The position numbers and the translations under genes were made by a program. Positions 1 to 64,000 of a stretch of 64,000 bases of DNA are shown one piece after another. The notes beneath the pieces are model-generated. The model searched no databases. It saw nothing but the letters and a program-made list of their open reading frames with translations, and had not been told where the DNA came from. This stretch comes from Eledone cirrhosa (taxonomy: Eukaryota), in assembly GCA_964016885.1 (NCBI GenBank), contig OZ024740.1:349246001-349310000 (forward strand), written 5' to 3'. Within the stretch, counting starts at the first letter, position 1; each line of letters opens with the position of its first letter.

Positions 1-92
1 TTTGTTAAACTTTCTTTACCCATAACTATGTATTACTACATAACTACATAAAGGAATATATGAGATAATAATATTAATTAATCGTTACTTAC

Positions 93-107
93 ATTAGTTA
101 TCTTCAT
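93..107 (-). CDS. IL17: Coding exon 1 (MKITN) of an IL-17-like gene whose exon 2 lies left of the window (copy 0)
   Basis: Reverse complement reads ATG AAG ATA ACT AAT|GTAAGT, in the same promoter/intron context as the complete minus-strand copies at 29760-29774 and 48486-48500. Confidence 0.75.
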
Positions 108-877
108 TATATTGGTGTGTTCACTTGGAAATGGAAAATATGAAGGAAACAGTAAGATATTTTACAAACGAGACGTGTATTTGTTCAGTTCTCAAAGTGA
201 TAAACTTTTGTAATTAAATAATTCGTGATATTATTTACTTATATACACGAGGGACCGGTAGCGGAATTGACATCAAACGTTAGTCATAATGTAGTGGGAA
301 TAATGGAAGTCATTTATAAATATATAGAGACGGAACTATCAACTATACGGGAAAGTTTACATCCGATGAAGTAAAGTAGAAGTACTTATATCTTTTATTG
401 GAAATATACATATTTATAGTATCCCGCATAAATAATGTCCAATATATTATGTTATCAGCTAAAATAACAGATTAACATGTATATATATTATTTGTTCATT
501 CTATATCGTAACCTGCAAAATGTGTTTTTCTGTGTTTTGGTCACCGTATATTTGTTGATAGCATTATTCCATTTATATATCCGTATTCTAACATAGACAG
601 AAGGCTTCAACTTCATGGAAAGGAAGCAGTCAATTACATCGTCACATGGAATGTAGTAGTTGCCACTTTAATTCCTTGGCTCCGGAAGCACTGTAAATAA
701 TAGGGAACTTAGTCGGAGATATTTTCAAACATGAACGGACTATATAAATATTGTAAGGCATTATATCTGAGACTCTAAGGATTCTACCAAGTAATAATAT
801 GCCATATATTTAGATGGTAGACAGAGAGATTTTTGCGGCGTCAGAATGTTTTATCTGGTAATTATCTGGGAAATAAT

Positions 878-1065
878 TCTTTCTACATTTGGAACAAGGC
901 CAGCAATAAACCAGTGCATTACTGGTACTTTATTTTATCGATCCCGTAAGGATGAAAGGCAAAGTTAACCTCGGCGGGATTTGAACTCAGAATGGCAAAG
1001 GACGTTACTCTATGCGTCAAAGCATGGCGTCCGACCCTCTACCGATACCGCCAATCCACCAACCC
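878..1065 (-). mobile_element. tRNA-derived SINE with Nin-like domain (copies at ~30559-30747 and ~49285-49473)
   Basis: B-box GTTCAAATCC and cctttcatccttacggg.tcgataaaataaagtaccag core on the minus strand; 18-bp TSD aattatctgggaaataat at 860-877 and 1066-1083. Confidence 0.8.
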
Positions 1066-2249
1066 AATTATCTGGGAAATAATGTTCTAGTTTCAGATAA
1101 GATTAATCCTAATTTTCATTTTTATTCTTACGGCATCGATAATAATCTATATTATTTGTCAGGGTTCGCCTTCATTAACTATATCTTCCCCGAATGTATT
1201 TTGTTTGGGGCCAGTGAGAGAATTCAAATATATTTCGGTCGAACGTTTTATGTGTTCTAGAAATGCTGCGCTATACTATGTGCATATTTTGCTAAACCGA
1301 TATATTGTATGTGTCGTTATAATTATTTCAATTGTGACTGAATTAAAGTCAAGCTCCAGTTTAATTGTCGACCAGATATCTATGCTAATTCTACAAATCG
1401 AATACTCTAGTTATATCACACCTGCGGTCTTTGAGGAAGCACATAGTATACGCAGCCCCTCTTTGTGATATACTTCATGTTCATTATGAGGAAAAGCATA
1501 TCACATAATGTATGCCAAAGTAATATCGCAGAAACAAGTTTAGTTTAGAAACAAGAGATATTTTGCAGGACATTATTTCAATGTCGGTAATAAATACCAA
1601 TGATGTTCCTGGAAACAGTCGTGGCTCTATGGTCAAAACGTGAACGTTTCAACAATATTTCTCAGGATTTTGGTCACCACACTTGAAATATTATGCTAGG
1701 CACGAGACTCTACTATATAACGTAGATTTTAATTTTCATGTATAATTTGTGTATGCAGTTTATTTATATATGTATGTGTATATTTAAATTTAGATGAATT
1801 CATATACTTTTAAAAGGATGACCACATATAGGCTTGTATTTTCTCCAATATACTTCAAATAGATAATATAAAAAAGAATTACGTAGGAGAGTAATATCGA
1901 ACATAAAAGATAATCCTAGAAGAAAAACAGGAGAAAAGAAGATGGAAGGAACGTTTTACACTGTACGTTTTGCCAATACCTTGTTCTAAAAGCAAGCAGG
2001 GGCTCCGTTTGAAGTTGGAGGCCTTGCATAAAAAAGGGGCCAAATTCAGAAAAGTGGCTTTGTTTAAATGGTATTCTTGATCTGTAGCCTTCCGCTCCTC
2101 GACTCACTATAAAACAGGTCACAAGTACTGACCAATATATTTACATACAAATATTTGCCGAAATATAAATATATAAATATCTAGCATTTTTATTTAAACT
2201 AGGTTTTAAATGTCGCTATTTTCAAAATGAGACAATCACTGAAATTTGT

Positions 2250-2620
2250 ATTCCGACTTGAATACACGTGCTCTATTGGAAATATATGAATACAATATAT
2301 CCAGGCACGATCTTACTCAATATCACAGGGCAAAGCTTGTGCAAGAATACTTTTAGTTGTTAAAGAACACAGCACTAGGATAATCTGGAAATAAACTTGT
2401 CGGACATATCTTTGAATATTGATGGTATACATAATGTAAATATTTACAGACAAACAACCATCCTGTGCAAACACATGATGGTTGTTTGGAGTAAAGACAT
2501 TTTACAGGAATATTGCCAGGCTTATATAACCAACAGGTCTGGCATGTCCATATGGTTTTCATGGCAAACGATGAATAAGAATTATACATTAATGGTGGAA
2601 TCTATGGCTTGAAATAAGTG
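2250..2620. repeat. Unclassified repeat; diverged inverted homologs at ~41345-41725 and ~59950-60330
   Basis: aagaacacagcactaggataatctggaaataaacttgt is the reverse-complement homolog of acaagtttatttcctgattattctagtgttgtgttctt. Confidence 0.6.
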
Positions 2621-2624
2621 GAGG

Positions 2625-3443
<819 letters not shown>

Positions 3444-4572
3444 TTAGTAAATAATATACAGATTATACAGCATTATCGATCCTGTATGTATACTGCCATA
3501 TATATCCTATAAAATATGATTTGTGTATGCAATTTTATTCATATGTGCATGTGTATTGATAAATTTACATGAATTCATATACTTTCAAATGGATGGCTCA
3601 CGACACGAATGCCTTAAATAGAATAACGTAGAACAAGAATACAAATACATAATTGATAATACGAGAAGAAAGCGAGAAGAAAGAAAGAAAGAAGAAAAGG
3701 TTTACCCTGTATGTTTTGCTAAGCTCTCGTACTTAAAAGCCAACGGCGCTCTGTTTGAAGTTTGGGGGCTTGCGAGAATATGGGGCCACATATAAAAAGA
3801 TTAGCCTGTTTTAAAAGGGGAATTTGGACATTAGAGCAGCCCATCCGAATCCCGATAAATCCGGCCCTTATTTTTTATCAATATATTAACATACAAATAT
3901 TTGCTTGATTACTAATATGCATATTTATGTCGGTAAAATAGCTATATAAATATCTAGTAAATAATTACGGATATTTGTTAAAACCAGATTTAAATGTGGC
4001 TAGTTTCAAAATTGAGCCATTTGTCTGTTGTTGTTTCTTATCATACAAGTGTAGAATTTCAAACATTATGTCTCTGTGTATGCTATGTATGCTGTCTAAA
4101 GCTTGTCTAATGTCAACAAGAAATAGAGCCAAAGTGTTTCTTCTCTGTACAACTGAAATTGAACTAGTTTACTGAAAAGCGAAATGACTCAAAGCATAAA
4201 AGAACTCGATGAGGCGTACACAACTGCTCTTGCAGAGTATGTAAAAAAAAGCACGCAGACTCATGGGCTCTAGTCAACGAAAGAACTGGTAGAAAAAAAG
4301 AAGCCTGCACCCATCATCAATGAGGCTCCCAAGAAGCTGGGTAAAAGAGCTTGACTAAACACTTCAAGTGAGTATTGGTACAACCTTCCACTATAGAAGA
4401 GGATCTCCAAAAGTTTGCGGTATAAACAGAACACGGTATCTCCACTGGACTTTTCACTTTGAGTGAGATCAACCAGGTGATCAAAACACTTGAAAACAAG
4501 AAATTAATGGTTATACCTTTGTTATCGATTTTGTCAACTGAGAATCTTTGAGCATTATCTAGTGCAATGATA

Positions 4573-4718
4573 AAATTTACCTCGGCGGGATTTGAACTTT
4601 ATGGTCTAAGTTCAAATCCCGCCGAGGTTAACTTTGCCTTTCAACCTTACGGGGTCGATAAAATAAAGTACCGGTAATGTAGTGGGTCATTGCTGGCCTT
4701 GTGCTAAAAGTATAAATA
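4573..4718 (+). mobile_element. 5'-inverted SINE inserted in a LINE fragment (copies ~14400-14525, ~33884-34029, ~52624-52770)
   Basis: 19-bp TSD attatctagtgcaatgata (4554-4572, 4719-4737); 21-bp hairpin stem at 4579-4628; Nin-like core. Confidence 0.8.
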
Positions 4719-5524
4719 ATTATCTAGTGCAATGATATTAAAGATTAATGGGGCAAGAGTGTCACCCTGCAGCATATTCCTGTGAAATGTATATTGGAGA
4801 AAATGCAAGCGTGTCTTGGGTCATCCTTTTAAAAGTATATGAATTCATGTAAATTAATATATACCCATATATATATAAATAACACTGCATACACAAATTT
4901 TACATGAAAATTTAAATCTACGTTTTATAGTAGATTCTCATACCTAGCATAATGTCTCAAGTGTGGTGACCAAAATCCTGAATAATATTATTGCAATGTT
5001 CATGTTTTGACCATGGTGCCACGACTGTTTCCGGGAACATCGTTGCTATTTATTACCGATTTATTCGATTTGTAGATTTCACAAAGATTTCTGACGTAGC
5101 AAAATATGCACAGCATTTCTAGAACCCTTAAAACGTTCGATCGAAATATATTTGAATTATCTCATTGGCCCGCATAACATATATTGAGGGAAGCTATAGT
5201 CAATAAAGTCGTTCCCTGACAAATAATATAGATTATCGATACCATATGAGTAAAAGAGAAGATTAGGACTAACCTAATCTGAAACTGGAACATTATTTCC
5301 TGTAAATTATTACCAGATAAAACAGTCTAACGCCGCAAATATCTCTCTGTCTACCATTTCAATATATGGCATGATATACACTTGGGAGAATCCGTAGGGA
5401 CTCAGATATAATACCTTAAAATATCTTATACGGTGCATACATATTTGAAAGAAAGCCCGACTAAGTTCTATGTTGTTTACACTATTTGTACAGGATACTA
5501 TAAATATGTATATTTCCAATAAAT

Positions 5525-5705
5525 GATATAAGTACTTCTACTTTACCTCATCGGATGTAAACTTTCCCGTATTGTTGTTACTTCCGCCTGTATGAAATTA
5601 TAAATGTTTTCAATAATTTGCATTACATTATGACTAACCTTTGATGTCAATTCCGCTACCGGTCCTTCATATATATATATAAGTCCTTTCACCATTGGTT
5701 TCATT
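5525..5705 (+). promoter_or_regulatory. Putative IL-17-like core/proximal promoter (also upstream of every other copy)
   Basis: TATATAAG at 5676-5683, about 125 bp before the ATG; TGACTAA (AP-1-like) at 5631; TGATGTCA (ATF/CRE-like) at 5642; CGGATGTAAACTTTCCC at 5552-5568. These blocks stay near-identical between the otherwise diverged + and - copies. Confidence 0.55.
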
Positions 5706-5807
5706 ACAAACGTTTATCACTTTGGGAACTGAACAAACACACGTCTCGTTTGTAAAATATCTCACGGTTTCTTCATATTTTCTATTCCAAGTTAACAAAC
5801 CAATATA

Positions 5808-7874
5808 ATGAAGATAACTAATGTAAGTAACGATTAATTAATATTACTATCTCATATATTATTTTATGTAGTTATGTGGTTATACTTAGATATGTGTACT
5901 CATGAGGTAAAATTTAACAAAAATGCTATTTACTCTAAATAACGTAAATTGGCACTTGTCATTATCTATGAGGATATATATAATATCAGAGATACCATTG
6001 CACCCCAGTAGGATCTCTTGTCTTTTTACCTCACTGCAGATTACTATTAGATGTTCAATTTATATTAATGTAGGTTTATGTTGGGTTATGTAATGTATTT
6101 TTCACTGTGAGTTAATATATTGTTAAAACTATTATCTACGTTATCAGAAGAATTAGCTTTACCTGAACATTTCAGAGATGAGATGCAGTAAGAATTGAAC
6201 TGGGATAACACGTAACATATGTAACTTATAATAATGGTAATGCTAGCCTCAAAAAACAGATACATCTATTGTAGTTAAATACGATACTAGTATTATGAGG
6301 TTCTAAACTAATCATAGAAATAATAAATATACTGAAACTATTGTAACAGGTTAGTTAGGTTCTAAATGTTACATTGGTAAAATGTATTGCAGAATTATAT
6401 CACTGATAGCATCCTATCGATTGGTAATTTATGTATGAAATTAGAAATTATGCTCTTATACAGTATTGAATCTTTCTATTTTCCTCTCTTTCTTTCTTCT
6501 TTTCTTTCCTATCCATAACTTACAGTGTATTCTGGGACATATTTTAACTTTAAGAAGAGCCTATCTAATAACTTGGTCTGATCACATACAATGTTTTCCA
6601 TAGAATGTGAGACATTGATGTGATACGAAGTGAGATAAAAATGTGAGGAAAGTATCTACAGCAGTACTGGACCGGTATTGATTTATCGAAAGCGTGAAAG
6701 GAATAATAGAGTACCGAATCGAAGATCTTAAAGCAATCTTGGAGATGTTCTAAACTCTCAGCCAGTATAGTATATATATTGGACTATATAACTGTATATA
6801 TAATGTCACCATTCCACTCAACTAATTCGAAACAAGTAGAAATATTTATATGGATAAATAATTATACAGAGACATTACTTTAACACTGCAACTCCGAGTT
6901 ATAAATTTACTAATGAATGAGATGATCTAAAGATATTTGTTTCATGAGTGAGTGTATTATTTCCTCTAAAATGTTACATGAAGGTTCTAAAACTACGGGG
7001 AACATACCACTTTGTTATGTAGCACTAGTAAACCTACTGGCAGTAATATCATTAATCGATTTCCTCTCTCGTTATAATACTTCCATCGCACATCTCTCAT
7101 ATATTTTTCTATAAATATATGCATTTTATTCATATACTCACTGTACAGAAACGTTTTCGTATCACATTACCTGACATCATTCATGATCATACGTCTAGCA
7201 CACTATAGTAAATAAATATCTGTGGCATTGATTTCTATGTATTATGATTTAATTCTAAAGTATACAGCTATTTTCTGATTTGTTTATCTGAATAAGTGTC
7301 ACATTAAAACTATGAAGCACTCTTTGATATAATATTTTATATATTGCAGGTTCTCGTACAGATTGTCATTCTTCTCGTCAACTATATCTTAATTGTGACT
7401 TCGGCACCCATCCAGATCCAATGTGAAATACCAACTGACCTAAAAGACCAATACGAGTGTTTATCTAGTGAAGACATCGGCAATAAATTCTTTCTACATG
7501 CTGAAATGGCTCCAGCAGTAAATAACGATACAACACTGTCACGAGAGAATGAAACAAGTACAACACCTGCTGTTTCTTCTGATCTCGTCCATGAACGTTC
7601 AATTTGTCCTTGGAACCTGAAGATTATCCATGATTCAACAGTCTTCCCTCCATCACGTACAGAAGTAGTGTGTCGTGGGGATAATGTTGAGTTCCCCGAC
7701 AAAAATCACCAATGTGAGTCAGTATATACTAAAATGACAGTCCTCAATCATACAGGTACATGTGATAATGGACTTTATGTGTATAGTCCAATTGTAATAA
7801 ATGTGGCAACATCCTGCGTTTATGCACGGAAAGTTGATGTGATAACTAAGGGAAATAACGAGTATGAGGAATAA
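5808..7874 (+). CDS. IL17: Interleukin-17-like secreted cytokine, copy 1 (exons 5808-5822, 7350-7874; 179 aa)
   Basis: Hydrophobic signal peptide (VLVQIVILLVNYILIVTS-AP) and invertebrate IL-17 motifs RSICPW, FPP..EVVC, CxxVYxKMxVL, CxNGxYxY, VAxSCV. Exon 2 follows a ttgcag acceptor; phase-0 GTAAGT donor after ATGAAGATAACTAAT. Confidence 0.88.
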
Positions 7875-7974
7875 AAGCAGTCATATTGAAAATTATAAAA
7901 CTGCGTTGTAACGCAAAATGTATTCATGATATGAAACATTCAGTTGACCACCATGTGGTTTTTGTTATATATAT

Positions 7975-8046
<72 letters not shown>

Positions 8047-8284
8047 CCCCATATATCCTATATGCTTATCGTTTATTCTATTTCTTTCAATCTTAATTTT
8101 TACATTTTAAACATCACTGTTTCAAGCTTTACTATTCTTTACTATTTAATCTTAAATTAAAGGACTTTGTAATACATATTATATATATATTGTGATAATC
8201 GTTATATTGAAAATTTATATTTTTATGAGAATATACATACACTATATATTAATTGGTTTATAAAATAATTGTATTTTTATATTT

Positions 8285-8290
8285 AATAAA
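8285..8290 (+). terminator. Putative polyadenylation signal of copy 1 (equivalents in copies 2, 4, 6)
   Basis: AATAAA about 410 bp after the stop, followed by a T/GT-rich tract; AU-rich UTR with several ATTTA. Confidence 0.5.
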
Positions 8291-8628
8291 GTTTGGTAAA
8301 AAATGTTCGTCTTTGATCTTTTCTTTCTTTAATTTCTCTAAACTGACCAAGACATTTATTGATTATGTTAATATTCAGGTAAAATGTTACATTGTCAGCT
8401 GTGACATTGAGAGGTTGATCCCGTGATTTTTGTTCAGTCAGTGTATATACATATTTATTAATAATAATCTGCCTGAGTGATAATAATAGTTACAACAAAT
8501 TCCATATGAATTAATCTTTTCATCTATCTGCCTATCTGTACATCAATCTATCTATTATTCTATCTGTCTTTATATCTATACAAATGTGTGTCATTATGTA
8601 TGCTTTTGTGTGGAGAAATATACATAAT

Positions 8629-8700
<72 letters not shown>

Positions 8701-9542
8701 TCATATATGTATCTATATCTATACCAATATATATCTCCTTATAATATATAATCAGCTATTTCTCTGTCTGTCTGTCCGACAGTGGAAACACGTGCGCGCG
8801 TGGATGCTATCTCTCTCTCTCTCCAGCTATCCCTCTCTTTTAGTCTGTCTGTTTCTCTCACTCTCACTCTTTCTCTTTGTAACACACTAACATTCCTCCC
8901 CTCTATCGCTGTGACGAATGGGGAGATGGAGGAGGAGGAGGAGGAAGAGAGAGTCACTTCGTCACTTCACCTCTGCCTTTCTTTCTCTCCCCTCTCACTC
9001 CCTGTCGTCGACCACTGATTCCAACAACCAGCGTTCTAGGCCAGCACGTTACACCTGCGTTCCCAACCATGGCACGCGCGACCTTGGAGTAGTTACTATG
9101 GAGATCTAGCCAGACACAGCCGAGTTCTTTGAATTTACAGACGACAACTTTAAGACTGGTTTTTGTGTTTTAACCAACTCACTGGGGCTGAGCATATAAT
9201 ATATATATGTGTGTGTGTGTTATATGTGTGTGTATGCGGGTGTGTGTGTGTATTATATGTGTGTGTGTTATATGTGTGTGTGTATGTATGTGTGTATGTG
9301 TGTGCGTGTGTGTGTTATATATGTGTGTGTGTGTTATATGTGTGTGTGTATGTGTGTGCGTGTGTGTGTTTTATATATGGGTGTGTGTTATATGTGTGTG
9401 TCTGTGTATATATAATATATATATATTATATATGTATATTATGTGTGTCTCTCTATATATATACATATATATAGGTTTAAGTGTGTATGTGCGTGTGTAT
9501 GTGTGTGTTAACGTGTGTGCATATGTGGTTGCCTTAACGTGT

Positions 9543-10345
<803 letters not shown>

Positions 10346-10371
10346 GTGTACCTGTATGCATACATACTTAC

Positions 10372-10455
<84 letters not shown>

Positions 10456-10457
10456 AA

Positions 10458-10652
10458 AACAAAGAAAGTGTGGTAAGGAACCAGGTGGACCATAACGCAC
10501 CAGAGTACTCGATACTTAGGGTAGTAGACTGGGTAAAAGGAAAAGAGTCGGGACCCCAACGGATGAGCTCCGGCCGTTCGACAGCTAGATCCGAACGGAT
10601 CTAGCTGTCGAAACGGCCGGAGCTCAGCCGTCAGGGTCCCGACTCTTTTCCT
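10458..10652 (-). mobile_element. ~190-bp fold-back element in (TA)n
   Basis: Imperfect palindrome at 10538-10652; the unique arm is homologous (reverse complement) to 62314-62391. Confidence 0.7.
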
Positions 10653-10764
10653 ATATACATATATATAATTGGTTTGGGATGCTTAAAGCGTCCGTAAGCG
10701 GTAGGCCGTTTGAGCACTCGATGCTCTTACAGAGCAGAGTTCTTATGTGATATATATATATATA

Positions 10765-11433
10765 TATGTAACCCATTAGCAACCCCGCAGCACGTTTTTC
10801 TCATATTTACACATATTTTTTCCCCGCTGTTACACGTCTATTTCGTTCTTACTGCTTCCTCTTTCTCTGTATCTTTACCCTCTCTAGCAGTCACTCTCTC
10901 TGTTAGCCTCTTCCTCACCCTTCACTCACTCATTCTCTGTTACTACCTCTCCTCCTCCTCCTTCTTCCCGTTTGACCTGTGCGTAATTCTTTTCTTTCGC
11001 ACCCTTGGTCTGGCAGGTCGCTTTTTTTCTCTCTCTCGTCTACGATTTCACAGAACATACATTCACCGAAATCACAGACTAGATCCCTTCTTCCTCCCGT
11101 TAGACCTGTAAGGAATTCCTTCCTTGCTTACATTCCAACCAGGTTTGATGGTCTTTATTCTCTCTCGTTCACGATTTCACCGAATTTAAATTCATAGATT
11201 TGGGACTTGACTCCTTCTTCCTCACTTTTTGTTGCTTCACCATTTTTGTTTGTTTACACTCGTGTCCCCTTTATTTACGTGTCCCAACGACTTTTTTTAG
11301 CCGTTGCTCGCACCAACCGGAGGTATATGGTCTTTAAAGCGATGAAATACCAATGATGGTTGGAAGATCACTGATGAAGGACTAACTTTATTCATATGTA
11401 ACCCATTAGCAACCCAGCAGCACGTTTTTCTCA

Positions 11434-11438
<5 letters not shown>
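10765..11438. repeat. Pyrimidine-rich insertion bounded by ~45-bp direct repeats (possible Penelope pLTR remnant)
   Basis: atatgtaacccattagcaaccc..cagcacgtttttctcatattta at both ends, (TA)n flanks; unique to the first unit. Confidence 0.45.
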
Positions 11439-11470
<32 letters not shown>

Positions 11471-11509
11471 TATATATACCGCGATAAATTAACGGAGCCA
11501 TAGACTCTC

Positions 11510-12028
11510 GTCTATTTATATATATAACCAGCAATTTCTCTGTCTGTCTGTCCGACAGTGGAAACACGTGCGTAGAGAGAGAGTGAGAGTGAAAGAAAGA
11601 GACAGGCTACGAGAGGGGGATAGCGGGAGGGAGAGAGGGAGAGAGAGAGAGAGAGTGAATAGACGCTAAAGCACGTGCTACAGAAACATTACCTTCCCCT
11701 CTCCACTGACTTTGGTCACTGAGGCCGAGGGAATCGCGCTGAGCGCATCATAATGACGTAGACAGCCAGACATACAGACAGATATTATAAGGGCGCAACG
11801 TTATATCTATGTATCTATCTAAAAAGAAAGACTAAGAGTTATATAGAGAGAACGCTAAATCGCCTAATGCGGTCCCTAAGGCATTGAAAATTTAAAATAA
11901 TTTTTGCTCAAAACACTCACAGGACCATAAGTATTACATGTCTAAAGTTTGAAAACAATCGGTTGGATGGTTCTCAAGTTTTAGTGAGCTGACAGACAGA
12001 CAGACATTCACTGTTTTAGATATATAGA
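11510..12028. mobile_element. Composite Helitron-like fragments (copies ~39474-39988, ~58132-58645)
   Basis: 11755-12028 is a diverged inverted copy of 12062-12355. 11510 starts with a second 5' end (tcta.ttatatatataaccagc), also seen at ~8735, 38277 and 56948. Confidence 0.55.
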
Positions 12029-12061
12029 CTAGCAGAAAACCGCCCCCGGGTTTTCTGCTAG

Positions 12062-12838
12062 TCTATATATATAAAACGGAGGATGTCTGTCTGTGTGTGT
12101 GTGAGTTTGAATCCCTAAAACTCGAGAAGCAGCCAACCGACAGTTTTCAAACTTTACACATGTAATACTTATGTTTCAGGGAGTGTTCAGCGCAAAATAA
12201 ATTTCAAATGTTCAATGCCCTAGGGACCGCATTAGGCGATTTGGTGATCTCTCTCTATAATTCTTAGTCTTTCTCTTTTTAGATAGAGACATACATATAA
12301 CGTCGTGCCCTTATAATATCTGTCTGTATGTCTGTATGTCTGACTGTCTGCATTATGTCACTTCCCTGAGGATGTCTGTGTGTGTGTGAGTTTCAATCCC
12401 TAAAACTCGAAAAGTACACAACCAACTTTTTCAAACTTTACATGTGAATTACTTATGTTTCAGGGAGTGTTATGCACATAAAAAATTCAACTTTTTCATC
12501 GCCTAGGGCCCGCATTAGTTGAAAAACTGCGTTTTTTCAGGTTTTTAGTGATTTTTTGAGGCGTTACGTCGGACTGATTTCCTTGAAATTGTAACTATGT
12601 ATTAGTCAGTCTCTTCTTCATACTGTGAGCAACAAAAATCAAACTTTTTATGGCCTAGGGCCCGCATTAGGTGAAAAATTGCATTTTTCCTGCTTCATCG
12701 AGGAAAATCTTAAAGATTATCCTGCCATCAGAGTATTCGGTTTATGTTCTTTACATATTGTCGAGGCATGCTCTAAGTCTGTTGGCGGTCCGCGTTCCAA
12801 AATACCTTATCCCGTGCAACGCCGGTTACCACTGCTAG
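12062..12838 (+). mobile_element. Non-autonomous Helitron-like element
   Basis: 5' TCtatatatataaaac.gaggatgtctgtctg, 3' ccgtgcaacgccgg...CTAG|t; no TSD. Confidence 0.7.
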
Positions 12839-13654
12839 TTAGTAAATAATATACAGATTATACAGCATTATCGATCCTGTATGTATACTGCCATATATAT
12901 CCTATAAAATATTATGATTTGTGTATGCAATTTTATTCATATGTGCATGTGTATTGATAAATTTACATGAATTCATATACTTTCAAATGGATGGCTCACG
13001 ACACGAATGCCTTAAATAGAATAACGTAGAACAGGAATACAAATACATAATTGATAATACTAGAAGAAAGCGAGAAGAAAGAAAGAAGGAAGAAAAGTTT
13101 TACCCTGCTAAGGTCTCGTACTTAAAAGCCAACGGCGCTCTGTTTGAAGTTTGGGGCTTGCGAGAATATGGGGACACATATAAAAAGGTTAGCCTGTTTT
13201 AAAAGGGGAATTTGGACATTAGAGCAGCCCATCCGAATCCCGATAAATCCGGCCCTTATTTTTTATAAATATATTAACATACAAATATTTGCTTGATTAC
13301 TAATATGCATATTTATGTCGGTAAAATAACTATATAAATATCTAGTAAATAATTACGGATATTTGTTAAAACTTGATTTAAATGTCGCTAGTTTCAAAAT
13401 TGAGCCATTTGTCTGTTGTTGTTTCTTATCTTTTCCACTACTCTTTTTAAGGCGAAAATCCTACTAACGTAGATCAACTGGTGTTCCATTTGCTTCGCTG
13501 TGTGTGATTGTATGTGCATATGTGTGTTTGTGTAAATATATGTGTGTGTCTGGTGCAAAGGTATGTGTGTGTTTGTGGAAATGTATGTGTGTGTTTGTAT
13601 GTCTGTGAGTGTGTATTATTGTAAGTGTGTCTGTGTTTGCGGGTTTTTGTTTAT

Positions 13655-14580
13655 ATACTCATGCTTATACCTTTATTATTGATTTTGTTAAGTGAGAGTC
13701 TTTGAGCATAATCTAGTGCAATGATATTAAAGATTAATGGGGCGCGAGTGTCACCCTGTAGCAGTCCTGCTGAAATGCCAAAGAACTCTGTTCGGCGATC
13801 GGGGGTGATGATAGTGGCATTTGTGTTCAGATACAGAGCTTTAATTGCTTTCCCAAATATTGCCAAATAAGTGTAGAATTTCAAACATTATGTCTCTGTG
13901 TATGCTGTGTATGCTGTCAAAAGCTTGTCTAAATTCAACAAGAAATAGAGCCAAAGTGTTTCTTCTCTGTACAACTGAAATTGAACTAGTTTACTGAAAA
14001 GCGAAATGACCCAAAGCATGAAATGAGCCGAGCCCTCAATGTGGCGTACACAACTGCTCTTGCAGAGTATGTAAAAAAAAGCACGCAGACTCATGGGCTC
14101 TAGTCAACGAAAGAACTGGTAGAAAAAAAGAAGCCTGCACCCATCATCAATGAGGCTCCCAAGAAGCTGGGTAAAAGAGCTGGACTAAACACTTCAAGTG
14201 AGTATTGGTACAACCTTCCACTATAGAAGAGGATCTCCAAAATTTGCGGTATAACCAGAACTCAACATCTCAACTGGACTTTTCACCTTGAGTGATATCA
14301 ACCAGGTGATCAAAGAACTTGAAAAAAAAAAATAATGGTTATACCTTTGTTATCGATTTTGTCAGCTGAGAATCTTTGAGCATTATCTAGTGCAATGATA
14401 AAGTTAACCTCGGCGGGATTTGAACTTTATGGTCTAAGGCTAACTTTGCCTTTCATCATTACGCGGTCGATAAAATAAAGTATGTACTGGATAATTGCTG
14501 GCCTTGTGCCAAAAGTATAAACATTTATGTAGTGCAATGATATTAAAGATTAATGGGGCAAGTGTGTCACCCTGCAGTGT
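13655..14580. mobile_element. Rearranged, decayed RTE-like LINE fragments (shorter copies ~4056-4790, ~33355-34085, ~52095-52825)
   Basis: Minus strand encodes the RT motif FFGISAGLLQGDTRAPLIFNIIALDY. A plus-strand piece (~14000-14330) resembles the EN-RT linker (LNISTGLFTLSDINQVIKEL). Confidence 0.7.
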
Positions 14581-15282
14581 ATTCCTGTAAAATGTATATT
14601 GGAGAAAATGCAAGCGTGTCTTGGGTCATCCTTTTAAAAGTATATGAATTCATGTAAATTAATATATACCCATATATATATAAATAACACTGCATACACA
14701 AATTTTACGTGAAAATTTAAATCTACGTTTTATAGTAGATTCTCATACCTAGCATAATGTCTCAAGTGTGGTGACCAAAATCCTGAATAAGATTATTGCA
14801 ATGTTCATGTTTTGACTATGGTGCCACGACTGTTTCCGGGAACATCGTTGGTATTTATTACCGACATTGAAATAATGTACTACAAAATTTCTCATATTTT
14901 TAAACTATTTCATAAAGTAAAGCTGTGATATTACTTTGATATACTGTCATGTGATTGGCTTTTCCTCAAAATTAACATGAAGTATATTGCATAAAAGGGA
15001 CTGTGTATAGTATGTGCTTCTTCAAAGGGCATAGGTGTGATATAACTAGAGCATTCGATTTGTAGATTTCACAAATATTTCTGACATAGCAAAATATGCA
15101 CAGCATTTCTAGAACCCTTAAAACGTTCGATCGAAATATATTTGAATTATCCCATTGGCCCCATAACATATATTGAGGGAAGCTATAGTCAATGAAGTCG
15201 ATCCCTAACAAATAATATAGATTATCGATGTCATATGAATAAAAGAGAAAATTAGAACTAACCTAATCTGAAACTGGAACAA

Positions 15283-15465
15283 AGGGCGGTGGATTGGCAG
15301 TAGAGAGTCGGACGCCATGCTTTCCAGCATAGTTACGTCCCTTTACGATCTGAGTTCAAATCCCGCTGAGGTTGACTTTGCCTTTCATCCTTACGGGGGT
15401 CGATAAAATAAAGTGCCAGTAATGTAGTGGGTAATTGCTGGCCTTGTGCCAAAACTAGAAACAAT
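15283..15465 (+). mobile_element. Nin-domain tRNA SINE upstream of copy 2
   Basis: ggcggtggattggcag...gagttcaaatcc...ggggtcgataaaataaag; absent at the same site upstream of copies 1, 4 and 6. Confidence 0.8.
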
Positions 15466-15980
15466 TATTTCCCGTAAATGATTACCAGATAAAACAATCT
15501 GAAGCCGCAAATATCACTCTGCCTACCATTTCAATATATGGCATGATATACACTTGGGAGAATCCGTAAGGAATCAGATATAATACCTTAAAATATCTTA
15601 TACGGTTCATTCATGTTATAAAGCATGCCCCACTAAGTTCTATGTTGTTTACACTATTTGTACAGGATACTATAAATATGTATATTTCCAATAAATGATA
15701 TAAGTACTTCTACTTTACCTCATCGGATGTAAACTTTCCCGTATTGTTGTTACTTCCGCCTGTATGAAATTATAAATGTTTTCAATAATGTGCATTACAT
15801 TATGACTAAAGTTTGATGTCAATTCCGCTACCGGTCCTTCATATATATATATAAGTCCTTTCACCATTGGTTTCATTACAAAAGTTTATCACTTTGGGAA
15901 CTGAACAAACACACGTCTCGTTTGTAAAATATCTTACGGTTTCTTTACATTTTCCATTTCCAAGTGAACAAACCAATATA

Positions 15981-17412
15981 ATGAAGATAACTAATGTAAG
16001 TAACGATTAATTAATATTACTATCTGATATATTCCTTTACGTATTTATACTTAGATATGTATTCTGGGACATATTTTAACTTTAAGAAGAGCCTATCTAA
16101 TCACTTGGTTTGATCACATACAATGTTTTCCATAGAATGTTGGACATTGTTGTGATACGAAGTGAGAAAGAAATGTGAGGAAACTATCTACAGCAGTACT
16201 GGACCAGTATTTATTTATCGATTTCGAAAGCGTGAAAGGAATATTAGAGTACCGAATCGAAGATTGTAAAGCAATCTGTGAGACGTTCTAAACTCTCAGC
16301 CAGTATAGTATATATATTGGACTATATAACAGTATATATAATGACACCATTCCACTCAACTAATCCGAAACAAGTAGAAATATTTATATGGATAAATAAT
16401 TATACAGAGACATTACTTTAACTCTGCAACTCCAAGTTATAAATTTACTAATGAATGAGATGATCTAAAGATATTTGTTTCATGAGTGAGTGTATTATTT
16501 CCTCTAAAATGTTACATGAAGGTTCTAAAACTACGGGTAACATACCACTTTGTTATGTAGCAGTAGTAAACCTGCTGGCAGTAATATCATTAATCTATTT
16601 CCTCTCCCGTTATAATACTTCCATCACACATCTCACATATATTTTTCTATAAATATATGCATTTTATTCATATATACACTGTAACGAAACGTTTTCGTAT
16701 CACATTACCTGACATCATTCATGATCATACGTCTAGCACACTATAGTAAATAAATATCTGTGGCATTGATTTCTATGTATTATGATTTAATTCTAAAGTA
16801 TACTGCTATTTTCTGATTTGTTTATCTGAATAAGTGTCACATGAAAATTATGAAGCACTCTTTGATATAATATTTTATATATTGCAGGTTCTCATACAGA
16901 TTGTCATTCTTCTCGTCAACTATATCTTAATTGTGACTTCGGCACCCATCCAGATCCAATGTGAAATACCAACTGACCTAAAAGACCAATACGAGAGTTT
17001 AACCAATGAAGACATCGGCAATAAATTCTTTCTACATGCTGAAATGGCTCCAGCAGTAAATAACGATACAACACTGTCACGAGAGAATGAAACAAGTACA
17101 ACACCTGCTGTTTCTTCTGATCTAGTCCATGAACGTTCAATTTGTCCTTGGAACCTGAAGATTATCCATGACCCAACAATCTTCCCTCCATCACGTACAG
17201 AAGTAGTGTGTCGTGGGGATAATGTTGAGTTCCCCGACAAAAATCACCAATGTGAGTCAGTATATACTAAAATGACAGTCCTCAATCATACAGGTACATG
17301 TGATTATGGACTTTATGTGTATAGTCCAATTGTAATAAATGTGGCAACATCGTGTGTTTATGCACGGAAAGTTGATGTGATAACTAAGGGAAATAACGAG
17401 TATGAGCAATAA
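15981..17412 (+). CDS. IL17: Interleukin-17-like cytokine, copy 2 (exons 15981-15995, 16888-17412)
   Basis: Near-identical to copy 1, intact frame and splice sites; intron 892 bp because of an internal deletion of about 630 bp. Confidence 0.88.
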
Positions 17413-17502
17413 AAGCAGTCATATTGAAAATTATAAAACTGCGTTGTAACGCAAAATGTATTCATGATATGAAACATTCAGTTGACCACCATGTGGTTTT
17501 TG

Positions 17503-17536
<34 letters not shown>

Positions 17537-18118
17537 CCCCATATATCCTATATCCTTATCGTTTATTCTATTTCTTTCAATCTTAATTTTTACTTTTTAA
17601 ACATCACTGTTTCAAGATTTACTATTCTTTACTATTTAATCTTAAATTAAAGGACTTTGTAATACATATTATATATATATTGTGATAACCTTTATATTGA
17701 AAATGTATATTTTTATGAGAATATACATATGCTATATATTAATTGGTTTATAAAATAATTGTATTTTTATATTTAATAAAGTTTGGTAAAAAATGTTCGT
17801 CTTTGATCTTTTCTTTCTTTAATTTCTCTAAACTGACCAAGACATTTATTGATTATGTTAATATTCAGGTAAAATGTTACATTGTCAGCTGTGACATTGA
17901 GTACTTGATCCCGTGATTTTTGTTCAGTCAATGTATATACATATTTATTAATAATAATCTGCCTGAGTGATAATAATATTTACATCAAATTCCATATGAA
18001 TTAATCTTTTCATCTATCTGTCTATCTGTACATCAATCTATCTATTATTCTATCTGTCTCTATATCTATACAAACGAGTGTAATTATGTGTACTTTTGTG
18101 TGGAAAAATAAACATAAT

Positions 18119-18171
<53 letters not shown>

Positions 18172-18215
18172 CACACACATTCATATATGTATCTATATCT
18201 ATACCAATATATATC

Positions 18216-19265
18216 TCTATATATAAAACAGAGGATGTCTGTCTGTCTGTGTAAATCCCTAAAACTCGAGAAGTACCCGACCGATTTTACACATGCGTTA
18301 CTTATCTTTCTTGAAGTGCAATGGGCTAAAAAAAATAAGGCGTGACTTAATGATAATCCAGCCGATTTTGCGCGAAAGTTGCAGTATACATTAGTTAGTC
18401 TCCTCGAATTGCTTTGGATTAAAAAAAAGCGTATAATATTTCGCTAAAAATTTGTTTTATTTAACAGAGGACACAACATTTACTTACTTTTAAGCAGGAC
18501 CATTTTCGGGGGATTGAGGAAATGAGGAGGACCTTAAAACTTTTGTCGGCTCCCTGTTGACGTTTCGTGTTTTTATCACGCGCAAATTCGAGCCCTGTGT
18601 AGGTTGCCGTGTTATTGACACAGTAAAACTCACGTCTGTGCTATTTCTACTAATACTCTTTTTGTTGCACCTACATCGCAGTATGAACGCCCCGCGCAAG
18701 TACGCCGAACAGCGGTTGTGTTAATTCCACGGTGACCTCCACTTGAAATTGTTGATGTTGATCCCAATGGTAATTCCGAAGAGTTCGGCATCCGGTATCA
18801 CAGTTGGGTCTATATCAGATCGGGTAGATTTACGAAGAGGCTATGGTCTCCTGTGGGGAAGGCCCAACATGCTGTGCGGTTGCATGGCATGTCTTACTCA
18901 AGCATTGCAGGCTTTACTCTGTACAGTATGCATGCAGGTATAATAGACATAAATGATGATGTCTGTCCAGATGACTAGGTGCGAATCTATAAATCTCCAA
19001 AGGTACCTAACCGATTTTCTCCAAATGGAATAAATCATACTCTAAGATTTAGTACGCTTAAAGAGTATCCAGCTGATTTTCTTCAGATCTTGCACAGATG
19101 TTTCACGATTCGGGCCTGCTGGTGTTCTACGTTTCCAGTAGATGAACAATCATTCTCTGAGAATAAGGGAATTCAAAAAGTACACAGCTACATTCCTCAA
19201 TCTTTGCGTATGCGTGTTGCTATTTCACGTTTCCTACCCCGTGCAACGCCGGCTCCTGCTGCTAA
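18216..19265 (+). mobile_element. Longer Helitron-like element with GC-richer internal cargo
   Basis: Same 5' TC and 3' gtgcaacgccgg...CTAR termini as 12062-12838; different interior. Confidence 0.65.
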
Positions 19266-19859
19266 TAAGCAAAGAGATATTTAACATATATACTCACCAA
19301 AATTATTTATATAAATATTTATATAAATATCTTGTTGTAATATAATAAAGTAAATCTACTTACAACCTTAATTCTTCATAAAATATACTTATAAATATTA
19401 TCTATATAATATTATAACTCACGATTAGAATAGATCCAATAATTAGTACTATCTCTCAATTTTTAAAATTGGTATTCCACCACTTCAACACATTTATGAT
19501 TCTCATATTATTTCATAGATATTACCAAAATATATAATTATAATTAAATAAATACATATAATGATATCACTCTCTTTACACCATCACTGGCATGATCCAT
19601 ACAGTTATATTTTAATAATAATAGTGTATTTCTAACTATAATATACTTTTTTCTTACACTCATTCCTTAAATTTTCTTACATCCTAGTATCAATATTAAC
19701 CTCTCTAGCGTCTAAATTTAACGATCTTCTTCAACTGTACGTTTAGCCTCATTAACCTTTTCATCCTAAGATTTGAAATTTCTTTCACTATCCAAACTGA
19801 ACTTAAAACGATAAGTCCTTGTTTTTTGGAAATGTCAATATTTATAAAACAACTTTTGT

Positions 19860-19918
19860 ATTTTATCTGATGAGTGCGTACCAAAATGTTGGTACCCTTG
19901 AAGTATATCTAATAAAAT
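19860..19918 (+). ncRNA. Degenerate hammerhead motif at the end of an AT-rich insertion (~19270-19960)
   Basis: attttat-CTGATGA-gtgcgtaccaa aatg ttggtaccctt-GAAG-tatatc-TA-ataaaat; stems I and II present, GAAA mutated. Confidence 0.45.
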
Positions 19919-19964
19919 AAATATGGTTTTATAATGATAGTTTCCATTTATTAATATCATTGAT

Positions 19965-19988
19965 ATATATATATATATAAAACTGAGG

Positions 19989-20087
<99 letters not shown>

Positions 20088-20591
20088 GCATTCAACTTTT
20101 TGATCGCCTGTGACCCGCATTATGTGAAAAAGTGCGTTTTTTTCAGCTTTTTATGGGCTTTTTTGAGGCGTTACGTGAGACCAATTTCCTTGAAATCGTA
20201 ACTATGTATTAGTCACTCTCTTCTTCATACCATGAGCAAAGAAAATCTAAATTTTTTATGGCTTGGGGCCCACATTAGGTGAAAAACTTCATTTTTTCAG
20301 CTTTTTAGGGCCTTTTTGAGGCGTTATGTGTAGCCGATTTTCCCGAAACTTCCTGGCATATGATACACATAAAAGAAATTCATTTTCTTGATCCTTTAGG
20401 GCCCGCATAAGGTGAAAACCTACATTTTTCCTGCTTCATCGAGGAAAATCTTAAAGATTATCCAGCCATCAGAGTATTCGGTTTATTTCCTTTACATATT
20501 GTCCAGGCATGCAGTTTTTCCACGATTAGGTCTGTTGGCGGCGCGCGTTCCAAAATACCTTATCCCGTGCAACGCCGGGTACCACTGCTAG
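19965..20591 (+). mobile_element. Helitron-like element with internal tandem subrepeats
   Basis: tatataaaactgaggatg(tg)n start; repeated gggcccgcattaggtgaaaa units; ccgtgcaacgccgggtaccactgCTAG|t end. Confidence 0.65.
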
Positions 20592-20642
<51 letters not shown>

Positions 20643-20644
20643 CT

Positions 20645-21945
20645 AGACAGCCATGACTTTAGCCATTTCTGCCCCAGTAGACCATAAGAGGTAGAGCACC
20701 CACCATACCCTCAATGGCAAAAATGACTCCCATGGGAAGGTGGACCAAAAATAATGATCAGGTGAGAAAAATGGTCGCGCATGCAATAGGGTCTTGTATT
20801 AAAACTACCCTAAAGGGCCATTTATTCAAGTTCAATGAAAAGATCTACACCCAAAATGGGGGAGCAGCCTTTTGCGTCAGCATAGCTGGTGATGTTGCCA
20901 ACCTTTTTATGGTATGGTGGGAAAGGAGACTCAAATATCTCCTTGAAGAGAGCTCCATAAACCTCATTGTGTACTCTCGTAACGTAGACTATATTAATAT
21001 AGTAATAAGGACACCCTCACAACGAACATAATTTAGAATATAGCACAATGGAACGCATCCAGCAGATAGCTAACTCCATACACCAGAGTATAACTGTAAC
21101 TATCGACTACTCTTCCAAAGACCCTAACAATAGACTACCTGTATTAGACACGGGACCCTGGATTAACACTATAGACGAGAGGGCCCAAATTCTCCACTCA
21201 CACTACGCTAAACCTATGGCCTCCAAATATCTGATACTCAAAAACTCAGCAATGTCCAGTAGTGCTAAGTTTAATATTCTGATCGCAGACTTGGTACGGG
21301 TGATGAAGAACGTGTCCCGCATGTGCGACCCAACAGAAATGGAAAGACACATCCAACACTTCATCAACCGCATGCAGTTCTCTGGCTACAACCAAAGAGA
21401 CAGAATCAGGGTATACGAAGGAGCCACGGAGAAGTATAAGACCCTCATAGAGCTGGACATGAAAGAACAAATCAGACACGTCATGGTACGTGAGTGTCAT
21501 GTTCGTGGAAGCTACCCCTAGAGGAAAATTAGCTAACCAATGTAGAAAGGCTCTGAGAAAGACCCACTTTTTTATTAAGGTGGTAGAAAAGCCAGGAACT
21601 ACCATGAGATGCCTGATCAGCAAAACATACCCTTTTCAGAAAACCCACTGTACTAATAAGAAATGTGTTATATGTAAAGTAAACCCCCAGATAAACTGTA
21701 AAACTAGAAATGTAGTCTATAGCATAAGATGTACAGAGGGTACTTGCAGAAACATGACAACAACATACATAGGTGAGACAGCTCGTAGCATAGACCAACA
21801 CTGGAGGGAACTAAAAGGACAAAAAACGCCAGACAACACGACGGTAACATAGACAACATAGAAATTAAAATAATATCTAGACATAGAAATGACCCAACAG
21901 GTAGGCAAATCAGAGAAGCAATCGAAATGGGTATTAGGTAACTTA
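20645..21945 (+). mobile_element. Decayed Penelope-like retroelement fragment (RT + GIY-YIG endonuclease)
   Basis: Frameshifted ORFs 20714-21852: HLFKFNEKIYTQNGGAA..VANLFM..YSRNVD; LPVLD..HYAKPM; Cys cluster then NVVYSIRC...YIGETARS. Absent at the corresponding sites near 41760 and 60370. Confidence 0.85.
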
Positions 21946-23104
21946 TACCACTCTCTGCTTCACAGTACATAAACCTGTGGGAGCAGACATCGAATTGGCG
22001 CATCACATCATTTCACTGAGTGGGTGTTTCATATACTGTTAGGTATAATGTTTTAGCACAACATATGTGTTCACGAAGAACTGGCGTACTACAAATTACT
22101 ACAATCTGTTCATGGGAAATTATCGATTGACCCCATTGCTCTTCAGTCTAATATATAATTTTGAGTATTCAAAATATATTTTCTAAAACACCATAGTAAT
22201 TATAATACTCTTAAGAAAATGTGTCAACTAATCTAAGACAGATAGCTGAATCTCCTACCGCTACCATTCCTTTCTCAACTCTTCTAAAAAATTCAGAGAG
22301 CTGGACAATATATCTCCAAAATATCGATAAACATAAGTCTTTGTATATATGGATGTAAAACATACGTGGAAGTAATTAATCGGGATATTATGGAACGTTT
22401 TGTATTCTCACTTCTTACTAGATTCATCATAATTATGAAACAAATATTTATCATCATACATTTAATACTTAAAACAATATGTAGAAATATATAAATATGA
22501 CCCTACAAATAATTATGTTATAAAGTCTTGAGAAACTTCACAATATACCTCCGACATGTATCGACGTACATATGCAACTTCATTAAACGACCCTGGACAT
22601 TTGTGTTTTAAGTAATGCGGACCTAATTAATCAGTTAAAATGGGAACCTATTGTATTCCCACTTCTTACAAGCAATATAGTTAAATAAATATTCATGGTC
22701 AAACTATAATCTATATCTAATTTGCCCGACATCCGTCCGTTACACAATGCGTGTGTGTATGTGTGTCTGTGTGTCTGTGTGTATGTATGTTTAAACGGAG
22801 GGAAGAGGATGATTAATAACTACAGCAAAACCTCAAGTGGTGTTACATTTGCTTCGCTGTGTGTGAGTGTGTGCATGTGTGTGTGTGTGTGCTCCTGTAA
22901 ATGTATGTGCTTGTGTTGTGTGAATGCATGTCTGTGCATTATTGTGAGCATGTCTGTGGTTGCACGTTTTTGTTTATATACTCACGAATATAAATATGTG
23001 AAGGCGCATGGCTTAGTGGTTAGAGCACTAGGCTTGCAGTCTTGTACTCTCAGTCGCTTCACGCCATGAAACCGGGATAGCACGGGCCAAATGAACCTTC
23101 TGGC

Positions 23105-23575
23105 TTAAGACAGACTTTAGACTTACAGCCTGCCCGCCCAACCAGTGGGATGGCGTCATCGTGTGGCTAAAACAACACATGCTGTGACCAGCGGCGCCGA
23201 ATGGCACCTGGCAGACTGGTCGGTCAAGGTGCATATAAATATATGTCGTTGTCTGTGCCTTTTGATATGTACTCTGTTTTACCCTGGTTGAGGTGTAGCC
23301 CAACAAGGGCAGCTATTTCCTGGAGAGTGTCAAACATTTTTGCGCATTTTCTAGCCTATCTGCAAGAAGCACAATGTCATCCGCAAAGTCAAGGTCAGTA
23401 AGATTTTTAGAGGGGTGCCTAGAGCTCATGCGGGAATTTATGGTTATACCTTTGTTATTGATTTTGTCAACTGAGAGTCTCAAGCGTTGTCCAGTGCAAT
23501 CATTGAGCTTATTCCACAGGTGGTATGGTGTATGCTCCTGATATTCTCAGAGATGATATCTTTAATCTTATTTTG
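23105..23575 (-). mobile_element. RTE-like LINE 3' fragment (copies ~43055-43525, ~61675-62145)
   Basis: Minus strand at ~23355-23405 translates to LTDLDFADDIVLLADR (RT catalytic FADD). Confidence 0.75.
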
Positions 23576-23578
23576 GTA

Positions 23579-23638
<60 letters not shown>

Positions 23639-23689
23639 AAATGGGGAGAAGAATACTGCAGGTTGCACATGGATAACATGTTGTAATAT

Positions 23690-23793
23690 GAGTCCCGCCG
23701 AGGTTAACTTTGCCTTTCATCCTTACGGGGTCGATAAAATAAAGTACCAGTAATGAACTGGGTAATTGCTGGCCTTGTGCCTAAAATAGAAAC

Positions 23794-23795
<2 letters not shown>
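23690..23795 (+). mobile_element. 5'-truncated Nin-domain SINE
   Basis: cccgccgaggttaactttgcctttcatccttacggggtcgataaaataaagtaccag. Confidence 0.7.
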
Positions 23796-23824
<29 letters not shown>

Positions 23825-23825
23825 C

Positions 23826-24517
23826 TATTCTATGATCGGAATTAAGAGTATTCCGCAGTTCACAGTAATAATAATAATATTAGCTCAAAGTTTTCTATAC
23901 AGTAACGGTAAAAATCACTTGTAATAATCCTTTACACACATTTCACTGTGTAACACACTTCTATTTGTGTAATATATTTGTATCAGAGCACAGAAGAAAA
24001 TTCTCTATTCTTCTTTGAGCTAATATTATTATTATTACTGTGAACTGCGGAATACTCTTAATTCCTAGTATACTTAACGAGCTCCAAATTGTTGAGCTAA
24101 CAAATTCGAATAGTTGGGCTGCGCTCTCTAGCATTTTCGCCAATCCATGACAACCGTTATTTGATGCAAATAACACGTGATTTCGCCCTACCCTGGGCAG
24201 CGTGTATATTAGCTTTCGATCTATCCATGAGGCTAGATGTGTAGTAAAGAGAAGCCACATTTTCTGACTGATGAACCTGTGGCTGTTAAACTGCACATTT
24301 CTGTGGCGAAACGAACTTAATTCGTATCAGCAAACTTATAGGTTAGTAATTTAAAACTCTACTTCACTGATTTGATTCTGACTTAGGTTTTTTTCCTAAT
24401 TAATTGCTAAACCTGTAGATATTGTTTTCTATACAGTAACGGTAAAAATCACTTTTAATAATCCTTTACACACATTTCACTGTGCAACACACTTCTATTT
24501 GTGTAATATATTTGTAT
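23826..24517 (+). mobile_element. Non-coding Penelope pLTR/retrozyme-like element carrying a hammerhead (copy 62482-63180; stub 43612-43770)
   Basis: Direct terminal repeats 23891-23983 and 24426-24517, 5' inverted segment 23839-23890 vs 24013-24065, internal hammerhead, TA-microsatellite flanks. Confidence 0.65.
24260..24334 (+). ncRNA. Type I hammerhead ribozyme motif
   Basis: ttttctga-CTGATGA-(stem II)-GAAA-CGAA cttaa TTCG-TA-tcagcaaa; GUA cleavage triplet at 24324-24326; stem II weak. Confidence 0.65.
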
Positions 24518-24527
24518 ATATATATAT

Positions 24528-26954
24528 ATAAATATTTGAAAAAAGGAAAAGAATGAGTACCCTTGTAGTTCTAAACAATTTGATTTAATTATATAATATT
24601 ATATAATATTATGAGTTGGTAGATCTAGTAAGTTCTTTGTTAACTTCGGTGGGAAGAGCTATTTAAGGATTTCTGGTTAACTTTCCTGGAGAACTTTGTC
24701 GCATTCGTCGGTGGCGATTGTCGAACTGAGATCAGGTTGTGATGTGTGATTCTATATATAAGAGAGATTTGGATGTGTCTGGGGGTGCGGTGCGGTGTTA
24801 ATGTGTGTGGGAGTGAAGGAGTGTTGATGAAGATTTAAAGCTTTCAAACACACATATATATATATACACAGAAAATGGTGAGTGTTGACAGCAAGATAAT
24901 GGCATGGGAGTGCTGTTGGGGCTTTTTTAAAGAGTGTTTAAGAAAGGAACTGCAAAAGTACCCTCCTGCTGGTTCCATTTCAATAAATGACCTTTGAGGA
25001 ACATAATGGCAGGATGTTTTTCAAATACGTTTCTTATAGCTGAATCTAAAAATTTATAAAGGATACCTTCAACAACTCCCTATGTTAAAGATGAACTTAG
25101 GTGTGTGTCTGGTGGCGGTGGTGGTGGTGGTGGTGGTGGATTTAATGAGGTGTAAGATGAATGTCTTTTGATAAGAATGGGATGACAGCAAAGAGAAGAA
25201 TAAGGATAGTTGAGGAATATTTGTCAGAAATGTATGTTGTTGATATTGGTTGGGGGGGGGGGCAAGTGTGTGTGTGGAGGGGGGCATGTATGCACTCATA
25301 TTCACTTCCCTATATGTAAATATACTTACAGCCCATATATATTACATACATACACACATACACACACACATATATATACACACATACACACATATATAGA
25401 TATAGATATAGATATATATATATATATATATACACATATATACATATATACACACGCATACACATATATTCATATACACACACACACACATACATGCACA
25501 CATACATATACACATACATTCATACATACACACATACATGTACACCTATAGACATACATACAAACACATCTACGCACACATATGTTTCGTTATCCCTTTT
25601 GTCATCACTCACAATCCAATATCTCCCGATTCTCCAGCAGTCCCCTAAAATAAATGCACTCATAAAAGACGCAAGTATTTAAGTTCACATATACATTGGG
25701 GTGGGGAATGGGGAATTAATGAAACGTTAACTGAAAAGAAAGAAGGAAGAAAATCCCGTTATTTGAAGATGGAATATCATTTTTTTGTGTTCAGTAGTGA
25801 TTTGTTCTTTCTAATAGAGAATTATTCTTTATATTTTCGGAAATGTTCGTTGTCCGACCATATCTTAAAGAAGAGGAAAATTGTGAATTTTCCCTTTCAG
25901 CATGTTGCGAAGTGTTCACTGCATGTATTGTTTCTGACAGAGGGGTCTCTCATTTGTTGTTTATGTACTAGAACTCTGTCATGTAGACTCGTTTCGGTTT
26001 CACCAATGTTGTATTCTTTACATTATGAGCAGTTTGCACAGTAAATCAAGTTTTCGCATTTCTTAATTTGCATTGCTTCATTATTAGACGTAAATTTTGC
26101 CTTGATAAGCAGTTTCTTTAGGTTGGGTGCTTGGCATCTACTATATATTATTTGTGCGTCTTTTATGAGTTCATTCATTTTAGAGGACTGCTGGAGAATC
26201 GGGAGATATTGGATTGTGAGTGATGACAAAGGGATAACTGTTTTTTCAATTTTTTGTTGCTTTGTTTTTCTCAGTGTTGTCACTGGGATGTTCTGGGCTT
26301 TGGAGATGGCCGTGTTGATGAGGTACCCCGGATATTCTTGTCTTTTAAGGAAACCTTTTAGTTCATATAATCTTTTTTCCTGTAGTGTGGGTTATGTTAA
26401 TATTGTGCAAATGCGTCTTGCCATGTTAAAAGGAATGTTCCTTTTGGAACGTGAGGGGTGTGATAATCGGAAATTCAAGTATTGGTGTGCATTTGTTGGT
26501 TTGTAAAATAAGTCTGTTTTGATATTTTCCCCTTCTTTAATGATAAGGATATCCAGAAACAGTAGTTCCTTTTTATTACATTCCATGGTAAATGTTATTT
26601 CTTCGTGAAGATTGTTTATGAGGGAATGGAATCTTTGCAGGTCTTCTTGGCTTCTATTCCAGAAGATGAAGTAGTCACCTAGGTATCGTTTCCAGTTGTG
26701 ATTAATGTAGGTGGCGAAGCCATGACTGAATGTTTCCTGCAGTTTGGAATGTAATTTTGCCTCTAGGTGACCCATAAGGTGTGTTGCATTTGTTGGGGCC
26801 ACTTTGGGGCCCATGGCCGTTCCTTTTATTTATAAATACAGTTTGTTATCCAAAAGGAAGTGGTTGTTCTCCATAATATTATACATATTATAAAATTAAA
26901 TCAAACTGTTTAGAACTACAAGTGAAGTCATTCTTTTCCTCTTTTACAAATATA
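24528..26954 (-). mobile_element. 5'-truncated Penelope-like element with inverted terminal segment
   Basis: GTAMGPKVAP..WKRYLGDYF..FLDILI..TDLFYKPTNAHQYL (RT) and NLIYCANC..YNIGET (GIY-YIG). About 85 bp at 24528-24613 are repeated in inverted form at 26871-26954. Confidence 0.85.
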
Positions 26955-26994
26955 CCTAACTGTACCAAGGATCTCACATATATTCCAATATATA

Positions 26995-27057
<63 letters not shown>

Positions 27058-27772
27058 ATACATATAGATATATCTATGAATGTGTGTGTGGATTATGCAT
27101 ATTTCACCACACAAAAGCTCACATATTTACTCACAGTTGTATAGATATAGAGACAGATACAATAATAGATAGATTGATATACAGATAGGCAGATAGATTA
27201 AAAGATATATGCATGTGGAATAATCAGGCAGATTATTATTAATAAATATGTATATAGACTGACAGAACGAAAATCACAGGATCAAGTTCTCAATGTCACA
27301 GCAAACAATGTAAAATCTTACCTGAATATTAACATAATCGATTAATGTCTTGGACAGTTTAGAGAAATTAAAGAAATAAAATATCAAACTCGAAAATTTA
27401 TTATCACATTTTATTTTATTAGATATAATATTGCAATTATTTTATGAACCAATTAATATATAGTATATATGTGTATTATCATAAGAATATAAATTTTCAA
27501 TAGAAAGGTTATCACAATATATATATAATATATATTGCAAATATATTAAAGCTTAGAAACAGTGAAGTTTAGAAAGTAAAAATTAAGATTGGAAGATACA
27601 TAGTTTGAGGAATATACTTTGAAAAAAAATCAGATAATCGTTAAGCATATGTAAGGATATATATATATATATATATATCAAACAAAAACCACATGGTGGT
27701 CAACTGAATGTTTCATATCATGAATACATTTTGCGTTACAACGCAGTTTTATAATTTTCAATATGACTGCGT

Positions 27773-29774
27773 TTATTTCTCATAATCGTTATTTCCCTTA
27801 GTTATCACATCAACTTTCCGTGCATAAACACAGGATGTTGCCACATTTATTACAATTGGACTATACACATAAAGTCCATTATCACATGTACCTGTATGAT
27901 TGAGGACTGTCATTTTAGTATATACTGACTCACATTGGTAATTGTTGTCGGGGAACTCAACATTATCCCCACGACACACTACTTCTGTACGTGATGGAGG
28001 GAAGATTGTTGAATCATGGATAATCTTCAGGTTCCAAGGACAAATTGAACGTTCATGGACTAGATCAGAAGAAACAGCAGGTGTTGTACTTGTTTCATTC
28101 TCTCGTGACAGTGTTGTATCGTTATTTACTGCTGGAGCCATTTCAGCATGTAGAAAGAATTTATTGCCGATGTCTTCACTAGATAAACTCTCGTATTGAT
28201 CTTTTAGGTCAGTTGGTATTTCACATTGGATCTGGATGGGTGCCGAAGTCACAATTAAGATATAGTTGACGAGAAGAATGACAATCTTTATGAGAACCTG
28301 CAATATATAAAATATTATATCAAAGAGTGCTTCATAGTTTTAATGTGACACTTATTCAGATAAACAAATCAGAGAATAATAGTTGAGATGATTTGAAAAT
28401 AGCTGACCAGAAAAATACATATATTTAACGAAGATTATATGAGTGTGGGGGGAGTATTATAACGAGAGATCAAAAAGAGTAGAGATATTATTGCCAATTT
28501 AAATGATTATTAATGCTACATAAAGAAGTTTTTTTTCTTCGTAGTCTAAGAGGTTAGTCCAGAATATTTGACATTTCAGAGGAAATAATACGCTCGCTCA
28601 TGAAACAAAGTAAACATCTTTAGATCATCTCATTCATTAGTAACTTTATAACTTGGGGTTGCAGATGTAAAGCAATGTCGCTGTGTAATTACTTATCCAT
28701 ATAAATATTTCTACTTTTTTAGGATTAGTTGAGTGGAATGGTGTCATTATATATAATGTTAAAGAGTCCAACATATATACTATACTGGCTGCGAGTTTAG
28801 AACGTCTTACAGACTGCTTTACAATGTTCGAATCGGTACTCAGCACTCTCCCAACGATCGATAATATTCCTTTCACCCTTTCGAAATCGATAAATAAATA
28901 CCGATCCAGTGCTGCTGTAGAAACTTCCCCCATATTTCTATCTCACGTCTTATCATAACAATGTCTCACAATCTGTGGAAAACATTGGATATGATCAGAC
29001 CAAGTGATTAGATAGGCTCTTCTTAAAGTTAAAATATGTCCCAGAATCCACTCTAAGTTATGGATAGGAAAGAAGGGAAGAAAGAGAGGAAACTAGAAAG
29101 AAGCGATACTATATAAGAACATAGTTTCAAATTTCACCCATGAATTACCAATCGTTAGGATGCTATGAGTCATATAATTCTGCAATACATTTTGCCAATG
29201 TAACATTTAGAACCTATCTAACCTGTTACAATATATTCAATATGTTTATTATTTCTATGATTATTTCAGAACCTCATAATACTGGTATTATATTTAACTA
29301 CATAAATGTATCTCTATTTGAGGCTAATATTACCAATATTAAATTATTATATTTATTATTATTTTACATTAGTTACATATGTTACATGTGATCCCAGTTC
29401 AATTCTTACTGCATCTCATCTCTTAAATGTTCAGGTCAAAGCTAACTCTTCTGATACCGTAGATAATAGTTTTAACAATATACTAACTCACAGTGAAAAA
29501 TACATTAGATAACCCAACATAAACCTACATTAATATAAATTAAACATCTAATAGTAATCTGCAGTGAGGTATAAAGACAAGAGATCCTACTGGGGTGCAT
29601 CGTATCTCTGTTGTCATAGGAAATCATATGTGTCAATTTAAGTTATTTCAAGTAAATAGCATTTTTGTTAAAATTTCTTCCATGAGTACACATAACTATG
29701 TATTACTACATAACTACATAAAGGAATATATGAAGTAATATTAATTAATCGTTACTTACATTAGTTACCTTCAT
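27773..29774 (-). CDS. IL17: Interleukin-17-like cytokine, copy 3 (exons 29774-29760, 28297-27773)
   Basis: Intact ORF with the same motifs; exon 1 encodes MKVTN followed by GTAAGT; ttgcag acceptor at 28303-28298. Confidence 0.88.
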
Positions 29775-31968
29775 TATATTGGTTTGTTCACTTGGAAATG
29801 GAAAATATGAAGGAAACAGTAAGATATTTTACAAACGAGACGTGTATTTGTTCAGTTCTCAAAGTGATAAACTTTTGTAATTAAATAATTCGTGATATTA
29901 TTTACTTATATATACGAGGGACCGGTAGCGGAATTGACATCAAACGTTAGTCATAATGTAGTGGAAATAATTGAAGTCATTTATAAATATATAGAGACGG
30001 AACTATCAACTATACGGGAAAGTTTACATCCGATGAGGTAAAGTAGAAGTACTTATATCTTTTATTGGAAATATACATATTTATAGTATCCCGCATAAAT
30101 AATGTCCAATATATTATGTTATCAGCTAAAATAACAGATTAACATGTATATATATTATTTGTTCATTCTATATCGTAACCTGCAAAATGTGTTTTTGTGT
30201 ATTTACGTTTTGGTGTCTGTATATCACCGTATATTTGTTGATAGCATTATTCCATTTATATATCCGTATTCCAACATAGACAGAAGGCTTCAACTTCATG
30301 GAAAGGAAGCAGTCAATTACATCGTCACATGGAATGTAGTAGTTGCCACTTTAATTCCTTGGCTCCGGAAGCACTGTAAATAATAGGGAACTTAGTCGGA
30401 GATATTTTCAAACATGAATGAACTATATAAATATTGTAAGGCATTATATCTGAGACTCTAAGGATTCTACCAAGTAATAATATGCCATATATTTAGATGG
30501 TAGACAGAGAGATATTTGCGGCGTCAGAATGTTTTATCTGGTAATTATCTGGGAAATAATTGTTTCTACTTTTGGCACAAGGCCAGCAATAAACCAGTGC
30601 ATTACTGGTACTTTATTTTATCGATCCCGTAAGGATGAAAGGTAAAGTTAACCTCGGCGGGATTTGAACTCAGAATGGCAAAGGACGTTACTCTATGCGT
30701 CAAAGCATGGCGTCCGACCCTCTACCGATACCGCCAATCCACCAACCCAATTATCTGGGAAATAATGTTCTAGTTTCAGATAAGATTAATCCTAATTTTC
30801 ATTTTTATTCTTACGGCATCGATAATAATCTATATTATTTGTCAGGGTTTGACTTCATTAACTATAGCTTCCCCGAATGTATTTTGTTTGGGGCCAGTGA
30901 GAGAATTCAAATATATTTCGGTCGAACGTTTTATGTGTTCTAGAAATGCTGCGCTATACTATGTGCATATTTTGCTAAACCGATATATTGTATGTGTCGT
31001 TATAATTATTTCAATTGTGACTGAATTAAAGTCAAGCTCCAGTTTAATTGTCGACCAGATATCTATGCTAATTCTACAAATCGAATACTCTAGTTATATC
31101 ACACCTGCGGTCTTTGAGGAAGCACATAGTATACGCAGCCCCTCTTTGTGATATACTTCATGTTCATTATGAGGAAAAGCATATCACATAATGTATGCCA
31201 AAGTAATATCGCAGAAACAAGTTTAGTTTAGAAACAAGAGATATTTTGCAGGACATTATTTCAATGTCGGTAATAAATACCAATGATGTTCCTGGAAACA
31301 GGCGTGGCTCTATGGTCAAAACGTGAACGTTTCAACAATATTTCTCAGGATTTTGGTCACCACACTTGAAATATTATGCTAGGCACGAGACTCTACTATA
31401 TAACGTAGATTTTAATTTTCATGTATAATTTGTGTTTGCAGTTTATTTATATATGTATGTGTATATTTAAATTTAGATGAATTCATATACTTTTAAAAGG
31501 ATGACCACATATAGGCTTGTATTTTCTCCAATATACTTCAAATAGATAATATAAAAAAGAATTACGTAGGAGAGTAATATAGAACATAAAAGATAATCCT
31601 AGAAGAAAAACAGGAGAAAAGAAGATGGAAGGAACGTTTTACACTGTACGTTTTGCCAACACCTTGTTCTTAAAAGCAAGCAGGGGCTCCGTTTGAAGTT
31701 GGAGGCCTCTCATAAAAAGGGGCCAAATTCAGAAAAGTGGCTTTGTTTAATTGGTGTTCTTGATCAGTAGCCTTCCGCTCCTCGACTCACTATAAAACAG
31801 GTCACAAGTACTGACCAGTATATTTACATACAAATATTTGCCGAAATATAAATATGCATATTTATGCCAGAAACATAAATATATAAATATCTAGCAAAAC
31901 ATTACGGATATTTATTTAAACTATGTTTTAAATGTCGCTATTTTCAAAATGAGACAATCACTGAAATT

Positions 31969-32058
<90 letters not shown>

Positions 32059-32065
32059 GTCGTGG

Positions 32066-32096
<31 letters not shown>

Positions 32097-33000
32097 TTTG
32101 AATCCCTAAAACTCGAAAAGTACCCAACCAACTTTTTCAAACTTTACATGTGAATTATTTATGTTTCAGGGAGTGTTATGCACATAAAAAATTCAACTTT
32201 TTCATCGCCTAGGGCCTGCATTAGTTGTAAAACTGCGTATTTTCAGGCTTCTAGGGGTTTTTTGAGGCGTAACGTCAGACTGATTTCCTTGAAATTGCAA
32301 CTATGTATTAGTCTGGCTCTTCTTCATACTGTGAGCAAAGAAAATCCAACTTGTTTATGGCCTACAGCCCGTATTAGGTAAAAACCTGCATTTTTCCTGC
32401 TTCATTGAAGAAAATCTTAAAGATTATCCAGCCATCAGAGTATTCGGTTTATTATTCTTTACATATTGTCGAAACATGCAGTAAGTCTGTTGGCGGCCCA
32501 CGTTCCAAAATACCTTATCCTGTGCAACGCCGGTTACCACTGCTAGTTAGTAAATAATATACAGATTATACAGCATTATCGATCCTGTATGTATACTGCC
32601 ATATATATCCTATAAAATATTATGATTTGTGTATGCAATTTTATTCATATGTGCATGTGTATTGATAAATTTACATGAATTTATATACTTTCAAATGGAT
32701 GGCTCACGACACGAATGCCTTAAATAGAATAACGTAGAACAAGAATACAAATACATAATTGATAATATGAGAAGAAAGCGAGAAGAAAGAAAGAAACAAG
32801 AAAAGGTTTACCCTGTATGTTTTGCTAAGCTCTCGTACTTAAAAGCCAACGGCGCTCTGTTTGAAGTTTGGGGCTTGCGAGAATATGGGGCCACATATAA
32901 AAAGATTAGCCTGTTTTAAAAGGGGAATTTGGACATTAGAGCAGCCCATCCGAATCCCGATAAATCCGTCCCTTATTTTTTATCAATATATTAACATACA

Positions 33001-33189
33001 TATAGGGCGGTGGATTGGCAGTATCGGTAGAGGGTTTGCCGCCATGCTTTCCAGCATAGTTGCGTCCCTTTATGATCTGAGTTCAAATCCAGCCGAGGTT
33101 GACTTTGCCTTTCATCCTTACGGGGTCGATAAAATAAAGTACCAGTAATGCACTGGGTAATTGCTGGCCTTGTGCCTAAAGTAGAAACA
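33001..33189 (+). mobile_element. Young Nin-domain tRNA SINE (duplicate at ~51742-51930)
   Basis: 16-bp TSD aatatattaacataca (32985-33000, 33190-33205); empty site at ~3880 and ~13270. Confidence 0.85.
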
Positions 33190-35303
33190 AATATATTAAC
33201 ATACAAATATTTGCTTGATTACTAATATGCATATTTATGTCGGTAAAATAGCTATATAAATATCTAGTAAATAATTACGGATATTTGTTAAAACCAGATT
33301 TAAATGTGGCTAGTTTCAAAATTGAGCCATTTGTCTGTTGTTGTTTCTTATCATACAAGTGTAGAATTTCAAATATTATGTCTCTGTGTATGCTATGTAT
33401 GCTGTCTAAAGATTGTCTAATGTCAACAAGAAATAGAGCCAAAGTGTTTCTTCTCTGTACAACTGAAATTGAACTAGTTTACTGAAAAGCGAAATGACTC
33501 AAAGCATAAAAGAACTCGATGAGGCGTACACAACTGCTCTTGCAGAGTATGTAAACAAAAAGCACGCAGACTCATGGGCTCTAGTCAACGAAAGAACTGG
33601 TAGAAAAAAAGAAGCCTGCACCCATCATCAATGAGGCTCCCAAGAAGCTGGGTAAAAGAGCTTGACTAAACACTTCAAGTGAGTATTGGTACAACCTTCC
33701 ACTATAGAAGAGGATCTCCAAAAGTTTGCGGTATAAACAGAACACGGTATCTCCACTGGACTTTTCACTTTGAGTGAGATCAACCAGGTGATCAAAACAC
33801 TTGAAAACAAGAAATTAATGGTTATACCTTTGTTATCGATTTTGTCAACTGAGAATCTTTGAGCATTATCTAGTGCAATGATAAAATTTACCTCGGCGGG
33901 ATTTGAACTTTATGGTCTAAGTTCAAATCCCGCCGAGGTTAACTTTGCCTTTCAACCTTACGGGGTCTATAAAATAAAGTACCGGTAATGTAGTGGGTCA
34001 TTGCTGGCCTTGTGCCAAAAGTATAAATAATTATCTAGTGCAATGATATTAAAGATTAATGGGGCAAGTGTGTCACCCTGCAGCGCATTCCTGTGAAATG
34101 TATGTTGGAGAAAATGCAAGCGTGTCTTGGGTCATCCTTTGAAAAGTATATGAATTCATGTAAATTAATATATACCCATATATATATAAATAACACTGCA
34201 TACACAAATTTTACATGAAGATTTAAATCTACGTTTTATAGTAGATTCTCATACCTAGCATAATGTCTCAAGTGTGGTGACCAAAATCCTGAATAAGATT
34301 ATTGCAATGTTCATGTTTTGACTATGGTGCCACGACTGTTTCCGGGAACACCGTTGGTATTTATTACCGACATTGAAATAATGTACTGCAAAATTTCTCA
34401 TATTTTTAAGCTATTTCATAAAATAAAGCTGTGATATTACTTTGATATACTGTCATGTGATATGCTTTTCCTCAAAATTAACATGAAGTATATTGCATAA
34501 AAGGGACTGTGTATAGTATGTGCTTCTTCAAAGGGCATAGGTGTGATATAACTAGAGCATTCGATTTGTAGATTTCACAAAGATTTCTGACATAGCAAAA
34601 TATGCACAGCATTTCTAGAACCCTTAAAACGTTCGATCGAAATATATTTGAATTATCTCATTGGCCCGCATAACATATATTGAGGGAAGCAATAGTCAAT
34701 AAAGTCGTTCCCTGACAAATAATATAGATTATCGATACCATATGAGTAAAAGAGAAGATTAGGACTAACCTAATCTGAAACTGGAACATTATTTCCTGTA
34801 AATTATTACCAGATAAAACAGTCTAACGCCGCAAATATCTCTCTGTCTACCATTTCAATATATGGCATGATATACACTTGGGAGAATCCGTAGGGACTCA
34901 GATATAATACCTTAAAATATCTTATACGGTGCATACATATTTGAAAGAAAGCCCGACTAAGTTCTATGTTGTTTACACTATTTGTACAGGATACTATAAA
35001 TATGTATATTTCCAAAAAATGATATAAGTACTTCTACTTTACCTCATCGGATGTAAACTTTCCCGTATTGTTGTTACTTCCGCCTGTATGAAATTATAAA
35101 TGTTTTCAATAATTTGCATTACATTATGACTAACGTTTGATGTCAATTCCGCTACCGGTCCTTCATATATATATATAAGTCCTTTCACCATTGGTTTCAT
35201 TACAAACGTTTATCACTTTGGGAACTGAACAAACACACGTCTCGTTTGTAAAATATCTCACGGTTTCTTCATATTTTCTATTCCAAGTAAACAAACCAAT
35301 ATA

Positions 35304-37370
35304 ATGAAGGTAACTAATGTAAGTAACGATTAATTAATATTACTATCTCATATATTATTTTATGTAGTTATGTGGTTATACTTAGATATGTGTACTCATG
35401 AGGTAAAATTTAACAAAAATGCTATTTACTCTAAATAACGTAAATTGGCACTTGTCATTATCTATGAGGATATATATAATATCAGAGATACGATTGCACC
35501 CCAGTAGGATCTCTTGTCTTTTTACCTCACTGCAGATTACTATTAGATGTTCAATTTATATTAATGTAGATTTATGTTGGGTTATCTAATGTATTTTTCA
35601 CTGTGAGTTAATATATTGTTAAAACTATTATCTACGTTATCAGAAGAGTTAGCTTTACCTGAACATTTCAGAGATGAGATGCAGTAAGAATTGAACTGGG
35701 ATAACACGTAACATATGTAACTTATAATAATGGTAATGCTAGCCTCAAAAAACAGATACATCTATTGTAGTTAAATACGATACTAGTATTATGAGGTTCT
35801 AAAGTAATCATAGAAATAATAAATATATTGAAACTATTGTAACAGGTTAGTTAGGTTCTAAATGTTACATTGGTAAAATGTATTGCAGAATTATATCACT
35901 GATAGCATCCTATCGATTGGTAATTTATGTATGAAATTAGAAATTATGCTCTTATATAGGATTGAATCTTTCTATTTTCCTCTCTTTCTTTCTTCCCTTC
36001 TTTCCTATCCATAACTTACAGTGTATTCTGGGACATATTTTAACTTTAAGAAGAGCCTATCTAATCACTTGGTCTGATCACATACAATATTTTCCATAGA
36101 ATGTGATACATTGATGTGATAGGAAGTGAGATAGAAATGTGAGGAAAGTATCTACAGCAGTACTGGACCGGTATTTATTTATCGAAAGTGTGAAAGGAAT
36201 AATAGAGTACCGAATCGAAGATCTTAAAGAAATCTGTGAGATGTTCTAAACTCTCAGCCAGTATAGTATATATATTGGACTATATAACAGTCTATATAAT
36301 GACACCATTCCACTCAACTAATCCGAAACAAGTAGAAATATTTATATGGATAAATAATTATACAGAGACATTACTTTAACACTGCAACTCCGAGTTATAA
36401 ATTTACTAATGAATGAGATAATCTAAAGATATTTGTTTCATGAGTGAGTGTATTATTTCCTCTAAAATGTTACATGAAGTTTCTAAAACTACGGGGAACA
36501 TACCACTTTGTTATGTAGCAGTAGTAAACCTACTGGCAGTAATATCATTAATCGATTTCCTCTCTCGTTATAATACTTCCATCGCACATCTCTCATATAT
36601 TTTTCTATAAATATATGCATTTTATTCATATACACACTGTACAGAAACGTTTTCGTATCACATTACCTGACATCATTCATGATCATACGTCTAGCACACT
36701 ATAGTAAATAAATATCTGTGGCATTGATTTCTATGTATTATGATTTAATTCTAAAGTATACAGCTATTTTCTGATTTGTTTATCTGAATAAGTGTCACAT
36801 GAAAATTATGAAGCACTCTTTGATATAATATTTTATATATTGCAGGTTCTCGTACAGATTGTCATTCTTCTCGTCAACTATATCTTAATTGTGACTTCGG
36901 CACCCATCCAGATCCAATGTGAAATACCAACTGACCTAAAAGACCAATACGAGAGTTTATCTAGTGAAGACATCGGCAGTAAATTCTTTCTACATGCTGA
37001 AATGGCTCCAGCAGTAAATAACGATACAACACTGTCACGAGAGAATGAAACAAGTACAACACCTGCTGTTTGTTCTGATCTCGTCCATGAACGTTCAATT
37101 TGTCCTTGGAACCTGAAGATTATCCATGATCCAACAATCTTCCCTCCATCACGTACAGAAGTAGTGTGTCGTGGGGATAATGTTGAGATCCCCGACAAAA
37201 ATCACCAATGTGAGTCAGTATATACTAAAATGACAGTCCTCAGTCATACAGGTACATGTGATAATGGACTTTATGTGTATAGTCCAATTGTAATAAATGT
37301 GGCAACATCGTGTGTTTATGCACGGAAAGTTGATGTGATAACTAAGGGAAATAACGAGTATGAGGAATAA
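35304..37370 (+). CDS. IL17: Interleukin-17-like cytokine, copy 4 (exons 35304-35318, 36846-37370)
   Basis: Intact ORF; exon 1 MKVTN|GTAAGT; 1527-bp intron as in copies 1 and 6. Confidence 0.88.
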
Positions 37371-37462
37371 AAGCAGTCATATTGAAAATTATAAAACTGC
37401 GTTGTAACGCAAAATGTATTCATGATATGAAACATTCAGTTGACCACCATGTGGTTTTTGTT

Positions 37463-37515
<53 letters not shown>

Positions 37516-38128
37516 TAGATATATATATAGATAGATATATATAACCCCATATATCCTATATGCTTATCGTTTATTCTATTTCTTTCAATCTTAATTTTTA
37601 CATTTTAAACATCACTGTTTCAATTCTTTACTATTCTTTACTATTTAATCTTAAATTAAAGGACTTTGTAATACATATTATATATATATTGTGATAATCT
37701 TTATATTGAAAATGTATATTTTTATGAGAATATACATATACTATATATTAATTGGTTTATAAAATAATTGTATTTTTATATTTAATAAAGTTTGGTAAAA
37801 AATGTTCGTCTTTGATCTTTTCTTTCTTTAATTTCTCTAAACTGACCAAGACATTTATTGATTATGTTAATATTCAGGTAAAATGTTACATTGTCAGCTG
37901 TGACATTGAGAGGCTGATCCTGTGATTTTTGTTCAGTCAGTGTATATACATATTTATTAATAATAATCTGCCTGAGTGATAATAATAGTTACAACAAATT
38001 CCATATGAATTAATCTTTTCATCTATCTGTCTATCTGTATATCAATCTATCTATTATTCTATCTGTCTTTATATCTATACAAATGTGTGTAATTATGTAT
38101 GCTTTTGTGTGGAGAAATATACATAATC

Positions 38129-38243
<115 letters not shown>

Positions 38244-40025
38244 TCATATATGTATCTATATCTATACCAATATATATCTCCTTATAATATATAATCAGCT
38301 ATTTCTCTGTCTGTCTGTCCGACAGTGGAAACACGTGCGCGCGTGGTTGCTATCTCTCTCTCTCTCTCCAGCTATCCCTCTCTTTTAGTCTGTCTGTTTC
38401 TCTCACTCTCACTCTTTCTCTTTGTAACACACTAACATTCCTCCCCTCTATCGCTGTGACGAATGGGGAGATGGAGGAGGAGGAGGAGGAAGAGAGAGTC
38501 ACTTCGTCACTTCACCTCTGCCTTTCTTTCTCTCCCCTCTCACTCCCTGTCGTCGACCACTGATTCCAACAACCAGCGTTTTAGGCCAGCACGTTACACC
38601 TGCGTTCCCAACCATGGCACGCGCGACCTTGGAGTAGTTACTATGGAGATCTAGCCAGACACAGCCGAGTTCTTTGAATTTACAGACGACAACTTTAAGA
38701 CTGGTTTTTGTGTTTTAACCAACTCACTGGGGCTGAGCATATAATATATATATATATGTGTGTGTGTGTTATATGTGTGTGTATGCGTGTGTGTGTGTGT
38801 ATTATATGTGTGTGTGTTATATGTGTGTGTGTATGTATGTGTGTATGTGTGTGCGTGTGTGTGTTATATATGTGTGTGTGTGTTATATGTGTGTGTGTAT
38901 GTGTGTGCGTGTGTGTGTTTTATATATGGGTGTGTGTTATATGTATGTGTGTATGTGTATATATAATATATATATATATATATAATATATATATATATAT
39001 TATATATATATATTATATATGTATATTATGTGTGTCTCTCTATATATATACATATATATAGGTTTAAGTGTGTATGTGCGTGTGTATGTGTGTGTTAACG
39101 TGTGTGCATATGTGCGTATGTATGAGTGTGTGTATGGTATGTGTGTGTTAGCGTATGTGTCTGTATGCGTGTGTGTCTGTCTGTGCGTGTGTCTGTGTGT
39201 ATCTGTGTAAGTGTTTGTGTGTGTGTGTGTGTACAGGAATTCATAAGTTTCCTAAAATATGTCTGTATGCTTAATTTTTCTTAAAAATTATAAACTGTTT
39301 CTTCCTGTCAGAGATAATAATCTGATTTGAGAATAATGCATCTCAAAATATGAACATGGGTGTATATATATATATGTATGTGTGTGTGTGCCTGTGTTTG
39401 TGTTTGTGTGTTTGTGTGTGTGTTAAATATATATCGACAAGCAGAAAACCACCCACCGGGTGGTTTTCTGCTAGTCTACTTATATATATAACCAGCAATT
39501 TCTCTGTCTATCTGTCCGACAGTGGAAACACGTGCGTAGAGAGAGAGTGAGAGTGAAAGAAAGAGACAGACTACGAGAGGGGGATAGCGGGAGGGAGAGA
39601 GGGAGAGAGAGAGAGTGAATAGACGCTAAAACATGTGCTACAGAAACATTACCTTCACCTCTCCACTGACTTTGGTCACTGAGGCCTAGGGAATCGCGCT
39701 GAGCGAGTCATAACGAGGTAATGCAGACAGCCAGACATACAGACAGATATTATAAGGGCGCAACGTTATATCTATGTATCTATCTAAAAAGAAAGACTAA
39801 GAATTATATAGAGAGAACGCTAAATCGCCTAATGCGGTTCCTAGGGCATTGAAAATTTGAAATAATTTTTGCTCAAAACACTCGCAAGACCATAAGTATT
39901 ACATGTCTAAAGTTTGAAAACAATCGGTTGGATGGTTCTCAAGTTTTAGTGAGCTGACAGACAGACATTCTCTGTTTTAGATATATAGACTAGCAGAAAA
40001 CCACCCGCGGGTGGTTTTCTGCTAG

Positions 40026-41133
40026 TCTATATATATAAAACAGAGGATGTCTGTCTATCTGTGTAAATCCCTAAAACTCGAGAAGTACTCGACCGATTTT
40101 TACAAACTTTACACATGCGTTACTTATATTTCTTCAAGGGCAATGGGCTAAAATAAATGCCCTAGGGCCCGCATTAGACGAGAAACCGCATTTTAAAGGA
40201 ATTTTTAGGCTTTTTTGAGCCGTCACTTAAAGATAATCCAGCCGATTTTGCTCGAAATTTGCAGTCTCATAGCATTGCTTTGGATAAAAAAAGCGTACAA
40301 TAGTTCACTAAAAATTTGTTTTATTTAACAGAGGGCACAACATTTACTTACTTTAAGCAGGACCATTTTCAGGGGATTGAGGAAATGGGGAGGACCTTAA
40401 AACTTTTGTCGGCTACCTGTTGACGTTTCGTGCTTTCATCACGACGCGCAAATTCGAGCCCTGTGTACGTTACCGTATTATTGACACCGGAAAACTCACG
40501 TCTGTGCTACTTCTATTAAGAGCCCTTTTCTTGAACCTACACCGCAGTATAAAAGCCATGGGCAAGTACGCCGTGCAGCGGTTGTACTAATTCCGTGGTG
40601 ACCTCCACTTGAAATTGTTGATGGTGACCCCAATAGTAACACCGAAGAGTTCGGCATCCGATATAACAGTTCGGGCTATATCAGATTGGTTAGATTTACG
40701 AAGAGGCTATGGTCTCCTGTGGGGAGGGCCCAACATGCTGTGTGATTACATGACATGTCTTACTCAAGCATTGCAGACTTTATTCTGTACAGTATGCATG
40801 CAGGTGCAATAGACATAACTGATGATGTCTATCCGGATGACTGGGTGCGAATCTATAAATCTCCAAAAGTACCTAACCGATTTTCTCCAAATGGAAGAAA
40901 ATTCATGCGCTAAGATTTAGAACGCTTAAAGAGTATCCAGCTGATTTCCTTCAGATTTTGCACAGATGTTTCACGATTCGGGCCTGTTGGTGTTCTAGGT
41001 TTCCAGTAGATGAACAATCATTCCCTGAGAATAAGAGAATTCAAAAAGGAGAAAGCTACATTCCTCAATCTTTGCATATGTGTGTTGCTATTTCACGTTT
41101 CATACACCATGCAACGTCGAGTCCTGCTACTAG
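40026..41133 (+). mobile_element. Longer Helitron-like element (paralog of 18216-19265)
   Basis: TC start, CTAG|t end, colinear interior. Confidence 0.65.
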
Positions 41134-41156
41134 TATATATATATATGTCACACATT

Positions 41157-41249
<93 letters not shown>

Positions 41250-42800
41250 TTACGTTCGTGCACACATATAGTGAAACACAGACACGCATATAGAGAAGCA
41301 GTCGTAAATATGCACATAAGATCATAGACATATATATACACAGACTCAGATAATATTTGTTTTCAGGTGAGACCATTAATTCTGGCGAACATATATTTTT
41401 AGGTATCCATTCCACCATTAATCTTTAATGTACATCTTTTGCCATGAAAACTACAAGGCATACTGGTAATATTTACGCAAAAATTTCTAAATCCAAACAA
41501 CCATCCAATGTGTTTCCACTGGATTATTGTTTGTCTATAAACCTCTACATTATGTATTATCACAATGTTCAAAGATATTGCCCACAAGTTTATTTCCTGA
41601 TTATTCTAGTGTTGTGTTCTTCAAAAACTAACGACATTTTAGCACAAGCTTTGCTCTGTAACATGAAATAAGATCGTCTGTGAATATGGAGCCTCCATGT
41701 ATTTCCTGTAGTGCACGTGTATTTCCATGTTGCTTTTCTAGGGACATTATGTGATTTATGGCACTCTCAGCTTCACAATACCTGTGGGGGCAGCCATCGA
41801 ATTGGCGCATCACATCATTTCACTGAGTGGGTGTTTCATATACTGTTAGGTATAATGTTTTAGCACATCATATGTGCTCACGAAGAACTGGCGTACTACA
41901 GATTGCTTCAATCTGATTCATGGGAAATTATCGATTGACCTCATTGCTCTTCAGTCTAATGTATAATTTTGAATATTCAAAATATATTTTCTAAAACACC
42001 ATAGTAATTATAATACTCTTAAGAAAATGTGTCAACTAATCTAAGACAGATAGCTGAATCTCCTGCCGCTACCATTCCTTTCTCAACTCTTCTAAAAAAT
42101 TCAGAGAGCTGGACAATATATCTCCAAAATATCGATAAACATAAGTATTTGTATATTTGGATGTAAAACATACGTGGAAGTAATTAATCGGGATATTATG
42201 GAACGTTTTGTATTCTCACTTCTTACTAGATTCATCATAATTATGAAACAAATATTTATGATCATACATTTAATACTTAAAACAATATGTAGAAATATAT
42301 AAATACGACCCTACAAATAATTATGTTATAAAGTCTTGAGAAACTTCACAATATACCTCCGACATGTATCGACGTACATGTGCAACTTCATTAAACGACC
42401 CTGGACATTTGTGTTTTAAGTAATGCGGACCTAATTAATCAGTTAAAATGGGAACCTATTGTATTCCCACTTCTTACAAGCAATATAGTTAAATAAATAT
42501 TCATGGTCAAACTATAATCTATATCTAATTTGCCCGACATCCGTCCGTTACACAATGCGTGTGTGTATGTGTGTCTGTGTGTCTGTGTGTATGTATGTTT
42601 AAACGGAGGGAAGAGGATGATTAATAACTACAGCAAAACCTCAAGTGGTGTTACATTTGCTTCGCTGTGTGTGAGTGTGTGCATGTGTGTGCTACTGTAA
42701 ATGTATGTGCTTGTGTTGTGTGAATGCATGTCTGTGCATTATTGTGAGCATGTCTGTGGTTGCACGTTTTTGTTTATATACTCACGAATATAAATATGTG

Positions 42801-43060
42801 AAGGCGCATGGCTTAGTGGTTAGAGCACTAGGCTTGCAATCGTAAGGTTGTGAATTCAATTCTCGGACCGGGTGATGTGTTGTTTCCTCGAGCAAAACAC
42901 TTTATTTCACGTTGCTCCAGTTCCTCAGCTGAAAGGGAGTACCAGCAATAGCTGGAGGTTTAACCCTCCGATGGACGGGGGGGGGGATCTTATACTCTCA
43001 GTCGTTTCACGCCATGAAACCGGGTTAGCACGGGCCAAATGAGCCTTCTGGCTTAAGACA
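42801..43060 (+). mobile_element. tRNA-headed SINE with CORE-like central domain (copy ~61413-61680; internally deleted at ~23001-23110)
   Basis: A-box tggcttagtggttagagc, degenerate B-box aattcaattctc, then cctcgagcaa.acacttt (CORE-like). Confidence 0.65.
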
Positions 43061-43524
43061 GACTTTAGCCTTACGGCCTGCCCGCTCAGCCAGTGGGATG
43101 GCGTCATTATATGGATAAAACAGCACGTGCTATGACCAGCGGCGCCGAATGGCGCCTGACAGATTGGTCGGTCCAGGTGATCAAGGTGCATATAAATATA
43201 TGTCGTTGTCTGTGCCTTTTGATATGTACTCTGTTTTACCCTGGTTGAGGTGTAGCCCAACAAGGGCGGCTATTTCCTGGAGAGTGTCAAAAATTGTTGC
43301 CTATCTGCAAGAAGCACAATGTCATCCGCAAAGTCAAGGTCAGTAAGATTTTTAGAGGGGTGCCTAGAGCTCATGCGGGAAGTTATGGTTATACTTTTGT
43401 TATTGATTTTGTCAACTGAGAGTCTCAAGCGTTGTCCAGTGCAATCATTGAGCTTAATCCCCAGGTGGTATGGTGTAGGCTCCTGATATTCTCAGTCATG
43501 ACATCTTTAATCTTATTTTGGTAG

Positions 43525-43556
<32 letters not shown>

Positions 43557-43558
43557 TA

Positions 43559-43612
<54 letters not shown>

Positions 43613-43834
43613 TATTCTAGTATCGGAATTAAGAGTATTCCGCAGTTCACAGTAATAATAATAATATTAGCTCAAAGTTTTCTATACAGTAACGGTAAAA
43701 ATCACTTTTAATAATCCTTTACACACATTTCACTGTGTAACACACTTCTATTTGTGTAATATATTTGTACATATATATATATATACACACACACATACAC
43801 ACACATTTATACACACATATATATATACACACAT

Positions 43835-43931
<97 letters not shown>

Positions 43932-44279
43932 TACATACATATGCATACATATATAGGTGTATATACATATATATGTGTGTGTATAAATATACACCGACAT
44001 ATATATATACACACACATACACACACACCTACACATATATTCATATATACACACATACACGTGCACACATACATATACACACATGTTTAAACACATGTAT
44101 ACACACATACCTGTACACCTACAGACATACATACACATATATTCATATATACACACACATACACATATATTCATATACACACACACACATACATGCACAC
44201 ATACATATACACATGCATTCATACATACACACATACATATACACCTACAGACATACATACAATCACCTCTACACACACA

Positions 44280-45655
44280 TGTTTCGTTATCCCTTTTGTC
44301 ATCACTCACAATCCAATATCTCCCGATTCTCCAGCAGTCCCCTAAAATAAATGCACTCATAAAAGACGCAAGTATTTAAGTTCACATATACATTGGGGTG
44401 GGGAATGGGGAATTAATGAAACGTTAACTGAAAAGAGAGAAGGAGGAAAATCCCGTTATTGAAGATGGAATATCATTTTTTTTGTGTTCAGTAGTGATTT
44501 GTTCTTTCTAATAGAGAATTATTCTTTATATTTTCGGAAACGTTCGTTGTCCGACCATATCTTAAAGAAGAGGAAAATTGTGAATTTTCCCTTTCAGCAT
44601 GTTGCGAAGTGTTCACTGCATGTGTTGTTTCTGACAGAGGGGTCTCTCATTTGTTGTTTATGTACTAGAACTCTGTCATGTAGACCCGTTTCGGTTTCAC
44701 CAATGTTGTATTCTTTACATTATGAGCAGTTTAAACAGTAAATCAAGTTTTCGCATTTCTTAATTTGCATTGCTTCATTATTAGACGTAAATTTTGCCTT
44801 GATAAGCAGTTTCTTTAGGTTGGGTGCTTGGCATCTACTATATATTATTTGTGCGTCTTTTATGAGTTCATTCATTTTAGAGGACTGCTGGAGAATCGGG
44901 AGATATTGGATTGTGAGTGATGACAAAGGGATAACTGTTTTTTTCAATTTTTTGTTGCTTTGTTTTTCTCAGTGTTGTCACTGGGATGTTCTGGGCTTTG
45001 GAGATAGCCGTGTTGATGAGGTACCCCGGATATTCTTGTCTTTTAAGGAAACCTTTTAGTTCATATAATCTTTTTTCCTGTAGTGTGGGTTATGTTAATA
45101 TTGTGCAAATGCGTCTTGCCATGTTAAGAGGAATGTTCCTTTTGGAACGTGAGGGGTGTGATAGTCGGAAATTCAAGTATTGGTGTGCATTTGTTGGTTT
45201 GTAAAATAAGTCTGTTTTGATATTTTCCCCTTCTTTAATGATAAGGATATCCAGAAACAGTAGTTCCTTTTTATTACATTCCATGGTAAATGTTATTTCT
45301 TCGTGAAGATTGTTTATGAGGGAATGGAATCTTTGCAGGTCTTCTTGGCTTCTATTCCAGAAGATGAAGTAGTCACCTAGGTATCGTTTCCAGTTGTGAT
45401 TAATGTAGGTGGCGAAGCCATGACTGAATGTTTCCTGCAGTTTGGAATGTAATTTTGCCTCTAGGTGACCCATAACGAATGTTGAATTTGTTGGGGCCAC
45501 TTTGGGGCCCATGGCCGTTCCTTTTATTTATAAATACAGTTTGTTATCCAAAAGGAAGTGGTTGTTCTCCATAATATTATACATATTATAAAATTAAATC
45601 AAACTGTTTAGAACTACAAGTGAAGTCATTCTTTTCCTCTTTTACAAATATACCT
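44280..45655 (-). mobile_element. Duplicate of the Penelope-like element (pLTR side deleted)
   Basis: ORFs 45090-45512 and 44720-44947 match 26392-26814 and 26023-26283. Confidence 0.85.
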
Positions 45656-45702
45656 AACTGAACCAATGATCTCACATATATTCCAATATAATATACATAT
45701 GT

Positions 45703-45751
<49 letters not shown>

Positions 45752-46343
45752 CATATAGATATATCTATGAATGTGTGTGTGGATTATGCATATTTCATCA
45801 CACAAAAGCTCACATATTTACTCACAGTTGTATAGATATAGAGACAGATACAATAATAGATAGATTGATAAACAGAGAGGCAGATAGATTAAAAGATATA
45901 TGCATGTGGAATAATCAGGCAAATTATTATTAATAAATATGTATATAGACTGACAGAACGAAAATCACAGGATCAAGTTCTCAATGAACAGCAAACAATG
46001 TAAAATCTTACCTGAATATTAACATAATCGATGAATGTCTTGGACTGTTTAGAGAAATTAAAGAAATAAAATATCAAACTCGAAAATTTATTATCACATT
46101 TTATTTTATTAGATATAATATTGCAATTATTTTATGAACCAATTAATATATAGTATATATGTGTATTATCATAAGAATATAAATTTTCAATAGAAAGGTT
46201 ATCACAATATATATATAATATATATTGCAAATATATTAAAGCTTAGAAACAGTGAAGTTTAGAAAGTAAAAATTAAGATTGGAAGATACATAGTTTGAGG
46301 AATATTCTTTGAAAAAAATCAAATAATCGTTAAGGATATGTAA

Positions 46344-46405
<62 letters not shown>

Positions 46406-46497
46406 AACAAAAACCACATGGTGGTCAACTGAATGTTTCATATCATGAATACATTTTGCGTTACAACGCAGTTTTATAATTTTCAATATGACTGCGT

Positions 46498-48500
46498 TTA
46501 TTTCTCATACTCGTTATTTCCCTTAGTTATCACATCAACTTTCCGTGCATAAACACAGGATGTTGCCACATTTATTACAATTGGACTATACACATAAAGT
46601 CCATTATCACATGTACCTGTATGATTGAGGACTGTCATTTTAGTATATACTGACTCACATTGGTAATTGTTGTCGGGGAACTCAACATTATCCCCACGAC
46701 ACACTACTTCTGTACGTGATGGAGGGAAGATTGTTGAATCATGGATAATCTTCAGGTTCCAAGGACAAATTGAACGTTCATGGACTAGATCAGAAGAAAC
46801 AGCAGGTGTTGTACTTGTTTCATTCTCTCGTGACAGTGTTGTATCGTTATTTACTGCTGGAGCCATTTCAGCATGTAGAAAGAATTTATTGCCGATGTCT
46901 TCACTAGATAAACTCTCGTATTGATCTTTTAGGTCAGTTGGTATTTCACATTGGATCTGGATGGGTGCCGAAGTCACAATTAAGATATAGTTGACGAGAA
47001 GAATGACAATCTTTATGAGAACCTGCAATATATAAAATATTATATCAAAGAGTGCTTCATAGTTTTAATGTGACACTTATTCAGATAAACAAATCAGAGA
47101 ATAATAGTTGAGATGATTTGAAAATAGCTGACCAGAAAAATACATATATTTAACGAAGATTATATGAGTGTGGGGGGAGTATTATAACGAGAGATCAAAA
47201 AGAGTAGAGATATTATTGCCAATTTAAATGATTATTAATGCTACATAAAGAAGTTTTTTTTTCTTCGTAGTCTAAGAGGTTAGTCCAGAATATTTGACAT
47301 TTCAGAGGAAATAATACACTCGCTCATGAAACAAAGTAAACATCTTTAGATCATCTCATTCATTAGTAACTTTATAACTTGGGGTTGCAGATGTAAAGCA
47401 ATGTCGCTGTGTAATTACTTATCCATATAAATATTTCTACTTTTTTAGGATTAGTTGAGTGGAATGGTGTCATTATATATAATGTTAAAGAGTCCAACAT
47501 ATATACTATACTGGCTGCGAGTTTAGAACGTCTTACAGACTGCTTTACAATGTTCGAATCGGTACTCAGCACTCTCCCAACGATCGATAATATTCCTTTC
47601 ACCCTTTCGAAATCGATAAATAAATACCGATCCAGTGCTGCTGTAGAAACTTCCCCCATATTTCTATCTCACGTCTTATCATAACAATGTCTCACAATCT
47701 GTGGAAAACATTGGATATGATCAGACCAAGTGATTAGATAGGCTCTTCTTAAAGTTAAAATATGTCCCAGAATCCACTCTAAGTTATGGATAGGAAAGAA
47801 GGGAAGAAAGAGAGGAAACTAGAAAGAAGCGATACTATATAAGAACATAGTTTCAAATTTCACCCATGAATTACCAATCGCTAGGATGCTATGAGTCATA
47901 TAATTCTGCAATACATTTTGCCAATGTAACATTTAGAACCTATCTAACCTGTTACAATATATTCAATATGTTTATTATTTCTATGATTATTTCAGAACCT
48001 CATAATACTGGTATTATATTTAACTACATAAATGTATCTCTATTTGAGGCTAATATTACCAATATTAAATTATTATATTTATTATTATTTTACATTAGTT
48101 ACATATGTTACATGTGATCCCAGTTCAATTCTTACTGCATCTCATCTCTTAAATGTTCAGGTCAAAGCTAACTCTTCTGATACCGTAGATAATAGTTTTA
48201 ACAATATACTAACTCACAGTGAAAAATACATTAGATAACCCAACATAAACCTACATTAATATAAATTAAACATCTAATAGTAATCTGCAGTGAGGTATAA
48301 AGACAAGAGATCCTACTGGGGTGCATCGTATCTCTGTTGTCATAGGAAATCATATGTGTCAATTTAAGTTAGTTCAAGTAAATAGCATTTTTGTTAAAAT
48401 TTCTTCCATGAGTACACATAACTATGTATTACTACATAACTACATAAAGGAATATATGAAGTAATATTAATTAATCGTTACTTACATTAGTTACCTTCAT
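46498..48500 (-). CDS. IL17: Interleukin-17-like cytokine, copy 5 (exons 48500-48486, 47022-46498)
   Basis: Intact ORF differing from copy 3 by one residue (NDYEK vs NEYEK); same splice sites. Confidence 0.88.
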
Positions 48501-50694
48501 TATATTGGTTTGTTCACTTGGAAATGGAAAATATGAAGGAAACAGTAAGATATTTTACAAACGAGACGTGTATTTGTTCAGTTCTCAAAGTGATAAACTT
48601 TTGTAATTAAATAATTCGTGAAATTATTTACTAATATACACGAGGGACCGGTAGCGGAATTGACATCAAACGTTAGTCATAATGTAGTGGAAATAATGGA
48701 AGTCATTTATAAATATATAGAGACGGAACTATCAACTATACGGGAAAGTTTACATCCGATGAGGTAAAGTAGAAGTACTTATATCTTTTATTGGAAATAT
48801 ACATATTTATAGTATCCCGCATAAATAATGTCCAATATATTATGTTATCAGCTAAAATAACAGATTAACATGTATATATATTATTTGTTCATTCTATATC
48901 GTAACCTGCAAAATGTGTTTTTGTGTATTTACGTTTTGGTGTCTGTATATCACCGTATATTTGTTGATAGCATTATTCCATTTATATATCCGTATTCCAA
49001 CATAGACAGAAGGCTTCAACTTCATGGAAAGGAAGCAGTCAATTACATCGTCACATGGAATGTAGTAGTTGCCACTTTAATTCCTTGGCTCCGGAAGCAC
49101 TGTAAATAATAGGGAACTTAGTCGGATATATTTTCAAACATGAATGAACTATATAAATATTGTAAGGCATTATATCTGAGACTCTAAGGATTCTACCAAG
49201 TAATAATATGCCATATATTTAGATGGTAGACAGAGAGATATTTGCGGCGTCAGAATGTTTTATCTTGTAATTATCTGGGAAATAATTGTTTCTACTTTTG
49301 GCACAAGGCCAGCAATAAACCAGTGCATTACTGGTACTTTATTTTATCGATCCCGTAAGGATGAAAGGCAAAGTTAACCTCGGCGGGATTTGAACTCAGA
49401 ATGGCAAAGGACGTTACTCTATGCGTCAAAGCATGGCGTCCGACCCTCTACCGATACCGCCAATCCACCAACCCAATTATCTGGGAAATAATGTTCTAGT
49501 TTCAGATAAGATTAATCCTAATTTTCATTTTTATTCTTACGGCATCGATAATAATCTATATTATTTGTCAGGGTTTGACTTCATTAACTATAGCTTCCCC
49601 GAATGTATTTTGTTTGGGGCCAGTGAGAGAATTCAAATATATTTCGGTCGAACGTTTTATGTGTTCTAGAAATGCTGCGCTATACTATGTGCATATTTTG
49701 CTAAACCGATATATTGTATGTGTCGTTATAATTATTTCAATTGTGACTGAATTAAAGTCAAGCTCCAGTTTAATTGTCGGCCAGATATCTATGCTAATTC
49801 TACAAATCGAATACTCTAGTTATATCACACCTGCGGTCTTTGAGGAAGCACATAGTATACGCAGCCCCTCTTTGTGATATACTTCATGTTCATTATGAGG
49901 AAAAGCATATCACATAATGTATGCCAAAGTAATATCGCAGAAACAAGTTTAGTTTAGAAACAAGAGATATTTTGCAGGACATTATTTCAATGTCGGTAAT
50001 AAATACCAATGATGTTCCTGGAAACAGGCGTGGCTCTATGGTCAAAACGTGAACGTTTCAACAATATTTCTCAGGATTTTGGTCACCACACTTGAAATAT
50101 TATGCTAGGCACGAGACTCTACTATATAACGTAGATTTTAATTTTCATGTATAATTTGTGTTTGCAGTTTATTTATATATGTATGTGTATATTTAAATTT
50201 AGATGAATTCATATACTTTTAAAAGGATGACCACATATAGGCTTGTATTTTCTCCAATATACTTCAAATAGATAATATAAAAAAGAATTACGTAGGAGAG
50301 TAATATAGAACATAAAAGATAATCCTAGAAGAAAAACAGGAGAAAAGAAGATGGAAGGAACGTTTTACACTGTACGTTTTGCCAACACCTTGTTCTTAAA
50401 AGCAAGCAGGGGCTCCGTTTGAAGTTGGAGGCCTCTCATAAAAAGGGGCCAAATTCAGAAAAGTGGCTTTGTTTAATTGGTGTTCTTGATCAGTAGCCTT
50501 CCGCTCCTCGACTCACTATAAAACAGGTCACAAGTACTGACCAGTATATTTACATACAAATATATGCCGAAATATAAATATGCATATTTATGCCAGAAAC
50601 ATAAATATATAAATATCTAGCAAAACATTACGGATATTTATTTAAACTATGTTTTAAATGTCGCTATTTTCAAAATGAGACAATCACTGAAATT

Positions 50695-50792
<98 letters not shown>

Positions 50793-50798
50793 GGGGGG

Positions 50799-50837
<39 letters not shown>

Positions 50838-53800
50838 TTTGAATCCCTAAAACTCGAAAAGTACCCAACCAACTTTTTCAAACTTTACATGTGAATTATT
50901 TATGTTTCAGGGAGTGTTATGCACATAAAAAATTCAACTTTTTCATCGCCTAGGGCCTGCATTAGTTGTAAAACTGCGTATTTTCAGGCTTCTAGGGGTT
51001 TTTTGAGGCGTAACGTCAGACTGATTTCCTTGAAATTGCAACTATGTATTAGTCTGGCTCTTCTTCATACTGTGAGCAAAGAAAATCCAACTTGTTTATG
51101 GCCTACAGCCCGTATTAGGTAAAAACCTGCATTTTTCCTGCTTCATTGAAGAAAATCTTAAAGATTATCCAGCCATCAGAGTATTCGGTTTATTATTCTT
51201 TACATATTGTCGAAACATGCAGTAAGTCTGTTGGCGGCCCACGTTCCAAAATACCTTATCCTGTGCAACGCCGGTTACCACTGCTAGTTAGTAAATAATA
51301 TACAGATTATACAGCATTATCGATCCTGTATGTATACTGCCATATATATCCTATAAAATATTATGATTTGTGTATGCAATTTTATTCATATGTGCATGTG
51401 TATTGATAAATTTACATGAATTCATATACTTTCAAATGGATGGCTCACGACACGAATGCCTTAAATAGAATAACGTAGAACAAGAATACAAATACATAAT
51501 TGATAATACGAGAAGAAAGCGAGAAGAAAGAAAGAAACAAGAAAAGGTTTACCCTGTATGTTTTGCTAAGCTCTCGTACTTAAAAGCCAACGGCGCTCTG
51601 TTTGAAGTTTGGGGCTTGCGAGAATATGGGGCCACATATAAAAAGATTAGCCTGTTTTAAAAGGGGAATTTGGACATTAGAGCAGCCCATCCGAATTCCG
51701 ATAAATCCGGCCCTTATTTTTTATCAATATATTAACATACATATAGGGCGGTGGATTGGCAGTATCGGTAGAGGGTTTGCCGCCATGCTTTCCAGCATAG
51801 TTGCGTCCCTTTATGATCTGAGTTCAAATCCAGCCGAGGTTGACTTTGCCTTTCATCCTTACGGGGTCGATAAAATAAAGTACCAGTAATGCACTGGGTA
51901 ATTGCTGGCCTTGTGCCTAAAGTAGAAACAAATATATTAACATACAAATATTTGCTTGATTACTAATATGCATATTTATGTCGGTAAAATAGCTATATAA
52001 ATATCTAGTAAATAATTACGGATATTTGTTAAAACCAGATTTAAATGTGGCTAGTTTCAAAATTGAGCCATTTGTCTGTTGTTGTTTCTTATCATACAAG
52101 TGTAGAATTTCAAATATTATGTCTCTGTGTATGCTATGTATGCTGTCTAAAGATTGTCTAATGTCAACAAGAAATAGAGCCAAAGTGTTTCTTCTCTGTA
52201 CAACTGAAATTGAACTAGTTTACTGAAAAGCGAAATGACTCAAAGCATAAAAGAACTCGATGAGGCGTACACAACTGCTCTTGCAGAGTATGTAAACAAA
52301 AAGCACGCAGACTCATGGGCTCTAGTCAACGAAAGAACTGGTAGAAAAAAAGAAGCCTGCACCCATCATCAATGAGGCTCCCAAGAAGCTGGGTAAAAGA
52401 GCTTGACTAAACACTTCAAGTGAGTATTGGTACAACCTTCCACTATAGAAGAGGATCTCCAAAAGTTTGCGGTATAAACAGAACACGGTATCTCCACTGG
52501 ACTTTTCACTTTGAGTGAGATCAACCAGGTGATCAAAACACTTGAAAACAAGAAATTAATGGTTATACCTTTGTTATCGATTTTGTCAACTGAGAATCTT
52601 TGAGCATTATCTAGTGCAATGATAAAATTTACCTCGGCGGGATTTGAACTTTATGGTCTAAGTTCAAATCCCGCCGAGGTTAACTTTGCCTTTCAACCTT
52701 ACGGGGTCTATAAAATAAAGTACCGGTAATGTAGTGGGTCATTGCTGGCCTTGTGCCAAAAGTATAAATAATTATCTAGTGCAATGATATTAAAGATTAA
52801 TGGGGCAAGTGTGTCACCCTGCAGCGCATTCCTGTGAAATGTATGTTGGAGAAAATGCAAGCGTGTCTTGGGTCATCCTTTGAAAAGTATATGAATTCAT
52901 GTAAATTAATATATACCCATATATATATAAATAACACTGCATACACAAATTTTACATGAAGATTTAAATCTACGTTTTATAGTAGATTCTCATACCTAGC
53001 ATAATGTCTCAAGTGTGGTGACCAAAATCCTGAATAAGATTATTGCAATGTTCATGTTTTGACCATGGTGCCACGACTGTTTCCGGGAACACCGTTGGTA
53101 TTTATTACCGACATTGAAATAATGTACTGCAAAATTTCTCATATTTTTAAGCTATTTCATAAAATAAAGCTGTGATATTACTTTGATATACTGTCATGTG
53201 ATATGCTTTTCCTCAAAATTAACATGAAGTATATTGCATAAAAGGGACTGTGTATAGTATGTGCTTCTTCAAAGGGCATAGGTGTGATATAACTAGAGCA
53301 TTCGATTTGTAGATTTCACAAAGATTTCTGACATAGCAAAATATGCACAGCATTTCTAGAACCCTTAAAACGTTCGATCGAAATATATTTGAATTATCTC
53401 ATTGGCCCGCATAACATATATTGAGGGAAGCAATAGTCAATAAAGTCGTTCCCTGACAAATAATATAGATTATCGATACCATATGAGTAAAAGAGAAGAT
53501 TAGGACTAACCTAATCTGAAACTGGAACACTATTTCCTGTAAATTATTACCAGATAAAACAGTCTAACGCCGCAAATATCTCTCTGTCTACCATTTCAAT
53601 ATATGGCATGATATGCACTTGGGAGAATCCGTAGGGACTCAGATATAATACCTTAAAATATCTTATACGGTGCATACATATTTGAAAGAAAGCCCGACTA
53701 AGTTCTATGTTGTTTACACTATTTGTACAGGATACTATAAATATGTATATTTCCAAAAAATGATATAAGTACTTCTACTTTACCTCATCGGATGTAAACT

Positions 53801-54044
53801 TTCCCGTATTGTTGTTACTTCCGCCTGTATGAAATTATAAATGTTTTCAATAATTTGCATTACATTATGACTAACGTTTGATGTCAATTCCGCTACCGGT
53901 CCTTCATATATATATATAAGTCCTTTCACTATTGGTTTCATTACAAACGTTTATCACTTTGGGAACTGAACAAACACACGTCTCGTTTGTAAAATATCTC
54001 ACGGTTTCTTCATATTTTCTATTCCAAGTTAACAAACCAATATG

Positions 54045-56111
54045 ATGAAGATAACTAATGTAAGTAACGATTAATTAATATTACTATCTCATATATTCTT
54101 GTATGTAGTTATGTGGTTATACTTAGATATGTGTACTCATGAGGTAAAATTTAACAAAAATGCTATTTACTCTAAATAACGTAAATTGGCACTTGTCATT
54201 ATCTATGAGGATATATATAATATCAGAGATACGATTGCACCCCAGTAGGATCTCTTGTCTTTTTACCTCACTGCAGATTACTATTAGATGTTCAATTTAT
54301 ATTAATGTAGGTTTATGTTGGGTTATCTAATGTATTTTTCACTGTGAGTTAATATATTGTTAAAACTATTATCTACGTTATCAGAAGAATTAGCTTTACC
54401 TGAACATTTCAGAGATGAGATGCAGTAAGAATTGAACTGGGATAACACGTAACATATGTAACTTATAATAATGGTAATGCTAGCCTCAAAAAACAGATAC
54501 ATCTATTGTAGTTAAATACGATACTAGTATTATGAGGTTCTAAAGTAATCATAGAAATAATAAATATATTGAAACTATTGTAACAGGTTAGTTAGGTTCT
54601 AAATGTTACATTGGTAAAATGTATTGCAGAATGATATCACTGATAGAATCCTATCGATTGGTAATTTATGTATGAAATTAGAAATTATGCTCTTATATAG
54701 GATTGAATTTTTCTATTTTCCTCTGTTTCTTTCTTCCCTTCTTTCCTATCCATAACTTACAGTGTATTCTGGGACATATTTTAACTTTAAGAAGAGCCTA
54801 TCTAATCACTTGGTCTGATCACATACAATATTTTCCATAGAATGTGAGACATTGTTGTGATACGAAGTGAGATAGAAATGTGAGGAAAGTATCTACAGCA
54901 GTACTGGACCGGTATTGATTTATCGAAAGTGTGAAAGGAATAATAGAGTACCGAATCGAAGATCTTAAAGCAATCTTGGAGATGTTCTAAACTCTCAGCC
55001 AGTCTAGTATATATATTGGAGTATATAACAGTCTATATAATGACACCATTCCACTCAACTAATTCGAAACAAGTAGAAATATTTATATGGATAAATAATT
55101 ATACAGAGACATTACTTTAACACTGCAACTCCGAGTTATAAATTTACTAATGAATGAGATAATCTAAAGATATTTGTTTCATGAGTGAGTGTATTATTTC
55201 CTCTAAAATGTTACATGAAGTTTCTAAAACTACGGGGAACATACCACTTTGTTATGTAGCAGTAGTAAACCTACTGGCAGTAATATCATTAATCGATTTC
55301 CTCTCTCGTTATAATACTTCCATCGCACATCTCTCATATATTTTTCTATAAATATATGCATTTTATTCATATACACACTGTACAGAAACGTTTTCGTATC
55401 ACATTACCTGACATCATTCATGATCATACGTCTAGCACACTATAGTAAATAAATATCTGTGGCATTGATTTCTATGTATTATGATTTAATTCTAAAGTAT
55501 ACAGCTATTTTCTGATTTGTTTATCTGAATAAGTGTCACATGAAAATTATGAAGCACTCTTTGATATAATATTTTATATATTGCAGGTTCTCGTACAGAT
55601 TGTCATTCTTCTCGTCAACTATATCTTAATTGTGACTTCGGCACCCATCCAGATCCAATGTGAAATACCAACTGACCTAAAAGACCAATACGAGAGTTTA
55701 TCTAGTGAAGACATCGGCAATAAATTCTTTCTACATGCTGAAATGGCTCCAGCAGTAAATAACGATACAGCACTGTCACGAGAGAATGAAACAAGTACAA
55801 CACCTGCTGTTTCTTCTGATCTCGTCCATGAACGTTCAATTTGTCCTTGGAACCTGGAGATTATCCATGATCCAACAATCTTCCCTCCATCACGTACAGA
55901 AGTAGTGTGTCGAGAGGATAATGATTTGTTCCCCGACAAAAATCACCAATGTGAGTCTGTATATACTAAAATGACAGTCCTCAGTCATACAGGTACATGT
56001 GATAATGGACTTTATGTGTATAGTCCAATTGTAATAAATGTGGCAACATCGTGTGTTTATGCACGGAAAGTTGATGTGATAACTAAGGGAAATAACGAGT
56101 ATGAGGAATAA
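54045..56111 (+). CDS. IL17: Interleukin-17-like cytokine, copy 6 (exons 54045-54059, 55587-56111; extra in-frame ATG at 54042)
   Basis: Intact ORF; exon 1 (M)MKITN|GTAAGT; divergent loop REDNDLF. Confidence 0.88.
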
Positions 56112-56203
56112 AAGCAGTCATATTGAAAATTATAAAACTGCGTTGTAACGCAAAATGTATTCATGATATGAAACATTCAGTTGACCACCATGTGGTTTTT
56201 GTT

Positions 56204-56269
<66 letters not shown>

Positions 56270-56851
56270 CCCCATATATCCTATATGCTTATCGTTTATT
56301 CTATTTCTTTCAATCTTAATTTTTACATTTTAAACATCACTGTTTCAAGCTTTACTATTCTTTACTATTTAATCTTAAATTAAAGGACTTTGTAATACAT
56401 ATTATATATATATTGTGATAATCGTTATATTGAAAATTTATATTTTTATGAGAATATACATACACTATATATTAATTGGTTTATAAAATAATTGTATTTT
56501 TATATTTAATAAAGTTTGGTAAAAAATGTTCGTCTTTGATCTTTTCTTTCTTTAATTTCTCTAAACTGACCAAGACATTTATTGATTATGTTAATATTCA
56601 GGTAAAATGTTACATTGTCAGCTGTGACATTGAGAGGTTGATCCTGTGATTTTTGTTCAGTCAGTGTATATACATATTTATTAATAATAATCTGCCTGAG
56701 TGATAATAATAGTTACAACAAATTCCATATGAATTAATCTTTTCATCTATCTGCCTATCTGTACATCAATCTATCTATTATTCTATCTGTCTTTATATCT
56801 ATACAAATGTGTGTAATTATGTATGCTTTTGTGTGGAGAAATATACATAAT

Positions 56852-56903
<52 letters not shown>

Positions 56904-58682
56904 ACACACACACATTCATATATGTATCTATATCTATACCAATATATATCTCCTTATAATATATAATCAGCTATTTCTCTGTCTGTCTGTCCGACAGTGG
57001 AAACACGTGCGCGCGTGGTTGCTATCTCTCTCTCTCTCTCCAGCTATCCCTCTCTTTTAGTCTGTCTGTTTCTCTCACTCTCACTCTTTCTCTTTGTAAC
57101 ACACTAACATTCCTCCCCTCTATCGCTGTGACGAATGGGGAGATGGAGGAGGAGGAGGAGGAAGAGAGAGTCACTTCGTCACTTCACCTCTGCCTTTCTT
57201 TCTCTCCCCTCTCACTCCCTGTCGTCGACCACTGATTCCAACAACCAGCGTTCTAGGCCAGCACGTTACACCTGCGTTCCCAGCCATGGCACGCGCGACC
57301 TTGGAGTAGTTACCATGGAGATCTAGCCAGACACAGCCGAGTTCTTTGAATTTACAGACGACAACTTTAAGACTGGTTTTTGTGTTTTAACCAACTCACT
57401 GGGGCTGAGCATATAATATATATATATATGTGTGTGTGTGTTATATGTGTGTGTATGCGTGTGTGTGTGTGTATTATATGTGTGTGTGTTATATGTGTGT
57501 GTGTATGTATGTGTGTATGTGTGTGCGTGTGTGTTATATATGTGTGTGTGTGTTATATGTGTGTGTGTATGTGTGTGCGTGTGTGTGTTTTATATATGGG
57601 TGTGTGTTATATGTATGTGTGTATGTGTATATATAATATATATATATATATATAATATATATATATATATTATATATGTATATTATGTGTGTCTCTCTAT
57701 ATATATACATATATATAGGTTTAAGTGTGTATGTACGTGTGTATGTGTGTGTTAACGTGTGTGCATATGTGCGTATGTATGAGTGTGTGTATGGTATGTG
57801 TGTGTTAGCGTATGTGTCTGTATGCGTGTGTGTCTGTCTGTGCGTGTGTCTGTGTGTATCTGTGTAAGTGTTTGTGTGTGTGTGTGTGTACAGGAATTCA
57901 TAAGTTTCCTAAAATATGTCTGTATGCTTAATTTTTCTTAAAAATTATAAACTGTTTCTTCCTGTCAGAGATAATAATCTGATTTGAGAATAATGCATCT
58001 CAAAATATGAACATGGGTGTATATATATATATGTATGTGTGTGTGTGCCTGTGTTTGTGTTTGTGTGTTTGTGTGTGTGTTAAATATATATCGACAAGCA
58101 GAAAACCACCCACCGGGTGGTTTTCTGCTAGTCTACTTATATATATAACCAGCAATTTCTCTGTCTATCTGTCCGACAGTGGAAACACGTGCGTAGAGAG
58201 AGAGTGAGAGTGAAAGAAAGAGACAGACTACGAGAGGGGGATAGCGGGAGGGAGAGAGGGAGAGAGAGAGAGTGAATAGACGCTAAAACACGTGCTACAG
58301 AAACATTACCTTCCCCTCTCCACTGACTTTGGTCACTGAGGCCTAGGGAATCGCGCTGAGCGCGTCATAACGACGTAATGCAGACAGCCAGACATACAGA
58401 CAGATATTATAAGGGCGCAACGTTATATCTATGTATCTATCTAAAAAGAAAGACTAAGAATTATATAGAGAGAACGCTAAATCGCCTAATGCGGTCCCTA
58501 GGGCATTGAAAATTTGAAATAATTTTTGCTCAAAACACTCGCAGGACTATAAGTATTACATGTCTAAAGTTTGAAAACAATCGGTTGGATGGTTCTCAAG
58601 TTTTAGTGAGCTGACAGACAGACATTCTCTGTTTTAGATATATAGACTAGCAAAAAACCGCCTGCGAGTGGTTTTCTGCTAG

Positions 58683-59773
58683 TCTATATATATAAAACAG
58701 AGGATGTCTGTCTATCTGTGTAAATCCCTAAAACTCGAGAAGTACTCGACCGATTTTTTACAAACTTTACACATGCGTTACTTATATTTCGTGAAGGGCA
58801 ATGGGCTAAAATAAATGCCCTAGGGCCCGCATTAGACGAGAAACCGCATTTTAAAGGAATTTTTAGGCTTTTTTGAGCCGTCACTTAAAGATAATCCAGC
58901 CGATTTTGCTCGAAATTTGCAGTCTCATAGCATTGCTTTGGATGAAAAAAGCGTACAATAGTTCACTAAAAATTTGTTTTATTTAACAGAGGGCACAACA
59001 TTTACTTACTTTAAGCAGGACCATTTTCAGGGGATTGAGGAAATGGGGAGGACCTTAAAACTTTTGTCGGCTACCTGTTGACGTTTCGTGCTTTCATCAC
59101 GACGCGCAAATTCGAGCCCTGTGTACGTTACCGTATTATTGACGCCGGAAAACTCACGTCTGTGCTACTTCTATTAAGAGCCCTTTTCTTGAACCTACAC
59201 CGCAGTATGAAAGCCCTGGGCAAGTACGCCGTACAGAGGTTGTACTAATTCCGTGGTGACCTCAATAGTAACTCAGAAGTGTTCTGCATCCGATATAACA
59301 GTTCGGGCTATATCAGATTGATTAGATTTACGAAGAGGCTATGGTCTCCCGTGGGGAAGGCCCAACATGCTGTGTGATTACATGACATGTCTTACTCAAG
59401 CATTGCAGGCTTTACTCTGTACAGTATGCATGCAGGTAGAATAGACATAACTGATGATGTCTATCCGGATGACTGGGTGCGAATCTATAAATCTCCAAAA
59501 GTACCTAACCGATTTTCTCCAAATGGAAGAAAATTCATGCGCTAAGATTTAGAACGCTTAAAGAGTATCCAGCTGATTTCCTTCAGATTTTGCACATGCA
59601 TGCAGATATTTCACGATTCGGGCCTGTTGGTGTTCTACGTTTCCAGTAGATGAACAATCATTCCCTGAGAATAAGAGAATTCAAAGAGGAGAAAGCTACA
59701 TTCCTCAATCTTTGCATATGTGTGTTGCTATTTCACGTTTCATACACCATGCAACGTCGAGTCCTGCTACTAG
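58683..59773 (+). mobile_element. Longer Helitron-like element (duplicate of 40026-41133)
   Basis: TC start, CTAG|t end, colinear interior. Confidence 0.65.
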
Positions 59774-59796
59774 TATATATATATATGTCACACATT

Positions 59797-59855
<59 letters not shown>

Positions 59856-62144
59856 TTACGTTCGTGCACACATATAGTGAAACACAGACACGCATATAGA
59901 GAAGCAGTCATAAACATGCACATAAGATCATAGACATATATATACACAGACTCAGATAATATTTGTTTTCAGGTGAGACCATTAATTCTGGCGAACATAT
60001 ATTTTCAGGTATCCATTCCACCATTAATCTTTAATGTACATCTTTTGCCATGAATACTACAAGGCATACTGGTAATATTTACGCAAAAATTTCTAAATCC
60101 AAACAACCATCCAATGTGTTTCCACTGGATTATTGTTTGTCTATAAACCTCTACATTATGTATTATCACAATGTTCAAAGATATTGCCCACAAGTTTATT
60201 TCCTGATTATTCTAGTGTTGTGTTCTTCAAAAACTAACGACATTTTAGCACAAGCTTTGCTCTGTAACATGAAATAAGATCGTCTGTGAATATGGAGCCT
60301 CCATGTATTTCCTGTAGTGCACGTGTATTTCCATGTTGCTTTTCTAGGGACATTATGTAATTTATGGCACTCTCAGCTTCACAATACCTGTGGGGGGGGG
60401 GGGGGGGGGCCATCGAATTGGCGCATCACATCATTTCACTGAGTGGGTGTTTCATATACTGTTAGGTATAATGTTTTAGCACAACATATGTGTTCACGAA
60501 GAACTGGCGTACTACAAATTGCTACAATCTGATTCATGGGAAATTATCGATTGACATCATTGCTCTTCAGTCTAATGTATAATTTTGAGTATTCAAAATA
60601 TATTTTCTAAAACACCATAGTAATTATAATACTCTTAAGAAAATGTGTCAACTAATCTAAGACAGATAGCTGAATCTCCTGCCGCTACCATTCCTTTCTC
60701 AACTCTTCTAAAAAATTCAGAGAGCTGGACAATATATCTCCAAAATATCGATAAACATAAGTATTTGTATATATGGATGTAAAACATACGTGGAAGTAAT
60801 TAATCGGGATATTATGGAACGTTTTGTATTCTCACTTCTTACTAGATTCATCATAATTATGAAACAAATATTTATGATCATACATTTAATACTTAAAACA
60901 ATATGTAGAAATATATAAATATGATCCTACAAATAATTATGTTATAAAGTCTTGAGAAACTTCACAATATACCTCCGACATATCTCGACGTACATATGCA
61001 ACTTCATTAAACGACCCTGGACATTTGTGTTTTAAGTAATGCGGACCTAATTAATCAGTTAAAATGGGAACCTATTGTATTCCCACTTCTTACAAGCAAT
61101 ATAGTTAAATAAATATTCATGGTCAAACTATAATCTATATCTAATTTGCCCGACATCCGTCCGTTACACAATGCGTGTGTGTATGTGTGTCTGTGTGTCT
61201 GTGTGTATGTATGTTTAAACGGAGGGAAGAGGATGATTAATAACTACATCAAAACCTCAAGTGGTGTTACATTTGCTTCGCTGTGTGTGGTGTGCATGTG
61301 TGTGCTCCTGTAAATGTATGTGCTTGTGTTGTGTGAATGCATGTCTGTGCATTATTGTTAGCATGTCTGTGTTTGCACGTTTTTCTTTCTATACTCACGA
61401 ATATAAATATGTGAAGACGCATGGCTTAGTGGTTAGAGCAGTAGGCTTGCAATCGTAAGGTTGTGAATTTAATTCTCGGACCGGGTGATGTGTTGTTTCC
61501 TCGAGCAAGACACTTTATTTCACGTTGCTCCAGTTTACTCGGCTGAAAATGAGTACCAGCAATAGCTGGAGGTCTAACCCTCCAATGGGCGGGGGGGGGG
61601 GGGGAGGTCTTGTACTCTCAGTCGCTTCACGCCATGAAACCGGGACAAGCACCAGCCAAATGAGCCTTCTGGCTTAAGACAGACTTTAGACTTACGGCCT
61701 GCCCGCCCAACCAGTGGGATGGCGTCATCGTATGGCTAAAACAACACGTGCTGTGACCAGCGGCGCCGAATGGCACCTGGCAGACTGGTCGGTCCAGGTG
61801 ATCAAGGTGCATATAAATATATGTCGTTGTCTGTGCCTTTTGATATGTACTCTGTTTTACTCTGGTTGAGGTGTAGCCCAACATGGGCAGCTATTTCCTG
61901 GAGCGTGTCAAAAATTTTTGCCTATCTGCAACAAGCACAATGTCATCCGCAAAGTCAAGGTCAGTAAGATTTTTAGAGGGGTGCCTAGAGCTCATGCGGG
62001 AATTTATGGTTATACTTTTGTTATTGATTTTGTCAACTGAGAGTCTCAAGCGTTGTCCAGTGCAATCATTGAGCTTAATCCCCAGGTGGTATGGTGTAGG
62101 CTCCTGATATTCTCAGTCATGACATCTTTAATCTTATTTTGGTA

Positions 62145-62181
<37 letters not shown>

Positions 62182-62203
62182 TAGTATATATATATATATA
62201 TAT

Positions 62204-62389
62204 ATAGGAACCAGTAAGACCCCGACAGCTGAGCTCAAGCCGTTTCGACGGCTAATTAGAATTAGCCGTCGAAACGGCTTGAGCTCAGCTGTCGGGGTCT
62301 TACTGGTTCCTATTACCCACTCTACTACCTCAAGTATTGAGTACTTTGGTGCGTTATGGTCCACCCGGTTCCTTACCACATTTCCTTCG

Positions 62390-62391
<2 letters not shown>
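62204..62391 (+). mobile_element. ~190-bp fold-back element in (TA)n, young insertion
   Basis: Perfect palindrome at 62204-62313 with a 2-nt centre; absent from the equivalent site at ~43520-43610. Confidence 0.75.
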
Positions 62392-62446
<55 letters not shown>

Positions 62447-62449
62447 GTA

Positions 62450-62483
<34 letters not shown>

Positions 62484-62917
62484 TATTCTATGATCAGAAT
62501 TAAGAGTATTCCGCAGTTCACAGTAATAACAATAATATTAGCTCAAAGTTTTCTATACAGTTACGGTAAAAATCACTTTTAATAATCCTTTACACATATT
62601 TCACTGTGTAACACACTTCTATTTTTGTAATATATTTGTATCAGAGCTCAGAAGAAAATTCTCTATTCTTCTTTGAGTTAATATTATTTTTATTACTGTG
62701 AACTGCGGAATACTCTTAATTCCTAGTATACTTAACGAGCTCCAAATTGTTGAGCTAACAAATTCGAATGGTTGGGCTGCGTTCTCTAGCATTTTCGCCA
62801 ATCCATGACAAACGTTATTTGATGCAAATAACACGTGATTTCGCCCTACCCTGGGCAGCGTGTATATTAGCTTTCGATCTATCCATGAGGCTAGATGTGT
62901 AGTAAAGAGAATCCACA

Positions 62918-62992
62918 TTTGCTGACTGATGAACCTGTGGCTGTTAAACTGCACATTTCTGTGGCGAAACGAACTTAATTCGTATCAGCAAA
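62918..62992 (+). ncRNA. Type I hammerhead ribozyme motif
   Basis: Perfect 8-bp stem I TTTGCTGA/TCAGCAAA, CTGATGA, GAAA, stem III ACGAA/TTCGT, GUA site. Confidence 0.7.
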
Positions 62993-63183
62993 CTTATGGT
63001 TATAAGGTTAGTAATTTAAAACTCTACTTCAGTGATTTGATTCTGACTTAGGTTTTTTCTATTTAATTGCTAAACCTGTAGATATTGTTTTCTATACAGT
63101 AACGGGAAAAATCACTTTTAATAATCCTTTACACACATTTCACTGTGCAACACACTTCTATTTGTGTAATATATTTGTACATA

Positions 63184-63214
<31 letters not shown>

Positions 63215-63221
<7 letters not shown>

Positions 63222-63532
63222 AAAAAAGGAAAAGAATGACTACCCTTGTAGTTCTAAAAAATTTATTTAATTATATAATACTATAATATTATGAGTTGGT
63301 AGATCTAGTAAGTTCTTTGTTAACATCGGTGGGAAGAGCTATTTAAAGATTTCTGGTTAACTTTCCTGGAGAACCTTGTCGGATTCGTCCGTGGCGATTG
63401 TCGAACTGAGATCAGGTTGTGTTGTGATGTGTGATTCTATATATAAGAGAGATTTGGATGTGTCTGGGGGTGCGGTGCAGTGTTAATGTGTGTGGGAGTG
63501 AAGGAGTGTTGATGAAGATTTAAAGCATACAA

Positions 63533-63611
<79 letters not shown>

Positions 63612-64000
63612 AGAAAATGGTGAGTGTTGACAGCAAGATAATGGCATGGGAGTGTTGTTGGGGCTTTTTTAAAGAGTGTTTAAGAAAGGAACTGCAAAAG
63701 TACCCTCCTGCTGGTTCCATTTAAATAAATGACCTTTGAGGAACATAATGGCAGGATGTTTTTCAAATACGTTTCTCATAGCTGAATCAACTCTCTGAAA
63801 TTTATAAAGAATAAATTCAACAACTCTCTATGTTAAAGATGAACTTAGGTGTGTGTCTGGTGGTGGTGGTGGTGGTGGTGGTGGTGGTGGTGGATTTAAT
63901 GAGGTGTAAGATGAATGTCTTTTGATAAGAATGGGATGAGAGCAAAGAGAAGAATAAGGATAGTTGAGGAATATTTGTCAGATATGTATGTTGTTGATAT
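63215..64000 (-). mobile_element. pLTR side of a third copy of the Penelope-like element, running off the window
   Basis: Colinear with 24530-25250. Confidence 0.75.

What the first reader, a model, noticed from the sequence alone, without database searches (positions are those of the whole stretch)
7605..7830. IL-17-like proteins that lost one cystine-knot disulfide as a matched pair
Seen: all six copies have Cys at ORF-track positions 27, 88 (RSICPW), 110 (EVVC), 124 (QCES), 140 and 158, but no Cys five residues after C110 (CRGDNV), and the terminal CxC reads C-V-Y (TAT, one base from TGT). Known: in vertebrate IL-17A/F the EAxC-x4-C cysteines bond to the terminal CxC to form the ring, and the third knot bond is replaced by two serines (RSxSPW and a later Ser). 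Inference: here both partners of the second ring bond are gone while the Ser/Ser positions are Cys (C88/C124). That would be the mirror image of the vertebrate solution, an unknotted IL-17 subfamily that is actively amplifying.
Basis: partly seen in the sequence, partly recalled or inferred. Interest (0 to 1): 0.75.

Follow-up and report, generated by a model that had tools for sequence, protein, structure and literature searches.

The report
Octopus IL-17 array missing two disulfides
Fifteen recently duplicated octopus interleukin-17 genes lack four cysteines that most neighbouring copies keep, predicted to remove two disulfide bonds; the knot part of this loss matches an already published IL-17 type (T1C), so they are likely working immune cytokines of a known kind that arose again in this lineage.

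Summary
In detail: six IL-17 genes (Pfam IL17 over cut-off) lack knot cysteines 3 and 6. They belong to a 15-copy clade at one end of a roughly 49-locus IL-17 cluster in an octopod genome.

Cysteines at the vertebrate Ser/Ser sites are the invertebrate norm, and loss of pair 3/6 is already named type T1C (PMC11087794). It is rare: 0 of 45 cephalopod homologues and 1 of 150 wider representatives show it.

The genes look alive. All 15 second exons are open and 14 have an intact first exon. The predicted fold is IL-17 and a homodimer is supported (0.51 against best control 0.26; may be memory of solved IL-17 dimers). My codon model gives fast change while the cysteines were lost (dN/dS about 3.9, marginal), then constraint (0.25, 0.44). 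No expression or disulfide data exist here.

The scan noted a sister case (type T1B, mussel) on other DNA.

The parts
5808..5822 (+). Copy 1 exon 1 coding part (MKITN) followed by a GTAAGT donor; TATA-like run about 130 bases upstream
   Evidence: a homologous exon stands upstream of 10-Cys paralogues; splicing is inferred, no RNA seen
7350..7874 (+). Copy 1 exon 2: hydrophobic signal-like stretch and IL-17 domain; 179-aa precursor with exon 1
7557..7559 (+). Lost accessory cysteine Cb (AGT; TGT in paralogues)
7605..7607 (+). Knot Cys 1 (RSICPW), kept
7671..7673 (+). Knot Cys 2 (EVVC), kept
7677..7697 (+). Remodelled loop: lost accessory Cc (GGG, 7677) and lost knot Cys 3 (GTT, 7686)
7713..7715 (+). 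Knot Cys 4 (QCES), kept
7815..7823 (+). C-V-Y: knot Cys 5 kept, knot Cys 6 replaced by Tyr (TAT)
   Evidence: ungapped DNA alignment to paralogues
15981..17412 (+). Copy 2 (exon 1 15981-15995, exon 2 16888-17412)
27773..29774 (-). Copy 3 (exon 1 29774-29760, exon 2 28297-27773); the copy that was folded
35304..37370 (+). Copy 4 (exon 1 35304-35318, exon 2 36846-37370); carries a seventh Cys
46498..48500 (-). Copy 5 (exon 1 48500-48486, exon 2 47022-46498)
54045..56111 (+). Copy 6 (exon 1 54045-54059, exon 2 55587-56111)
93..107 (-). Exon 1 of a seventh copy whose exon 2 lies just left of the window (L031)

Best explanation
These are intact octopod IL-17 genes of a young 15-copy clade that lacks four of the ten cysteines kept by most of its paralogues, and they likely encode secreted, dimeric cytokines of the published T1C type, predicted to be held by knot bonds 1-4 and 2-5 plus one accessory bond. 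Shown: gene structure, family membership, which cysteines are missing, and that the clade is nested among 10-Cys paralogues. Inferred history: one paralogue had the short loop after Cys 2 remodelled, which removed Cc and Cys 3 (three codons apart). Their orphaned partners Cb and Cys 6 were lost by single-base changes, likely because free thiols are costly in a secreted protein. The gene then came back under constraint and was amplified in tandem and inverted units. Inferred mechanism: bonds 1-4 and 2-5 still tie the four strands without a closed ring, so the core fold and dimer persist. The freed N-terminal arm and the 2-3 loop are more mobile, more acidic and carry new N-glycosylation sequons, which would retune binding to a host IL-17 receptor in inflammatory or barrier signalling.
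For: Pfam IL17 over cut-off in 6 of 6 copies. 15 of 15 second exons are open and 14 of 15 have an intact exon 1 and donor. The clade has 100% ultrafast bootstrap support and all 28 paralogues tabulated keep Cys 3 and 6. Co-loss among 150 representatives supports the five pairings: 1-4 p=2e-6, 2-5 p=9e-16, Cb-Cc p=4e-6, Ca-Cd p=1e-4, 3-6 p=0.027 from one case; relatedness is not corrected. AlphaFold2 keeps the four-strand core at block pLDDT 88-96 and drops where cysteines were lost: residues 41-60, 41-52 against 81-95 in a 10-Cys paralogue; residues 91-100, 71 against 95. Best structural matches are IL-17A/F (Z 8.2, rmsd 3.2, 81 aligned). Homodimer score 0.51, best control 0.26, runs agree in at least 45% of contacts, pLDDT at least 63; on eukaryotes this mark was reached by 17 of 29 solved pairs and 0 of 30 single chains, and the pass may come from memory of IL-17 dimers. 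Codon model: crown dN/dS 0.42, p=0.003 against 1; late stem 0.25, p=0.006; the two pseudogene branches 1.74, not different from 1. Three SEFIR-domain loci exist in the genome. T1C is defined in PMC11087794.
Against: No RNA or protein evidence was obtained. Disulfides were not measured, and the fold tools returned no coordinates to measure. The models rest on an alignment in which most rows keep the lost cysteines, so the fold may be borrowed and the lower confidence may only reflect divergence. The undivided stem has dN/dS 1.03 and the number of Cys lost equals the neutral expectation. Constraint in the crown is not significant on the 114 columns shared with the pseudogene (0.65, p=0.26). A plain count gives 14 synonymous to 30 non-synonymous variants, pairwise ratio 0.66. 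Orphan purging is not strict: three open-frame paralogues lack Cb alone, and three of the 15 copies have gained a seventh Cys. Gene conversion among copies violates the tree model.
Confidence: 0.72

Rival explanations
1. The clade descends from a decaying paralogue that lost cysteines neutrally and was then multiplied passively by segmental duplication; the copies look intact only because they are young.
For: Whole-stem dN/dS 1.03. Neutral expectation of 3.4-4.0 Cys lost. Its nearest sisters are broken genes (L065, L042). One copy lacks exon 1. Duplication units include kilobases of flanking DNA at 96-99% identity.
Against: No stop on the stem has neutral probability 0.045-0.077, and matched pairs 0.047. 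Late stem dN/dS 0.22-0.32 and crown 0.33-0.65 across column sets. Exon 1, donor and acceptor are kept in 14 of 15 copies.
Confidence: 0.15
2. The clade was positively selected into a new activity: a ligand for a different receptor, or a decoy or antagonist that pairs with 10-Cys IL-17s.
For: Early stem dN/dS 3.85, p=0.027 against 1; 5.95, p=0.02 without the remodelled loop. 13 of 14 derived codons shared with the sister pseudogene change the residue. More acidic mature protein (pI 4.6-4.8 against 5.0-5.6 in four close paralogues) and sequons at N64 and N72. The Tyr that replaced Cys 6 lies in the predicted dimer interface.
Against: p rises to 0.087 when both variable regions are dropped and 0.027 does not survive correction for four tests. 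Multi-base codon changes can inflate dN/dS (general knowledge). No receptor-binding data.
Confidence: 0.12
3. The cysteine register is misread: the surviving terminal Cys is knot Cys 6 rather than 5, giving an unmatched or rewired pattern.
For: The phmmer alignment to human IL-17A places the window's terminal Cys on the second Cys of CTC and places Ser, not Cys, on Ser89 (E 0.03-0.06).
Against: The ungapped DNA alignment to close paralogues puts the kept Cys on knot Cys 5 and TAT on knot Cys 6. In the multiple alignment, the three chordate-type sequences have Ser in exactly the Cys 1 and Cys 4 columns.
Confidence: 0.02

Closest known systems
IL-17 cystine-knot type T1C (PNAS 2024, PMC11087794; main-text passages read, SI parts 1-3 of 4 read as text, Fig. 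1 and Fig. S1 pictures not seen)
   Same: Keeps knot Cys 1/4 and 2/5 and lacks 3/6; derived from the full-knot type T1A.
   Different: The passages name amphioxus (2 genes) for T1C and I could not see which other taxa are listed; the only Octopus rows in the paper's dataset are Torso. Here the state arose independently and recently from octopod 10-Cys paralogues, an accessory pair is lost too, and there are 15 copies.
Octopus, Amphioctopus and Argonauta interleukin-17-like proteins (10-Cys, type T1A)
   Same: 45-59% identity for most, same two-exon layout and same cluster type; IL-17 expansion in octopods is published (PMC8353272, PMC6279123, passages).
   Different: 45 of 45 keep knot Cys 3, 44 of 45 keep Cys 6, 35 of 45 keep all ten.
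Human IL-17A and IL-17F (type T2)
   Same: Best structural matches; an incomplete knot with two bonds; a Cys at the position of IL-17A Cys106, which links to the N-terminal Cys10 (PMC4869123, passages).
   Different: T2 lacks 1/4 and keeps 2/5 and 3/6; identity about 17-24% over the aligned part.
IL-17 type T1B (loss of 2/5)
   Same: Matched loss of one ring bond from the full knot.
   Different: The other ring bond; commoner, 11 of 150 representatives against 1 of 150 for T1C.

Membership tests
IL-17 family (Pfam PF06083) | Score over the Pfam gathering cut-off | tested here: met
   32.0-33.9 bits against 24 in 6 of 6 copies
IL-17 family (Pfam PF06083) | Four-strand cystine-knot-type fold | tested here: met
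   Predicted model, mean pLDDT 78.4; IL-17A/F fill the top Foldseek and VIA-align rows, Z 8.2, rmsd 3.2, 81 aligned. A prediction, guided by homologues.
IL-17 family (Pfam PF06083) | CPW/SPW motif | tested here: met
   CPW in 15 of 15 copies
IL-17 family (Pfam PF06083) | Secretion signal | tested here: inconclusive
   A hydrophobic N-terminal stretch follows MKITN/MKVTN, judged by eye; no signal-peptide predictor was run
IL-17 family (Pfam PF06083) | Homodimer | tested here: inconclusive
   Model supports binding, 0.51 against best control 0.26; may be memory of solved IL-17 dimers
IL-17 family (Pfam PF06083) | Binding and signalling through an IL-17 receptor | not testable with these tools
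   Three SEFIR loci are in the genome; binding untested
Type T1C | Knot Cys 1, 2, 4, 5 present; 3 and 6 absent | tested here: met
   15 of 15 copies
Type T1C | Bonds 1-4 and 2-5 actually formed | not testable with these tools
   Only co-loss statistics; no coordinates or mass spectrometry
Type T1A (full knot) | All six knot cysteines | tested here: not met
   Cys 3 is Val or Asp and Cys 6 is Tyr in 15 of 15
Type T2 (chordate) | Ser at knot positions 1 and 4, with 3/6 kept | tested here: not met
   Cys at 1 and 4 and no 3/6

The most novel reading that the evidence does not exclude
A T1C IL-17 caught at its origin: positive selection stripped two disulfides from one octopod paralogue, freed and re-surfaced two loops (acidic, newly glycosylated, RGD in 8 of 15 copies), and produced a ligand with a new receptor specificity or an antagonist of the 10-Cys IL-17s, which was then fixed and amplified fifteen-fold beside its intact parents.
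Probability: 0.15. Interest if true: 0.6.

Novelty: new member of a known kind. Interest (0 to 1): 0.3.

Why it matters
The cysteine pattern is not new, but this instance is useful. T1C is the rarest partial-knot type in my sample (1 of 150), and known examples are old and far from their full-knot relatives. Here a T1C clade sits beside paralogues about 65% identical that keep all ten cysteines, with a sister pseudogene that dates part of the change. That gives a natural matched pair for asking what the 3-6 ring bond does for folding, stability and receptor choice in IL-17, and how cystine-knot cytokines shed disulfides in pairs.

Tried and rejected
Expression: no RNA holder was listed. The three coded runs (one sample) cover intron and exon alike with no splice joint, so they behave as DNA. 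They hold the 6-Cys exon, which argues against an assembly error in its letters, but may not be independent of the assembly.

Compensated frameshift in the loop after Cys 2: a one-base shift aligns 7 of 12 letters against 2 of 12 unshifted (my count by eye). It is short, chosen after looking, and the sister pseudogene has a different indel there. Not claimed.

Register from the human IL-17A alignment: rejected in favour of the paralogue DNA alignment.

RGD as an integrin ligand: only 8 of 15 copies have it, 7 have RED. Left as a side note.

Papers not held: the O. bimaculoides genome paper, the IL-17F structure paper and a recalled VEGF knot-mutant paper. The recalled claim that a ring bond is dispensable in VEGF is unverified and not used. 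PNAS Fig. 1 and Fig. S1 are pictures and SI part 4 was not read; they may list molluscan T1C members.

Literature searches for a cephalopod description of this pattern listed none; subscription papers, such as those on Sepiella IL-17, are not covered.

Pfam scans of seven other window frames gave nothing over a cut-off. Scan notes near this place, by sequence, and for this genome gave nothing on IL-17.

Rows left out of the cysteine table and tree: L028 (internal stop), L029, L030, L041-L046 (distant or broken). The codon models used 20 and 17 sequences.

Full report
Observation. All six pass the Pfam IL17 cut-off. In copy 1 the kept cysteines lie at 7422, 7605, 7671, 7713, 7761 and 7815; the position five residues after 7671 is Val and the last motif is C-V-Y with TAT at 7821. 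Copies 1 and 4 each carry a seventh Cys, and copy 6 reads CREDND.

Gene structure. The long frame is exon 2. A short exon 1 (MKITN or MKVTN, then GTAAGT) lies 0.9-1.5 kb upstream in 6 of 6 window copies, and a homologous exon stands before 4 of the 10-Cys paralogues examined. The spliced precursor has 179 residues. Splicing is inferred; no RNA run was listed, and the three runs laid behave as DNA.

Genomic setting. The genome is 3.0 Gb and the closest proteins are from Octopus and Amphioctopus at 51-59% identity, so it is an octopod. The IL17 profile finds 52 matches among 55 candidates, 46 of them in about 0.8 Mb of contig C1; a protein search adds three broken copies there. The window's type makes up 15 copies at one end of the cluster, six in the window and nine beside it. 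All 15 have an open exon 2 and 14 have an intact exon 1; for L032 homology stops 59 bases upstream of exon 2. Copies alternate in orientation and lie in duplicated blocks, one of 10.5 kb at 99.1% identity. Six 10-Cys paralogues are identical to each other, so amplification is not special to this clade.

What was lost. The standard octopod IL-17 has ten cysteines: knot Cys 1-6 and four accessory ones, here named Ca, Cb, Cc, Cd (my labels). Of 28 paralogues tabulated, 25 keep all ten and 3 lack Cb only; all keep 3 and 6. The 15-copy clade lacks Cb (TGT to AGT), Cc (GGG or GAG), Cys 3 (GTT or GAT) and Cys 6 (TAT) in 15 of 15 and is monophyletic with 100% support. Among 45 cephalopod-type homologues (41 named, 4 unnamed), 45 keep Cys 3 and 44 keep Cys 6; the exception has a different C-terminus. 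Among the best 150 of 550 representatives, 131 have the full knot, 11 lack 2/5, 3 lack 1/4, 1 lacks 3/6 (P0158, one unnamed short contig), 3 deviate only at the C-terminus and 1 is a fragment. Co-loss in these 150 singles out the pairs 1-4, 2-5, Cb-Cc and Ca-Cd most strongly, and 3-6 from a single case; kinship is not corrected. So two predicted bonds are gone: the ring bond 3-6 and the accessory bond Cb-Cc. The pairwise alignment to human IL-17A suggests another register, but the ungapped DNA alignment to paralogues overrides it.

Structure. AlphaFold2 gives copy 3 a mean pLDDT of 78.4 and the 10-Cys paralogue L016 86.6, with the same helices and strands in the core. Confidence falls at residues 37-60 and 91-100, the two places that lost cysteines. 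IL-17A and IL-17F are the top matches. The dimer model scores 0.51 against a best control of 0.26, with runs agreeing in at least 45% of contacts and pLDDT at least 63; the Tyr at the Cys 6 position is among the best-placed interface residues. On eukaryotes the mark was reached by 17 of 29 solved pairs, by 1 of 7 without an older solved relative, and by 0 of 30 single chains, so this shows likeness to IL-17 dimers more than proof. No disulfide distances could be measured. The alignment behind the monomer models consists mostly of sequences that keep the lost cysteines.

Alive or decaying. I wrote a codon model (GY94, F3x4; not codeml). The undivided stem has dN/dS 1.03, the crown 0.42 (p=0.003 against 1) and the background 0.33. 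A neutral simulation loses 3.4-4.0 of ten Cys, leaves no stop in 4.5-7.7% of runs, and gives two whole pairs in 4.7% of four-loss runs. A broken copy between the two blocks (L065) is sister to the clade (99% support), shares the loss of Cb and Cc and has no Cys 3; it ends before Cys 5 and 6, so the date of the Cys 6 loss is open. Splitting the stem there gives 3.85 early (p=0.027), 0.25 late (p=0.006), 0.44 in the crown (p=0.012) and 1.74 for two pseudogene branches (p=0.14). Over three other column sets the early p is 0.020, 0.087, 0.034; the late 0.012, 0.072, 0.006; the crown 0.003, 0.002, 0.26. The early burst does not survive correction for four tests. Constraint after the loss is reasonably supported; positive selection during it is suggestive only.

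Mechanism, most likely. A local remodelling of the loop after Cys 2 removed Cc and Cys 3, and the orphaned Cb and Cys 6 went by single-base changes (order inferred). Bonds 1-4 and 2-5 would still link the four strands, as the T1C definition states, so the protein likely folds, dimerises and signals through a host IL-17 receptor; three SEFIR loci are in the genome. The freed segments are more acidic and carry sequons at N64 and N72, which would change affinity or specificity. Purging of orphans is not strict: three open paralogues lack Cb alone and three clade members have gained a seventh Cys.

Comparison with what is known. Cys at the two serine sites is the invertebrate norm (PMC8353272 and PMC4517768, passages). 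PMC11087794 sorts IL-17 knots into T1A (full), T1B (no 2/5), T1C (no 3/6), T2 (no 1/4; tunicates, vertebrates and some amphioxus genes) and T3, and counts two T1C genes in amphioxus (passages; SI parts 1-3 of 4 as text; figures not seen). The window's proteins meet the sequence definition of T1C. IL-17 expansion in octopods is published (PMC8353272, PMC6279123, passages). In IL-17A, Cys106 links to the N-terminal Cys10 and the dimer has interchain bonds (PMC4869123, passages); Cd aligns with Cys106, so Ca-Cd may join the two chains. My searches listed no paper describing T1C in a cephalopod, within a library that lacks most subscription journals. An earlier scan note reports the T1B counterpart in a mussel and cites the same paper; I had read the paper before that look-up.

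Verdict. What is new is an independent, recent and amplified octopod instance that also lost an accessory pair and still has its full-knot parents beside it. New member of a known kind; interest 0.3.

Noticed in passing
L065:2140-2616 (-), G000:C1 near 349.197 Mb: Broken sister copy of the 15-copy clade: 17-base deletion, a stop and a missing 3' end; shares loss of Cb and Cc and has no knot Cys 3.
   Followed up: yes
L028:1-1977 (-): IL-17 paralogue with a stop in the domain, followed by a long tandem repeat of the 25-residue C-terminal segment; the search reported a 931-residue frame with one stop.
   Followed up: no
L018, L025, L026: Three open-frame paralogues on a long branch lack Cb alone, leaving Cc without its predicted partner.
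   Followed up: partly
L041:1109-1663 (+): Distant cluster member that keeps the full knot but lacks both Cb and Cc: a matched loss of the accessory pair.
   Followed up: partly
window 7674-7682 and equivalents: The Cc-to-Gly change creates an RGD tripeptide in the freed loop in 8 of 15 copies; the other 7 read RED.
   Followed up: no
L032 (G000:C1:349312929-349313255, -) and window 7458: L032 has no exon 1 in the stretch examined and shares with copy 1 an extra Cys (YECL).
   Followed up: partly
L042:816-1438 (+): Frameshifted paralogue with unmatched cysteine losses (Cb to Arg, Cys 3 to Ser; Cc and Cys 6 kept).
   Followed up: partly
L006-L011: Six 10-Cys paralogues with identical coding sequence at about 9.6 kb spacing: a very recent array or an assembly over-expansion.
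   Followed up: no
window 20681-21852 (+), 26023-26829 (-), 45090-45527 (-): Short frames that look by eye like decayed retroelement reverse-transcriptase and endonuclease pieces; the five scanned gave no Pfam match over a cut-off.
   Followed up: partly
L044 and L045 (G000:C1 near 386.6 Mb), L029 and L030 (C26): Divergent IL-17-like genes outside the main cluster; L044 and L045 are identical in protein.
   Followed up: no
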